Source of the DNA: Candidatus Cloacimonadales bacterium
GTDB lineage: Bacteria; Cloacimonadota; Cloacimonadia; Cloacimonadales; JAIOQZ01
DNA: 64,000 bases
Direction of reading: 5' to 3'
Assembly (NCBI GenBank): GCA_963665815.1
Contig: OY762463.1
Location: forward strand, 2,016,001-2,080,000
Below are positions 1 to 64,000 of this stretch, one piece after another; the stretch's first letter is position 1, and each line of letters opens with the position of its first letter. The position numbers and the translations under genes are program-made. The notes below the pieces were generated by a model. The model saw only the letters and a list, made by a program, of their open reading frames with translations. It made no database searches and was not told the origin of the DNA.

Positions 1-3000
1 TATTCCACTGCACAGGGAGTATATTCGGAACTTGTAGAGAAATACCCAATGTCCGAGTTCACAAAGAAATCCTTGTTATTCCTGTTAGAGAGCTTCTATT
101 ATGATGAAAAGTACAACGAAGTAATCCTTATGTCACTAGATCTTGAAAAAAACTATGCTGACAATAAAGCAATTGCAGATGTACTCCTCATGAAAGCGAA
201 AGCATACTTCATGAACAATTCACCGAATGAAGGACAGGCTACACTCGAGAATCTGATTAAAAGTCACAAAAATTCAGATACTCATTGGGATGCGATTCTA
301 TTCCAAGTGCAAAGAATCAAAGTTAAATCAGGAAATGTTGCGGCTGCAGATAAACTCAGTTCTTATATGTCCGGTTCAATTCCAAGAAAATATCAGGAAA
401 TTTTCGGTAAGGAACTCGCAGATCTCTATATAGAAATCCATGAGTACGATAAAGCACACACTCAGTTAATGGCAATGATCACCAAGTTTGATAATTCTGA
501 CAGATTCCCGGAATACCTCAGAAATCTGTTCCTCGTTAAAAACAACCTTAAGAAATATCAGGAAGTTGTCACTCTGGCAGGTAAGACAGACAAAATCATA
601 GAGCACTCCAAATTAAAAACTGAGCTTCTGCTTGAACTTGCTAAAGCTGAATTTAATCTTAAAAAATTCAAGGATGCCGAAAATACTATCGTTGAAATCA
701 TAGCATCTGAACCTAATGAAGCTGTGTTAATTGAAACAAAGCTTCTTTCAGCTGAAATAGACGAAGGAAAAAGGTTCCTGAACAAGGCTATAGACAAGTA
801 TCTTGCGTTATTGAATAAGGATAACTTCGATCGTAAAGACAAAGTTATCTATACAATAGCAAATATTTATTTTAACGATTTATCACAATACAGAACAGCG
901 TTAAAATACTACCAGCTGATATCCACAAACTATTCGAGTTCACAATATAATGCTTCTGCATATTTCCAGATAGCTCTCTGTTATGAGTATCTCGGAGAAT
1001 ACGATCTGGCACTGGCATCTCTACAGTCTATTCCCATGGAAACAGTTAATGATAAACAATTCAGGGAAAAGGTGTCTAACAAAATGGAGTATATAAGGAA
1101 TTTCCATATAGTAGATTATAAGAAAGCATTCACAAAACTTCTCATATCAATGAATGATTATGTTACAACAAACGATAAAATCGCTTTGAAAAAGGGTATG
1201 GCAGAAGTAATGTCACAGCATCTCAAGGATTTTGACAGTGCTGTAAGCATTACTGACGGAGAATCAGACGAACAGTTATTCTATGTAACAGCAAAGACTT
1301 TCCTTAAGGCTGCCGAAAAGGCTAAATGGGAAAAGAATCAAAAGGTATTTGCTGAAAATGTTGCAGGTGCTCTTGCTCAAATCAACAAAATGAAAGAGTC
1401 TGCAGAGACTACAGAACTTAATCTCTATGCAGATCTTCTCAGAGCGGATAATCCTGCAATGGTAATTCCATCAATAGAACAGTTTGTGAAGAACAATCCG
1501 GATTATTCACGAGTAAACAACTATCTATACAGGTTAATCAGATATTATGACTCATCAGATAATATTGAAAAAGAAGCTGAATATCTCAATCTTCTCAAAC
1601 AAGATGATTCAATTGCCGATGCGGATTATATGAACGCTAAAATCAAGCTTGCAGAGTATTATTACGGTAAAAACGATTTTGCCAACGCTCTCGTTAACTA
1701 CGAAGCTACTTCCGCATTGATCTCACTTTCCAGACCTTCCGTGCTTTACCATTACACAATAGCACTCAACAAGGCAGGGAATAAAACAAAATCCATGGAT
1801 AAATTAGTATTCCTTCTTAACAATGCCGGTGGTTTCCCGGAGTACTCAGAAGCTGTGAATACTTTGACAGGCTATTATATAGAATCGAGTGAATTCAAAA
1901 AAGCCCTGAACTACTATCAGCAGATTCCTGAAAACGAAAGAAATGATGCGTACTACAGAAGACTCTACACAATATATTCAGGACTGAATAATATAGAGGA
2001 ATCCAAACGTGCACTCCTGACTGTTCAGGATAAGAATTTCGACGAACTGGCTTCTGTTGCTGAGCTTCACATAAAAACACATGATTACTCACTCGCAGAG
2101 TATACATACAAACAGCTTATAGAGAAAGATCCGGGCAATAAATTTGCATACAGACTGGCGATTGCGAATCTGGCATACGACCAGGAAGACTACAGCAAAT
2201 CAATTGAGTATTTCAAGAAAGTCACAAATGAATACATAATGGGACAAGCAAACAAGAAAGAATTGGCTAAGAAGAATATTATATCATACTATCATATTGA
2301 TAATAGACCTAAAGCAGAAGAAATTCTTAAAAAGATGAAACCTATAATAGGTGAAGATCCTGATATTCAGGCAGAGATTAAAATACACGAAGCAATCTAC
2401 TATTCAAAAATAGATATCAAGAAAGCACGCAAGATAGTTGGTAAAGTTATTAAGAATAAAAAAATAGCCGGAACAATTGTCAATACAGCTCATTTCTGGC
2501 GTGGAACATTCCTGCTCAAAGAGAAAAATTCTGAAGATGCAATAAAAGATTTTTCTGTGGTGCTGAATTCTTCGAATAAAGCACTGGTAAATCAGGCTAA
2601 TCTGAAACTGGGAACATTATATTTTTCTCAGGAGAAATATGAACAGGCTCTGGATCATTATTTCAAGGTTATTAACGGAGACGAAACAGGTAAACTTGCA
2701 CTTGATGCCGCCCGGAATTTTGCATTTGTCTGTAAGACAATCGAAGAATGGGATAAGGCTATTTCAGCCTATGAACTGATTATGGATAAATGGGGTGACA
2801 AAGAATTGGAGTCCGATGCTGTCTTTAATATTGCATACTGTTATTATCGGGATAAGAGCTACCCTAAAGCTGTTTCCATGTTCGAGAAAGCTCTGCAGTT
2901 GATTGACTCTGAAGAACTGAAAGCAGAATCGCAGTATTGGATTGGTGAATCCTACATGGGAATGTACATGTATAATGAAGCTGTCACAGCATTTCTCAAG

Positions 3001-3186
3001 GTCAGCTATAACTACCCTGACCAGACAAGATGGTCTGCTACTTCCGAGCTTCAGGCTGCCGAGGCATATATTAAGCTGAAGAAATACGAAAGAGCTTTAA
3101 CACGTTTGAAATCAATAATAGCCAAGTACGGTGCCGGTAGTAACTGGGGAAAAATAGCTCAGGAAAAGATCAGTATAATTCAGTAG
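1..3186 (+). CDS. Large tetratricopeptide-repeat protein (5'-partial; frame is open from base 1)
   Basis: Many TPR-like helix pairs (AYFQIALCYEYLGEYDLAL, AVFNIAYCYYRDKSYPKA, SQYWIGESY); no stop between base 1 and the ATG at 49. Confidence 0.85.
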   Translation, partial: YSTAQGVYSELVEKYPMSEFTKKSLLFLLESFYYDEKYNEVILMSLDLEKNYADNKAIADVLLMKAKAYFMNNSPNEGQATLENLIKSHKNSDTHWDAILFQVQRIKVKSGNVAAADKLSSYMSGSIPRKYQEIFGKELADLYIEIHEYDKAHTQLMAMITKFDNSDRFPEYLRNLFLVKNNLKKYQEVVTLAGKTDKIIEHSKLKTELLLELAKAEFNLKKFKDAENTIVEIIASEPNEAVLIETKLLSAEIDEGKRFLNKAIDKYLALLNKDNFDRKDKVIYTIANIYFNDLSQYRTALKYYQLISTNYSSSQYNASAYFQIALCYEYLGEYDLALASLQSIPMETVNDKQFREKVSNKMEYIRNFHIVDYKKAFTKLLISMNDYVTTNDKIALKKGMAEVMSQHLKDFDSAVSITDGESDEQLFYVTAKTFLKAAEKAKWEKNQKVFAENVAGALAQINKMKESAETTELNLYADLLRADNPAMVIPSIEQFVKNNPDYSRVNNYLYRLIRYYDSSDNIEKEAEYLNLLKQDDSIADADYMNAKIKLAEYYYGKNDFANALVNYEATSALISLSRPSVLYHYTIALNKAGNKTKSMDKLVFLLNNAGGFPEYSEAVNTLTGYYIESSEFKKALNYYQQIPENERNDAYYRRLYTIYSGLNNIEESKRALLTVQDKNFDELASVAELHIKTHDYSLAEYTYKQLIEKDPGNKFAYRLAIANLAYDQEDYSKSIEYFKKVTNEYIMGQANKKELAKKNIISYYHIDNRPKAEEILKKMKPIIGEDPDIQAEIKIHEAIYYSKIDIKKARKIVGKVIKNKKIAGTIVNTAHFWRGTFLLKEKNSEDAIKDFSVVLNSSNKALVNQANLKLGTLYFSQEKYEQALDHYFKVINGDETGKLALDAARNFAFVCKTIEEWDKAISAYELIMDKWGDKELESDAVFNIAYCYYRDKSYPKAVSMFEKALQLIDSEELKAESQYWIGESYMGMYMYNEAVTAFLKVSYNYPDQTRWSATSELQAAEAYIKLKKYERALTRLKSIIAKYGAGSNWGKIAQEKISIIQ

Positions 3187-3248
3187 TTTTCATTTTCTTG
3201 GATTTTACAAACTTAACTTGTAAAAAAATAAGGACTTGATTGTTTCCC

Positions 3249-3457
3249 TGACAGACTGTGTAAAAACGCAGGCTACACCTTATTCTATACTCTATTAGAA
3301 TTTATGTCGCATATTTTCCCGATTCTTCGGGACTCATTCAACTTAAGTTACTGACATATTTAACTTTGCAAGCTCCCTGAGCCCCGATGAAGTCGGGAAA
3401 GGGAATAAGGTTTGAAACAAAGGGACGACAAAATTTACGTTCTTACACAGCCTGTCA
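3249..3457. mobile_element. Putative MITE (non-autonomous IS remnant)
   Basis: 20-bp terminal inverted repeats, 18/20 match: TGACAGACTGTGTAAAAACG (3249-3268) and CGTTCTTACACAGCCTGTCA (3438-3457); no transposase ORF; internal CCCGA..TCGGG hairpins. Confidence 0.6.
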
Positions 3458-3758
3458 TTCAACTTATCTTTTAGCTCGGAAATGAGTTTCAGGTATTCCA
3501 GTGGTATACTTTTTTGAGTCGAGTCATTTTTTTTGAATTGATCATTAATCCCGATCGTTATAAAGGTGGATAATGAACTCACTAAGCAGTAAATAATTTT
3601 TGTGAAATAAGATTGACATTTCTTTTGAGTTATTATCATATTAAAATGGTTGAAAATCTGATTAATTGTACATTAATCATCTCGAAATTCCTGCATCGTC
3701 TGTAGAAGTTACGAATCACGTCCATGCAGGATTTCATCATTTTATTCTGGAGTAAAGT

Positions 3759-5132
3759 ATGAACACAAAACTTGGTACAGTCCTTATTGTTGATGATAAT
3801 GAAGACATCCTTTTCTCACTGGAACTGCTTCTTAAAACATCTGCCGAAAAAATAATCACCTTGAATAAACCTGATAGAATTATTAATATATTAAAGAATG
3901 AAACCATAGATGTAATCCTGCTGGATATGAATTTCAACGATGATACTATCAGCGGAAAAGAAGGTTTTTACTGGCTTGAAAAAATTCTGGAACAGGATTC
4001 TGAAGCAGTAGTGCTGTTCATAACAGCTTATGGAGGAGTGGATCAGGCTGTTAAAGCTGTTCATGCCGGGGCAACGGACTTTGTTCTCAAACCCTGGAAG
4101 AACGAAAAACTGATGACAACTATTGAATCTGCCAGTAAACTACGCAAAACACGTCGGGAAGCTCGACAGCTTAAAGAAAAGCAATCAGAACTGATCAATG
4201 TTACCAACAGTTCATTCCACGATCTTATAGGTATATCCAATGAAATGAACACTGTCTTTTCCACTATAAAGAAAGTAGCGAAAACCGATGCTAATATTCT
4301 TATTCTTGGAGAAAACGGTACAGGAAAAGAACTTGTTGCCAGAGCACTGCATAAAGCATCCGAAAGGTCTGACCAGATTTTTGTAAATGTTGATTTGGGA
4401 GCTATAAGCGAAACACTTTTCGAAAGTGAGTTATTTGGGCATGTGAAGGGCGCATTTACTGATGCCAAAAAAGACAGAATCGGTCGATTTGAACTTGCAT
4501 CTGAAGGAACGATATTTCTGGATGAGATTGGCAATCTTTCATTACCGCTTCAATCAAAACTTCTGCATGTCCTTGAGAATGGTAAAATTGTCAGGGTAGG
4601 TTCTAACAGGCAGATACCGGTCAATGTGAGATTCATCTGTGCAACAAACATGCCTTTATATAAAATGGTTCAGGAAAACACATTCCGTCAGGATCTTCTC
4701 TACAGAATCAATACTGTGGAAGTAAATTTACCTCCCCTGAGAGAACGCAGAGAAGATATAAAGCTTCTCGCTGATCATTTCCTGCAGCAGTTCGCAAAGA
4801 AATACAAAAAAAACATACGAAAAGTAAGTAAAAAAGCTATTCATGTTCTGGAAGAATACTCCTGGCCGGGAAACATCAGGGAACTGAGGCACTCAATTGA
4901 AAGAGCTGTAATTCTAAGTGATTCCGATCAGCTTAATGAAACTGATTTCCATCTGACACACGCTGTCGAATCCATAGATAACCATATTATGAGTTACAAT
5001 CTGGAAGAAGTGGAAAAGCAGACGATAAAGAAAGTAATCCGTAAGTATAAGGGAAATGTAACCAAAGCTGCCAAAGAACTTGGACTGACCAGAACATCTC
5101 TTTACAGAAGACTCGAAAAATACGGATTGTAA
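3759..5132 (+). CDS. NtrC-family sigma54-dependent response regulator (REC-AAA+-Fis HTH)
   Basis: VDD..LLDMN receiver, GENGTGKE Walker A, GAFTDA loop, FLDEIG Walker B, WPGNIREL, C-terminal HTH. Confidence 0.95.
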   Translation: MNTKLGTVLIVDDNEDILFSLELLLKTSAEKIITLNKPDRIINILKNETIDVILLDMNFNDDTISGKEGFYWLEKILEQDSEAVVLFITAYGGVDQAVKAVHAGATDFVLKPWKNEKLMTTIESASKLRKTRREARQLKEKQSELINVTNSSFHDLIGISNEMNTVFSTIKKVAKTDANILILGENGTGKELVARALHKASERSDQIFVNVDLGAISETLFESELFGHVKGAFTDAKKDRIGRFELASEGTIFLDEIGNLSLPLQSKLLHVLENGKIVRVGSNRQIPVNVRFICATNMPLYKMVQENTFRQDLLYRINTVEVNLPPLRERREDIKLLADHFLQQFAKKYKKNIRKVSKKAIHVLEEYSWPGNIRELRHSIERAVILSDSDQLNETDFHLTHAVESIDNHIMSYNLEEVEKQTIKKVIRKYKGNVTKAAKELGLTRTSLYRRLEKYGL

Positions 5133-5133
5133 T

Positions 5134-6489
5134 ATGCTGAATCATTCTTTCAGACTGAAGTGTATACTGAGATGTGTACTTCTCTTTGCATCAATTATGC
5201 TGATATTCCATCTGCATTACAGTACATCCCTTATATATACCAAGCTGCTTCTTTCCCTTGTGATCATTTTTCAGGTAATAGACCTTATTCATTTCGTGGA
5301 ACGTACAAATTATATTGTTTCAACTTTCCTGCAATCCATAAAGTACTCCGAATTCCGACAGTCTTTTGAAGTAGCAGATCTGGGAATATCTTTTCAGGGA
5401 CTCAAAGAAGCATTCAATAATGTTATTGTGGATTTCCAGAAGATGCGATCAGAGTCTTCGGAACATTACCAGTATCTCCAGAATGTAATACAGCATATTG
5501 GTATCGGACTGATTGCTTTCAGACATGATGGAAAAATAGAATTCATGAACAAAGCTGCTCAAAAGCTTTTCAAGCTCAAAGATCTGACTTATATTCAGAA
5601 ACTAAGTATCATTAGCAAAGATTTACCGGGAATTCTCTTCAAGATGAAGTCAGGAGAGAAAATCCTGATTAAGGCTGTTGATAAGCACAGAGAGCTTCAA
5701 CTCAGTTTAAATGCTACCGAATTCAAGCTTAGCGACAGATTCATTACGATTGTCAGCTTTCAGAATATAGGCAGCGAACTCGAAGAAAAAGAGCTTGAAG
5801 CCTGGCAGAAACTTATCCGTGTTATGACACATGAAATCATGAACTCAATCACTCCAATATCATCTCTTACGTCTACCGTAGATACTATGCTTGGAGGAAT
5901 TGCAGATCAGTGCAGTACAGAAAAAAACGCTGTATGCTCCCAGATATCTGACATACAGAGAGCAGTTAAAACTATCCAGAAAAGATCTGAAGGCTTAACT
6001 CATTTCGTGCAGTCATACAGAAATCTTACACATATCCCTGAGCCTAAATTTTCTAATGTATCAATCAATGAGTTGTTCAACAGAGTTATCCTGCTTATGC
6101 AGAATGAGCTGAGAAATGCCGGAATTGCAATAGCCGGACAATGCGATCCTGAAACTCTGGAAATTACAGCAGATGATGAATTAATAGAACAAGTTCTGAT
6201 AAACCTGATAAAGAATAGTATTAATGCTCTTTCCGGCAGAAGAAACGGTAATATAAACCTCTCAGCATTTCTGGCTGAAAACGGTATTGTTCAAATTAAC
6301 GTAACTGATAATGGAACAGGTATTCTGCCAGAGATTCAGGAAAAGATTTTTATCCCGTTTTTTACAACTCGTCAGCAGGGTTCAGGAATCGGTCTCAGCC
6401 TCACAAGACAGATTATGAAGCTGCATGGCGGAGCTATCAAAGTTAACTCTGAACAAAATGAAGGCACAACTTTCTCATTACTTTTCTAA
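5134..6489 (+). CDS. Membrane sensor histidine kinase (PAS + HisKA + HATPase)
   Basis: Two N-terminal TM segments, H-box MTHEIMNSITPI, N box NLIKNS, DNGTG, FFTT, GSGIGL. Confidence 0.93.
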   Translation: MLNHSFRLKCILRCVLLFASIMLIFHLHYSTSLIYTKLLLSLVIIFQVIDLIHFVERTNYIVSTFLQSIKYSEFRQSFEVADLGISFQGLKEAFNNVIVDFQKMRSESSEHYQYLQNVIQHIGIGLIAFRHDGKIEFMNKAAQKLFKLKDLTYIQKLSIISKDLPGILFKMKSGEKILIKAVDKHRELQLSLNATEFKLSDRFITIVSFQNIGSELEEKELEAWQKLIRVMTHEIMNSITPISSLTSTVDTMLGGIADQCSTEKNAVCSQISDIQRAVKTIQKRSEGLTHFVQSYRNLTHIPEPKFSNVSINELFNRVILLMQNELRNAGIAIAGQCDPETLEITADDELIEQVLINLIKNSINALSGRRNGNINLSAFLAENGIVQINVTDNGTGILPEIQEKIFIPFFTTRQQGSGIGLSLTRQIMKLHGGAIKVNSEQNEGTTFSLLF

Positions 6490-6535
6490 TCTTCTTTAAT
6501 CCATATATATCTTTTTTAACAAAATCAAAAAAAAT

Positions 6536-6559
6536 GAACAATATCCTTTCTGAATCGTT
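6536..6559 (+). promoter_or_regulatory. Putative ECF sigma promoter
   Basis: GAAC-N16-CGTT upstream of the operon that encodes an ECF sigma factor. Confidence 0.55.
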
Positions 6560-6634
6560 TTAAAGATAAAAGAAGATATTTTGCGACATCATGAAATCCA
6601 GATTTCATGATGCAAGGTTATCAAGGAGTAAAAA

Positions 6635-7771
6635 ATGAAAAGAATATTATTAATCATCTGTCTCGTTATTTTTGCTGTAGTACAGCTGTCAAGTGCAGAG
6701 CTTCAGACTGTCAGATCAATGAGAAGAGTTTCTTTCAGTGGAGAGGAGTACATTAATCTATCGAAGTCCTGGCAGGAAAAATGTGTTGAGGAACCCGGCA
6801 ATCTTGAGAACTGGATCAATCTTTTTTTTGCTGTGAAATACTCGAAATTCGATAAAAAAACAGGAGTCTTCGGTAAAGACAAAGACACAAATCTGAAATA
6901 TGTCACTAAAGGTATAAAAAGAAATTTCGGAGAAAATTACTTTTACTGGTACACTGTAGGGGAAACAACAAAATATCCGGATAATATTGATGCTCTGAAA
7001 AAATCCTTTAATCTAAATAAACAGTTTGATGAAACAATTGTTTCCATGTTGACCTGGTACATTAGACAGAACGACGACAAAAGGGTGAAAGAGTTCTGCC
7101 AGAGACTCTATGATATCAGAAGCTATCCGGATTACTTTCTGCACATGGGCTATAACTATCTTGTTGGTACAGAAAAAAATGCAATTGTTTTTACAAATGG
7201 CGACAATGATACATTTCCACTATGGCTGCTTCAGTATGTGAAGGGCATAAGGCAGGATGTAACTGTACTTAACGTAAGTTTAAGCTATGATCAGGATTAT
7301 CTCGAAGACTTCCTGCAATCAAGAGGGATAGACTGGAAAAAGAAGAAAAATTATCAGTTTAAAGATTTGTTAGATTACCTTGTGAAAAATCAAAAAGACA
7401 AAGCATTATACTTTGGGATCACAGTTGCTCCATCCTATAAAGAAGGCTTTAGTGAAAAGCTGTATAGTGAAGGTTTTCTGGAAAAATACAGTGAAAACAA
7501 ATATGATAACTTCGCTGTATTCATTAATAACATGGAAAATAAGTATCTGTTTGATCACCTTAAAATGAACTATTATGAAGAAGATATACTTGAAAGAGAG
7601 CTTATCGATAAAAGAATGAACATGAATTATCTGGCTTTAGCTGCCAAGCTGTATGAACATTATAAAAAATCAGGTAACTCAGGGCTTGCAGATAAATGGA
7701 AAAGACTTAGTATCTCTCTGGCGGAGAAAACCGGCAGGAAGAACATTGTTGAACTTATAAAAAAGCAGTAA
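6635..7771 (+). CDS. Exported protein containing a segment like the soluble part of DUF2723/TMEM260-family proteins
   Basis: Signal peptide; motif NAIVFTNGDNDTFPLWLLQYVKGIRQDVTVLNVSL. Confidence 0.6.
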   Translation: MKRILLIICLVIFAVVQLSSAELQTVRSMRRVSFSGEEYINLSKSWQEKCVEEPGNLENWINLFFAVKYSKFDKKTGVFGKDKDTNLKYVTKGIKRNFGENYFYWYTVGETTKYPDNIDALKKSFNLNKQFDETIVSMLTWYIRQNDDKRVKEFCQRLYDIRSYPDYFLHMGYNYLVGTEKNAIVFTNGDNDTFPLWLLQYVKGIRQDVTVLNVSLSYDQDYLEDFLQSRGIDWKKKKNYQFKDLLDYLVKNQKDKALYFGITVAPSYKEGFSEKLYSEGFLEKYSENKYDNFAVFINNMENKYLFDHLKMNYYEEDILERELIDKRMNMNYLALAAKLYEHYKKSGNSGLADKWKRLSISLAEKTGRKNIVELIKKQ

Positions 7772-8316
7772 TGAAAGATTATTCCGATGAAAAGCTCGTT
7801 CAGCTTTTGAGTTACAGAGATAATGAAGCGTTAAATGAGCTGTATTTACGATACAGCTCAATGATGTTTTCTTTTTTTCTCAGCATGTCAAAGTCGAGAG
7901 AACTGGCAGAAGATCTGACTCAAGATATTTTTATCAAACTTATTGATAAAGCAGACAGATACAAACAGAAAATTTCTTTCAAATCATGGCTATTCAGAAT
8001 GGCAAGGAACATGTATCTCGATAAATACAGATTTTTCAAGATGGAGATGCGAAAACTTGATATTGTGAAGCATAAATCTGATAAGATTGATAATGAGACA
8101 GATGATATCAGACATATTGTGATAAAGCATCTGGATTGTCTTAAACCTAAGAAAAGAATGTGCTTTGTTATGCGGTATCTTCATGACTTCTCTATCTCGG
8201 AAATTGGCGAGATAATGAAATGTTCTGAAGGAACAGTGCGTTCAAGACTGCATTATGCAAAAGAAGAGTTGAAGAAAAAAATTGGTAGCAATATTGGAGA
8301 TTACTATGAAAGATAA
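7771..8316 (+). CDS. ECF RNA polymerase sigma factor
   Basis: AEDLTQDIFIKL, SFKSWLFRMARN (region 2); SISEIGEIMKCSEGTVRSRLHYA (region 4). Confidence 0.95.
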   Translation: MKDYSDEKLVQLLSYRDNEALNELYLRYSSMMFSFFLSMSKSRELAEDLTQDIFIKLIDKADRYKQKISFKSWLFRMARNMYLDKYRFFKMEMRKLDIVKHKSDKIDNETDDIRHIVIKHLDCLKPKKRMCFVMRYLHDFSISEIGEIMKCSEGTVRSRLHYAKEELKKKIGSNIGDYYER

Positions 8317-8668
8317 ACAAAACGAAAAGCTGGATAATCGAATCTCTGAGATTTTGAAAGCTGAGTTTTCAGAGAAACCGGATATAAAAGTCTTTGAAGG
8401 TATTTCTGAACATTTCGAAAAAACAAAAGGCAGAAAGTCTGCAAAAGTTACGACATTTATGAATTCTTTTTACAAGATTGCTGCGGGTTTTGCCTTATTT
8501 CTTGTCGTAACTTTCTACACAATGGGTTATCTGAAGGATGAAAGTAAGCAAATGAGTATCAGGCAAAGTCTTCCTGAATTGTATTCTCGTGCCTCCTGGA
8601 ATATAGGAACCAGCATTGTACAGGATTCGCTAAAATTTGTACAGGCTTCCGTTTTAGAAATCAGGTGA
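8306..8668 (+). CDS. Putative single-TM anti-sigma factor
   Basis: Overlaps the sigma 3' end; GGAG RBS before ATG 8306; one TM (IAAGFALFLVVTFY). Confidence 0.65.
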   Translation: MKDKQNEKLDNRISEILKAEFSEKPDIKVFEGISEHFEKTKGRKSAKVTTFMNSFYKIAAGFALFLVVTFYTMGYLKDESKQMSIRQSLPELYSRASWNIGTSIVQDSLKFVQASVLEIR

Positions 8669-11600
8669 CAGTGAGAAATAATATCCAGGTTTAGTAGTTT
8701 CCTGAAAATCACTTGTCCAGGCTATATCCAGCTTCAGTGTTATGAAACCAAGACCGACTCTCGGACCAAAACCAAATCCGAAAACAAGATCATGCAGTTT
8801 GTCTTCCTTATAACCCCGGAAATCATCCCATTCGTCCCAGACGCTTCCAACATCTGCAAACAAAGATCCACGTATGTTCTGTAACGTAATAGGCAGTGGG
8901 AACCCAAGCTGCAGATAATCAACAAATGGATATCTCAATTCAAGAGTTGCCATAGTCTTAAATCTGGCATCATCATCTTCATCATCCGGAACAGTATAGC
9001 CCCTTATACCTTCGTAACCTTCCAGAGTAAATTCCTGTGGATTCTTTCCAAAACTCGCTGCTCCAACAAATCTGCCTGCAATGGCAAACCGTTTAGCAAA
9101 AAAGAAGTACTTTCTTAAATCTAGATAACCTGTAGAGTGTTCAAATTCTTTTGAAAAATTTCTGTTAACAAGACAGATACCCCGCCAACCCTGTATTGGA
9201 CCGGTTGAAGCATAAAGAACATTATCATGAACTAATCTGAACTGGGGCATATACAGTTCGTCTTCTATTTTATCTACAAATGTAACAGGATCTTCATAGT
9301 GATACAAATCGGTTACCCGGTATTCTTCCCTGCGCTTCAGTATGTAATTCTCCATATCAATACGCCAGAATTTGTTAAATGGATAACTTATCAAAGAATA
9401 AACACCAAATTCTTTCTCAATCTCCTGAACTTCTTCAGTTTTAATATAGTATGTACTGCCCGGGTATCTGCGGTAAATATCTATATTATCTTCATCGTAA
9501 AAGTGAATTATACCAAAACCATAATCAATTCTATGAGGTCTGTATATGTAGTTCAGAATCAAATCCGAATTCTTGAATGTACCGTTAATTCCGGTTCTTA
9601 CACCAAGCCCATGGTCACCCATCAGATCACTCATACTAAACTGAATATAACCTACTGCTCCGAGGCTGGAAGAATATCCCATACCTCCCCAGAATCGATC
9701 CAGAGAGAATTTCAGTTTGTATGGTTCCGGAACAGGCGGTTTGCTTATTGAATCAGGTTTACTGTCAATCCTGCTGTTATGTGAATCCGCAACGGAATCG
9801 GAATGTGCTTCTTTTCTGAAACTTATGGTTGTGACATTCCTGTTTGAATAATCAGGACGTTTTTTCTTAAATTCACGTTCTTTAAATCCATAGTATTTAT
9901 ATCTGTCTATTTTGAATTTTTCTTCAAAGTCATCCTGAAATAGAAATTCCTGAGGTATTTTATAGTCAAAGTATTCAAGACTGTCCAGGGGAGACTCATA
10001 AATATAAATATTCCAACCATTATCAAAGAAAGATGAAAAAACCATAAGGTTATCATCATTACCAATATCTCCATTCATAATACCAGTGAGAGATCTTGTA
10101 ACAGATGCTCTTTTACCGGTTTCAATGTTAACCAGATCGTAATTGGCAATATCTTCTCTTTCTGTGACAAAGAGAATTGATTTACCGTCTGCTGTCCACA
10201 TTGGAGCAAAGTTTCTGTAATCATCCGTGGTTACTGAATAGAAATTACTATCTGCAAAATCAAAATAAAAAATGTTATCTGTCATCGCATAGAAAACATG
10301 CAGACTATCCACCGGAATTGAGTTAAGATATCTCTCAGAAGTAAAAACTATTTTTGCGTCATCAGGAGACCAGCGAGGAGCCGAATCATCATATCTGTCA
10401 TTTGATAACTGCTGTATCTGTTTACTGTTGATGTCATACACGTAAATATCTGTTGCCATGTTTTTCTGACCTGAAAACGCAATTTTGTTTCCTTCATGGT
10501 TAACATCTATCTCATAAATATTGCTGAACTCAGACAGAATTATCTCATTAATAATCTTTTTCTTTTCTGAATCAAAAATGTAAATGTAATCACCTCTGGA
10601 TGTCTTGCCTACAAATGCAAATCGTTTCCCATCCGGGAACCATGAAATGTTATTTCTCTGAAAGTGAAATTCTTCAATTGAACCGTTAATTTCTCCGGTA
10701 ATAAGCTTTTTATCTTTTTTAATCCCAAGGACAGTAGATTCCCAGATACCTGTTCTCAGATTCCTGTTACTAAAATATGCATACTTGTTTCCCAGAGGAC
10801 TTATTCTCGGAGCAACATTCATATTTGCTTCTGTTTTCTTATGATCTGTTCTTTTCTCGAAATTTTCAAAAGGCAGAGTAAATTTTTTCAGCAGTTCAAG
10901 GGAGTTCTTTTTCTCATAAATTCTCCACTGTTTCTGAACATCTTCAAACTTTAAACTGAACACTTTTTCGCATACAGCATCAATATCGTTCATTGTAAGA
11001 AGTGTATAATAGAAATCCATAACAGTTTCGGAACCGTATTTTTCTCTGACAAAATTCAGGAAAGCTTCTCCTTCTCTGTAAGCATAATACCCACCAACAT
11101 AATCTAAGGGAATAAGATAATCATTGATGATCATGTCTTTGATAAACATGTTGTTGTAAACAGTATTTCCACCAATCGAAAGGTGCTCGGGAAGACCTTC
11201 GCTGAACCAGAACGGCAATGATCCGTTTCCCACAGAATACATCGATGATCTGGATGAAGACTGCATAGCTTTATCATAAGCATGAGTGAGCTCATGAATC
11301 AATACTTTCTCCAGCTTTACATAGCTACCGTCAAACGGAACAACCACTCTGTTCTTTTCATGTTCTGTAAAGCCCCCTACTCCTTCGCTCAGCAATGGAT
11401 AAATGATATTTGTTGATTCGAAAGCTGTATGGGAGTCATAGAAAATAACAGGGATTCGATACATAATAGGTTTTTTAAAGTTTTGTTTAAGATAATAATA
11501 TGCGTTCTCAGACATTAGTGTGGCAATTTTTCCGAATTCTTCGGCATCTTTTTTGAAGTAAATATCAAAGTGCATAGTTTTAATCATAGACCATTCCATC

Positions 11601-11695
11601 TTCTGGTCCTGAACTTTGTTTTTCCCGAAATTAATACAATTTAACGCTGCTATAGATATTAACAGCATCATAATGATGATTTTTCTTTTATGCAT
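8654..11695 (-). CDS. Peptidase-MA-like / TolB-like (PD40) / BamA-TamA barrel outer-membrane protein
   Basis: Signal peptide, HELTH..WFSEG zincin motif, WSPD/WFPDG propeller repeats, IRGY and ELRYP barrel motifs, terminal Phe. Confidence 0.8.
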   Translation of the reverse strand: MHKRKIIIMMLLISIAALNCINFGKNKVQDQKMEWSMIKTMHFDIYFKKDAEEFGKIATLMSENAYYYLKQNFKKPIMYRIPVIFYDSHTAFESTNIIYPLLSEGVGGFTEHEKNRVVVPFDGSYVKLEKVLIHELTHAYDKAMQSSSRSSMYSVGNGSLPFWFSEGLPEHLSIGGNTVYNNMFIKDMIINDYLIPLDYVGGYYAYREGEAFLNFVREKYGSETVMDFYYTLLTMNDIDAVCEKVFSLKFEDVQKQWRIYEKKNSLELLKKFTLPFENFEKRTDHKKTEANMNVAPRISPLGNKYAYFSNRNLRTGIWESTVLGIKKDKKLITGEINGSIEEFHFQRNNISWFPDGKRFAFVGKTSRGDYIYIFDSEKKKIINEIILSEFSNIYEIDVNHEGNKIAFSGQKNMATDIYVYDINSKQIQQLSNDRYDDSAPRWSPDDAKIVFTSERYLNSIPVDSLHVFYAMTDNIFYFDFADSNFYSVTTDDYRNFAPMWTADGKSILFVTEREDIANYDLVNIETGKRASVTRSLTGIMNGDIGNDDNLMVFSSFFDNGWNIYIYESPLDSLEYFDYKIPQEFLFQDDFEEKFKIDRYKYYGFKEREFKKKRPDYSNRNVTTISFRKEAHSDSVADSHNSRIDSKPDSISKPPVPEPYKLKFSLDRFWGGMGYSSSLGAVGYIQFSMSDLMGDHGLGVRTGINGTFKNSDLILNYIYRPHRIDYGFGIIHFYDEDNIDIYRRYPGSTYYIKTEEVQEIEKEFGVYSLISYPFNKFWRIDMENYILKRREEYRVTDLYHYEDPVTFVDKIEDELYMPQFRLVHDNVLYASTGPIQGWRGICLVNRNFSKEFEHSTGYLDLRKYFFFAKRFAIAGRFVGAASFGKNPQEFTLEGYEGIRGYTVPDDEDDDARFKTMATLELRYPFVDYLQLGFPLPITLQNIRGSLFADVGSVWDEWDDFRGYKEDKLHDLVFGFGFGPRVGLGFITLKLDIAWTSDFQETTKPGYYFSLSPDF

Positions 11696-11763
11696 AGTAC
11701 CTGCTTTAATTACAATTTTTTATAAGATAAGACTGCTTCAGATGTACAAATATCTATTTTATA

Positions 11764-12666
11764 TTAAAATACACTGAATTTAAGATATTTCTTCGGATTT
11801 TTTTTGATATCTTTCACAAGAGAATCAAGAGAATTCACAGATCGGAACATAGAGTCATACATTTCCTTGTCATTAATCATATTTGATATTGAGTTATCTC
11901 CACTATCAATCTTTGTGGATATGCTGGACACTGTGTCAGTAAGATCTCCAACTTTTACAATCAGTGTTTTCATTTCAGATAAATTTGCACTTAATGAATC
12001 AACTATTGAATAAAACTCGTCCTTATTGTCTGCTGTTATTGTTTTCAGCATAACGGTCAATTCTGATATATTACTGATGGTTTTTTCTATAGATCCTTCA
12101 TTCTCAGACCAGAATATCTTCAACGCCTTTGCAATATCTTCCGTATTAGAACCAATATTTTCAAGCTTTGTCAATAATCCCTTATCGCCGGACAGATCAT
12201 TCATCATATCTTCAAATTTATCAGCAATTACAGATGCCTTATTCACAAGTTGCCCAAAACCCTTTCGTGTATGTCCGGAAATTAAGGTTTTGGGATTAAT
12301 TCCTTTACCTGAACTGCCTTGAATTATCTCAATTTCATGACCTTTCATTATACCTGAGTCCTGATTCCAGAATTCAGTATCCCAGGTTACAGGATATTTA
12401 TTGTCTACCATTACATCAGCAATAATGCCATTTTTACCAATACTCAGTTTGTTGACTTTCCCAACTTTCAGACCGTAAAGCTTAACCGGATCACCCGGTT
12501 CCAGTCCATTTGCATGCTCAAAATGCACCTGATAACTGTTATAGTGTCTTGACATAAACATGTCATTAAGCCAGAAATATCCTGCAATCAGTATAATACT
12601 GCCAATTATAGCGAACAATCCGACCTGAAACTCAATCTTGTTCTTATCTCTATAGAAAACACTCAT
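11764..12666 (-). CDS. MlaD/MCE family protein
   Basis: N-terminal TM; ANGLEPGDPVKLYGLKVGKV MCE motif; helical tail ending DIKKNPKKY. Confidence 0.9.
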   Translation of the reverse strand: MSVFYRDKNKIEFQVGLFAIIGSIILIAGYFWLNDMFMSRHYNSYQVHFEHANGLEPGDPVKLYGLKVGKVNKLSIGKNGIIADVMVDNKYPVTWDTEFWNQDSGIMKGHEIEIIQGSSGKGINPKTLISGHTRKGFGQLVNKASVIADKFEDMMNDLSGDKGLLTKLENIGSNTEDIAKALKIFWSENEGSIEKTISNISELTVMLKTITADNKDEFYSIVDSLSANLSEMKTLIVKVGDLTDTVSSISTKIDSGDNSISNMINDKEMYDSMFRSVNSLDSLVKDIKKNPKKYLKFSVF

Positions 12667-12690
12667 ATTCTCTACCTGTTATCAGTTTGA

Positions 12691-13956
12691 TTAAAATTCA
12701 AGCTGATGTCTTTTGTATAACATTTTGCCTTTTTTGAAAACAGAGTCCACATTGTTTGAACCAAAATGATAAGGAAGAAACTTATAGGAAGGCATATCCA
12801 TTATAAGAATATCCGCATATTTCCCAACCTCAAGAGATCCGACTTTATCTCCAAGCTCCACAGCATGCGCAGCATTAATTGTTGCTGCGGTAATAGCTTC
12901 TGCAACTGTCATTTTCATCTGTAGCGTAGCCAGTGTAACAACAAACTGCATACTATCACAATTGCAGCTACCCGGATTATAATCTGTTGCCAGAGCTACA
13001 GGCAATCCTTCTTCTATCATTTTTCTTGCTCTTGCATATTTTGAAGAACCAAGACTGAATAGTGTTCCCGGTAATAATACTGCAACAACACCTGCCTTAC
13101 TCATCTGTCTTATACCTTCATCAGATGCTGCACCGAGGTGATCTGCCGAAACAGCTTTCATTTCCGCAGCAAGCTCAGCACCACCGATCGGTTCAATCTC
13201 ATCGGCATGCATTTTAATTTTCAATCCAGCCTGCTTTGCCGCATTGAGTATTATTCGTGATTCCTCAATTGAGAAAACATGATCTTCTGTAAAAATATCA
13301 CAATAATCAGCAAGTCCCTGTTCAATAACAGCAGGAATCATTTCATTTATCAGTATATTAATATATTCTTCATGGTTATCTTTATATTCTACCGGATATT
13401 CATGTGCTCCCAGAAATGTACTTTTAATGTCAATCGGAAGGGCTTCTTTCATAGAGTTAATAACTTTAAGCATTTTGAGTTCACTCTCTGTTGTAAGTCC
13501 GTATCCGCTTTTTGCTTCGATAGATGTTGTACCATATTCTATCATTCTTTTAACACGTTTCATTGCAAGCTCAAGCAGAAAATCTTCGTCAGCATCTACA
13601 ACAGCCTTAATGCTGGACCTGATTCCACCTCCACTCTGAGAAATTTCCACATATGATTTTCCCATTACACGCATTTCAAATTCGTTTTCACGTGTGTTAA
13701 CAAATACAGGATGTGTGTGAGGATCAACAAATCCCGGCATGACAACTTTGTTGTCAGCATCTATTATTCTATCTGATGTATACTTAGCGAGAATTTCTTC
13801 TGTTGTCCCAATAGCCGCAATAAGCCCATCATTAACGGCAACTGCACCATTTTTAATGATGCTGAGATCATTCATATCCTTACCGGCTCTTGGTGCAGGC
13901 GAACCACTTAATGTCAGCAGTTCTCCGGCATTCTTTATAATCAAATCAATTTTCAT
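12691..13956 (-). CDS. hutI: Imidazolonepropionase
   Basis: PGFVDPHTH, EAKSGYGL, FLGAH, HADE, SADHL, ATDYNPGS. Confidence 0.97.
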   Translation of the reverse strand: MKIDLIIKNAGELLTLSGSPAPRAGKDMNDLSIIKNGAVAVNDGLIAAIGTTEEILAKYTSDRIIDADNKVVMPGFVDPHTHPVFVNTRENEFEMRVMGKSYVEISQSGGGIRSSIKAVVDADEDFLLELAMKRVKRMIEYGTTSIEAKSGYGLTTESELKMLKVINSMKEALPIDIKSTFLGAHEYPVEYKDNHEEYINILINEMIPAVIEQGLADYCDIFTEDHVFSIEESRIILNAAKQAGLKIKMHADEIEPIGGAELAAEMKAVSADHLGAASDEGIRQMSKAGVVAVLLPGTLFSLGSSKYARARKMIEEGLPVALATDYNPGSCNCDSMQFVVTLATLQMKMTVAEAITAATINAAHAVELGDKVGSLEVGKYADILIMDMPSYKFLPYHFGSNNVDSVFKKGKMLYKRHQLEF

Positions 13957-14217
13957 TATTCCTCCATTATCAAAACGACAGAAAAACGATTATATAGCAA
14001 GATTTTTTTTGTTTTGTACAGATGACTGACAGTTATCAGGTTTAATGTATAGTTTTGGAATTATAATTGCATCTATTTATAGTCATTGATGCATAATTGT
14101 ATCAATAATAGAATTGTCATTAAGTAAAGTATCATTGAATCGACAAAAAAATGATGATATTCTTGACAATTTATGCATATTCAAGTTTAGTATACATTGT
14201 ATAAAAATGGAGGTATT

Positions 14218-14934
14218 ATGCTTTCAAGAATAGCTTTGATAATAATATTTCTGAGTTTGCTTACATTATGTACAGCAGAGAACCTCAGTATTATAGAAAT
14301 TCAGAAAACCATAGATCCGGGAGTAGATTATACATATCCTTCTATTCACAAAGGTGAAACCGTCACTACAGAAGGAATAGTAACCTCTCTTGGCGGATCT
14401 GACAATTCTGTTATTTATTTATCAGAATCTCAGGGTGGTTACTGGAGTGGGATAGCAGTAGACATTTCCGGAACAGGGAAAAGTTTTACTGTGCGAGATA
14501 AAATAAAGATTACAGGTGTTGTTGAAGAGCGATTTGGTATGACAGTGGTGACCAATCTCTCAGAAGCAAAACTTCTTTCTTCTCACAATCGTCTACCTCA
14601 ACCGGTGTCTGTTACTGCCTGTGAAGTAGCAAAAGAAGAAGCTCTGGAATCATCTTTTGTCAGACTTAGAAACAATACTGTTGTAAGTTCTGCTGATAGC
14701 AGGATTATTGTTAAGGATGGCACCGGAGAATGTTCTGTCAGAAATTCTCTTGTTGATTTCTCATCTGTTTCCGGAAAACTGAAAGAAGATCTTGATGTAT
14801 CAATTTCCGGAATAGTAACATACAGCTTTGGTGAATTCTCTGTTCAACCACGTTTTGTTACAGATATTACAGTTCAGAGAATGCTTAATAACTCCAAGAA
14901 CTCCTGGGGACGTGTTAAGTCATTATACAGATAA
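14218..14934 (+). CDS. Exported protein with tandem OB-fold-like domains of the extracellular-nuclease-associated type
   Basis: GGAGG RBS before ATG 14218; signal peptide; GETVTTEGIVT..WSGI..ITGVVEERFG; paralogous to the C-terminus of 34586-36163. Confidence 0.65.
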   Translation: MLSRIALIIIFLSLLTLCTAENLSIIEIQKTIDPGVDYTYPSIHKGETVTTEGIVTSLGGSDNSVIYLSESQGGYWSGIAVDISGTGKSFTVRDKIKITGVVEERFGMTVVTNLSEAKLLSSHNRLPQPVSVTACEVAKEEALESSFVRLRNNTVVSSADSRIIVKDGTGECSVRNSLVDFSSVSGKLKEDLDVSISGIVTYSFGEFSVQPRFVTDITVQRMLNNSKNSWGRVKSLYR

Positions 14935-14976
14935 TTATTTTAGAAAAACGATATAAGAAGATATTTTGGAGGTATC

Positions 14977-15369
14977 ATGAAAAAATTTTTTGGTAAATTA
15001 ATCCGATTCATCATCATTTCTGTTATAGCTTATTTCTTTTACAAATTCTACAAGAGAGCTAAAGCTGTTAAGAATATGAGTAAATCATTACCACTTTTCC
15101 TTAAAAACACTCTCGGTGAAAAACCGGAACTTTCAATTAACATGAATTTCAATAAAGTTGAAATCAAACTTGGTCTCCCTGCTGAAATACTTGAAGGTGA
15201 CGAAGATATCGAACAACTTGTTGAAGAATACATTAACGACTTCTATCCTGCTTTCAGTGGAATGCATATCCTCATTGGGACATACGAAACAGATGCTGCA
15301 ACTGAAGAATCTGAAGAGGAAACAGTTGAAGAAGAAGCTCCGGCAGAAGAAACCAAAACAGAAGAATAA
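14977..15369 (+). CDS. Hypothetical membrane-anchored protein with acidic tail
   Basis: GGAGG RBS, N-terminal TM, Glu-rich C-terminus. Confidence 0.75.
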   Translation: MKKFFGKLIRFIIISVIAYFFYKFYKRAKAVKNMSKSLPLFLKNTLGEKPELSINMNFNKVEIKLGLPAEILEGDEDIEQLVEEYINDFYPAFSGMHILIGTYETDAATEESEEETVEEEAPAEETKTEE

Positions 15370-15559
15370 GAAGATTTTTTGCAGTTCTCAGGTTAAAACC
15401 TGACTCTAATTCATAATCCATGGTTTCTATGTTCAAGAGATTAAAACAGTTAGTATTATAATTTTAAATAAAATGACTTGACACAGGTTGCTCTCCTTTA
15501 GAAAAGGGATATTCAATATAAATTATATTTTAAATTAAATACACTGAAGGAGATGTGAC

Positions 15560-15856
15560 ATGACAAAGGCTGATTTAGTAAGAATAATTTCTACAGAAAC
15601 TGGAATTATCAGAAAAGATGTTGCTATAGTAGTTGATACTTTTTTAGAAGCTGTTAAAGACAGCATGAAAGATAACAACCATATTGAAATCAGAGGTTTT
15701 GGTACATTCAAACTTAAAGTAAGAAAACCAAGAATCGGACGCAACCCAAAAACTGCTGATAAAGTTCCTGTTCCTGAAAGAGTTGTACCAACATTCAAAT
15801 TCTCAAGAGCTTTCAAAGACGAAATTGCTGACTCTAACAAAGACTTGATAAAATAG
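15560..15856 (+). CDS. HU/IHF family DNA-binding protein
   Basis: MTKADLV, IEIRGFGTF, GRNPKT, PTFKFS. Confidence 0.95.
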   Translation: MTKADLVRIISTETGIIRKDVAIVVDTFLEAVKDSMKDNNHIEIRGFGTFKLKVRKPRIGRNPKTADKVPVPERVVPTFKFSRAFKDEIADSNKDLIK

Positions 15857-15865
15857 GGAGGTTCG

Positions 15866-15958
15866 ATGCCTTGTGGAAAGAAGCGAAAAAGACATAAAAT
15901 TAATACTCATAAGAGGAAAAAACGTCTTCGCAAAAATCGTCATAAAAAGAAAAAATAA
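15866..15958 (+). CDS. 30-aa basic ribosomal protein, bS22/mS38-like (AURKAIP1/COX24 family); absent from the ORF track
   Basis: GGGAGG RBS; translates MPCGKKRKRHKINTHKRKKRLRKNRHKKKK. Confidence 0.88.
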   Translation: MPCGKKRKRHKINTHKRKKRLRKNRHKKKK

Positions 15959-15975
15959 TTAGCTAATTATAGATA

Positions 15976-16000
15976 GGGCAGGATTTTTTCCTGCCTGTTT
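15976..16000 (+). terminator. Intrinsic terminator between convergent genes
   Basis: GGCAGGA-loop-TCCTGCC followed by TGTTT. Confidence 0.6.
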
Positions 16001-16004
16001 ATAA

Positions 16005-16982
16005 TTATTGAACAACTCCTATCTGCTCACCCATCTGAATTTTCACTTCCAGTTTTTCCAGCGTTCTTCTGATTAAATCCTTATCCGGCTGTACAGTTCC
16101 TTCAGGGAATAATAATACAACTGTCGATCCACCAAAATAGAAATATCCCTTTTCATCACCTTTTTCAACATAGTCATCAGGAATATAAGTCTGCTCTATA
16201 CCGCCAACCATCGTTGCTCCAACATCAATATAAGCATATCTCCAATTCTTGTCCGTATCAACAAGAGTAATCTCGCGTTTATTCTGTACAAAGACTTCTG
16301 CAACTTTACGTAAAGCAACTGGGGATACTGAAAAATAATCACCATCTATTTTGCGTGCCTGATCAGGTACACCGGGATAAGGGAAATGATATCTGTGATA
16401 ATCCACCGGTGCAAGCCTGACAATATACATTGTTCCGTTATCGAACTCATTTGCCAACTCTGATGAGCCTAAAAATTCCTCGAGTGTAAAATCCAATCCT
16501 TTCATGAAAAACTTGTTCTCAGGCTTTATATGAGTGAACACAAGTATCTTTCCATCTGCCGGCGATACGATAATGCTGCTGTCCGGATTGACAGGTCTGA
16601 ATTGAGGTTTAATCTTACGTGTAAAGAACTCGTTGAATGACTTATAGTCCTGCTTTACATACTGATACATTGGAATATCATACTGCCTGATAAATGGCTG
16701 AATAAGTGATACTGACTCAGGATCATCCATTTTCTTACCATAGTATTCGGAAATAAACTTTCGCTTTGCAAGAGTATGCAGTGCAATAGAACCAAAAGGA
16801 TCATTGTACAGCCATTGAATCCATTCCTGCTTGTAAACAGCTTCTGTTTTAATGTCATCACTGTTTCTCAAAACATAGTGTATTGGTTTAAATGTTCTGG
16901 AGTTTGTTGATACAAATGCTGAAGCTGAAATTATTATTATAAGGCTGATTAACACAGTAGATATAATTTTTATTTTTTTCAC
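16005..16982 (-). CDS. psd: Phosphatidylserine decarboxylase proenzyme
   Basis: SFNEFFTRK, SPADG, RLAPVDYHRYHFP, FGGST self-cleavage motif. Confidence 0.95.
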   Translation of the reverse strand: MKKIKIISTVLISLIIIISASAFVSTNSRTFKPIHYVLRNSDDIKTEAVYKQEWIQWLYNDPFGSIALHTLAKRKFISEYYGKKMDDPESVSLIQPFIRQYDIPMYQYVKQDYKSFNEFFTRKIKPQFRPVNPDSSIIVSPADGKILVFTHIKPENKFFMKGLDFTLEEFLGSSELANEFDNGTMYIVRLAPVDYHRYHFPYPGVPDQARKIDGDYFSVSPVALRKVAEVFVQNKREITLVDTDKNWRYAYIDVGATMVGGIEQTYIPDDYVEKGDEKGYFYFGGSTVVLLFPEGTVQPDKDLIRRTLEKLEVKIQMGEQIGVVQ

Positions 16983-17298
16983 AGATTTCCCCCTGTCTTA
17001 GGATAATCAAATACTATGTATTTTCTTATTGAAAGTCAATTCATTTTATATACACAAGCTGAGATACTCTCAGATAGAACATGTTATTATATTATATATC
17101 TATGAATTATTGTTATTGTCAAATCCAGTATTTTATGATTTGGAAAATTGTCAATACTTAACATCGTAAGAGCTTTATACATAAAATAAATAACAGTTAT
17201 TCCCTACATAGCCTACGACTCTAAGATAATTTATGGCAACCCAAATCGAAAAAATTTTCAATTCTTCCCCTATTCAATAGAGGGAATTTTAAAAAGGA

Positions 17299-17327
17299 AA
17301 GCCTGCTGAAAATAAATCAGCAGGCTT
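17299..17327 (-). terminator. Intrinsic terminator of the membrane-protein operon
   Basis: 11-bp stem AAGCCTGCTGA/TCAGCAGGCTT with T-rich tail on the minus strand. Confidence 0.75.
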
Positions 17328-17355
17328 ATAATTATATATTTCAGGAAAACCTGAA

Positions 17356-17952
17356 TTATTTTATGAAACCGAGCCAGTCTCCCATAAGGAACTGGATACG
17401 ACCAATAAGTAATGAGATACGTGCCATAACGGTGTAACCGAAGGATGCACCGAAACCGATCATCATGTACCATACACCAATTTTGGTTACTTTTCCGTAA
17501 AGTCCTGAATGAGCTTTAGAGAAGTAGAAGTACATGAGGATTGTAATTGTACCGATGAATATAAGTACTGTATTAAGGTTTTCAAATGGAATCATAGCTG
17601 TACGCATCTGTACGAGAACTTGAGAGTTCATTGACAGCGGAATAGACATACCGGTGATAACCATAAAGAAAACGATCGGGTATCTTGATAACCAGTTCAG
17701 GTTTTTACTGAATCTGAAAAGGAAAAGAATACCGATGATTGCAGGTATAATCATAATGTAATTATGCATTACGAAAATTGGTTTGTATACGAATGGAATA
17801 AAAGAAAGTTCCCATGCAAGTGGAATACCATATCCCATTGAAACACCGACGAAAAGGTGTTCAGCGAATTTATAGAATGGATTATCCTTATAAAGGAATG
17901 AGAATATACACAATGTTAAAAACGCTGCTACCCAAACTCCAAATCTTTCCAT
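17356..17952 (-). CDS. Conserved hypothetical multi-TM membrane protein
   Basis: About 6 TM helices; YKDNPFYKFAEHLFVG and GFGASFGYTVMARISLLIGR. Confidence 0.85.
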   Translation of the reverse strand: MERFGVWVAAFLTLCIFSFLYKDNPFYKFAEHLFVGVSMGYGIPLAWELSFIPFVYKPIFVMHNYIMIIPAIIGILFLFRFSKNLNWLSRYPIVFFMVITGMSIPLSMNSQVLVQMRTAMIPFENLNTVLIFIGTITILMYFYFSKAHSGLYGKVTKIGVWYMMIGFGASFGYTVMARISLLIGRIQFLMGDWLGFIK

Positions 17953-17964
17953 TATTTTCCTCCT

Positions 17965-19047
17965 CTATTGTTGTTCTTTCTGCTCTTTACGCTTTTGAAT
18001 GAAGAAACCAATGTTACCGAGTATAATGAAAACAATAATCATTATGTGAGCAACATTCTGTGCATTCATACCGATACGGGCAGTTTTAAACTTGTAGAGT
18101 AAATTCGGGTCATCGATTCTAACGATTGTAGATTTAGCGATTTCCTTGGAAAATTCTCGAGGTTTTGGGATCAATTTTACATCTTTCATAATTACGGTAC
18201 CTGATTTATCTAGAACATCATTGTTATCGTTAATCACGTAACCTTTCTGCATTGAGCTTCTCTTACCATATTTATCTTCAACGATAAGATTACCTTTATC
18301 ATCTCTGAGTTTATTTGAAGCAAAAACATCAACAAGTTTTTCGTACTCAGCGGCACCTTTAAGTCCGCCAAAAATACCTACGAGCTGACCTGACTGGATG
18401 AATGGGTAGGCATCGGCTGCCATCACAGCAGTGATACCGGCCGCAACATTGGCTCCGAATTTTGATCTTGCATAAGTGATCCAACCATATCCGAAACCGG
18501 AAGCTGAAAACTCAATCACAAGATTAAGCTCATTGTAGTTTTTGATACCTTTCATGATATCGAGGTTATCAAGTTTTTTACCTTCTGCGTCAGTTTCAAC
18601 AGCTTCAGCAATATCATCACCCATACCAAGAATAATAGGCATGTAAAGTGCACCCGGTTTGTAACCAATATTACAATAGTCTCTACCGGACTGGATGTCA
18701 GGGAATTCTTCTTTAACAGTATTAATTGCATAATCAATCAGAGGAGCTGCAGCAGGAATAAAAGTAAGAGTGAAAACTTTTACATTTCTTTCAAAGCAGT
18801 GTCTGAGAACAGCAATTTCCATTGGAAGAAGTTCCGCTGTTGTGGAAGCATCGTGTTGGAAAGTAAGAAGGATAGCACGATCATCTCTACCTGAGAATGA
18901 GTCTATCATCTTATAAATATTTTCAACAGGTTCTGTTGTATAAGTATTTGAGTGGAATGTTTTCAGGAATGGAACAATAATACATATTGCAACAACAATA
19001 TATATATATCGTCTATCCACATTTTGCAGTTTATCGAAAAAATTCAT
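17965..19047 (-). CDS. Conserved hypothetical membrane-anchored alpha/beta protein
   Basis: GGAGGAG RBS before ATG 19047; N- and C-terminal TM; GQLVGIFGGLKGAAEYE. Confidence 0.85.
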   Translation of the reverse strand: MNFFDKLQNVDRRYIYIVVAICIIVPFLKTFHSNTYTTEPVENIYKMIDSFSGRDDRAILLTFQHDASTTAELLPMEIAVLRHCFERNVKVFTLTFIPAAAPLIDYAINTVKEEFPDIQSGRDYCNIGYKPGALYMPIILGMGDDIAEAVETDAEGKKLDNLDIMKGIKNYNELNLVIEFSASGFGYGWITYARSKFGANVAAGITAVMAADAYPFIQSGQLVGIFGGLKGAAEYEKLVDVFASNKLRDDKGNLIVEDKYGKRSSMQKGYVINDNNDVLDKSGTVIMKDVKLIPKPREFSKEIAKSTIVRIDDPNLLYKFKTARIGMNAQNVAHIMIIVFIILGNIGFFIQKRKEQKEQQ

Positions 19048-19048
19048 T

Positions 19049-19675
19049 CTAGTCTCCTCCACCTAAATAGGTTCTCTCAATTCCAAGTATAACTTTGAGA
19101 GAAGTTGCAACCATACCGAGTCCCACACCAAGTGCGATTCCTCTTTTAGCTGCCAGGTTTGGAACGTTAAGAATCCAGTTTGTAGCTTCCGGTAAACCAA
19201 TATTAAGTGCTTGACCGATAGAAACACGACCGAGCATCACAATAATTGCAGCTACGAGAAGTACAGTAGCTTCGGGAGATCTTGCACGGAATGCTTTATA
19301 TGCAGCTGAAGCAATATAGAATGCGAGCAGTGAGAAGATTGTTGCCCCCATTGGAAGCTGAATATTTTCGAATATCCACATATATGGAGTACCGTCTTCT
19401 CTACCCCAGGCGAAACCTGCAACTGCTGTTCCAAGCAGACCAACAATTGTTACAATACTGTAAGGCCAGTTATTGGCTCTTCTTCTAATTTTTGTCACAT
19501 GTACATGAAGAAGTGAGAATATCCCGAGTATAACTCCAAATGGAGAAGCGGCTTTAACCCATTCTCTGTACCAGACATTGTAGAAATCCTGAGATATTTT
19601 ATGGGGAATAAATGTATGTGCCACAAAAAGGAAACCCAGAACAATAACTATAATTAATGGTATTTGTCTTTTCAT
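19049..19675 (-). CDS. Conserved hypothetical multi-TM membrane protein
   Basis: About 6 TM helices; FSLLAFYIASAAYKAFRAR, LGIERTYLGG. Confidence 0.85.
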   Translation of the reverse strand: MKRQIPLIIVIVLGFLFVAHTFIPHKISQDFYNVWYREWVKAASPFGVILGIFSLLHVHVTKIRRRANNWPYSIVTIVGLLGTAVAGFAWGREDGTPYMWIFENIQLPMGATIFSLLAFYIASAAYKAFRARSPEATVLLVAAIIVMLGRVSIGQALNIGLPEATNWILNVPNLAAKRGIALGVGLGMVATSLKVILGIERTYLGGGD

Positions 19676-19683
19676 TTAATCTC

Positions 19684-22557
19684 CTATTTTGTTGGGAACC
19701 AGTTAATAATTTGAGTGAAGTGAACAGTTGCACTCAGTGAACCGGTAATAATAAAGAACAGGATAAAGAACTTGAAGTAATCCTGAGCTTTAAGTGTACC
19801 AAGCATAAGCGGCTGACGAGCTAGGTAAGCTGCAGCGGCATATAGTTCTTCACCAATAAGTGTGTAGTCACAGGTTGTAATAAAGAAAGGAATCTGAGTT
19901 ACAGCATCAGTACCGGAAATCTGAATAGCTCCGGTTGAACTACCTGTCTCAGTCATAATAAGTGACTCTGCGAAGAACATTCCCATATAGAAGTTTGTTG
20001 CAGTCTTTTCACGAATCATAACACCGTTAACACCTGCAACGAATGCAAATTGAGATGTTGTGATAAAGAATACACTGTCTTTTTCGAATGTATCAGGTCT
20101 TCCTGCTTCGTAATGAGCTTCACGTACAACTTCCTGAGCAATCGGAAGTACAATGTAGTCTTTACAAGGAACAAGAATTTTAGTATCATATTCAGCTGCT
20201 TTTTTTGCAACTCTACCAAGGATGGCAAGTGCTGCCAGAGTAGCAACGTCATTAATACCGGAAAGTCCGGGAACGAACAGAATAGGTTTACCCATTTCAG
20301 TTGCTCTACCGATAGCATTATCAATTTCATGAATACCGGCGATTGGTCTAATATAAAGGTCTTCACCTTTACGGGCTTTACCGATCATTATAAACACAAG
20401 AGCTCCGAAGAGAAGTGTTGCAATAAGCATTGGTAATTTTTCTGTATCAAACCAGTTTGATTCAGGGAAGAAGTACTCGTTACCATTTTCATCTTTAAAG
20501 ATAGGTGTTTCGTTGAAGATACCTTTTTTGTTGGTTTTTACGAGTTTGTACAGGAAGGTTCTTTTTTCTCTTTCTCTGTTTTCAGCTAACATTTTAACTC
20601 TTGCTTTTCTACCAAGTTTGTTGGCTGCCTGCATAAGAGGGCTGTTTTCAGCGAGTTTAACAGAATTTTCCATTGAAGCAATTCTTGCTTCAAGGCGAGC
20701 TTTCATAGGACCGGTTGTTGTATCAGCCTGAGCTTTAAATTTTGCAATTTGTTCTTTCTGTTCGTTGAGAGCTTTTGCAGCATGATCTTTGTAGATCGAT
20801 GTAGAAAGAGATGCTCCTGTTTCAGCATCATATTCTATACCTGTAAGTGTGGGGTCTACAAGAATACATTTTTTTGATTTGTTATACCCGGAAATAGGTT
20901 TATAAATATTTGATTCGTAAGCAACGTTATCATCCCAGCCTCTTTGAGTACCGGAAAGTCTTTTTACTTCTCTATATACTCCGCCATTGTAACACTCTTT
21001 ATAAAGGAAATAGCTATAGGTATCTACATCTTCATTGTCTTTTCCAAAATAAAGATTTCCAGGACGAAGTGCTTTGGCTTCATCACTGTAGCTGAGTGTC
21101 TGAGTGAAGTAATAATCTTTTTCATCAAGATCATGTGCATTAATTGTCATTACTACTTTAAGCTTCTGGAGAAGATCTGATCCTTCAGGAGCGGTGATTT
21201 TTATCTTATTATCTTTGAAGAATTCATCGATCGTATCAATCTCTCTACCTTCTTCATCATAAACTTTGAAAACTATGTTTTTTAATTTGTCTTCTTCATA
21301 AAAAGGATTTGTATAGTATTCATAGTTAACAAGAATTTTAGATTTCTTGCTGTTAAGGAAAGTTGAGTTTGTGAGTTTTACAACAGGTTCTCCCCATTGT
21401 ACCTGAATTCTGTCACCTTTATCATTTGGTTTGTCTCTGACATCAAGTGTCGGTAAAGCAGGAAGATCTGATTGATCAATAACATTAACAGGTTTGATTA
21501 AACTGAAAGTTTCATTCCCGGAATAATCATACAGAGAAATTACAAAAGAATACTGATCGATATTCTCTGTATCAATCTGGACATCAATACCTTGATTTGC
21601 ATCTACGACTTTACCCATGTCAAGATTTACAATAGCTTTGTTCTCAGAAGTATAGGAAGACGTATTTCTTCTGAATACTAATTGAGCAGGGTTTTGAGGA
21701 GCTTCAATACCTTCGATTTTCTCAGGATTGATCTCTGCATTAACATTATAATCAATATATTCTTCAAGTTTTGATACATCATTATTATTGATCATGTATA
21801 TAGAGAACATCGCAATATCTGATGCTGATGGAAGAGTCCATTCAAACTGAAGCCTGTCCATCCCATTTACATATACAGGATAAAATGATTTTGTTACCTC
21901 AGGTGAGTTCTCAACAGGTGAGCCTGAGACAATCTCAGCATGAGGGAAGAATTTTCTTTGTTTGTTAATAGCAAGTACTGTATAATAATACTTAACTCCC
22001 GGTTTAAGTTTTGCAAGTAATGTAACCTGATAGTTTTTCAGACCTGCAAGTACTTCACCGTCTTTCTCAATCTTGGTTGTACTGTAGTAGAAATTATCCT
22101 TTGGAATCATAGCCAGAACTGTGTAATCATCAAAATAACGACTGCTTACACTGAAGTCTTTTGGCATATCACTGTATAAAGGACTGTTAGCATCCTGCTT
22201 TTCTTCTTTCTTAAGTTTAGCAGGTGAATCAACGTTAGCAAAAAGACCATAGCCTTTGTCGTAATAGTACATTACATCAGAAGCTACTCCGATCTTCGCA
22301 TTTACCGGAATTTTACCGGCGTAAAAGAGAGTATCAGGACTGGTTCCTCTGTAGACGCGGTACTCAATGATACGTTTGTCTTTACTCAGAGGTTCCCAAC
22401 TGAGCTGAAGTCCGGAACCGTCATCATCCGGAACATCATCAATTTTTAGGTTTTTCACAATATAATCACTGTCTGCGGCGAAAGCGAATACACTGCAAAA
22501 TAAAAAAAGGATTGTCAGCAAAATTGTATGCGTGACAAAACGGGTTAGTTTAACCAT
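19684..22557 (-). CDS. Large exported FN3-like repeat protein with C-terminal DUF6754-type membrane domain
   Basis: Signal peptide; DVPDDDGSGLQLSW and DKPNDKGDRIQVQW FN3-like starts; IRPIAGIHEIDNAIGRATEMGKP..LIGEELYAAAAYL C-terminal domain. Confidence 0.75.
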   Translation of the reverse strand: MVKLTRFVTHTILLTILFLFCSVFAFAADSDYIVKNLKIDDVPDDDGSGLQLSWEPLSKDKRIIEYRVYRGTSPDTLFYAGKIPVNAKIGVASDVMYYYDKGYGLFANVDSPAKLKKEEKQDANSPLYSDMPKDFSVSSRYFDDYTVLAMIPKDNFYYSTTKIEKDGEVLAGLKNYQVTLLAKLKPGVKYYYTVLAINKQRKFFPHAEIVSGSPVENSPEVTKSFYPVYVNGMDRLQFEWTLPSASDIAMFSIYMINNNDVSKLEEYIDYNVNAEINPEKIEGIEAPQNPAQLVFRRNTSSYTSENKAIVNLDMGKVVDANQGIDVQIDTENIDQYSFVISLYDYSGNETFSLIKPVNVIDQSDLPALPTLDVRDKPNDKGDRIQVQWGEPVVKLTNSTFLNSKKSKILVNYEYYTNPFYEEDKLKNIVFKVYDEEGREIDTIDEFFKDNKIKITAPEGSDLLQKLKVVMTINAHDLDEKDYYFTQTLSYSDEAKALRPGNLYFGKDNEDVDTYSYFLYKECYNGGVYREVKRLSGTQRGWDDNVAYESNIYKPISGYNKSKKCILVDPTLTGIEYDAETGASLSTSIYKDHAAKALNEQKEQIAKFKAQADTTTGPMKARLEARIASMENSVKLAENSPLMQAANKLGRKARVKMLAENREREKRTFLYKLVKTNKKGIFNETPIFKDENGNEYFFPESNWFDTEKLPMLIATLLFGALVFIMIGKARKGEDLYIRPIAGIHEIDNAIGRATEMGKPILFVPGLSGINDVATLAALAILGRVAKKAAEYDTKILVPCKDYIVLPIAQEVVREAHYEAGRPDTFEKDSVFFITTSQFAFVAGVNGVMIREKTATNFYMGMFFAESLIMTETGSSTGAIQISGTDAVTQIPFFITTCDYTLIGEELYAAAAYLARQPLMLGTLKAQDYFKFFILFFIITGSLSATVHFTQIINWFPTK

Positions 22558-22717
22558 AGTGTAGACTCCTTTATTTATTAATTTATAGTAATATATAAAA
22601 TACTGATTTACATCATATTAGAACTTACCATAATAAACTACATGTTTTCCTGTGTAAATATATGTTGTCAAACTCTTTTTGAATATTGCAGCTTCATTAT
22701 TTATGTCTGAGCGGCAC

Positions 22718-25700
22718 TTATTCAAATACAATTACCTGAGGACGCTTTACTCCTGCTCTTATCTGGGTTTCTCCGTTTATATAAGTATCTTTCCCTGAAT
22801 GATTCCTGAATACAGACTTCTGATCATTACTTAAATAATGACTTCCAAATCCATTCATTATTATCAATGGGAATGGAATGTTTTCATTACCGGTCAGAGC
22901 GACTCCTATTTCATCATTGATAAACTCTGTCAGCACGCTCATTTCAATACCCGGTACAATTAAACCTTTTATCTGCTCTGTTTTCAGATGATTCAGTTTT
23001 TTGATTCCCGGACATTCATTGACTGCCAGAATTTTACCCATCGAATCTGAATTTGATATTTCCTTAAATGTCTCATAGTACATAAAAGGAGCACTACTTT
23101 CACTGCCAAAACCTATTTTTCCTTTTATATGTATCCCGCTATATTCAATAACTACCGACCTGCCATCTTTTACATCACTAACTTTCCCAATACAATGAGA
23201 AATCAGCCTCTTAGGTTTCTTCTCATACTGTATTGTAATAATGCCCTTCTTGAAATCAATGTCCTTTACAAGTCCTGTGGTTGGTGAATTGCAGATTGTC
23301 GGACTGGACGTTTCCATCTTCGATGCCAGTACTTCTCCCGTATAAACCATATCACCGACATGCTTCTTCAAATATCCTCTTATTGCCTTAGGTTTAGTCA
23401 TAAGTCTTTCAGCAAGATTGATCTTTACTGGCTTCTCAGAGTAATCCTGATACTCCCGGACAAATATTGTACCGTTTTCATAGTTTATACTTTCAACTAT
23501 ACCTGTTACGGGGCAAGTGTATATTTTACGTCTTCCCTTAAGCTCATCTGACAGTGAAGTTGCTTTATTATCGAATATTACCTGACCGGATTTTACGAAA
23601 TCACCTGCATTGATTGAAAGGATCTGCCTGAATGCTGCCGTATCAGTTGTAAATCCGGTTTGCTTGAACAGCGATAATATAAATATCCTCGGTGGTTCAT
23701 AGTTGTTAACACCTATCTCTGTATCCTGATCAACATTATCCCCGATTTTTACATGAATATCACCAGGATATGGCAATGTTTTCACTATCTTCCCTGTCTT
23801 TACCGATTCATCAGGCTTCAAATAATTAAGATCCTTGATAGTACAGTCATTATTTGAAAAAGAGTCATAAGCTCCTATCTCAGCAAACTCTTTTCGATAA
23901 AGATATTGTTTATCCAGAACAGAATCTAAGTAAATTGGCAAATTTGTAGTAAACTTAACAGATCCTGCCTCACTGCTGACAAAAATATTTTTTTCAAGTT
24001 CTATTTCGATGCTTCTGCTTTCTTTATTAACATTATCAATAAAAAGGAAGTCTCCGACTTTTATATCATACCTGTTACCGTTAATTTTCAATATACCAAG
24101 CAACTGTCCATTTTTCTTAATGTTACCAAAAGGCTTGATATGCAATCCGATTTTCTCAAAACAAGTTTCAACAAGCAGCTTTTCGGCAAGGTTACTGTCA
24201 ACATCGCTCAGTTTACCAAGATGAGGACTGATGAATTCCTTATCCCGCCATAATTCTGTGATCCCCGAAGGATTCAATGAGCGAATCAGCATCAGTGCTG
24301 CCTGTCGTGTGTTTTGCACGTGAGAGAATACCCCACCGGAGCCTATCATGATATCTATGTCTTTTTCATGAAATTTACGTTCTTCCATTTTCTTCTCAAC
24401 ATACATGATTTCCAGGAATTTATCCATTTTTTCCTGTTTTTTCATACGATCAAGAAAACCAATTTTTTCAGTGTTGAAATGCATACTCATATGATGATGT
24501 TTTGACATTTTGATTGCATGATGCGCCATAGTATGTTCTATGAAAAGCTGAGTTGAATTTTCCGGGATTTTGTCAGGATTAAGCATTTTGTTACCACAAT
24601 AGTTTCTGACAAGATTTATATCCAAATCCATTGGAAAATCAGAATTTATCCATTCTTCTCCCGAATCCTTAACTACATTTGTTATACTGTAACTCATACC
24701 ATAGTTAGCACTGACAGTTCTGTAGTAATGTCCTAGAATATTCGAAAAGACATCTGTCGTAGCTCCTCCGATATCAACTGTAATTACGTTTTTCTTCATT
24801 TTTGAACTGATCAGTTCCAGTGATTTTATAACCCCGAGAGGAGTAGGTATAATTGAATCATGAACAATCTGTTTCACTTTAGAATATCCCGGAGCTTTCT
24901 CCATAACAGAATTCATGAAAATGTTATGAATTTTCTCTCGAGTCGGTTCAAGATTTTCCTTTTTCATCTCAGGTCTGAGATTGGGCACAAAATTCATTTC
25001 GTAATGCTTACTCAGTGATGATTCAATAAAATGTCTCGCTTTTACGTTTCCGGCAAAAATAAGAGGAGTTTTACTTTCACCAAGAAATTTTCCTTTAAGC
25101 TCAGCAATACTCAGCAATTCAGCGAGTCTCACAATTCCACTGATTGCTCCGCTGTCAGTACCACCACTGAAAAGTATCATATCAGGATGCAGAGACTGCA
25201 TTGCTTTCATCTGCTCTATAGCAGATCTTTTATCGTCAATAGCAAACGTATCGAGGATAACTCCCCCTGCCCCATAGGCTGCTCTTTTCGCACTACTTGC
25301 CGAATCAAACATTGTCAGCCCGATTACAGCAATCTGTAACCCCCCCCCTGCACTGCTTGTGCTGAGATAGAGAATATCCTCATTCAATTCAAGAGCTTTA
25401 TCACTTATAAGCAGCTTAACTCCAGATAATTTCTCAAGTTTTTCAAGAGCTTTGCGTAAACCAATCACAACATCTTCTGCTGGTGATTCCACAGTAGTAA
25501 GAGCTGTTTCATATCCTTTATCGATCCATTTTCCGTTTTCCTTTTGCAGCAGCAGACACTTTGTTGTTGTACTTCCAATATCTGTAATAAGAATTTTTGT
25601 TTTGTTTTGCATTTTTTGATCCTTTTCCAACCAATAGGGAATATTTTTAAGATTGTCAGAAATCATTTGTGAGCTGATCTCTCTATTAAGATTCAATTTA

Positions 25701-25846
25701 CTTACGAAATCATTTTCCAGATTAAGCTTAACAGATGACATATTATTATGAAAACCATTTGCACCTCTGCATCTGCTGCAAATTTCCACTTCATCAGAAG
25801 TATTCAGAATTCTACCGCAGCTTTTACATGTCCTCAATTTACTCAT
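22718..25846 (-). CDS. Zn-ribbon + GlmL/MutL-type (glutamate mutase L) ASKHA ATPase fused to a barrel-sandwich-hybrid-rich domain
   Basis: CxxC..CxxC N-terminus; DIGSTTTK, STSSAGGGL, DIGGATTDVFS, GSGG motifs; C-terminal LPYPGDIHVKIGD..TQIRAGVKRP; GGAGGA RBS before ATG 25846. Confidence 0.8.
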   Translation of the reverse strand: MSKLRTCKSCGRILNTSDEVEICSRCRGANGFHNNMSSVKLNLENDFVSKLNLNREISSQMISDNLKNIPYWLEKDQKMQNKTKILITDIGSTTTKCLLLQKENGKWIDKGYETALTTVESPAEDVVIGLRKALEKLEKLSGVKLLISDKALELNEDILYLSTSSAGGGLQIAVIGLTMFDSASSAKRAAYGAGGVILDTFAIDDKRSAIEQMKAMQSLHPDMILFSGGTDSGAISGIVRLAELLSIAELKGKFLGESKTPLIFAGNVKARHFIESSLSKHYEMNFVPNLRPEMKKENLEPTREKIHNIFMNSVMEKAPGYSKVKQIVHDSIIPTPLGVIKSLELISSKMKKNVITVDIGGATTDVFSNILGHYYRTVSANYGMSYSITNVVKDSGEEWINSDFPMDLDINLVRNYCGNKMLNPDKIPENSTQLFIEHTMAHHAIKMSKHHHMSMHFNTEKIGFLDRMKKQEKMDKFLEIMYVEKKMEERKFHEKDIDIMIGSGGVFSHVQNTRQAALMLIRSLNPSGITELWRDKEFISPHLGKLSDVDSNLAEKLLVETCFEKIGLHIKPFGNIKKNGQLLGILKINGNRYDIKVGDFLFIDNVNKESRSIEIELEKNIFVSSEAGSVKFTTNLPIYLDSVLDKQYLYRKEFAEIGAYDSFSNNDCTIKDLNYLKPDESVKTGKIVKTLPYPGDIHVKIGDNVDQDTEIGVNNYEPPRIFILSLFKQTGFTTDTAAFRQILSINAGDFVKSGQVIFDNKATSLSDELKGRRKIYTCPVTGIVESINYENGTIFVREYQDYSEKPVKINLAERLMTKPKAIRGYLKKHVGDMVYTGEVLASKMETSSPTICNSPTTGLVKDIDFKKGIITIQYEKKPKRLISHCIGKVSDVKDGRSVVIEYSGIHIKGKIGFGSESSAPFMYYETFKEISNSDSMGKILAVNECPGIKKLNHLKTEQIKGLIVPGIEMSVLTEFINDEIGVALTGNENIPFPLIIMNGFGSHYLSNDQKSVFRNHSGKDTYINGETQIRAGVKRPQVIVFE

Positions 25847-26435
25847 TACATCCTCCTCCATAAATCATAAAATTCAGCACTTCAATCAAGTCGTCCTTTT
25901 TTCCCAGGATTATCGACTCCTTATAATTAAGTATTTCTCTGAAGTTCAAATAATGAATAATTAGAGAAAAAATATGCTGTATTATAACTTCCGGTTTCAT
26001 CGCAGTACTTATACCGTTAGCTGAAAGAAAGTTTTCAAACATGTGCAGAACATAAAGCTCAATTATGGAAAACCTGTAAACAATCAGATTCCTGAGATTT
26101 TGATTAACAATGGACAGTTCTCTGAACACTACTGAGAAAAAAGGTTCATGCTCAACGAGAAGATCCAGCAGACTGTTGATCACACAATGAAACTCCTGGT
26201 TGCTGTTTATCTCAAGAAATTGCTTCTGAAAATCCTCTAATTTCCTATTCAAAATAGTTTCTACCAGAATATCACGTGTTTCGAAATGAGAAAATAAAGT
26301 ACCATGGGCGACTCCGGCAGCTTTAGCTATGTCAATTGTTTTTGTACTGACAATTCCCTGAATCGCGAATAATTTTTCAGCGATATCAATAATTTTGTTT
26401 CTTGTAGCCGTCTTCTGCGCATCTCTCTTATTCAT
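25839..26435 (-). CDS. TetR/AcrR family transcriptional regulator
   Basis: AEKLF..GIVSTKTIDIAKAAGVAHGTLFSHF HTH. Confidence 0.93.
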   Translation of the reverse strand: MNKRDAQKTATRNKIIDIAEKLFAIQGIVSTKTIDIAKAAGVAHGTLFSHFETRDILVETILNRKLEDFQKQFLEINSNQEFHCVINSLLDLLVEHEPFFSVVFRELSIVNQNLRNLIVYRFSIIELYVLHMFENFLSANGISTAMKPEVIIQHIFSLIIHYLNFREILNYKESIILGKKDDLIEVLNFMIYGGGCNE

Positions 26436-26444
26436 AACACCTCG

Positions 26445-26474
26445 TTGAGTTCATACTCAATGAGTAATAACTCG
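26445..26474. promoter_or_regulatory. Tandem palindromic operator, probably bound by the TetR
   Basis: TTGAGT-TCAT-ACTCAA directly followed by TGAGT-AATA-ACTCG, just upstream of the tetR RBS. Confidence 0.65.
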
Positions 26475-26771
26475 AGTAAAAACAGTCAAGTTTTTTTCTG
26501 AATAAAAAAATCTGTTTGTATGATTAATGTCGATTATGCTGTACAAGACCCAACATAAAAAAAAGTGAATGAAGATTCGGACAAGTGTATACAATTAGAC
26601 TCAGAGAACATATGTTTGTCTAATATTCAATAGTAATGATTCTCGGGAAATTTATGTTACAGGTTTTCAAAATAGAATTTGACAATTTTTTCACGTAAGT
26701 ATAATTAAGGATATATTAAATCTAAGATTTTTTTGATTCTGAATCAAAATAAAAAATACCGGAGTATATCA

Positions 26772-27212
26772 ATGAGTAGACCAAAGAAAAAACGAGAAAT
26801 CTGTAATCCACCTATGTTTAACAGATTCAAACCAGTTGCAAAAAAGAGCAAGAGTTCTCACATTGTAGAACTCAGCATTGATGAATATGAAGCTATCAGA
26901 CTTGCTGATTACCTTTCATATGATCATGTAACATCCGCAGAACACATGAAAGTTTCAAGACCCACTTTCTCAAGATTGATTGAAAGTGCAAGAGCAAAAG
27001 TTTCCACAATGTTAATTGATGGTCAACAGCTTGTCGTGAATGGCGGACAAATTTACTTCATCAATAACATTATTGAATGTAAGAAATGCGGTCACAAACA
27101 CACTGTGAAAATGGATGTTGAACTGGAAAAATGTGAAAACTGTGGAAGCAATGATTTATTTGATCATGCTAACTTCTACGGTCATGGCAAATGCTGCCTT
27201 GAGAAAAAATAA
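26772..27212 (+). CDS. DUF134 (UPF0251) HTH protein with C-terminal Cys cluster
   Basis: MSRPKKKR, EYEAIRLADY, MKVSRPTFSRLIESARAKV, CKKC..CENC. Confidence 0.9.
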   Translation: MSRPKKKREICNPPMFNRFKPVAKKSKSSHIVELSIDEYEAIRLADYLSYDHVTSAEHMKVSRPTFSRLIESARAKVSTMLIDGQQLVVNGGQIYFINNIIECKKCGHKHTVKMDVELEKCENCGSNDLFDHANFYGHGKCCLEKK

Positions 27213-27230
27213 TTTCTCAAACCCTTTTTG

Positions 27231-27259
27231 AAAGCCTGTCTTCTCGACAGGCTTTTTTT
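27231..27259 (+). terminator. Intrinsic terminator
   Basis: AAAGCCTGTC-TTCTC-GACAGGCTTT followed by T run. Confidence 0.85.
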
Positions 27260-27311
27260 CTTCCTCAAACTAATCCAGCATATAACTGACATAAAATTCA
27301 AACAAAAAAAC

Positions 27312-27724
27312 CTTAAAGATATTTTAGGCATCCCCCCGAAAACCAAATACAATGTATGTATAACTTATTATAAATAAAAGTTTTGAAACAATAAATCAGT
27401 GGAAAATATGAATCAATGTAATAGCTTTGAACTAAGTATGATTGTTTTGCATTGATGATAGCATTTTCTCTTTTTTACTGTATAATAAATTTAACCGTTA
27501 AGAAATCCTGAAGCCTTGGAAGGATTTTAGGAAAAATTTATGGTTCCAGTTTACTGGAAATACATTTTAAAAAGAGTGCCTTTCTTTTGTTTCGTTTTCT
27601 TTGGCACCAAAGAAAATGAAGAATGCATTTTTCTAAGAAATGTCTGCTAAAAATCCTTCCAATTTTCTTGAAGTCAGATTTTCAAGAAAAAAACGGGGGG
27701 GGGGATTCCATCTTAAAGATATTT
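27312..27724. mobile_element. Putative MITE with flanking 13-bp direct repeats
   Basis: CTTAAAGATATTT at 27312-27324 and 27712-27724; inner inverted ends GGCATCCCCCC / GGGGGGATTCC; several internal hairpins. Confidence 0.5.
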
Positions 27725-27786
27725 AATTTGACACAATACCGTTAAAATACATCTAATTTCACATATTCATACAAAGGATTCCTGTT

Positions 27787-28848
27787 ATGATCAAAAATCA
27801 CAGTCTTATGTTAATTTTCCTCTCCATTGTTACTCTGCTCTCATCAAAGGGCAGCAACGGATTAGATATTATTGCAAATGATTCGGCTTTGAACAACATA
27901 GTATTGGGACATGTATATGATTGGGATGAACTCTCAACCAAATCTCAGGATTCACTGCTGATTGCTGTAAAAAAATTCGTAAATCTTGTTGGGGAAAACA
28001 AAATTGAAGAATCTTATAATTCAACTCATTCAAGATTTAAAAAAATTGTAAACACTCAGCAGTACTATGGTTTCTTTAATGTTATAAGTTCAACATTAAC
28101 AAGTTATGACAATCTGACATTTATAAAAGGCAAGAAAGCTGTCTTTAACAATCCTCCCGTCATGGATCAGTTTATCTCCGGTGGATCAATGGATGAGACC
28201 AGTCCCAACCACCTTAAAGTACAAGTAATAAAAGGAATTAAATCACAGGCAACCCTGATTTTCGAGAACACAGAAAGAAAAGTATCTTACTATTTTGTTG
28301 CTGTCCTGGGTATTGAAAATGGAGAATACAGATTGTACCATCTTGGACTTAATCCATCCTCAGTACATGGAAGAAGCTTTCACTTCTACAGTAACTACGC
28401 CGATAAATGGACAAAAGAAGGCAAATACCTACCGGCTATCTTTGCAAGATTATTTGCGTTTAAATTGGTTTCATATGCCAGTACAACTCAGGATAACAAT
28501 ACAGTATCACAAATAACAGAATTCACAAAATTAGCAGAGAAAAATCCTGAAAAGTCAACTGAATCCTGGATTGTTAATGGAGAAAAAATAACGTATATTG
28601 AATTTGATGTACAGGAACTGGAAGATGATGTCGTACTGGAAATAAAATATGTTTCAAACAAAGAGCTTATTCAGGAAAATGCCACTGAGGAAGCAAGAAA
28701 ACTTATGACGCTCCTGAATAATCAATTTCCTGAGCTTAAACAAGTTTTCCCAAGAATTCTGTTTACTGCTTATGATAAATACCCTGAAGAAGGAATTCAT
28801 TTCAAGACATTGAGAACTCCATTATATTTCAATATTGAGAGTAATTAA
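27787..28848 (+). CDS. Hypothetical exported protein
   Basis: 353-aa ORF with N-terminal hydrophobic segment; no recognised family. Confidence 0.7.
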   Translation: MIKNHSLMLIFLSIVTLLSSKGSNGLDIIANDSALNNIVLGHVYDWDELSTKSQDSLLIAVKKFVNLVGENKIEESYNSTHSRFKKIVNTQQYYGFFNVISSTLTSYDNLTFIKGKKAVFNNPPVMDQFISGGSMDETSPNHLKVQVIKGIKSQATLIFENTERKVSYYFVAVLGIENGEYRLYHLGLNPSSVHGRSFHFYSNYADKWTKEGKYLPAIFARLFAFKLVSYASTTQDNNTVSQITEFTKLAEKNPEKSTESWIVNGEKITYIEFDVQELEDDVVLEIKYVSNKELIQENATEEARKLMTLLNNQFPELKQVFPRILFTAYDKYPEEGIHFKTLRTPLYFNIESN

Positions 28849-29528
28849 GAGAATAAACCTGTTAACATTTTAATTTTATATAGAGCATAGATAATCAGTA
28901 TTATCCCTGACAGCTTTTTCAATATTGATCCAACCTTACCGTGATTTCCTGAAAAACTGAATTTATCCCAGAAGTATCCCATCAGGATTATCAATATACT
29001 ATGTCCAAGTGAAAACGACAATATAACTGAAACAGAAAAAGCAGGTCTCTGTGCAAATGAGCTGATTATAATGCCTAATACTGGAGCAATAAATGCAAAT
29101 GTGCAAGGTCCCAGAGCAAATCCGAAGATGAATCCGGTAATAAACGCCCCGGCAATACCTTTCTTGACTCCTTTAAGTCCGGAGCCTCCGATCATTGGCA
29201 GAACATCGTAACAGGCAAGTCCAAAGTATAGCAGACAGGTTATCAGCAGAATGTCTCCCCATATTCCCAGATTGCCAAGCATCATGCCCAGTAGTCCGGT
29301 TACAATTCCCAGCACAATTATCGAGATGAGTACAGCAAAGGCAAACACTGTTGTCAGTATAACAGGTCTGGTTTTTGTGTTCTCCCTCGACAGGAGTGTT
29401 ACAGCTAGTGGGATGCTTGTGAGATGGCACGGAGACAGAACAATAGATGCTACACCCCAGAGGAATGAGGCAAATATAAGTATAATGGACTTCTCTGAAT
29501 AAATAACGTTATTAAGAAAATCCCACAT
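28845..29528 (-). CDS. ccdA: CcdA/DsbD-type thiol-disulfide transmembrane protein
   Basis: SPCHL..IP and GPCT conserved cysteines; 6 TM. Confidence 0.85.
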   Translation of the reverse strand: MWDFLNNVIYSEKSIILIFASFLWGVASIVLSPCHLTSIPLAVTLLSRENTKTRPVILTTVFAFAVLISIIVLGIVTGLLGMMLGNLGIWGDILLITCLLYFGLACYDVLPMIGGSGLKGVKKGIAGAFITGFIFGFALGPCTFAFIAPVLGIIISSFAQRPAFSVSVILSFSLGHSILIILMGYFWDKFSFSGNHGKVGSILKKLSGIILIIYALYKIKMLTGLFS

Positions 29529-29529
29529 T

Positions 29530-29919
29530 CTATTTTGTTTCTACCGGTTTCTTTTCTAATTTAATCCCGTTTTCCTTTAACACTTCCAGAACTTTGTCGA
29601 GAGGTAAAAAACCTTCATGGCGATAGATTTCTTTTCCGTCCTGATCCAGAAAAACTTGTGTAGGGATAAGCCTGATTTTGTATTTGCCGGCAATTTCACG
29701 GGTTTCTTTCAGTTTCACATTATGGAATACAACATTGACCTGATCAGAGTATTTTTCTTTTACTTCTTCCAGAATGGGTTCCATTTTTTTACAGGGAACA
29801 CAGGTGGTAGACCCGAACTCAAGGAAAGTCAGTTTCGGCTTAATCTTTTCAGTCTCGCAGAACAATCCTGAGATCACAGCGGTTAGAACGAGCAATACGA
29901 TTAATCTAAGCTTAAACAT
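29530..29919 (-). CDS. Exported thioredoxin-family protein
   Basis: Signal peptide, CVPC, IPTQVFLD. Confidence 0.92.
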   Translation of the reverse strand: MFKLRLIVLLVLTAVISGLFCETEKIKPKLTFLEFGSTTCVPCKKMEPILEEVKEKYSDQVNVVFHNVKLKETREIAGKYKIRLIPTQVFLDQDGKEIYRHEGFLPLDKVLEVLKENGIKLEKKPVETK

Positions 29920-30145
29920 TGAGCATCTCTTTTATCTGCTTAACGTTAAGGACTTTCCCGACAGTTTTCACTTCATCATTGATAACCAAAGCAGGAATTG
30001 ACATTACACCATAACCGATTATTGTCTGCATATCAGTTACTTTATCGATTTCTGCTTCAATACCGAGTTCTTCAACAGCTTTTCTGGCATTTGCTTCCAG
30101 TGATTTACATTTTTTACAGGCAGCACCGAGTATTTTTATTTTCAT
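29912..30145 (-). CDS. Small redox-active disulfide protein (MTH895/Thioredoxin_3 type)
   Basis: MKIKILGAACKKC..YGVMSIPALVIN; GGAG RBS before ATG 30145. Confidence 0.9.
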   Translation of the reverse strand: MKIKILGAACKKCKSLEANARKAVEELGIEAEIDKVTDMQTIIGYGVMSIPALVINDEVKTVGKVLNVKQIKEMLNV

Positions 30146-30279
30146 GTTGACTCCTTTGTAAAGTTTGGTTCGATTTATGCTAAGCATTAATTAACAACAG
30201 ACCGTACTGCTGTCAAGATTTTGCATATATTACTTTGAAAAATGCAGAATTTCCCTATAATCTTATTGAGGTTAATCCA

Positions 30280-30762
30280 ATGAAATTAATTACAAAAACC
30301 AAAATAGAAGTTCTGATTATAATAATCCTGAGTATACTAATTTTTATTATTTCTTCACAAATTGATTTGTTTGAAATGATTCATGAATTTATTGAGAGTC
30401 ATGAAAGCTGGGAATTGGATGAAATTTTACCTGTTTTGATTTCTCTCAGCATATTTCTTCTTATCTTTTCTGTGAGAAGACTTCTGGAAAACAAAAAAGC
30501 GCTGAAGAAGCTTGAGAAAAACCATATGGAACTGCAAGAAGCACATAATGAGATCAAAACACTGTCCGGGCTGCTCCCTGTATGTTCAAAATGCAGAAAA
30601 ATTAAAAACAGTGAGGGCTATTGGCAGTCGTTGGAAACATACATTATGAAGCATACGGATGCTCTCATAACCCATGGTCTTTGTGAAGACTGCGTTAAAG
30701 AACTTTATGGAGAAGAATTTCTGGAAGATATCAAACAGTCTGAAGATCATATTAAAGAATAA
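30280..30762 (+). CDS. Two-TM protein with C-terminal Cys/His zinc-binding signalling domain
   Basis: EIKTLSGLLPVCSKCRKIKNSEGYW..THGLCEDC. Confidence 0.8.
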   Translation: MKLITKTKIEVLIIIILSILIFIISSQIDLFEMIHEFIESHESWELDEILPVLISLSIFLLIFSVRRLLENKKALKKLEKNHMELQEAHNEIKTLSGLLPVCSKCRKIKNSEGYWQSLETYIMKHTDALITHGLCEDCVKELYGEEFLEDIKQSEDHIKE

Positions 30763-31637
30763 GTCATTCCTGTTCTGCTATCAATAAATTTAACTGCATC
30801 CGGGTGAATTTTATGAAGCATTCCATGTCGTAAACCAAGACTACTGATTTCTGCATCCATTATTCCTGTTACTTTCATTACAGCTTTAATAATCAGTGCA
30901 CCTCCGAGAATAATATCTGCTCTATCCGAAGGAACCCCCTTAAACTCTTTCCTGGTTTGAAGATCAAGCATACTAAATTCTCTGATAAACTTGTTCAATT
31001 GTAACAGAGAGATACTTGAGTTTCCTGTAATATTGTTCATTATACCGGCAGATCCACCTGTCAGAACAAGATTGGAATATCTGCTGCAAAGTTTGCTCAA
31101 ATCTATTTTACTCAGTACATGCAATATTGCAGAATTGATTGTTGCTCTGCCTGTTGGCTTATTCAGCTCGAACTTTTCAGTGAGATTCACTGCTCCCAGA
31201 TCAACAGATTGAAAACAGTCGGCTGACACAAGTTCCGTAGACATTCCTCCTGAATCCACCAGCAGAAAATCTTTTGATTTCTGAACGAGGCTGTTAACGT
31301 TATATATCAGTTTCGCTTCTTCATCTGCAGACAATACATTTATACAGATATCTGTTTCTCTTTCAATAAGTTCAATTGTTTGCTCCGTATTTACAGCAAT
31401 ACGGAATACTTCCGTACCACTTGCATGAATTTTTTCAATATTATATTTTTTGTGAAAACTATTCAGATATTCAATTGTGAGTTCGACCTGTTTCACACTA
31501 ATGTATTTCTGCTCATTGTTGAAAGCTCCAAATCTGTTTGGAAAATATAACTCATCTATAATACTTAAGGTTTCTGATTCAATCTCATAAATAACTGCTT
31601 TTAAGGAATTTGATCCGAAATCAAAATAAATATTCAT
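30747..31637 (-). CDS. ppx: Ppx/GppA family exopolyphosphatase
   Basis: DFGSNSLK, TEVFRIAVN, EEA, DSGGMSTE, RADIILGG, GLRHG. Confidence 0.88.
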   Translation of the reverse strand: MNIYFDFGSNSLKAVIYEIESETLSIIDELYFPNRFGAFNNEQKYISVKQVELTIEYLNSFHKKYNIEKIHASGTEVFRIAVNTEQTIELIERETDICINVLSADEEAKLIYNVNSLVQKSKDFLLVDSGGMSTELVSADCFQSVDLGAVNLTEKFELNKPTGRATINSAILHVLSKIDLSKLCSRYSNLVLTGGSAGIMNNITGNSSISLLQLNKFIREFSMLDLQTRKEFKGVPSDRADIILGGALIIKAVMKVTGIMDAEISSLGLRHGMLHKIHPDAVKFIDSRTGMTYSLI

Positions 31638-31743
31638 TTTTCACTCTTTTTTTCCTTGTTAAAATCTCTTAAATATTTCTTTATTGACAGCTTGCTTTTG
31701 TAATTATTAATTAAAGTAAAATAAAAAAAATACTGGAGGATAT

Positions 31744-34575
31744 ATGAAGAAATATTTATATTTCATATTTTTTCTCTTACCGATATTCTGTTTTGCGGCA
31801 GGAACAGGAGATATAGCCGGTAAGGTAAAAGAAGCAAAGACACAACAACCTGTTGAATACGCTACAGTTATGATTCAGGGAACAAGTATTGCCACTTATA
31901 CCAATGAGAAAGGTTCATTTGTATTAAAAAACGTTCCTGTTGGCAAGTACAAATTACTCGCCAGAAAACTGGGATATGCAGAAATCGTACTGGAAATTGA
32001 AGTTAATGAAGGTAAAACAACTATTCAGAACTTTAAGTTTGAAGAACAGGCTTTAAAGGGTCAGACTATTAATGTAACAGGCAACAGAGCGATAAAAAGA
32101 GAAACTCCAGTTGCATTCACAAATCTTAAGAGTGAAGAACTTAAAGAAAAATACACAACCGAAGATATGCCAATGCTTCTTGAAGGTGTTCCTGGAGTAT
32201 TTTCTACATCATCAGGACTGGGAGAATCCGATTTAACTATCAGGGGATTCAGCAGTGAGCAGATTCAGATTCTTATTAACGGAATACCTGTTAACGATCC
32301 TGAAAGTCAGGTAGTATACTGGTCAAACTGGACTGGTGTTTCATCTAATGTGAAATCTGTTCAGGTACAGCGTGGTGCCGGATCTTCACTTTACGGATCA
32401 GGTGCTTTCGGTGGTTCCGTAAATATTGAAACAATGGGGACCGGAAACAAGAATGAAACCATTCTGAGAATATCCGGAGGAACCTACCTTTCCGATGAAA
32501 CAGCAGATGGCAAAGGCGAAATGGAAGATTACCAGCCTGTTAACTACAATATATTACTCAGACAAAACATGTATCTTGCAAAACAGAAAGTTGGAATCAG
32601 TGCTATGTTTGAAAGAAAAGGCGGAGATTCATACATAAACGGTACAAATTATGATGGTTATTCTTTTGGTATGGACGTTGACGTTGATACAAAGAAACAC
32701 GATGTTAAGTTCAGTTTTATTGGTGCTCCTCAGAAACACAACCAGGCACGTAAAGTTCAGGATCTTGAACTGATGAAAACTTTGGGTCGCCAGTACAACA
32801 GAAACAATTGTGATGAACAGGAAAACTACTATTTTAAACCTCAGTTTTCAGTCAGAGATGAATGGAATATCAATGAATTCACCAGTATGCTGACTAACGT
32901 ATTCTTTACAACAGGACAGGGTGGTGGAAAATACCTCAGAAATGACAGATTTGATCCTGAAACAGGTGAAGTTCTCACCATGGAACTCACTGAAGACAGA
33001 ACCAAATTAGCAGTTGGAAGACATGCACGCTGGGTATATGAGCACACCGGGGGTGAGAATGGTGGTGTAATTCTTGATGGTTATGATCCAGAAAGTCATA
33101 CATTTAATGGTGAACTGATAAAAGGTGGAACAAACATGTCTACCGGTAACTATGTTCATTCATACACCAATGACAGTCATAACAATCATATTCAGATTGG
33201 TCTTAATACTTACCTGAAAAACAACTTCGATCTTATCTCAACTTTTGTTGGAGGAGAATTCAGACGCTGGGATGCAGAACACTATGCAGAAGTAAAAGAT
33301 CTCAGATATTATAATCCATTAGAAGAAAATAACCTTGGTATATACAGAAAAGGTCAGAGAAGATATGATTATGATACTGTAGTAAACAATCTTTCAGCTT
33401 TTGTAAGAGTAAAAACAAAACAAGAAATTTGTGAAAGATTTTACGATTATATCTCAGTTTATAATGATACTTATAGAATGCCGTTCTTTATTAGCGGTGA
33501 CATTCAATATGCTACTTATACATCAGAAGTTTCAGAAAATCCAATTCACATTTTTGACTATAATACCGGAGCATTTCTTGAAGAAACTTTCTATCAGACA
33601 AAAGATATGACTGAAGTTGATACGGATGGAAATATTGTTAAAAAGTTTGCTGATGATGATTACAAGAAAACATTCGATTTTATTTCTCCTAAGATAGGTA
33701 TAAACGTCAATTATACTGATGAATTCAATATAATGTACAGTTTTGCACTTGCTCACAAAGAACCAAGAGTCAGTGACTGGTATGACAGAGATGATGGACC
33801 TGACGCAGGACAGGAATACACAACACCTAATCTTGAAATTGTTTATGAAGACCTGAAACCTGAAGAAACTGTAACTCATGAACTGGGGATTGGCTACATA
33901 ACAAAAAAATACACTGCTGAAGTGAATCTGTACTATACAACATACAGTGATAAAATTGAGAACATGACTGATTCCAGAGGTAGTCTGACTGTTAATGCAG
34001 GTAAAGCTATTCACAAGGGTATTGAAGTTAGTACTTCTGCTATATTGTTCAAAAAAATTGATCTGCAGGGATCTTGTACTCTCTCCCAAAATAGATGGGA
34101 TGATATGCACTATGACAAAATATTTAATGTATCATCTGAAGAAATTAATGGCAAAGTTGTCCCATTCACTCCTGAAATCATGGGTAATATTTCAGCAGGA
34201 TATACACTCCCTATAAAGAAAGATAAGTCCAGTTTAAGAATGACTGCAACCTGGAATTTCAGAGACAGATATTTTGGTACTTACACAAATAAAAGAGACC
34301 AGATTGATCCTGTAACAGGAAATGCAACTGAAGTCAGTTCTGAGCTTCCATATTACATGACAACTGATCTGGCTTTCAAGTTTGATACAAAAATCAAAAC
34401 AAAGAAAGTGTCTTTCAGACTTGATCTCAATAATATCTTCAACAGAGATAATATTGCTTCAGCGGACTATACAACAGATTATGGTCGTGAAGATTATCTA
34501 AAAGAGATCAAAACAATGTATGTTGTTCCGGCACCGGAATTCAATGTATTCCTGACTACTGAGATAACATTCTAA
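31744..34575 (+). CDS. TonB-dependent outer-membrane receptor
   Basis: Signal peptide, carboxypeptidase-regulatory-like N-domain, plug IRGF..LINGIPVND..RGAGSSLYGSGAFGGSVN, NNIFN, terminal Phe. Confidence 0.93.
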   Translation: MKKYLYFIFFLLPIFCFAAGTGDIAGKVKEAKTQQPVEYATVMIQGTSIATYTNEKGSFVLKNVPVGKYKLLARKLGYAEIVLEIEVNEGKTTIQNFKFEEQALKGQTINVTGNRAIKRETPVAFTNLKSEELKEKYTTEDMPMLLEGVPGVFSTSSGLGESDLTIRGFSSEQIQILINGIPVNDPESQVVYWSNWTGVSSNVKSVQVQRGAGSSLYGSGAFGGSVNIETMGTGNKNETILRISGGTYLSDETADGKGEMEDYQPVNYNILLRQNMYLAKQKVGISAMFERKGGDSYINGTNYDGYSFGMDVDVDTKKHDVKFSFIGAPQKHNQARKVQDLELMKTLGRQYNRNNCDEQENYYFKPQFSVRDEWNINEFTSMLTNVFFTTGQGGGKYLRNDRFDPETGEVLTMELTEDRTKLAVGRHARWVYEHTGGENGGVILDGYDPESHTFNGELIKGGTNMSTGNYVHSYTNDSHNNHIQIGLNTYLKNNFDLISTFVGGEFRRWDAEHYAEVKDLRYYNPLEENNLGIYRKGQRRYDYDTVVNNLSAFVRVKTKQEICERFYDYISVYNDTYRMPFFISGDIQYATYTSEVSENPIHIFDYNTGAFLEETFYQTKDMTEVDTDGNIVKKFADDDYKKTFDFISPKIGINVNYTDEFNIMYSFALAHKEPRVSDWYDRDDGPDAGQEYTTPNLEIVYEDLKPEETVTHELGIGYITKKYTAEVNLYYTTYSDKIENMTDSRGSLTVNAGKAIHKGIEVSTSAILFKKIDLQGSCTLSQNRWDDMHYDKIFNVSSEEINGKVVPFTPEIMGNISAGYTLPIKKDKSSLRMTATWNFRDRYFGTYTNKRDQIDPVTGNATEVSSELPYYMTTDLAFKFDTKIKTKKVSFRLDLNNIFNRDNIASADYTTDYGREDYLKEIKTMYVVPAPEFNVFLTTEITF

Positions 34576-34585
34576 GGAGCTGAAA

Positions 34586-36163
34586 ATGAAAAAAATATAC
34601 ATAATACTCATTATCGCATTAATAGCAATGATATCCTGTACGGATAAAGTTACTGATCCTATCGAATCAAAAAGTGAAATTCGCGGTACACTTCTCACCT
34701 GGAACACTGAAATTCCTGTTGCCGATGCTAAAGTTATTATTGAAAATGAAATCCTTGGTGTCAGAGACTCTTTAATTTCTGATGCTAACGGACAGTTTGC
34801 ATTCCCTGACCTGTTCCCAAAAACCTATACTCTTTCATTTGAAAAAGACGGTTTTCTCCCTACTGAAATAGATGTGATAGCTAAATCTGGAAAAGTTGTT
34901 GATCTGGATATTACTTATGTACAGTATACTGACGGAACTGAAATGAAAATTGATACAACTGAACTTGATTTTGCTTTTGATGAGAAAAGACACTCAATTA
35001 AAATGCAGACAGTCAGACCAGTTGCAATGATGTGGAATCTCAGTATTGAATATGCAAATGAAACTGGCTGGCTCGATGTAAGTACATCTAGCAGTATGCT
35101 GGAATACGGTGATACTCTTGATATTGAATTTGCAATTGACAGAGTTGGAATGGATGAAGGTGATTATGCTGCTGACCTGGTATTCAACTATTTCGATAAT
35201 AATGTTGCAAAAAATATTACTATCCCTCTTACAATGACAGTTGACCCTATGGGTGTTGCTTATGTTGATATGGAAGAAATTGATTTTGGATTCATCTCAG
35301 AAACAAAAATATTCGATATTGAAAACATAGGAGCCAGTCTCCTTGGTAACTGGACTATTACAACAAATGACAGCTGGATTACTATTGATACTCCAACCGG
35401 ATCAGGTGCAGGAGAAGCGTCTATCTCTGTTGATAGAGATAATCTTCCGGGAGAAACAAATGAGGGAATGATTACTATCTCGGCTGCAATTAATACAATA
35501 GACCTTCCTGTAAAAGTAATAAGAACTAACGCAGAATTTACACCAATCTATGATATTCAGTATGTTGAAGACGCTACTTTTGAATCTGAGTCTACATTAA
35601 AAGGTACTACAGTGCTGACAAAAGGTATTGTAACAGGTGTTGAAGAAGACGGATATTATATTTCCGAAGCAACTGAAACTCAAGAACCATGGAAAGGTGT
35701 TTATGTATATGATAACAGAAATCGACCTGTTGTTGGTGATGAAGTTGGTATACTCGGATATGTTGCAGAATATTATAATTATACAGAGATAAAATCACTT
35801 AAGGAATTTGCAGTATTATCTCAAGGTAATACTTTACCTGAACCGTTAGTGGTTGCAAATACAGATGATATCGCGAACAATGAATCTTACGAAGGCTGCC
35901 TTGTTCGTATTGAAAACGTTATGGTTACTTCTTTACCTGATGAGCATGGCCAGTGGTTTGTAACAAACGATTATGTAGATTCATTGACTTGTCAGATTGA
36001 GGATAACTTCATTAAAGCGATAGATGCAGGAATTGAGCTCGAAATAGGAATGGAATTTGAGTCTATTACCGGAGTTGTAAGCTATAGCTACGATGAATAT
36101 GAAATTAATCCGAGAACAGCAGAAGATTTAGTTCTGAAATCAGACGCAACTACAGAAGATTAA
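34586..36163 (+). CDS. Lipoprotein: carboxypeptidase-regulatory-like + BACON-like + OB-fold domains
   Basis: Lipobox MISC; WTITTNDSWITI..SGAG BACON-like; PIYDIQ..GTTVLTKGIVTG..VGDEV..GYVAEYYNYTEI. Confidence 0.75.
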   Translation: MKKIYIILIIALIAMISCTDKVTDPIESKSEIRGTLLTWNTEIPVADAKVIIENEILGVRDSLISDANGQFAFPDLFPKTYTLSFEKDGFLPTEIDVIAKSGKVVDLDITYVQYTDGTEMKIDTTELDFAFDEKRHSIKMQTVRPVAMMWNLSIEYANETGWLDVSTSSSMLEYGDTLDIEFAIDRVGMDEGDYAADLVFNYFDNNVAKNITIPLTMTVDPMGVAYVDMEEIDFGFISETKIFDIENIGASLLGNWTITTNDSWITIDTPTGSGAGEASISVDRDNLPGETNEGMITISAAINTIDLPVKVIRTNAEFTPIYDIQYVEDATFESESTLKGTTVLTKGIVTGVEEDGYYISEATETQEPWKGVYVYDNRNRPVVGDEVGILGYVAEYYNYTEIKSLKEFAVLSQGNTLPEPLVVANTDDIANNESYEGCLVRIENVMVTSLPDEHGQWFVTNDYVDSLTCQIEDNFIKAIDAGIELEIGMEFESITGVVSYSYDEYEINPRTAEDLVLKSDATTED

Positions 36164-37209
36164 TGATAAATAAACTTAACAGAAAAATAAAAAGTTCAAG
36201 GAAGTTCTTCAGTCTGCTCTTCAATAAAGAAGACGGAAGGAAGGGCTTCCCTTCCCTTGTTGGCTCAATGCTGCAATGGATACTGGTGGAAAAGATACCC
36301 TATCAGCTTTTTTACTTATACGGCCTGCACCTAAAAGGCAGTAACCGCAAGGACTTTATCTTGAATAAAGACTACAGAAGCACCGAAAGGAAATTCAGAC
36401 CTGTCTGTTACAACCTTATGGAAGATAAGTTCCGTTTTGCTATGTATCTCAAAGCAATGAATGTTCCTGCGGCAGTTACTTTTGCCACCTACGATAAAGG
36501 AATGTTTAACTATATTGATGTCCCTGAAAGCATCGATCTGAAGACATTCGTAAAAACAGACAGAGAATTCTATCTCAAAGGAATAACCGGCTGGAGCGGT
36601 GAGCAGGTGCATTTTGTTAAAACGGAAGCCGGAAAGCTTTACGTCGACGGCAGAAAATCCAGTCTTCATTACTTCAGTAAAAAAGTACCGGACAAAGCTA
36701 TTCTGCAATATCCCGTGGTTCAGGTTGAAGAGATGAGCAGATTCAATGCTGACTGTGTAAATACTTTGCGCATTGCTACCATACAGGGAGCAGATGGTCC
36801 GGAAGTATTTTCCGTATTTCTGAGAATGGGACGTTTAGGATCCTTTGTAGATAATGTCGGACAGGAAGGTATTTTTGTCGGTGTTGAAAAGGATACCGGA
36901 GTTTTGTATGATTATGGTTACTCTGAAAGAGAACCTCTGGCAAAATACTATGCACATCCTGACACAAAAACAGAGTTCAAGGGCTTCACAATTCCACAAT
37001 ATCAGCAGGCACTTGATCTGGCTTTGGATGCTCACAAAAGATGCTTTTTTGATTTTTTCTCAATAGGCTGGGATATTGCATTAACCCCGGAAGGACCTGT
37101 TGTGATAGAAGCGAATTATCCTTGGTACTGGCACATCAATCAGGTTACCGATGGTCCTTTAAAAGAAAAATATCTGCAGTACTCAAAACAATTCTCCAGA
37201 AAAAAATAG
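36163..37209 (+). CDS. Sugar-transfer-associated ATP-grasp family protein
   Basis: EDK, CVNTLRI, VDN..G, HPDT, IGWDIALTPEGPVVIEAN. Confidence 0.85.
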   Translation: MINKLNRKIKSSRKFFSLLFNKEDGRKGFPSLVGSMLQWILVEKIPYQLFYLYGLHLKGSNRKDFILNKDYRSTERKFRPVCYNLMEDKFRFAMYLKAMNVPAAVTFATYDKGMFNYIDVPESIDLKTFVKTDREFYLKGITGWSGEQVHFVKTEAGKLYVDGRKSSLHYFSKKVPDKAILQYPVVQVEEMSRFNADCVNTLRIATIQGADGPEVFSVFLRMGRLGSFVDNVGQEGIFVGVEKDTGVLYDYGYSEREPLAKYYAHPDTKTEFKGFTIPQYQQALDLALDAHKRCFFDFFSIGWDIALTPEGPVVIEANYPWYWHINQVTDGPLKEKYLQYSKQFSRKK

Positions 37210-37340
37210 AAAAATTTCTGATAAAAAACTTGCTTCTTTCGATCTAAACCATTCTTCTTTGTACCCTTATAAAGGCTATACTAAAAATGAGTATAAGTCA
37301 TTTATTTAAAATAATTAATAAACTCAAGAAGAGGTATGGA

Positions 37341-38900
37341 ATGAGTTCTATAAACGAAAAAATTGCTGCTTTGAAACAAAAGGAAGACAAAGTAAAAGAA
37401 ATGGGCGGAGCAGCCAGAATCGAAAAACAGCATGCGAAAGGTAAGCTGTCTGCAAGAGAAAGAGTCGATCTTTTATTCGACCCGGGAACATTCAGAGAAA
37501 TCGATCAGTTTGTGAAACACAGATCAACCAATTTCAATATGCCAGATGTAGAAATACCATCAGATGGTGTTGTGACAGGTCACGGTCTTGTTAACGGCAG
37601 ACCTGTATTTGTTTTCTCTCAGGATTTCACAGCACGCGGTGGTTCACTCGGAGAAAAACACGCAGCTAAGATCGTTAAAGTTATGGATATGGCAATGAAA
37701 GCCGGTGTCCCTATCGTTGGAATTAACGATTCAGGTGGTGCTCGTGTGGAAGAAGGTATCGATTCACTTAAAGGATACGGTGACATCTTCTTCAGAAACT
37801 CAAGAGCTTCAGGTGTTATTCCTCAGATTTCCGCAATCATGGGCCCATGTGCCGGTGGAGCAGTTTACTCACCTGCAATGACAGACTTTATATTCATGGT
37901 TAAAAACAGCAGTTACATGTTTATTACCGGACCAAGCGTTATCAAAACTGTAACAGGAGAAGAAACTTCTTTCGAAGAACTCGGTGGAGCAATGATTAAC
38001 AATGCTATGAGCGGTAATGCACACTTTGCCTGCGAAAGCGATCATGATGCTATCAATCAGATCAGAACACTTCTCAGCTACCTGCCAAACAACAATCTGG
38101 AAGATCCTCCTCATGTTGAAACAGGTGATGACCCTCACAGACTCTGTCCTGAACTTGATACTATCGTTCCTGACAATCCACGCGCACCTTACGATATGAA
38201 AGCAGTTGTCAGAACTATTATGGATAATGGTGAATTCTTTGAGCCTCACGAATTCTTTGCAGAAAATGCTATTATCGGATTCGGTCGTCTTAACGGAAGA
38301 GCAGTCGGTATTATCGGAAATCAACCAATGATTCTGGCAGGTTGTCTTGATATCAACGCTTCTGACAAGATTGCACGATTCATCAGATTCTGTGATGCGT
38401 TCAACATCCCTCTTATCACATTCGTTGATACTCCGGGATACTTACCTGGAATCAATCAGGAACACAACGGTGTTATCCGTCACGGAGCTAAAATACTCTG
38501 GAGTTATGCCGAAGCTACAGTTCCTAAAATGACTGTAGTAACCAGAAAAGACTACGGTGGAGCTTATATTGCAATGAGTTCTCAGCATCTTGGTGCAGAC
38601 ATGATTTTTGCATGGCCTTCTGCTGAGATTGCTGTGATGGGAGCTCAGGGAGCTGTTAATATTATTTCCAGCTACAGAAAAGCAATCAAAGACGCTGATG
38701 ATAAACAGGCAATGACACAGGAAAAAATCGCTGAATACGAAGATGCTTTCAGTAATCCTTATGTTGCTGCTGAAAGAGGCTACATCGAAGCTATAATCCA
38801 ACCGTCAGAAACAAGAATGAGACTTGTTGATGCTCTGGAAGTAATGTGTTCAAAGAGCGAAACACTTCCTCCTAAAAAACACGGAAACATCCCTGTATAA
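37341..38900 (+). CDS. Acyl-CoA carboxyltransferase (methylmalonyl-CoA transcarboxylase 12S / PccB type)
   Basis: QHAKGKLSARER, DSGGAR, GPCAGGAVYSPA, FVDTPGYLPG, KKHGNIP. Confidence 0.95.
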   Translation: MSSINEKIAALKQKEDKVKEMGGAARIEKQHAKGKLSARERVDLLFDPGTFREIDQFVKHRSTNFNMPDVEIPSDGVVTGHGLVNGRPVFVFSQDFTARGGSLGEKHAAKIVKVMDMAMKAGVPIVGINDSGGARVEEGIDSLKGYGDIFFRNSRASGVIPQISAIMGPCAGGAVYSPAMTDFIFMVKNSSYMFITGPSVIKTVTGEETSFEELGGAMINNAMSGNAHFACESDHDAINQIRTLLSYLPNNNLEDPPHVETGDDPHRLCPELDTIVPDNPRAPYDMKAVVRTIMDNGEFFEPHEFFAENAIIGFGRLNGRAVGIIGNQPMILAGCLDINASDKIARFIRFCDAFNIPLITFVDTPGYLPGINQEHNGVIRHGAKILWSYAEATVPKMTVVTRKDYGGAYIAMSSQHLGADMIFAWPSAEIAVMGAQGAVNIISSYRKAIKDADDKQAMTQEKIAEYEDAFSNPYVAAERGYIEAIIQPSETRMRLVDALEVMCSKSETLPPKKHGNIPV

Positions 38901-38910
38901 GGCGGCAAAA

Positions 38911-39093
38911 ATGAATTCTAAGCAAAAAGCCGCAGTCGGAGCTGTTATGTGTCTATTAAGACAGGAAGAAGAACTGAAATCTGCAGTATCATATCAGAAG
39001 CCTGCAATATACCCGTCACCATGGGCATTACAGAGCAGACAGACAATCATGCAGAACAGATCGCTCGTACAAAGAAGATTAATAAAAAGATAA
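38911..39093 (+). CDS. Small accessory subunit of the carboxyltransferase complex (epsilon-like)
   Basis: 60 aa between the two catalytic genes; AAVGAV..SPWALQSR pattern. Confidence 0.65.
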   Translation: MNSKQKAAVGAVMCLLRQEEELKSAVSYQKPAIYPSPWALQSRQTIMQNRSLVQRRLIKR

Positions 39094-39141
39094 CATATAT
39101 TAGAGACCTTATATAAGCTCTCATATAATTTTGGAGGAACA

Positions 39142-41115
39142 ATGAAGTTTGATCAACACGGTATTGTTGAAATGACTGAGATGAACTACGAAAAAGGTCG
39201 TCCGGCAGCAGCTGATCCTGTGAAAATTCAGGATGTCTCTTTAAGAGACGGACACCAGTCGATTTTTGCTACAAGAGGTAGAACTGAAGACCTTATTACA
39301 ATAGCAGAAGATATGGATAAAGTTGGATTCTGGGCTATGGAAGTCTGGGGTGGAGCAACCTTCGACACAATGCACAGATACCTCAACGAAGATCCATGGG
39401 AAAGAATTCGTGAACTGAAAAAGCATATAAGAAATACACCATTCTCCATGCTCCTGCGTGGTCAGAATCTTGTCGGATACAGAAACTACGCCGATGATGT
39501 TGTGGAAGCATTTGTACAGAGAGCATGTGATAACGGAATCGATATCTTCAGAGTATTCGATGCACTGAACGATTTCAGAAACTTCCAGACTGCTGTAAAA
39601 GTAATCAAGAAAAACGGAAAACACTTCCAGGGAACAGTTTGTTATTCTCTGACCGAACCAAGAATGGGCGGTGACGTATATAATCTGGATTATTATGTAG
39701 ATAAAGCCAAAGAACTGGTAGAAATTGGTGCAGACTCAATCTGTATTAAGGATATGGCAGGACTTATATCTCCTTATGATGCATATAACCTTGTAAAAGC
39801 GTTAAAAGCTAACGTAGAAGTGCCGATTCATCTTCATACTCACTTTACTTCAGGTATGGGTGATCTCGCTATATTCAAGGCAATTGAAGCCGGTGTAGAT
39901 ATTGTAGATACATGTATGGCTCCACTTGCTTACAGAACTTCTCATACTGCAGTTGAGCCTATCGTTGCATCTTTCCTCGGAACAAACAGAGATTCAGGAC
40001 TGGATATCAATTTCCTTGCTGAAATATCCAAGAAAATAGAAAAATTCATCCCTAAATACATGCACTATCTTGATAACACAAAACTTTCGGTTATCGATAT
40101 CAATGTTATTCTGCACCAGACACCGGGTGGAATGCTTTCTAATCTGGTTAATCAGCTTAAACAGATGGACTCACTTGATAAGCTCGAAGAAGTGTTTGAA
40201 ACTCTGCCGGCTGTAAGAAAAGATCTTGGTCAAATTCCTCTTGTGACACCTACAAGTCAGATTGTGGGAATTCAGACAGTTAACAATGTGCTGTTTGACG
40301 GTGAAGGTGAAAACTACACCAGAATTACAGAGCAGGTTAAAGACCTTTGTTATGGACTCTATGGTAAAACAACCAGACCAATGAATCCGGAAGTACAGGC
40401 AAAAGCTCTCGAAGGTTACCCACGTGGAAACGAACCTATCACATGTCGTCCGGGAGATGTAATTGAGCCTGAACTTGAAAAGATCAAAGCAGATATCGGA
40501 GATCTGGCGAAAGATTTAGACGATGTTCTGATCTGTGCTCTGTATCCTGTAACAGGTAAGAGATTCCTCTCCTGGAAATACGGTAAAACAGAACCACCAA
40601 AAGATGTAATGCCGAAAACAATGGAAGAAGTTGAGCTGGAAAAAGCACTTATAGAGAAAGCTCTCAACGGACAGCTTGTTGAGAAAAAAGAGACACTTGA
40701 AAAACCTGATAATCTCAGAACATTCAACGTGTTTATTGATGACGAGCACTTTACAGTTGAAGTTGGGGAAGACGGCGTTCCTGCTGTTGCCGGAGCTCCT
40801 GCTGCAGTTTCTTCTCCCAGAGTACCACAGGTTAAGCCTAAGGCAGCTGCTCCTAAACCAGCTAAGAAAAGGGAAATTATTCCACCAAAGCTTGATGATG
40901 GACAACATGCAATAGTTGCTCCTATTCCCGGAATGATTATTGAATATAAAGTGAGTGTCGGTGACACTGTAAAACCCGGAGACACAATCCTTGTCCTGGA
41001 AGCTATGAAAATGTATAACAACATTGAAGCTCACACGGAAGGTGTAGTAAAGGAAATACCTTTCGGTGCTGGAGATCAGGTACCAAAGGATGCAGTTCTC
41101 TGCGTAATAGAGTAA
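39142..41115 (+). CDS. Pyruvate/oxaloacetate carboxyltransferase (5S/PycB/OadA type) fused to a biotin carrier domain
   Basis: RDGHQS, WGGATFD, KDMAG, HLHTH, PGGM, VTPTSQIVG; Ala/Pro linker; EAMKM biotinylation site. Confidence 0.95.
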   Translation: MKFDQHGIVEMTEMNYEKGRPAAADPVKIQDVSLRDGHQSIFATRGRTEDLITIAEDMDKVGFWAMEVWGGATFDTMHRYLNEDPWERIRELKKHIRNTPFSMLLRGQNLVGYRNYADDVVEAFVQRACDNGIDIFRVFDALNDFRNFQTAVKVIKKNGKHFQGTVCYSLTEPRMGGDVYNLDYYVDKAKELVEIGADSICIKDMAGLISPYDAYNLVKALKANVEVPIHLHTHFTSGMGDLAIFKAIEAGVDIVDTCMAPLAYRTSHTAVEPIVASFLGTNRDSGLDINFLAEISKKIEKFIPKYMHYLDNTKLSVIDINVILHQTPGGMLSNLVNQLKQMDSLDKLEEVFETLPAVRKDLGQIPLVTPTSQIVGIQTVNNVLFDGEGENYTRITEQVKDLCYGLYGKTTRPMNPEVQAKALEGYPRGNEPITCRPGDVIEPELEKIKADIGDLAKDLDDVLICALYPVTGKRFLSWKYGKTEPPKDVMPKTMEEVELEKALIEKALNGQLVEKKETLEKPDNLRTFNVFIDDEHFTVEVGEDGVPAVAGAPAAVSSPRVPQVKPKAAAPKPAKKREIIPPKLDDGQHAIVAPIPGMIIEYKVSVGDTVKPGDTILVLEAMKMYNNIEAHTEGVVKEIPFGAGDQVPKDAVLCVIE

Positions 41116-41161
41116 CAGAAACTTGACAAAAATCTTTTGTCTGGAAAAAGTGAAATAACTC

Positions 41162-41238
41162 GGGTGATTAGCTCAGTTGGTTAGAGTGCTTCGTTGACAT
41201 CGAAGAGGTCACTAGTTCGAATCTAGTATCACCCACCA
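41162..41238 (+). tRNA. tRNA-Val(GAC)
   Basis: Acceptor GGGTGAT/ATCACCC, anticodon arm CTTCG-TTGACAT-CGAAG, TTCGA T-loop, encoded CCA. Confidence 0.97.
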
Positions 41239-41271
41239 TTAGATCATAAAATATCGAATAAAATATCTTAT

Positions 41272-41309
41272 AACAGCAGGTTAGGCAATAAAGTCCAGCC
41301 TGCTGTTTT
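41272..41309 (+). terminator. Hairpin terminator after the tRNA
   Basis: AACAGCAGG..CCTGCTGTT followed by T residues. Confidence 0.6.
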
Positions 41310-41346
41310 CTATTGATTATGATTGTTTTTGACACTTTTTGATTCA

Positions 41347-41379
41347 ATTGGTACCCAGATTGGTACCCACATGGGTACC
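41347..41379. repeat. Candidate integrase arm-type binding sites
   Basis: ATTGGTACCCA twice with 12-bp period, then an inverted copy TGGGTACC. Confidence 0.6.
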
Positions 41380-41421
41380 TTTTTAATTTGACAACTTTGG
41401 AAAAATATTTACTTTTTGAGT

Positions 41422-42504
41422 ATGGAAAGATTAAAGAAATGTATAAATAACTCGGGGTACAAAATTAAAATCAGGCTAAGAAAGCTGAGGACCACAATCA
41501 GTATATTGCTTGAATATAGATATACAAATTCAGAGGGAATTAGAAAAGTAACAAAACTTACATTGGATTCTCATCTCACCGGGGAAAAGAAAAACTTTAC
41601 TAAAGAAAGAGAGTTGCTTAAATCTGCTCATTATATACGAGACAAGTATGAATCACAATTACTTAATAAAGGTGCACAGATATTTGATGACAGGCTTAAC
41701 CACTCTTTGCACTCTTGGATTGAGAAAGAGTTGAAACACTATAAAAAGTCATCTCAAAAACCATGGATCAACCTTCTTGTACATCTGAAAAAATTCAAAC
41801 CTGACCTTGATCTAAATGAGATCTCTATAGAATTTTGTGAAAACTTTAAAGACTATTTGCTGCATAGTACTAATCTTGCTCATAACTCAGCACAAACCTA
41901 TTTTACACGGTTTCGAAGTTCATTAAAGAAAGCTTACGATAGAAAGCTTATCCCAGTCAATGTTTGTCAAAGCATTAAGATATCTGCAAAACCATCTGAA
42001 AAGGTGTTTTTAACTCTTGAGGAACTAAGAATAATAGAAAGCATTGATCACTCTAACAAAGATGTAAAAAATGCTTTCCTCTTCTCCTGTTATTCAGGAT
42101 TAAGATTCTCAGACACAGAGAAACTCAGATTCTCAGATATTGAAAACAATCATATCTCAATAAAAATGCAGAAAACAAATGAATTTCTCAGAATGAAGCT
42201 CCATCCTAAGGCTATGCAGATAATAGAACTTCAAAAAAGAAACCATCAGGAACTTTGCTTCAAACTTGGTGATTATCAAGTATTCTGGAATAAGTTCCAA
42301 AGATTTATCAAGAAGTCAGGGCTCAATAAGAAGATTACTTTTCACACTGCCCGTCACACATTCGCTACACAATGTATATCTTTTGGTGTAGATATCTATA
42401 CTGTATCAAAACTTCTTGGACATAAATCTGTTTCAACAACACAAGTTTATGCAAAGTTGATTGACAGAAAAAAAGATGCTGCAATAGATTCATTGAGATT
42501 TTAG
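41422..42504 (+). CDS. Tyrosine recombinase / site-specific integrase
   Basis: Catalytic set GLRFSD, FHTARH, LLGH, TTQVY; directly downstream of the tRNA. Confidence 0.96.
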   Translation: MERLKKCINNSGYKIKIRLRKLRTTISILLEYRYTNSEGIRKVTKLTLDSHLTGEKKNFTKERELLKSAHYIRDKYESQLLNKGAQIFDDRLNHSLHSWIEKELKHYKKSSQKPWINLLVHLKKFKPDLDLNEISIEFCENFKDYLLHSTNLAHNSAQTYFTRFRSSLKKAYDRKLIPVNVCQSIKISAKPSEKVFLTLEELRIIESIDHSNKDVKNAFLFSCYSGLRFSDTEKLRFSDIENNHISIKMQKTNEFLRMKLHPKAMQIIELQKRNHQELCFKLGDYQVFWNKFQRFIKKSGLNKKITFHTARHTFATQCISFGVDIYTVSKLLGHKSVSTTQVYAKLIDRKKDAAIDSLRF

Positions 42505-42513
42505 ATTCTGTTG

Positions 42514-42825
42514 TTAAACTTTTTTTTCTATATCCCTTCTTGATGGAATTCCCCTCATAAAATTTTTTAAGTCTTTTCTTCTATAAAGAATTGTCCCACC
42601 ATTTTTAGTATAGGGTATTGAATTTTGGTAGTTATAACTATACATGGTGCTTTTCTTCTTATTAAGAAATTTTGCAGCCTCAGTAATTGTCAGTAGATCT
42701 TCATCTGACTCTTCTTTGGTTTTGTCTGCCTTGGTTAGAAACGTCCTCAGGTCGTTCATTATTGGAGTTACAACTTCACTAAACGCTTCTTTTACAATGA
42801 TTCTCAAACTGTCCTCTATATTCAT
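42514..42825 (-). CDS. Excisionase-like helix-turn-helix protein
   Basis: LLTITEAAKFL..KSTMY..IPYTKNGGTILYRRKDL; convergent with the integrase. Confidence 0.88.
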   Translation of the reverse strand: MNIEDSLRIIVKEAFSEVVTPIMNDLRTFLTKADKTKEESDEDLLTITEAAKFLNKKKSTMYSYNYQNSIPYTKNGGTILYRRKDLKNFMRGIPSRRDIEKKV

Positions 42826-43789
42826 TTTGCCCTCAGTCAATAGCTTAAGCAGATTATAAAAAATATTAATTAAGTTTCGACGTTATGTAAAAATACAACA
42901 TTGTTCTAAATTACACTCTACATATTGCATTTATCAATACAATCTCATGATATACAATCTATTATGTCAAACACTTTTTCATTGATAATGTCCTCGAAAG
43001 CTCTTGAACTCATCACAAAAAAAATGTTTTATAGAACTTAAGAAAATAATCAATATTAGCAAAGTGCTAATTTATAGTAAGTAATCCTCAAAAAAGCAGG
43101 TATTAGGATTTTCACGACAGGAACTCGACTTTTCTCAAGTCTTCCCATTATACGAATTTTCCAGTTTTTGACATATTTGAATTAATGGATTGTCAAAATG
43201 AACTTTAGATATTTTGTAGTGTTTATTTTTCGCTACAAAATGTATATTTTCATATAACAAACATTGCAATATAAAATTATATTCACATATTGAGGAGGCT
43301 AACTCAAGGAATTTTAGTATTTTAGTGGGTGTAAAACTGAAAATCTACTTTTCTTTTTCCGCTAATTGTTGACTATGAAATCTCAAAGATAGCTAACTTA
43401 CATATATAAAGAGATTTAGGAGTATATCTTGAATATATAGCAAAATGCTGACAATGTCGATAGCTCAATAAAAAAATCCAAAGCATCAATTGAACTTGGA
43501 CGCTTGAACTGGAAATTTGCATAAATTAAGATCAGAGATTAAAAATTTCAAGAGTAAAACATTATGACTCGACTTTACTCGACTCATCTCGATGCTTTTT
43601 GATAGGTTTTGAGAATACCTATATACCGAAAAAGAATACTTTGAACAATTATAAGTTTCAAGCAAAAGATAAAAGAAATTGTTCCAAAATTTTTTAAAAT
43701 TGTTATTGAAATTGGAAAAGTTAAGCACTAAGATGAATCTTGGCAATAATGAATGGTACAGAAACTGAAGATAAAAATTTCTTGAAGTG

Positions 43790-44075
43790 TTAGAAAAGTA
43801 TGCAAAATCTATTTGCCTCATAATATTCTTCTTCCATTCTCTGTTTAACTAACTGAGCTTTTATGCGTATCATCTGCACATAGTAGTTATATGCGGACTC
43901 TGCTCCGTCAAGCCATGAGCTCGCAGGACGAAGTCCGAGAGTCTCCACTCCGAAGTCTGTATAACGTAAGTTCGAAGACCATAGGAGGTACATTACTTTT
44001 CAAGGAACCGTTTTCCCCAATATATTCAGTTCAAGTCGTGTTCGTCAATAATTTCTCTGTTTTCACCAATAAACT
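43790..44075 (-). pseudogene. Degenerate last Rhs cassette (core remnant + hairpin insert + short tip)
   Basis: FIGENREIIDEHDLN*IYWGKRFL remnant, insert, then LDGAESAYNYYVQMIR.. Confidence 0.75.
43913..43999. repeat. Structured two-hairpin element, copy 1
   Basis: Homologous to 58589-58674; flanked by TCAAG direct repeats. Confidence 0.85.
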
Positions 44076-44100
44076 TATATCAGTATAAGATAAAAAAACT

Positions 44101-45333
44101 CTATTTAAAACATGGATCATAAGTATAAATAGAAATACTCTTGTTTGAAGTATCCCTCTTTTCTTCTTGAAAAACATACAATTTATTAGTATTTATAATA
44201 CACTTTATGATATACATATCTATATCAGGATCAATATAGTAAAACTTTGATTCAGCAGTATCAAATATTCCCGGCTTAAGTGTTGTTCCTTCTCTGTGTA
44301 AGATTATACAGTTTTCAAAAGTAGTGTTCGAGAAATCTGATATTGGATAATATTCATACTCAATTTTCTTGGGATTTAAATTTTCATCTATTTCGAAAAC
44401 TGTTACTAAGCTATCTGATGTACTTCCATATAAAAATAACTTATTATTTTTATCTATCAATGAAAATCTGGAGTATTGACTAATACTATTGTTTACTATT
44501 AGTATATCCGGATTATCATAGTCAAATTCATTGTAATGTTTGATATTAAGAGAGTGTGTATCCAAGCTGAACAGAATATTATTATTAAGAGATACGTCTT
44601 GTTGTTGATGGCCTCTTATTGCTTTTACTCTATTACAACAACTAGCAAACAAGAATAAATTATCATCAATGATACTGACATCATTTGCAGATACGAAGCT
44701 GCCTGAATCAAAATAAAGGATTTCTCCCCATTCACCTTTATCTGACATCTTCGCTATAAAACCAACAGGGTAATCCTCTTTTTGCTTATTTACTTGTTTA
44801 TCCTCAAATTCGGCTGATCCAGTTAATTCTCCAACAATGTAAATTTGATCATATTTGTCCAATGCAACATTGTTTGGTTTACAACTTAACTTTGGATTAA
44901 TACTATTATTCCAGAGTACTGTACTATCAGGAGCAAATTTTATTATAAATGTGGAATTTATTACAGTTTTATATCTTTTCTGCAATTCACAGACCCCACT
45001 AACAATGATATTGTCGGAGTTATCAATATTTATATGCTTAGGATATAAATTATCCTCAAGTAATTTTGACCATAAAATATCTAAATTTTTATCAAACTTT
45101 ACAATATAACTTTTGTGCACAATTATATTCTCAGTCTTGGATTTTTCGTACCTGTATCCAATAAATATACAGTTTCCCAAATTGTCTATTGCAATATTCG
45201 CTACTACAAAATCATGCATAAATTCATTCTTGATCACATATTGGTTACATTCAATATTACTTACCTTTTTATCACCGAATAAATTAATATACAATATCAG
45301 TACAACAAATATACATACAGTTTTTCTTAACAT
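44101..45333 (-). CDS. Exported beta-propeller (SBBP-like) protein, putative immunity protein
   Basis: Signal peptide; repeats IAIDNLGNCIFIG, INIDNSDNIIVSG, VALDKYDQIYIVG; directly follows a toxin tip. Confidence 0.7.
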   Translation of the reverse strand: MLRKTVCIFVVLILYINLFGDKKVSNIECNQYVIKNEFMHDFVVANIAIDNLGNCIFIGYRYEKSKTENIIVHKSYIVKFDKNLDILWSKLLEDNLYPKHINIDNSDNIIVSGVCELQKRYKTVINSTFIIKFAPDSTVLWNNSINPKLSCKPNNVALDKYDQIYIVGELTGSAEFEDKQVNKQKEDYPVGFIAKMSDKGEWGEILYFDSGSFVSANDVSIIDDNLFLFASCCNRVKAIRGHQQQDVSLNNNILFSLDTHSLNIKHYNEFDYDNPDILIVNNSISQYSRFSLIDKNNKLFLYGSTSDSLVTVFEIDENLNPKKIEYEYYPISDFSNTTFENCIILHREGTTLKPGIFDTAESKFYYIDPDIDMYIIKCIINTNKLYVFQEEKRDTSNKSISIYTYDPCFK

Positions 45334-45348
45334 TTAATTCTCCAATTA

Positions 45349-46481
45349 TTATTTTGGTACCCCGAATCGATTACTGTCATAGATATAGTCAGTATTTCTA
45401 TACTCATGCCTATAGTTGTCAAAGGTTCCTTCAGGGCAGAAAGTTTTTAAGTACAATTTTTCAACCCAAGGCATATTGCTAAGATAATCTCTTTTTGACC
45501 AACGTTTCGCCTTCATTGTCTTATCTTCATTCATTGGAATTTTATTCCAAAATGTCTTCCTTTCGCAGAGTGATTTATACTTTTCTATTCCCATTAAGGA
45601 TCTTTGTCCAGCATGAAATGTTTCATGCTGGAAGTTGTGGTAAGGATTTAAATACACTTTTTCGTATGATTTAAAAAAGTGACCTATCAAAGGAATGTGT
45701 GACATAAATTTGCTAAATTTTGTCTCCTGATCAAAAACGTATGTCGAATTATGATCCCATAATATAATATTAGATTTTTTGCCTTCTACAGTAACATAAT
45801 CTCCATTTCTTAATCTGAGAAAACTATTATTTGCATCAATTCCACCTAAGGTTAATTTATCTGAAGGCATATAACATAAAGGGACAAGTACCCCATTAAC
45901 TTTTGTGTTTGATGCAACACATAATGAATTATAATCTTTTTCTGATCCGGTTAGAACTGTATCAACAATTTGATAAATAAGTTCTTCATTGTAATCTTCT
46001 GGACTAATAACTCCGTCTTGATTTACAGCGTAAATGTTATTAATATTTAAGCCATTCTCTCCTATTTGGATAACTAAACCATCTTTTCTAGTTTTTCCTT
46101 CGAGTAATTCCGTTATTGGGTTCTGAATTGTATCATCTTTTTTAAGTTTACTAATGTCTAATTCATAATGTCCTTCTTCTAGCTCATTTGTATTATATCT
46201 CTCCATTGTTGAACCATCCACAGTCGTCCTCCTCCCACTTGTTCTGCTAACCATAAACTGGTCAACAAGTGAGTAGAAGCTTGAATACATAAATTCTGTG
46301 CAAATACTGTTCCAGTTTGCATCAGATAACGCCAAACAGGCATCCACAAAGGAAGCTGTCTGCTCTGCCAAAGCAAGCTTCTCATTAACCATAGCGGACA
46401 CTCTTGCATTCCGCATATTTGCTTCCATTAACGCCTCATTCTTAAGCTGCTCATTACTCTTCCAGTGGCCTCCGTCAATTT
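45349..46481 (-). CDS. Orphan Rhs C-terminal tip, HExxH putative metallopeptidase (ORF from ATG 46428)
   Basis: Begins at IDGGHW; linker A; HETFH; homologous to 57545-58531. Confidence 0.75.
46228..46481 (-). repeat. Linker-A repeat, copy 1
   Basis: About 250 bp nearly identical to 48868-49134, 51433-51697 and 55403-55670. Confidence 0.95.
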
Positions 46482-46541
46482 TTACTCAACCTTTGTGAAA
46501 CAGCAAAGAAAAGCAGTACTCTTTTTCGGTTCATTAATAGA

Positions 46542-46564
46542 GAAAAGCCTGCACAGGGCAGGCT
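46542..46564 (-). terminator. Cassette-end hairpin
   Basis: AGCCTGC-CCTGT-GCAGGCT-TTTC on the minus strand. Confidence 0.8.
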
Positions 46565-46571
46565 GTATAAT

Positions 46572-47981
46572 TTACCTATCTTCTTCCAGAAAAGGGAACT
46601 CATTAGGTGTGATAAGCATATATCCTTTCTTACTTTCTTCACTATAGGAATGTACTTCAGTATTGAATAGAACTCCCAACTTAAATATATTATCCATTTG
46701 CAGGGCACGTTCAGTAAGTTTTAACTCGTTACGTTCTTCTTTTTTTTTAGACCACAGCAATTGGTTTGTGTCACCAACTTTTGCTTCGAAATACTGACAT
46801 TTATAATCCTCAGTTAAAATGTTAGATCCTATACGCTTATCATAATTAGTAATATAGTTATAGCCATATATTGCATCAGATTTGTCTTTTTTTATGTAAT
46901 TGATTACAAAACTATAGTCTGAGTCTATTGAAGCTTCAATCAGCCTTTTCTCGGTAACACGTCCCCTCTTATTTAGAAAAAGCATAGCAAATCCTCTTTC
47001 AAAGTTTGACTTTTCTTTTTTGAATATTTTGTTGGGATTTTCAAAATTTATCAAGTAGGACGCTACTGCTCTTTCCAATTCACAATCATAAACGAGCTTT
47101 GGATTAGCATAGAAAGAGAAATATTTGCACCATTTTGGTTTGCCTTTTTTGTTAACATAAAGGATTGCAACTGCAGAATTCGTAAAAACATTTCTATTGT
47201 TGAATGGAAAAAACGATTTCCCTCCAACGTCAACTTGATCAGTGACTTTACCCATTATATACGAGTTACCATGTTTATCAATAACATGTTTACAACCATA
47301 TCTAAAAGCTTCAAGATTTAACGACCACACAATTTTGCCTTTACTATTTATTTTAACTAAAGTATTATCTCCCCTATTGTTATTATCCAGTTTTTCAAAT
47401 ACTTGATTCGCTAATGTAACATCATTGTAATGGTAAAACTTCAAATAGAAATTATTTGCGGAATCAATAGATTTTGCAGTTAACATTACACGAGTATTCT
47501 TTTCATTTCTCATAACTGTATTCCATGTAACATTACCTTCATTCATATCAATACATGCAAACATTTGAATTTTCTCATTTGGAGTGCTGCCTGAAAAGTA
47601 CTCATTATTGAAATAGAACTCATATCCTCCTAGATGAATAATAACTGAATTTGAGTACTTACTATATCTTGTAGAAATACTTTTGCTCAAACTTTTTTCT
47701 ACTTCTACAGATGCAGAACTTATTATCTCGCTGTTCTCATTATCAATTTTTTGAAATTTCCATTTGATGTAATTAACTTCACTTGAATCACGGAATGATT
47801 CTCGAGGTTTAATTTTTTGCAATGGGTACTTCTTTATTAGAAAAGTGAAACTTTCATCTCTATCAATTATTTCATAATCACATTCTGTATCTATGTTTTC
47901 CAGTCTATATGGAAAATTATCAACGCAAAAGTACGAAACTGTTATACAAAACAACATTACAGATATGATACTTTTTCTCAT
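46572..47981 (-). CDS. Exported beta-propeller-like protein, putative immunity protein
   Basis: GGAGG RBS, signal peptide; LVKINSKGKIVWS, IDKHGNSYIMG, NKKGKPKW repeats. Confidence 0.7.
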   Translation of the reverse strand: MRKSIISVMLFCITVSYFCVDNFPYRLENIDTECDYEIIDRDESFTFLIKKYPLQKIKPRESFRDSSEVNYIKWKFQKIDNENSEIISSASVEVEKSLSKSISTRYSKYSNSVIIHLGGYEFYFNNEYFSGSTPNEKIQMFACIDMNEGNVTWNTVMRNEKNTRVMLTAKSIDSANNFYLKFYHYNDVTLANQVFEKLDNNNRGDNTLVKINSKGKIVWSLNLEAFRYGCKHVIDKHGNSYIMGKVTDQVDVGGKSFFPFNNRNVFTNSAVAILYVNKKGKPKWCKYFSFYANPKLVYDCELERAVASYLINFENPNKIFKKEKSNFERGFAMLFLNKRGRVTEKRLIEASIDSDYSFVINYIKKDKSDAIYGYNYITNYDKRIGSNILTEDYKCQYFEAKVGDTNQLLWSKKKEERNELKLTERALQMDNIFKLGVLFNTEVHSYSEESKKGYMLITPNEFPFLEEDR

Positions 47982-47989
47982 TTTTCCTC

Positions 47990-49134
47990 CTAATAATTTC
48001 CGAAAATATCCTTTGCTCTTTTATATCTCGGTTGTTCTCCATACACTTTATCAACATTATGAATAAATCTTTCCTGCAGATTTGGATTTGGATCGTAGCT
48101 CTTTTCAAATATCCACATGAATTTTTTCTTAGTAATAAAGTCCTTTGAAACATTTTCCATAATTTTACCAGCTCGCTCCATAGTATCTTTCTCAAATTGA
48201 AACTGATAATTTGTTCTATTGTCATAATCCTTATCAACTTTTTTCGATCTATATTTTACCCATGAATTATGTGTGTGAGATCTGGCATCATAAGCATGTC
48301 CAGTTTCATGTACATATGCATCAAAAGGAGTTGCAGTTTCATAACCGATATTCCAATCAACATGTTCACCCTTTCTATCTAATTTCATGAATTCAGCATA
48401 TTGTCTAGGCTCAATAAAAGTATCTCCATACTCAACATTATCGCTGAGATTCAACGCAATATAGGCTTTCAGTTTTCCATCAGCAGGGAATTGAAGGAAA
48501 CAATAGCTTTCTCCATTATTGTATATTTCAGCATCAAAATAGATTCTTTCCACATCCTTAAAATTATGCAGTTCGAGATCAATACCTTCTGGTCCACCGA
48601 GAAACCAATTTGTGTCAATACACTTATTAAGCTTTTCCATGAACTCCAAGCTAGTGAAACCCGAAACTTTTAGATTCTCAACATCATTTTTTGTTATTTC
48701 AATTAAATTGAATTCAGCATCATAATAACTGCCTATTTTATCTGAATGTTCCTCTTGAAGTTCTAATGAATCCGCAATTGCTTCAGGTAGTAAACTTTCC
48801 ATTTCATTGACTTTATCGTTTTTGTATTTTTGAGAATAGTCTCCATTAAGACTTCCAGCACCATCTACTCCACTCTTCCTCCCACTTGTTCTGCTAGCCA
48901 TAAACTGGTCAACAAGTGAGTTGAAGCTTGAATACATAAATTCTGTGCAAATACTGTTCCAGTTTGCAACAGATAACGCCAAACAGGCATCCACAAAGGA
49001 AGCTGTCTGCTCTGCCAAAGCAAGCTTCTCATTAACCATAGCGGACACTCTTGCATTCCGCATATTTGCTTCCATTAATGCCTCATTCTTAAGCTGCTCA
49101 TAACTCTTCCAGTGGCCTCCGTCAATTTCTACAT
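47990..49134 (-). CDS. Orphan Rhs tip, HExxH putative metallopeptidase (ORF from ATG 49075)
   Basis: Starts at VEIDGGHW; linker A; YVHETGHAYD. Confidence 0.75.
48868..49134 (-). repeat. Linker-A repeat, copy 2
   Basis: Near-identical to the other three copies. Confidence 0.95.
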
Positions 49135-49154
49135 AACCTTAGCGTAATAGTCAA

Positions 49155-49177
49155 GAAAAGCCTGCACAGGGCAAGCC
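49155..49177 (-). terminator. Cassette-end hairpin
   Basis: Plus strand GAAAAGCCTGCACAGGGCAAGCC, same family as 46542. Confidence 0.7.
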
Positions 49178-49186
49178 AAAATATCC

Positions 49187-50527
49187 TTAATTGCTTGTTC
49201 TATCACTTTCATCGGGTTCTAACTCAATTTTCTTCCAACTGTTTTCTTCTGGATATTGTAAATAGGAAACAAACAACCAGACATCATAATGTTTTATCCA
49301 TAAACTGTTATGCTCATTATGATATTCATTCCTCTCTTTCTTTTTTAATTTATGTTTCAAATCTACTTCAATGGTGCTATTTAGTATCTGATATTTACTT
49401 ATTCTATCGTAAATGGGATTCTCAAGAGTAGATATTTTCATATAATTTGATTCCACGTTTCCATCAAATGAGTAAATACGTAACTCTCGCTTTAACTTAG
49501 GAAAAGAAAGATCTAACTTTTCAATTCTGTCTGCAAAGTATTGTCCATTGCATGCATACACTTTGTTTTCCCCAATGAATAACTGTGTCTTTTTGCTAGC
49601 AGGTTTCTTCCATAGAATTTCACCTTTTTGATTGAATATTGCAAAATGCGGAGATTCAGCATAGCTTAATCTGAGAATATGATACTTATCATTTGAGTTA
49701 ACATTCTCATTATGATCAGGTATTGTACTAAGTTCATTATCTTTTTTGAAAAGCAGATCTCCATTATTATTATACTTCTCAATTGATATTATTCTTTCTT
49801 CCGGAGAGAATGCAGATTCTCTATTAAATACCAATAGTGACCCCGTAGTATCACAGTCTACAACTTTCATGAATATATTATTGGAATCATCATGAATTAA
49901 CTTCTCCCATACAATATTATTATCCATATCAATTTTAATAATTTTGAACTCATTCTTGTAAACTTTTGAGCGTTTATCAATGTTATAAGATAAAGTTTTT
50001 TCAGTACTTTTCCTTAAATAGACAAACTTCTGAGAATTGGTTTTTATGATTCCTATATGATATCTCGATTGCCTAAGTAACTTCACTTTTCCATTTGTAC
50101 CAATAACTGCGATAAAATATTTTCCTTTTCCCGGGGAAATTTTCTTGCCAGCAATTTTTAGTTTTTTTTCTACTTCTCCATAGATTAATACTTCATTATC
50201 CGGAGTAACATAACTGATTCCAAACCGGAATTTATCTCGGGACGAAATTTTAGTTAACCAATACCATTTATCTCTACCTTTTGAACCGATGATGTAAGTA
50301 TATTCCTTCCATCTTCTGAATTTCTTATCACCTATAGTTACTGGTTCACTAGTTTCATTCTTTAAGTCCATTAACATAATTATATTATCTGTGTTCTCTG
50401 ATGAATAAAACTCTACATTCGAATCAATATTTAAATTCTTAAATTCAAGTTTATTAATTGTTTTGCATGCAATTGTAACATTGTTATTTATAAATAACAA
50501 TAATAAAATCATTTGTAGATTTCTCAT
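49187..50527 (-). CDS. Exported beta-propeller-like protein, putative immunity protein
   Basis: TAATG overlap with the toxin stop; hydrophobic N-terminus; KIDMDNNIVWEK, KYNNNGDLLF, FNQKGEILWK repeats. Confidence 0.68.
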   Translation of the reverse strand: MRNLQMILLLLFINNNVTIACKTINKLEFKNLNIDSNVEFYSSENTDNIIMLMDLKNETSEPVTIGDKKFRRWKEYTYIIGSKGRDKWYWLTKISSRDKFRFGISYVTPDNEVLIYGEVEKKLKIAGKKISPGKGKYFIAVIGTNGKVKLLRQSRYHIGIIKTNSQKFVYLRKSTEKTLSYNIDKRSKVYKNEFKIIKIDMDNNIVWEKLIHDDSNNIFMKVVDCDTTGSLLVFNRESAFSPEERIISIEKYNNNGDLLFKKDNELSTIPDHNENVNSNDKYHILRLSYAESPHFAIFNQKGEILWKKPASKKTQLFIGENKVYACNGQYFADRIEKLDLSFPKLKRELRIYSFDGNVESNYMKISTLENPIYDRISKYQILNSTIEVDLKHKLKKKERNEYHNEHNSLWIKHYDVWLFVSYLQYPEENSWKKIELEPDESDRTSN

Positions 50528-52260
50528 TAGTTCCCCCAAAGATCTGTTTTAATGAAAATGAAATCGTCAGCTTGATACCAATTTCTTGGATTTGCTGCTT
50601 GAGCTGGAATGATACTACCTGCAAAGTTCTCATTTCCAACAGCATGAGCTTCTGATGGTTTCCAAAAAGGTGCTAATTCATGGTCACTTTCGTATTCTTT
50701 TTGTAAAGCAAAAACTCTTTCATCTTTTTGATCCCAGATAGTTTCATCATCGGTTATATCATACATACACTCCCAAAAATCTATAATATGAGTGAATTCA
50801 TGTACAGCCTTCTCGAATGGAACTGTTCTGAATATCTCTTCAAACGTTGGGTATCCGTTTCCATCAGGACATGCTTTTCTTCGACCTACAACAGTAGTCT
50901 GCATATTAATAAGCAACAAATTATACTGATCAACTACAGCCGAATATGATTTATATCTGCTATTCAGCACCCTGAAATCTTCCGAACTTGTATCCACAAT
51001 AAAGAGATTATGGTCTACTGACTCTACAAGGTCGTTGACAAAAGTGCTAAGCTCGTCAATACTTTTTGTTTTTTGCAATGATGTAATTATCCTGTTAACT
51101 GAATCCACAGAAGCTCCTTGAACAATTTTGAAGTTCTTAATATTGTTTGATAGCCTTAATCCGTCCTCTGAAGGTAAGTTTGCACCAGAGGAGTTCCCAT
51201 TCGATTGATTATTCCCATTATTTGCCCAAAAGTTATTAAGCATTCCGGTTAATGCATCTTGAAATTTCTTAGTCAAATTATCATCAACTCCATTGTTTTT
51301 AATCACCTCTTTTGCTCTTTCGGTATATTTTTCACCGGCACTTTTACTACCAAAAATTGAAGTGAAGAATTTTCCAATAGATTTTAAGGAAAAGGCTTCT
51401 GCTATACCACTCGATTTCATATTCCTATCTATTCCACTCCTCCTCCCACTTGTTCTGCTAACCATAAACTGGTCAACAAGTGAGTAGAAGCTTGAATACA
51501 TAAATTCTGTGCAAATACTGTTCCAGTTTGCATCAGATAACGCCAAACAGGCATCCACAAAGGAAGCTGTCTGCTCTGCCAAAGCAAGCTTCTCATTAAC
51601 CATAGCGGACACTCTTGCATTCCGCATATTTGCTTCCATTAACGCCTCATTCTTAAGCTGCTCATAACTCTTCCAGTGTCCTCCGTCAATTTCTACATTA
51701 TTCACGGGATTGTTTTCACAGAATACATACGGGCTGTCGGACTGTTGGTAAGGGTCATTGGAGTGCCAGCGTCCAAGCTGTGGATCCAGAAACCTCAAGC
51801 CCCAGTATATCCAGTCTAAATCCAGTTCGTCAATAATTTCTCTGTTTTCACCAATATACTTACTGTTCATATACTGGTAGCAAAGCCCCGGTATTCTCAT
51901 ACTGAACGCATAGAAGTTGTTCTGCTGTACAGGAAAAGCTGTTCCGCTCTCAGACCTGGCAAATATCACTCTTACATTTCCCATATGGTCTTTCAGTTCA
52001 TATTCATATCTCCATTGCAGAGCTCCCGGAGTATCATCGTTAGTCTTTACTATTCTTCCCATAGATGTATTTATCGAGATATCCGGTAGAGCAGAGGAAT
52101 CAGTTTCATTTACTTTACAGACAACGCCATTGACATAATAGGTTGTAGAGCTCTTTACACCATTAAGAACCAGTATCTTCCGGAGTCTTTCTCCGGTTGC
52201 GGAGTAAACGAAACGTATGTAGTTTTCTCCTGTATAATATCCGGAACCATCATGACGGGA
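50527..52260 (-). CDS. Orphan Rhs core fragment + HExxH tip (5'-truncated; frame open upstream of ATG 52062)
   Basis: IRFVYSATGERLRK, YEYELKDHMGNVRV, RFLDPQLGRWHSNDP, SPYVFCENNPV, linker A, HEFTH. Confidence 0.88.
   Translation of the reverse strand, partial: SRHDGSGYYTGENYIRFVYSATGERLRKILVLNGVKSSTTYYVNGVVCKVNETDSSALPDISINTSMGRIVKTNDDTPGALQWRYEYELKDHMGNVRVIFARSESGTAFPVQQNNFYAFSMRIPGLCYQYMNSKYIGENREIIDELDLDWIYWGLRFLDPQLGRWHSNDPYQQSDSPYVFCENNPVNNVEIDGGHWKSYEQLKNEALMEANMRNARVSAMVNEKLALAEQTASFVDACLALSDANWNSICTEFMYSSFYSLVDQFMVSRTSGRRSGIDRNMKSSGIAEAFSLKSIGKFFTSIFGSKSAGEKYTERAKEVIKNNGVDDNLTKKFQDALTGMLNNFWANNGNNQSNGNSSGANLPSEDGLRLSNNIKNFKIVQGASVDSVNRIITSLQKTKSIDELSTFVNDLVESVDHNLFIVDTSSEDFRVLNSRYKSYSAVVDQYNLLLINMQTTVVGRRKACPDGNGYPTFEEIFRTVPFEKAVHEFTHIIDFWECMYDITDDETIWDQKDERVFALQKEYESDHELAPFWKPSEAHAVGNENFAGSIIPAQAANPRNWYQADDFIFIKTDLWGN
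51433..51697 (-). repeat. Linker-A repeat, copy 3
   Basis: Near-identical to the other copies. Confidence 0.95.
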
Positions 52261-52294
52261 AATTGACTAACAATGCTTATATAGGTAATACTTA

Positions 52295-52618
52295 TCAATG
52301 TTCAATCAAATTATAGGTTGCCAAATAGACTAAAACAATCATAATAAAAATCGAATAAGAAAATAACCTTAATACAATTATGACTAATATTTTTTTCTTC
52401 AAACTAATATCAGGCTTGACATCTAAAAACAATCTAAGTTTAAATATTGTCAATGGATATGTATGACTGAGTTTTTCTTTGCCTATTTTCTTTTGCAGCC
52501 AAGGATTATTCTTCAAAAGCATATTCAGAGAGTCTAAATTGTACCACAAAACTACCCAACTAAAAATAAAAGTACTAGGAATAAGTAAATATAAAATTCC
52601 ATCAATGAAGCCAATCAT
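52295..52618 (-). CDS. Small two-TM protein, putative immunity protein
   Basis: GGAG RBS; two TMs; similar layout to 54205-54492. Confidence 0.7.
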   Translation of the reverse strand: MIGFIDGILYLLIPSTFIFSWVVLWYNLDSLNMLLKNNPWLQKKIGKEKLSHTYPLTIFKLRLFLDVKPDISLKKKILVIIVLRLFSYSIFIMIVLVYLATYNLIEH

Positions 52619-52632
52619 AATATAAATTCTCC

Positions 52633-53427
52633 TTAATAATTGTTCTTATTGTAAGTTCTACCAAATTCTATATAAGCACCTAAATGCAAACCGTAGCCTG
52701 CACCAGCATTAAATCCATGAAAATACTCGTACTCATAAAGTTTATCTGTTTCTTGCTTTATGTGATTAAATTCGAAACCAGCACCACCTATAACTTTTAG
52801 ATTACATCCCCAGTTCAGAGATTCTCCAATTAGAATATCAATATTATCTGTTCCATACAATTCTCCTCTAAATGCCCCAATACCTGCACCAGCAACAACA
52901 CCTGCTCCAAAAGACTTTCCTTTTATAAGCCTGGCTACTCCTTTTGAGTTAATCGCAACACCCATATAATATGAACCTGTTGCAATGGCAGATAAGCGTC
53001 CTTCAAATCCCGAAATTACAATTCCAGGACGTTCTACTTTTTCTAGTCTGTTCTTTACTTTAAGAGTATTTCTATAAAAAGATTTGAAAGTATACAAAGT
53101 AAAACAATCATTTATTGAAGGTCTTCTATATAGAATTGAACTGTCTTTAAAGCTGAATATATTACTTATGTCCATATCCCTATTTATTCTCTCTGCGATG
53201 ATGACACCAGATTTTGTCATTCTGAGAAAAGAATGAGTTCTTTTAGCTAAAGCTAAGTCATGGGTACTATCGTATACTTCATCCAATTCTTAATATTTTT
53301 GTTTTTTTGCATTGATAATGTCTTCGGTATCGCCTTCATCATAGAATAAATCCCAAACATCTATTACATGCGTAAACTCATGTATTATCAATGTTTTCTT
53401 TATATCAGTACGAGGTTGAATTAACAT
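52633..53427 (-). pseudogene. Chimeric toxin remnant: HEFTH fragment fused to a Gly-rich tip, with an internal TAA
   Basis: HEFTHVIDVWDLFY..KY*ELDEVYDSTHDLA matches the 50527 tip; the remainder matches the 54501 tip. Confidence 0.75.
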
Positions 53428-54158
53428 TAATTAAACTCCCAATCATAGAATTTAATTGTAAATATTGACCTGTAATGTCTATTATTATGAAGATACTTTT
53501 GGGTGACTTTAACATTTTCTAGAATATACTTCTCATTTTTGATGTTGAATGTGAATGTATAATCCTCAGATGCAACGAAACCTGATGAATAAACTTCAAT
53601 TTTCATCTTGTCAAGTACAAATAGTTCATTATCTATTTCCTGATATTTCATTGTGATTTTACTTGATGCCTCCTTATTATCTTCACTTTTTTCAATTACT
53701 ATAGTATTAGTTTTCTCGAAGACAGTCAATTTACCACATTTTCTAAAAAAATCATCTTTCATTGAATGAAATATTATATTAATTGTTTCCGATACATCAT
53801 TAATACCATTTTCAATACCCGTACTGAGTGTTCGAAACACATCACTGTTTTCATCAATTTTCATTTCGGATAGAAGTCGTTCTTTATCTGGATGAAAGAT
53901 TGAAAATTTAGTAATCTCATTATAACTGACAGTCCACTTTGTGAGTTCAAGTACGTCCTTTATACTTTTCTCATTTACTTCCATAACTCTCAACCCCAAC
54001 TCAATTGTTTGATCTAATTCGTTACAACTGGCTTTACAATAGAATGAATTATTTAAGTATTTATCAATAAAGTAAATATTACCTGAAAAATCTTCTGAAT
54101 AAATGAGATTAATCAGAAAAACAGAAAAGATACAAAGCAGCAGTTTCATGACATTCAT
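53427..54158 (-). CDS. Exported hypothetical protein, possible orphan immunity protein
   Basis: GGAG RBS, signal peptide, inside the array. Confidence 0.65.
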   Translation of the reverse strand: MNVMKLLLCIFSVFLINLIYSEDFSGNIYFIDKYLNNSFYCKASCNELDQTIELGLRVMEVNEKSIKDVLELTKWTVSYNEITKFSIFHPDKERLLSEMKIDENSDVFRTLSTGIENGINDVSETINIIFHSMKDDFFRKCGKLTVFEKTNTIVIEKSEDNKEASSKITMKYQEIDNELFVLDKMKIEVYSSGFVASEDYTFTFNIKNEKYILENVKVTQKYLHNNRHYRSIFTIKFYDWEFN

Positions 54159-54204
54159 TGTATTACTCCAAAACATCGAAAATATTTATATTTTCCAGAA
54201 ATTT

Positions 54205-54492
54205 TCAGAAGATTAGCATGTAAAGAAAATAAATTATGAACACGACGTGATATAGAGAAGCAAGCAATATTGCCAATTTTAGCTTTTTCTTATGGTTAAT
54301 ATCTGCGATTTTGTAAATCTTGATCATCTCGAAAATACTTACAACATATGGGTTCTTCTGCATACTTCTAAAATACATAGAATGCTCAGAGCAGAGTTTT
54401 TTGTAGTATTTGATATCCCAAACAAAAATAAACCAACTAATGAAAGCTGAAATCCCTAGAATAATCATTGACATTAACTTAATGTGTTCCAT
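54205..54492 (-). CDS. Small two-TM protein, putative immunity protein
   Basis: GAGGA RBS; directly follows the Gly-rich tip. Confidence 0.7.
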   Translation of the reverse strand: MEHIKLMSMIILGISAFISWFIFVWDIKYYKKLCSEHSMYFRSMQKNPYVVSIFEMIKIYKIADINHKKKLKLAILLASLYHVVFIIYFLYMLIF

Positions 54493-54500
54493 AATATTCC

Positions 54501-56119
54501 TCAAAACTCTATTGGAGATGTCCAGCTTTTCTCATAATATATTCCATAGTGTATACCTTTACCAAAACTTAGGTTATCACCTTTGAAGGTTTTAACTTCT
54601 GGATTAATATCATATGTGTCCTTTATGTAGTTTAGTTCGTAACCACCTTCAATTTTCAATAAACTACCATTTATCCCAATATTGTCAGTCTTACCCATAA
54701 AAACATCTATATTGTCAGTTCCTTCAAATTCTCCATAGTAGCTACTTATACATAATCCTCCAACTACTCCAGCTCCAAATCCAAATGATTTGAAAAATTT
54801 TGCATCTCCTTTTGTGTTCCAGACGATACCTGCATTCCCTGAAACTGTGAAAAAAGTTGATGCTCTTACTTCAACACCTGAAAATGCAAACTGAGATGTA
54901 ATACCTTTCTTTTTCATTTCATCGATTCCTTTTAAGCCATCACTATAGCACTTTCTATGAATATACAATGTCAAGTGGTCATCGATACTCAAATTTCTCT
55001 TAAGGAATATTGAAGTATTTGTGAAACCTAAAGTATTAGTAATATTAGATTTTAATGTATTATATTCTGGCAGAAACCAGTTAGTATAACATAATGTATT
55101 GTTGTATGCCATAAGATTTTTTTTGTTATCTGTAGATGGTGCTATACCAGAACCATTGGACACATATGTTACAAAACCATTAGGCCAATAAACGAGATAA
55201 TCTCCAACCGTAACAACTCCTTTCCTACTTGGTTTCATATACCATGGAGTATCGTCTTTAGCTTGAGGAGAATTAAACACACTTTCGTTATATCCTGAGT
55301 CCTGACTACTATTGCTGTCTTTTTCAACTAATGGATTTGCAGAACTATCTGTATTGGAATCAGGAATAGCATCAGGATTTTCCTTTTGTTCTTGTGGGGC
55401 TTCTCCACTCCTCCTCCCACTTGTTCTGCTAGCCATAAACTGGTCAACAAGTGAGTTGAAGCTTGAATACATAAATTCTGTGCAAATACTGTTCCAGTTT
55501 GCAACAGATAACGCCAAACAGGCATCCACAAAGGAAGCTGTCTGCTCTGCCAAAGCAAGCTTCTCATTAACCATTGCGGACACTCTTGCGTTCCGCACAT
55601 TTGCTTCCATTAACGCCTCATTCTTAAGTTGCTCATAACTCTTCCAGTGGCCTCCGTCAATTTCTACATTATTCACGGGATTGTTTTCACAGAATACATA
55701 CGGGCTGTCAAACTGCTCTGCCGGGTCTAATGAGTGCCACCTACCTATTTGCGGGTCAAGGAACCGTTTTCCCCAATATATCCAGTTCAAGCCGTGTTCG
55801 TCAATAATTTCTCTGTTTTCTCCAATAAATTTACTGTTCATATACTGGTAGCAAAGCCCCGGTATTCTCATACTGAACGCATAGAAGTTGTTCTGCTGTA
55901 CAGGAAAAGCTGTTCCGCTCTCAGACCTGGCAAATATCACTCTTACATTTCCCATATGGTCTTTCAGTTCATATTCGTATCGCCACTGCTGTTCTCCGAC
56001 CTGAGCTGTAAAGTCTCTTACCTGCCTTCCGAAAGATGTGTTAATTTCAATCTCATCCTCAGAAGCAGTGTCTTCTGCATAGTGAGTATATACAAGACCG
56101 TTCACATAGTTAACTTTCT
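54501..56119 (-). CDS. Orphan Rhs core fragment + Gly-rich tip of unknown activity
   Basis: YEYELKDHMGNVRV, DPQIGRWHSLDP, NNPVNNVEIDG, linker A, FGFGAGVVGG..GTDNID. Confidence 0.88.
55403..55670 (-). repeat. Linker-A repeat, copy 4
   Basis: Near-identical to the other copies. Confidence 0.95.
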
Positions 56120-56141
56120 ATACTCATAAGAGCAAATCTCT

Positions 56142-57548
56142 TCAATTAGTCAGCTTGTACTTTCTGAGATATAATCTTGAATCAACGAAGTTGCTATCAG
56201 AATACTCCAGTGAAACACTATAGTAATATCCATCCTTTAATGCACTACCTATCCAATATCCATCTTCGTTTCTTAATTTCCTGCTAAAGAATACTCGATT
56301 GTCTTTGATAATTCCATGCATGAAGTAGTAAACATAAGACTTAAATATTAAATCATCTTCTGCTACTGAAATGTTAAACAACTGATCCTGAACTAAATCC
56401 TCAGTTTCTAACTCAAGTTTTTCATTAATACATAATAAAACTTGTTCCGGATTTATCCAGTAATCTAGATCATCACCTTTCTGATAATATGATTGTGCTT
56501 TTGTACCGGTAACAAATATTCTATCATTGGCTGAGAAAATAGTTAGATCCAGTTCAAGCTGATCGATAGGTTTAAAATTCGTTGTATATGAATCGAAGAA
56601 GTTTATGAACTTAAGGTTAGTTTGAACAATATTTTCTTTTCCCCCATCTCGAGTAGATAGCTTAGCAATGAAAACTCCATTATAACGTGCTGAATAATCC
56701 AGTGATGAAACAAGAATCTTATCTTTTGAGAAGATAAACTCATTCAAGAAATATCCTAATATATACACTTTATCATTTAAACAGGCAATATCAACTCCTG
56801 AATTGAAATTTTTACTCTTGAACTTCCTGAACCATTTCTTCTTTCCATTTGACGAATATTTGCATGCAAACATATTGTTTGTTCTATTATAAGTCAGATT
56901 ATTCTTGAAGGAGGAGTATGTTAATCCTCTCTCAAATGATCCTGTCAAGTATACATTGTCATTTCTATCAAGGCACATACCATGTATCCAACTGAATTCA
57001 TTGAGTACTACTTTTCTCGCCCAGATTAATGCCCCATTTTCAGAAATTTTCATTACAAATGATTGTCTATCATGTAATATAAATCCCAATTTAAGAACCA
57101 ATTCATCATCAAAATACAACTTTCCGGAAAAAGAACCTGATATGATAATGTTATTGTTTGAATCAACAACTATATCTCTGGTATGCAATCTTCCAAACAT
57201 ACGATATAATGTCGTGTAGCCTGATCCTGATTTTACTTTCTTTGTTGTTTTACGTACATATTCTCCATGCAGTTGTTTAATCCATAACACTTTCATAGTG
57301 CTGTCCAGTTTAGCAATAAAGGAACTTCCTGTTTCGGAAGAAGTCAAATTATGATCTCCGATAGAGCTATATCCACCCTCGCAGTTACCGATTATTACAA
57401 TGCTTTTATCGCTCATCACTACAGTTTTCTTTGCTCTGATTCCATGACATTTAATATTTGTTTCTGTTTCTAAAGCTAATGAATAAACATTATAACATGC
57501 AATGATAAAGAAAAATAGAACTGGAATTTTTTTTATTGAATATTTCAC
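56142..57548 (-). CDS. Exported beta-propeller (SBBP-like) protein, putative immunity protein
   Basis: GTGA overlap with the toxin stop; signal peptide; FIAKLDS..W, IVVDSNNNIIISGSF, LDRNDNVYLTGSF. Confidence 0.75.
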   Translation of the reverse strand: MKYSIKKIPVLFFFIIACYNVYSLALETETNIKCHGIRAKKTVVMSDKSIVIIGNCEGGYSSIGDHNLTSSETGSSFIAKLDSTMKVLWIKQLHGEYVRKTTKKVKSGSGYTTLYRMFGRLHTRDIVVDSNNNIIISGSFSGKLYFDDELVLKLGFILHDRQSFVMKISENGALIWARKVVLNEFSWIHGMCLDRNDNVYLTGSFERGLTYSSFKNNLTYNRTNNMFACKYSSNGKKKWFRKFKSKNFNSGVDIACLNDKVYILGYFLNEFIFSKDKILVSSLDYSARYNGVFIAKLSTRDGGKENIVQTNLKFINFFDSYTTNFKPIDQLELDLTIFSANDRIFVTGTKAQSYYQKGDDLDYWINPEQVLLCINEKLELETEDLVQDQLFNISVAEDDLIFKSYVYYFMHGIIKDNRVFFSRKLRNEDGYWIGSALKDGYYYSVSLEYSDSNFVDSRLYLRKYKLTN

Positions 57549-58466
57549 TGTTCTATCCCCATAATATCGCTCGTATAAAAATCTGTACCCCCACTATTGT
57601 AAGTAGTTCTTTCGGTGAAGAAAATCTTCTGAACATCATTGTCTCTCAGAGTTTTTAACTTTGAATAGTAAGAGCTTTGAGGATCAGCCATAGTTTTATC
57701 ATACCATGAAGTTTTCATGCCAACTTGATTACCCCATGCTTCATCTTCAAGTTGTAATTTTCCCAAAGGTGTGCAGTATAAACGATTATACTCTTGAATT
57801 CCCAACCTCATTAATTGACCAACATGAACATTCTCATGACTAAAGGATTGATAAGGAGTGATCAAAGTTTTTCGGGTAAAAATACTTCCAATAAGAGGTA
57901 TTTTGCTTAACACTGTTGTTTTCTCCTTATTTATATATGTTTTATTATGATTCCATATTACTAAATTCATTCGAACATGTACTCCATTCACGTTGGATTT
58001 AGCGAGTGTTGAATTTATTCCAGTACGTCCGAAAAATCTCCCATCACAATATCCTAGTCCAGTACTTAAGTCATTCACTAGTGTGTTATAGTTTTTATCA
58101 GTTCCCTTAAGGCAAGTTTCTACGATTGTATCTACAAGTGCTTCAGCATAATCGGTTGAGATTTGATTGCCTACTCCAAAAACATTTATATTATCTATGT
58201 TAAGGTTGTCCAATATTAGCTCTCCATTTCTTGTTTTACCTTCGAGTTTCTTCTTCACTTCATCCCTCACATATTCAGTGGCGTATTCATTGTATGTTCT
58301 ATCATTTATACTATTACTTGCAAGTTCAATTTTTTGTTTCTTAACCCCACTTGTAGTGTTTCCTTTTTCTTTCTTCTTCTCCGCTTTCTTCCTTTTCTCA
58401 GTTGGGTAACCTGCCCAGGCTTCAAGCCCACCACAGGCATCTACTTCTTCTAATCTACAATTCATT

Positions 58467-58588
58467 TCAAACTCAGCAACATCATCCCATCCATTACTAC
58501 CAGTGTATATTCCCCTGAACCCCCGGTACAAACTTTGTAATTTAGCATACTGCTCCTGACGATATGATAATGAGAGTGCTCCGTCAAG
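58467..58588 (-). repeat. Linker-B repeat (second copy at about 61580-61700)
   Basis: Encodes DGA(L/I)SLSY(R/H)QEQYAKLQSLYRGFRGIYT(G/D)SNGW(D/N)DVAEFE in both copies. Confidence 0.9.
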
Positions 58589-58674
58589 CTATGAGCTCGC
58601 AGGACGAAGTCCGAGAGTCTCACCTCCGAAATTCGTAGGATGTAATCCGAGAATCATAGGAGGCACATTACTTT
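58589..58674. repeat. Structured two-hairpin element, copy 2
   Basis: Homologous to 43913-43999; flanked by TCAAG direct repeats. Confidence 0.85.
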
Positions 58675-58753
58675 TCAAGGAACCGTTTTCCCCAATATAT
58701 CCAGTTCAAGCCGTGTTCGTCAATAATTTCTCTGTTTTTCAAAACCTGGAGAA

Positions 58754-58777
58754 GATAAAGCCTTCACGTGGCAGGCT
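58754..58777 (-). terminator. Cassette-end hairpin
   Basis: Plus strand AAAGCCTTCACGTGGCAGGCT, overlapping the LRR gene stop. Confidence 0.6.
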
Positions 58778-60611
58778 ATTGTTGATTTCTTACTTCCTTA
58801 AGCTTCTCTAAGAATTCAAGTTCCTCATCATAGGATTTGAATGAGCGTGAAATGTTTATTTCGAAATCAAGATTATTAATAAAAGGCATATCAAGTATTT
58901 CATTTATATCAATATCGTTTACATCATTTAAACTAAGACTCTTTAAATTAATTAGGAAACTTAATGCTTCTATACCTTCAAGGGGATTTTCTGATAATGC
59001 GAGTCCTTTCAGATTCCTCATTTTACGCAAGAAATCAATATTTGATATATTGTTATACCCTAGACTAAGTGACAATAATGCTTTAGTGTCTTCTGGATTC
59101 ATTATGCATTCAATTCGATTCTCTGATGCATATAGAAATTTTAAACTATATAGATTTCTCAAATTAACTATTTTTAGATTATTTCTCGACAATAACATTT
59201 CACGGATTTTGTTATCGGGTACGAAATTTCCCATTTCTCTTATTTTACTTCCTTGAATCTTTATGTACTCTAAAGAAGGACAAGAATTAAGACCATCAAT
59301 ATTAACAATATTTGAACCATCCAAATTTAGATTTTGAAATGAGAAAAGGTTTGAAAAATCAGGGATATAATCAATTTTGGATTGTTCAATTTCAACTTCC
59401 TTTAAGTCTGTTAGTGCAATCAATTCTTTTATATTTTCCAGTTCTGTATTATTTCCTGCATTTTGGAAATTAATGTAAGAATTAGCCATCCACCTATCCT
59501 TATAGTAAACTATCCTTTTTAAATTTTTCATATACTTAATTCCCTTTATGCTTTTACATTTGAAAAGTTGCAATGTAGAATCAAGTTTATCAAAACCGTC
59601 AACAGAAGGGTGTCTGCAAAGAAGTATATCATTTATATTCTGCAAGTCAGAAGGATAAAGATCACGATCATGTATATCAACTAAATCTCGAACAAAATTC
59701 TCAAACACATCATCATCAAACCTTATTGGTTTCTCTTTCTCCCATAGAACTACAGATTTGTTTTGAAACCATATCCATTCAAGTGAGTCTAATGATGAAA
59801 GTGACTTTATATCTTCAACAGGATTGTTGTTTACCCAAATTTCAAGCATTTTTTTGCATTTCAGTAATGGCTTAATACTATTTATTCTATTATTATCCAA
59901 CCATACATAAAGTAATTCAGGATTATTACCAAGAGTTGAGATGTCCTTAATGTTATTGTTCTGAAGATTGACATCAATCAATTCTGTTAAACTTGAGATT
60001 CCGTAAATGTCCTCAATATCATTAAAGGCTGCACTTAATTTCTGGAGCCTCCTGTTCTTCATTTTTACACTAATTTTTCTGATATTGTTATGATTCAAAC
60101 TAAGTACTCTCAGTTTTTTTAATTTTCGCAAGGGTGAAATATCTTCAATAAGATTATCATCAAGATATAGCTCCTCAAGCTTGTGAAGTTTACTTAATGG
60201 AGAAATGTCCTTAATGTTATTCCCTCTTAAGTCGAGGTACTTTAAATTTTTCAAACTATTAAGAAACCTGATATCTGTAATCTCATTGCTTGCCAGCGAA
60301 AGATGCTCTGTTGACTTTAGATTCTTGATTCCATTAAGGTCATCAATACTCATGCAATCCAGAATTAACGTATCTATTTCTGAGAACTTCTTTAGACCTT
60401 CTAAGGACTTAATCCTGTTTCTTGATAGATTTAGATATGATAGATCGCTGGAATCAATATCATCAAAGTTGATAAGATCCTTGTGTATCTTTGCTATTCT
60501 TCTGTTATCGTTATCTAATTCTGAGACACTGAAGCTTCCACAGAAAAGTTGAGTAGCTGATAATAGAAATAATAGCATTACAACAGATTTTATTCTTTTT
60601 ATGTTTTTCAT
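58776..60611 (-). CDS. Exported leucine-rich-repeat protein, putative immunity protein
   Basis: GAGG RBS, signal peptide, internalin-like LxxLxLxxNxIxDISPL repeats in two blocks. Confidence 0.9.
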   Translation of the reverse strand: MKNIKRIKSVVMLLFLLSATQLFCGSFSVSELDNDNRRIAKIHKDLINFDDIDSSDLSYLNLSRNRIKSLEGLKKFSEIDTLILDCMSIDDLNGIKNLKSTEHLSLASNEITDIRFLNSLKNLKYLDLRGNNIKDISPLSKLHKLEELYLDDNLIEDISPLRKLKKLRVLSLNHNNIRKISVKMKNRRLQKLSAAFNDIEDIYGISSLTELIDVNLQNNNIKDISTLGNNPELLYVWLDNNRINSIKPLLKCKKMLEIWVNNNPVEDIKSLSSLDSLEWIWFQNKSVVLWEKEKPIRFDDDVFENFVRDLVDIHDRDLYPSDLQNINDILLCRHPSVDGFDKLDSTLQLFKCKSIKGIKYMKNLKRIVYYKDRWMANSYINFQNAGNNTELENIKELIALTDLKEVEIEQSKIDYIPDFSNLFSFQNLNLDGSNIVNIDGLNSCPSLEYIKIQGSKIREMGNFVPDNKIREMLLSRNNLKIVNLRNLYSLKFLYASENRIECIMNPEDTKALLSLSLGYNNISNIDFLRKMRNLKGLALSENPLEGIEALSFLINLKSLSLNDVNDIDINEILDMPFINNLDFEINISRSFKSYDEELEFLEKLKEVRNQQ

Positions 60612-60624
60612 CTATTCCTCTTTT

Positions 60625-62463
60625 TTATTTGAAATTCTCATCAAGGAAATTTTTCATCCATTCACGTGATTCCCTAAACCTCCTTTGCGAGGCCCTATGT
60701 CGTTCCAAGTAAAACTCAGGTAATCTTTGATGTATATCAGGTACCGTGTATGAATCTACTGATTTATAGGAGTACATAAATCTTGCATTGTCTAGCAAAG
60801 ATGGGGCAATAATTTTAGATATTCTTATACATGTGTCCCTTTCATACATATCTGGAAAATCTTCTTCCTTGAAATTAGGATGAGTTTGAAAACAATATAC
60901 AGGAAGTTGATGTTGGGCTTCATGACTCCATTCATGCATGTACATATCTTGTGGTGACCTACTTACATCAGGTGCAGTTCCTGATATTGAAGACCAGTTA
61001 TCCTCATTACTGAAACCATATGCTTTTGTCTGTGACCATCTAATTACAGTCATAGATATTTCAGGATGTCCAGGATTTGGTATGGACCACCATGAAGATT
61101 CTTTTGCTGATGGAGGAACATCTCTTCCATAATTATCTGGATTCAAGAGTAAAAGTGCATTATAGATTTTCTGAGTTTCTCCATTCCCTAAATCTATGGT
61201 TTTAGTCGTCAACGTATTGGCAGCTACTATATTCAACGGATCTTTCAAGAATGCTTCGATAGTCGCAATAACTTGTATATCAATCTGGTCCTCGGTCATT
61301 TCTCCTATTATATGAACTCTTTTCAAAAAGTTATCGAACTGAATGTTTGGGAAATGCTCATCAAGCAAGGGCTTAATTTTGTCTTTGAAACTTCTTGTTG
61401 CTTCTTTGTTCAAATCTGCACCATATAAATTAGTATTAACTCCATTTTCACCTCTTCTTGCCCCTTGAGCTCCTTCCTCCTCAGCTTTCCCCTTTTTCTT
61501 ATCCTTTATTGCACTTCTTCCAGCAGTCACCCAAAGCAACCAGTGCCCAGACTCTTGTATCTCTCTATCCATCATTTGCTCAAACTCTGCAACATCATTC
61601 CATCCATTACTATCAGTGTATATTCCCCTGAATCCCCGGTACAAACTTTGTAATTTAGCATACTGCTCCTGATGATATGATAATGAGATTGCTCCGTCCA
61701 GCTCTACAAAGTTTGCAGGATTGTTACCGCAATATACATACGGACTGTCAAACTGCTCTGCCGGGTCAAGAGAGTGCCACCTACCTATTTGCGGGTCAAG
61801 GAACCGTTTTCCCCAATATATCCAGTTCAAGCCGTGTTCGTCAATAATTTCTCTGTTTTTTCCAATAAATCTGTACTCCGTACTCTGGCTGCAGAGCATC
61901 GGTACTTTCATACCAAACGGATAGAATGTGTTTTTCTGGATTACCAGAGCTGTACCGTCAGTATTCTCGGTAAACACTACCCGGATATTGCCAAGGTGGT
62001 CTTTAAGTTCATATTCGTATCGCCACTGCTGTTCTCCGACCTGAGCTGTAAAGTCTCTTACCTGCCTTCCGAAAGATGTGTTAATTACAATCTCATCCTC
62101 AGAAGCAGTGTCTTCTGCATAGTGAGTATATACAAGACCGTTCACATAGTTAACTTTCTGGGTTACTCTGTCGTCTGCTGTAACTATCTTCTGCAGTCTT
62201 TCTCCCGTTGCAGAATACACAAAGCGGATTCTGTTCTTCATGTCGTCCGCACCGTCCGTGCGTTTTATCATCAGTTCCGGGAGATTAAACAGATTGTAGC
62301 GGATATCAAATCCCTTGTTCCTGTCTTTAATCATGTTACCGTTTGAGTCGTACAGGTTTTCGTCTTCCGTACTGCTGCTGAATCCGTCTATAAAGCCTGT
62401 TCCTGTTACAGAAGCATTGTCTGTAACACCAATAAGCCTGTTGCCGCTGTAGGAGTAAGTGGT
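60625..62463 (-). CDS. Orphan Rhs core fragment + HExxH tip (5'-truncated; frame open upstream of ATG 62334)
   Basis: TYSYSGNRL, YDSNGNMIKDRNKG, KDHLGNIRV, DPQIGRWHSLDP, GNNPANFVELDG, linker B, HEWSH. Confidence 0.9.
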   Translation of the reverse strand, partial: TTYSYSGNRLIGVTDNASVTGTGFIDGFSSSTEDENLYDSNGNMIKDRNKGFDIRYNLFNLPELMIKRTDGADDMKNRIRFVYSATGERLQKIVTADDRVTQKVNYVNGLVYTHYAEDTASEDEIVINTSFGRQVRDFTAQVGEQQWRYEYELKDHLGNIRVVFTENTDGTALVIQKNTFYPFGMKVPMLCSQSTEYRFIGKNREIIDEHGLNWIYWGKRFLDPQIGRWHSLDPAEQFDSPYVYCGNNPANFVELDGAISLSYHQEQYAKLQSLYRGFRGIYTDSNGWNDVAEFEQMMDREIQESGHWLLWVTAGRSAIKDKKKGKAEEEGAQGARRGENGVNTNLYGADLNKEATRSFKDKIKPLLDEHFPNIQFDNFLKRVHIIGEMTEDQIDIQVIATIEAFLKDPLNIVAANTLTTKTIDLGNGETQKIYNALLLLNPDNYGRDVPPSAKESSWWSIPNPGHPEISMTVIRWSQTKAYGFSNEDNWSSISGTAPDVSRSPQDMYMHEWSHEAQHQLPVYCFQTHPNFKEEDFPDMYERDTCIRISKIIAPSLLDNARFMYSYKSVDSYTVPDIHQRLPEFYLERHRASQRRFRESREWMKNFLDENFK

Positions 62464-62466
62464 AGC

Positions 62467-62495
62467 AAAAGAAAAGCCTGCACAAGTCAGGCTTT
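62467..62495 (-). terminator. Cassette-end hairpin
   Basis: AAAGCCTG-ACTTGTG-CAGGCTTT-TCTTTT on the minus strand. Confidence 0.85.
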
Positions 62496-62499
62496 GGAT

Positions 62500-64000
62500 T
62501 TATCTGTATCTTATTCTTTCATCTTGTTCTGCAATTTTTTTTGATTCCTCATCCAGAGGATTTCCATATAGATTCAGTGTAAAATCCTCTGTTTCTGGAA
62601 TTTTTTCCTCAAACCCACGTATTGACTCAATATAGTTGTCTTGTAGGCTCAATACTTCCAAATTTTTCAACTCCGAAAAATCAGGTATTGACTTGAGCCC
62701 AGTGTTCCTCAGACCCAAGAATTTGAGACTGGTAAGTTTGCTAAGTGTATTTGTGTTCATTAATGGATAGCTAGAGAAACATATTAACTCAAGTTTTGAG
62801 GAATTGTTCACTTCCGGAATATAGTAAATTCTATTATTGCTGAACTCAAGTTTTCTGGGTGCGTGAAACTCTGAGAATGTTAGTGGAGATAGATCCGAAA
62901 TATTATTATCAAATAGTATCATCTCATCAATAGAATATCCCAATGCCAGATTCGTAATATCATTAATCTTATTTGAATGAAGATCCAGAATACTAAGATT
63001 AGTAATCCCTTTTATGAAAGGAACCTCAAACAAATTATTACTTCCTAATCTTATATTTCTTAAGCATGTCAAAGTGTTTAATCCTGTTATACTACTAATA
63101 ATATTTTTCCCTGCTTGTAATAATTTCAACATTGGCAAGTTATAATTGAAATGAAGTTCATGTATTCTGTTACCGAAAACATCAAGGAAGAAAAGTGAAT
63201 CCAAAGAAGTAATATGTTTAATTGAAGAAATGTTATTGAATGATAATGATAAACTCTTTAATCTTCTCATTTCAGAAATTTTAGCTTTTTCAATTAGGTT
63301 GTACTCGAAACTCAAACTTTTAAGCTGCGATTTACTGTCCTGCAAAACAATCTTTCTGAGAGGAGAATAATGGATTTCTAGCTTATCAATGTATGGGGAT
63401 AGCATTTTATCATCAATATTCCTTAAATATACTCTTGATAGGTATAACTCTCTAAGATTTCTGTTTTGTCTAAGGCTTTTTAGATTCTTTAATTTTACAC
63501 CACCTAAAGCTACATATCTTAAACTCTCCATGTGTCTTAAATCAGGAACTTCTCTTAATGCAGGTATTGCTAAATCCAGCATTTCCAAATTTGAGAGAGC
63601 TTTTAGCTCAGGTAAGTACTCAATACACTTGCTTGCAATATAATATTCCTCACTTCCAATTACAAGAACCTTAAGGTTACTCATATATTTTAGTATAGAC
63701 AAGTCAGTGTATTTGCTTACATCTGATACAATTCCAAGTTCAATTATTCTTTCATTTAACTCAATTGAATTGAAACGACTCAATAAGTATCTATTTTTTG
63801 ATAACTCTACACGTCGAATTTTTGCATCATTTCTTTTATACCATTCGATAACTTTATTTTTTTTATACCATTCGTTATCTTCATTCACAAGAACTAGAAC
63901 TTCAATACTTTCTAAATCCGCTATTTCCATTGCTTTTGAGGAGTCTATCATGCACCTTCTAAGCATTTTCCCAAGTTCAGTTTCTCTTGACCGTATCCAG
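62500..64000 (-). CDS. Leucine-rich-repeat protein (5'-partial), putative immunity protein of an upstream Rhs
   Basis: LRR repeats; frame stays open to the window end. Confidence 0.88.
   Translation of the reverse strand, partial: WIRSRETELGKMLRRCMIDSSKAMEIADLESIEVLVLVNEDNEWYKKNKVIEWYKRNDAKIRRVELSKNRYLLSRFNSIELNERIIELGIVSDVSKYTDLSILKYMSNLKVLVIGSEEYYIASKCIEYLPELKALSNLEMLDLAIPALREVPDLRHMESLRYVALGGVKLKNLKSLRQNRNLRELYLSRVYLRNIDDKMLSPYIDKLEIHYSPLRKIVLQDSKSQLKSLSFEYNLIEKAKISEMRRLKSLSLSFNNISSIKHITSLDSLFFLDVFGNRIHELHFNYNLPMLKLLQAGKNIISSITGLNTLTCLRNIRLGSNNLFEVPFIKGITNLSILDLHSNKINDITNLALGYSIDEMILFDNNISDLSPLTFSEFHAPRKLEFSNNRIYYIPEVNNSSKLELICFSSYPLMNTNTLSKLTSLKFLGLRNTGLKSIPDFSELKNLEVLSLQDNYIESIRGFEEKIPETEDFTLNLYGNPLDEESKKIAEQDERIRYR

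Follow-up and report, generated by a model that had tools for sequence, protein, structure and literature searches.

A modular hairpin repeat in orphan Rhs toxin cassettes of one Candidatus Cloacimonadales genus, a possible source of portable homology for cassette deletion and reshuffling

Exchange between orphan Rhs or CDI cassettes and the expressed gene is believed to proceed through homology in their conserved core. Small repeats accompany silent cassettes elsewhere: the neisserial intergenic mosaic elements, dRS3 and Correia repeats occur near the silent pilS and mafB cassettes, where they lie between the cassettes, are known targets of phage integrases or transposases and are thought to aid exchange. 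REP sequences are extragenic and dispersed, with tens to hundreds of copies that are often arranged as inverted doublets, and they occur on the flanks of their RAYT gene. BOX of Streptococcus pneumoniae is composed of boxA - boxB(n) - boxC, the modules being independent stem-loops, and has terminal inverted repeats, target duplications and many unrelated loci (PMC3049150). Rickettsia palindromic elements (RPE), some 150 bp long, code for a conserved peptide and are inserted in numerous expressed genes that are unrelated to each other (PMC10969869). No published description of hairpin repeats in Rhs orphans was found in the open-access literature. Here we describe such a family. The reading that we favour, at a probability of roughly one half (0.52), is that of a modular, non-autonomous, genus-restricted hairpin repeat of the REP/BIME, BOX or RPE kind, which sits in silent Rhs cassettes and offers portable homology for their deletion and reshuffling.

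The window is the whole stretch of DNA that was analysed, 64,000 nucleotides of contig OY762463.1 (positions 2,016,001 to 2,080,000; assembly GCA_963665815.1). Its genome, a single contig of 3.96 Mb, is referred to as G000, and G001 denotes the only other species of the genus. A preliminary description of the window had placed two copies of a double-hairpin element at 58589-58674 and 43913-43999, and these coordinates proved exact. Copy 1 (86 nt) and copy 2 (87 nt), both given on the + strand, consist of hairpins B and C and scored 98 bits (E 1.1e-19) and 92.1 bits, respectively, with R1, a covariance model of the two-hairpin form built from 25 copies. Hairpin B of copy 1 (58593-58621, + strand) reads GAGCTC / GCA / GGAC-GAA-GTCC / GA / GAG-T-CTC, with a predicted fold, and is identical in copy 2 (43917-43945, + strand), an exact 29-nt match; this 29-mer occurred twice in the window and in none of 100 shuffles. 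Hairpin C differs between the copies with its pairing kept, as had been described. In copy 1 (58623-58663, + strand) pairing and predicted fold give three stacked helices (CCTCC/GGAGG, ATTC/GAAT and GGAT/ATCC), set apart by the internal loops GAA/CATA and GTA/GA, and in copy 2 (43948-43987, + strand) the predicted fold is of the type GTCT / TAAC-GTAA-GTTC / AGAC. The + strand carries the G-Y-A/G-A loops and is antisense to the Rhs toxin genes, which lie on the minus strand of the window.

The host cassettes were compared with an orphan cassette without any element (60625-62334, minus strand; the intact cassette), recognised by a TIGR03696 match (61693-61923, model positions 2-75) and by paralogue comparison. 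Its stretch 61702-61795 (minus strand) is the uninterrupted counterpart of the element-bearing sites: it holds the codons for DPQIGRWHSLDP..NNPANFVE of the Rhs core end and autocleavage region, the encoded sequence at about these positions being DPQIGRWHSLDPAEQFDSPYVYCGNNPANFVE. Upstream of copy 1 lies a short Rhs core remnant (..KNREIIDEHGLNWIYWGKRFL; 58680-58760, minus strand), the frame of which stops at a TAA on the element edge. The immediate TAA of the preliminary description was confirmed, with both window copies reading GKRFLEK and then TAA on the minus strand, where the upstream frame is stopped. Copy 1 is followed by an orphan toxin C-terminal region (LDGALSLSYRQEQYAKLQ...; 57545-58588, minus strand) in which a frame of 328 aa is open from 58531. 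The first ~80 nt of this region are common to the toxin linker of the full-length gene, and it had no match in Pfam. A truncated toxin remnant (LDGAESAYNYYVQMIRIKAQ...; 43790-43912, minus strand), found by sequence comparison, follows copy 2, and its similarity to paralogues stops about 100 nt beyond, where an integrase-bearing segment starts. A tRNA gene (70 bits), a tyrosine integrase (Phage_integrase and SAM_5) and an HTH_17 protein at window 41162-42840 adjoin the truncated last cassette that carries copy 2; they probably mark one end of an integrated element by which the Rhs array was cut. At two places behind orphan toxins where one would look for immunity genes (window 58776-60611 and 62500-63966, minus strand), large leucine-rich-repeat proteins are encoded.

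Both copies are flanked by TCAAG pentamers (58584-58588 and 58675-58679 for copy 1; 43908-43912 and 44000-44004 for copy 2), which had been taken for direct repeats around a foreign element. They are native Rhs codons and therefore not a target duplication: CTTGA(C) encodes L-D (L-D/E) at both places, and the right-hand place reads GAGCTTGACGG in the full-length Rhs gene. A CTT before and a CTT just after the element in both copies would suit an intervening sequence that is removed or skipped at the level of RNA or the ribosome (intron-like, or a bypass of the gene-60 type), since take-off and landing on this pair would restore the frame into DGA... and the orphan would be read as GKRFL-DGALS.... 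We regard such skipping as very improbable. The junction is common to both copies by descent, other sites lack a matching codon pair (the pre-LDGA site in 2082448 would land on TGA) and orphans of Rhs family 1, the family of the window, have no upstream start. The product would be devoid of the autocleavage motif, and the comparison with Rfam that the preliminary description had proposed gave no match on the element within window 40000-64000 at E values up to 10, group I and group II introns included.

The element had been proposed to be selected for its structure, with covarying stems, and this held in a test on 36 distinct sequences from the two genomes that carry the family. Paired bases filled 93.4% of the cells and changes on both sides were present at 15 of 21 pairs; in the inner helices of C (helices 5 and 6) pairing rose to 99.2%, and 7 of 8 pairs had changed on both sides. 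None of 500 shuffles attained as much covariation as was observed; since the sequences share descent and were aligned by fitting to the model, this count is not a probability. Partners slid out of register were 28–63% paired. The effect is large despite the kinship of the copies. Conservation was concentrated in unpaired bases. All B units had G-N-A, G-A and a bulged T (35/35 each), and C units had G-Y-A in 28/32, G-A in 29/31 and CATA in 30/34, whereas the apical loops were free, with at least 15 different sequences. A reading of the internal loop as a K-turn was rejected, as the upper stem co-varies in Watson-Crick pairs, and readings of AGGAUGU as a CsrA-like site and of AGGAGG as a Shine-Dalgarno-like site were rejected because these motifs vary across variants.

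The toxin-antisense strand is likelier to be the folded one, by a modest margin, because G-T exceeded A-C among paired cells (22 vs 7) and because the predicted folds of the window + strand had better z-scores than those of its complement (−2.7 vs −1.7, −1.2 vs 0.1 and −3.5 vs −1.5). The thought that the element is a chance palindrome or an assembly artefact has a negligible probability. It is opposed by the absence of the 29-mer from all shuffles, by the strong covariation and by the number of copies, 24 in a genome assembled as one contig and 8 in the other species; in addition, contigs from three runs of one sample extend over the flanks and are interrupted at the repeat itself, which is what a true repeat predicts. 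Apparent joints among these contigs were paralogous copies from other places in the genome. The preliminary description was thus right in not treating the copies as artefacts, with 24 loci in one contig and a second species.

The units share one plan, which on the window + strand runs lower stem, G-Y-A, upper stem of 3–4 bp, loop of 3–4 bases, upper stem, G-A and lower stem. The C unit has an extra outer helix, CTCC/GGAG, set off by GAA and CATA. With R1, 24 full B+C copies and 4 single-B matches were found in G000 and 8 matches in G001, and profile searches of G000 gave about 35 A/B units and 26 C units. Units were arranged as single B or A, C+B, C+B+A, B+C'+C and B(5)+C, and variant B and C units were shuffled around the most conserved stretch, GAGAGTCTC. 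At an intergenic, ORF-free locus (G000 3455640-3456216), one C came after a perfect tandem of 30-nt B units (4.9 copies), while its counterpart in G001 had 2 B units. This locus, for which Rfam gave no match at E values up to 10, could be where the units originated or an independent non-coding element. A unit of about 178 nt lies before it and was also found 4–5 times in tandem at a non-orthologous place in G001 (L183).

The family resembles BOX in being modular, in its stem-loop modules and in its variable tandem middle modules (4.9 B units in G000 vs 2 in G001), and in that frames stay open across the element and transcribed or coding DNA is tolerated. It differs from BOX in replacing target bases and in the placement of 23 of 24 copies in one kind of locus. 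Terminal inverted repeats, sought by eye, were not convincing, although ..ATGAGCTC and GGAGGTACAT.. at the element ends agree at about 9 of 12 positions if gaps are allowed. The likeness to REP, BIME and REPIN sequences lies in imperfect palindromes of 25–40 nt in which unpaired or mismatched bases are conserved and a G-T-A-G motif occurs, in mosaic combinations of units and in copies that act as recombination hot spots. Here, in contrast, all units are direct, the 24 full copies lie mostly within coding homology and the genome's RAYT-like gene goes with an unrelated palindrome.

Comparison of filled with unfilled paralogues and orthologues placed the family at no fewer than seven different sites: between EDE and (W)YHYG, at the Arg codon of G-R-W in both Rhs families, at RFL|DPQIGR|W, NNPA|NFVE|LDGA and SP|YVYCH|NDP, at the 3' end of a duplicated gene remnant S and at the intergenic place. 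Target-site duplications were absent from these seven sites, at each of which 3–20 target bases were replaced. The left flanks differed (GGTACCA, TCCA, GTCAA, GGTA...), and the hosts were limited to Rhs cassettes, the S remnant and the one intergenic place. An orthologous site was filled in G000 (5016-5137, with 18 nt of the S remnant replaced) and empty at an array end in G001, which indicates that units have moved since the two species split. Further steps were visible among paralogues, which formed a series from no unit, to B only at G|R|W, to that same B plus C+B before LDGA. One cassette contained an A unit duplicated 79 nt apart, both copies having a private variant in common, and a G001 cassette had one C+B right after RFL and another before LDGA.

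Gene S, beside a PilO-like gene, encodes 156 aa (G000 2103978-2104448). Its last ~200 nt are duplicated, in antisense, at the 3' end of Rhs family-2 orphan cassettes (G000 2818-3020, 1-118, 1057867-1058035, 2110540-2110800 and 3358119-3358282), and these duplicates look like a relic of a downstream homology arm used in cassette addition.

The two window copies occupy the same place, which had been read as a target preference. With the family at so many sites, we attribute their common position to a shared deletion architecture. In both copies, RFL-EK-stop is followed by C, B and LDGA in this order. Of copy 1, the left half, including the junction CCTTGAAAAGTAATG, aligned with the G001 element before WHSLDP (site 1'; score 84 over 98 nt), and the right half aligned with the B unit and junction of the element before LDGA (site 2; 60 over 62), the switch point falling within the shared stretch GAGACTCTC. 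Since the halves match two different flanking elements, the window copies are, on these alignments, chimeras, namely deletion products of an exchange between two direct elements flanking the autocleavage segment. The targeted replacement of this segment by a foreign element, as formerly proposed, gives way to recombination between two elements that were already on either side of it.

Other junctions were of the same nature. The cassette at G000 2012494 (A ... YHYGVRYYDPQLG ... A') had counterparts at 2108074 and 1054727 that are deletion products, with one A left and the intervening stretch gone. A hybrid hairpin in G001 (L218 15867-15907), with the 5' half of B and the 3' half of C, lay at the edge of a synteny block. 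Among the inner edges of long G000/G001 synteny blocks, 4 of 15 were at most 30 nt from an element (332912, 5131, 521854 and 3358382), and at one of these element-linked edges the downstream toxin differed while the upstream side was orthologous. All junctions seen are explicable by homologous exchange within 9–20 identical bases.

The preliminary description had set the element apart from a genome-wide REP family, and this was upheld, with 23 of the 24 full G000 copies in orphan Rhs toxin-cassette arrays, mostly inside coding homology; the remaining one lay between two ordinary genes. The G-Y-A strand was antisense to the toxin gene in 23/23 cassette copies, a count that, like the others, overstates independence because only two genomes carry the family and the copies are related by descent. 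With the origin of G000 near 2.70 Mb and the terminus near 0.52 Mb, the G-Y-A strand of the 24 copies was leading in 10, lagging in 12 and ambiguous in 2, so that element orientation was independent of the direction of replication. Cassettes carried 0, 1, 2 or 3 elements. Rhs frames longer than 1000 aa had uninterrupted cores in 4/4 cases (G000, 1354 and 3337 aa; G001, 1298 and 2951 aa). When 5.8 billion proteins were searched with the peptide that the element encodes, only 6 matched, all from G000, and none among proteins of 463–2000 aa, the latter being weak evidence. The orphan arrays at G000 2005-2016 kb, 1052-1060 kb and 3355-3364 kb had no full-length Rhs gene within the 8–11 kb examined, and their orphans have possible starts of their own at the FGMR methionine.

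The effect on the reading frame depended on the Rhs family. Every element in family 1 introduces a stop or frameshift between core remnant and toxin. In family 2 (..NKFLYNGKEFEDE..), 9 elements in 8 cassettes were read through in frame, adding 27–40 aa; the net additions (+81, +39 and +36 nt) were multiples of three. Exceptions to this read-through were one triloop copy that was out of frame and one that ran into stops. The encoded peptide was not conserved (MVLGFKSYELRS.. vs MVFELTFYRLRS..), because the stems co-vary. The in-frame insertion into open reading frames of family 2 is shared with RPE; the differences are that the peptide here is not conserved and that Rhs cassettes, and silent ones only, are hit. 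Clustering of small repeats at the silent cassettes of a variable surface or toxin gene is also a feature of the neisserial repeats, from which the present family differs by its location inside the conserved coding head and by the lack of a known enzyme.

The confinement to orphans and the stops and frameshifts of family 1 could also mean that the host selects the element as a lock in cis, either an RNA or DNA insulator that blocks read-in to a silent toxin or a breaker of homology that stabilises arrays of immunity genes. The ~230-nt homology region is indeed split into short pieces, and toxin frames downstream are still open (328 aa after copy 1). This explanation is improbable in our view. 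Units of family 2 are read through with nothing blocked, several orphans in the same arrays are without an element (window 61818, 55778 and 51682) and one set of copies is intergenic, without a toxin. No terminator-like site was found at the element and promoter-like sites (3) did not exceed those in shuffles (1.5 ± 1.5), leaving a promoter or terminator role unsupported. The lock would moreover be leaky, because ~80 nt of homology to the full-length gene are left downstream of the element in family 1; toxin exchange with that gene is for this reason still conceivable.

Beyond the two species the family was not detected. R1 found it in 2 of 151 genomes of the order, corresponding to 1 of 55 genera, and in none of the other 149; with BLAST, 2 of 41 genomes had the element. 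Two specific patterns each gave 0 matches in metagenome contigs, and the 5 pattern matches in viral contigs were all due to chance. A loose pattern matched at least 115 stretches of genome contigs, and of 80 loci inspected 77 were chance and 3 true. These 3 true loci, among the matches listed, came from one MAG record and equalled G001 loci in the stretches compared, and were not counted as independent. Other genera with orphan arrays had several core matches (G006, 14; G016, 13; G022, 8) with no interruption at model position ~29, while core matches here started at 29 (3 matches), at 30 (1) and otherwise at 17–38. Two matches in G003 that start at 30–31 had suggested interrupted cores and were rejected, being natural linker variants without hairpins.

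Partner enzymes were sought among Y1/HUH proteins, tyrosine recombinases, integron integrases and reverse transcriptases. Neither G000 nor G001 encoded an integron integrase (best TIGR02249 score 78.7 bits, cut-off 265), and no reverse transcriptase was found in the genome search. G000 had 4 tyrosine recombinases, of which just one (window 41416-42504, beside the tRNA) was near an array. A RAYT-like HUH gene (G000 2133692-2134177, HYHLL motif) was flanked by nested palindromes of its own, of ACCATTGCGAAGG type. Homologues occurred in 18 of 41 genomes, as against 2 of 41 for the element, including 16 of 39 relatives outside the genus, all without the element. The partners named in the preliminary description, an island integrase or a RAYT, are not supported: the former is one of the 4 tyrosine recombinases and adjoins a single array, and the latter goes with unrelated repeats and has homologues in element-free genomes. 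The unit profiles had no significant match in 6 HUH loci, and no parent insertion sequence with matching ends was found among the Y1/HUH loci searched; an IS200-like element of G001 had other hairpins. RAYT, IS200, integron integrase and reverse transcriptase were rejected as partners on the grounds of unrelated hairpins, distribution or absence. Palindromes derived from IS200/IS605 are likewise set apart by unrelated hairpins, by the varying left flanks and by the lack of a replication-strand bias. The RAYT-like gene and its palindromes, located 6.5 kb from an Rhs cassette, constitute another repeat system with no relation to the present one.

These results bear on the possibility of a dedicated recombination site on a folded strand, comparable to attC, at which a recombinase or nuclease would read the unpaired bases and link cassettes of toxin and immunity genes with Rhs heads or with one another, while the site stays readable as protein. 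As in attC, a structure is conserved rather than a sequence, one strand is distinguished by its unpaired bases, terminal loops vary and arrays of promoterless cassettes contain the sites. Such a site would account for conserved unpaired bases beside co-varying stems and free loops, for the favoured strand (G-T 22 vs A-C 7, and the fold z-scores), for the shuffling of B and C variants around GAGAGTCTC, for synteny breaks between G000 and G001 at elements with differing downstream toxins, and for an orientation fixed in 23/23 copies and in frame in 8 cassettes. We nevertheless consider it unlikely. An integron integrase (78.7 bits against 265) and a reverse transcriptase are lacking, most arrays have none of the 4 tyrosine recombinases beside them, and the HUH genes, with their unrelated hairpins, do not track the element. 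Cassettes have 0–3 elements, not one each as at the 3' end of attC cassettes, and the elements lie inside the homology region of a reading frame. The junctions are at varied places with target bases replaced, long Rhs genes are without a partner site, and homologous exchange in 9–20 identical bases explains every junction seen. Inspection of the alignments revealed no invariant pair of attC core boxes R''/L'' and L'/R' (RYYYAAC ... GTTRRRY) at the element ends.

We return to the favoured reading, that of a non-autonomous repeat. Its units would be copy-and-paste repeats that enter DNA not selected for immediate expression, namely junk DNA between orphan Rhs toxin cassettes and the conserved heads of these cassettes, with a few target bases replaced at each entry. 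Copies in direct orientation would then act as portable homology, an exchange between them deleting the intervening DNA and joining cassette heads to other toxins. For the window copies, the C half of a pre-WHSLDP element would have been joined within GAGACTCTC to the B half of a pre-LDGA element, and this deletion would have removed the Rhs autocleavage segment and left the in-frame TAA. Copying may proceed without a dedicated transposase, by template switching or gene conversion, or by way of a factor that reads the conserved loops. The units would be tolerated only in silent cassettes and need not serve any function for the host. Three roles had been put forward in the preliminary description, and among these the mobile mini-element fits best; the recombination site holds in the sense of portable homology only, and the silencer for Rhs family 1 only.

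Several features are less readily explained by a passive repeat. The near-invariant unpaired bases, next to free loops and co-varying stems, look like the binding site of a specific factor, and mismatches of this kind should disappear from a palindrome that is purely selfish and maintained through hairpin repair. The fixed orientation of the 23 cassette copies is not predicted by passive copying, unless selection on stop codons filters the orientation. The in-frame elements of Rhs family 2, being multiples of three, hint at selection for translatability and fit poorly with pure junk. Insertion that replaces 3–20 bases without duplication matches no well-described mechanism of small repeats. 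The presence of invariant unpaired bases, fixed orientation, frame-keeping and base replacement is compatible with a dedicated factor that would recognise the folded strand. The most specific form of this thought, which we rate as quite unlikely, is a coding counterpart of attC: a factor would read G-Y-A/G-A on the toxin-antisense strand and join cassettes at units without Rhs homology, and the units would be kept open for translated fusions of Rhs and toxin.

The reach of these findings is limited by the small size of the family and by its restriction, within the collections searched, to one genus. Within this genus, a small structured repeat has taken over a stretch of core homology and supplies portable homology of its own. 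The element marks breakpoints between the arrays of the two species, erases the autocleavage motif in some cassettes and is in frame in others. If it is only selfish, it would be a clear bacterial case, outside Rickettsia, of palindromic repeats in coding homology that drive the decay and reshuffling of cassettes. If a factor reads the invariant loops, it would represent a new way to move toxin and immunity genes.
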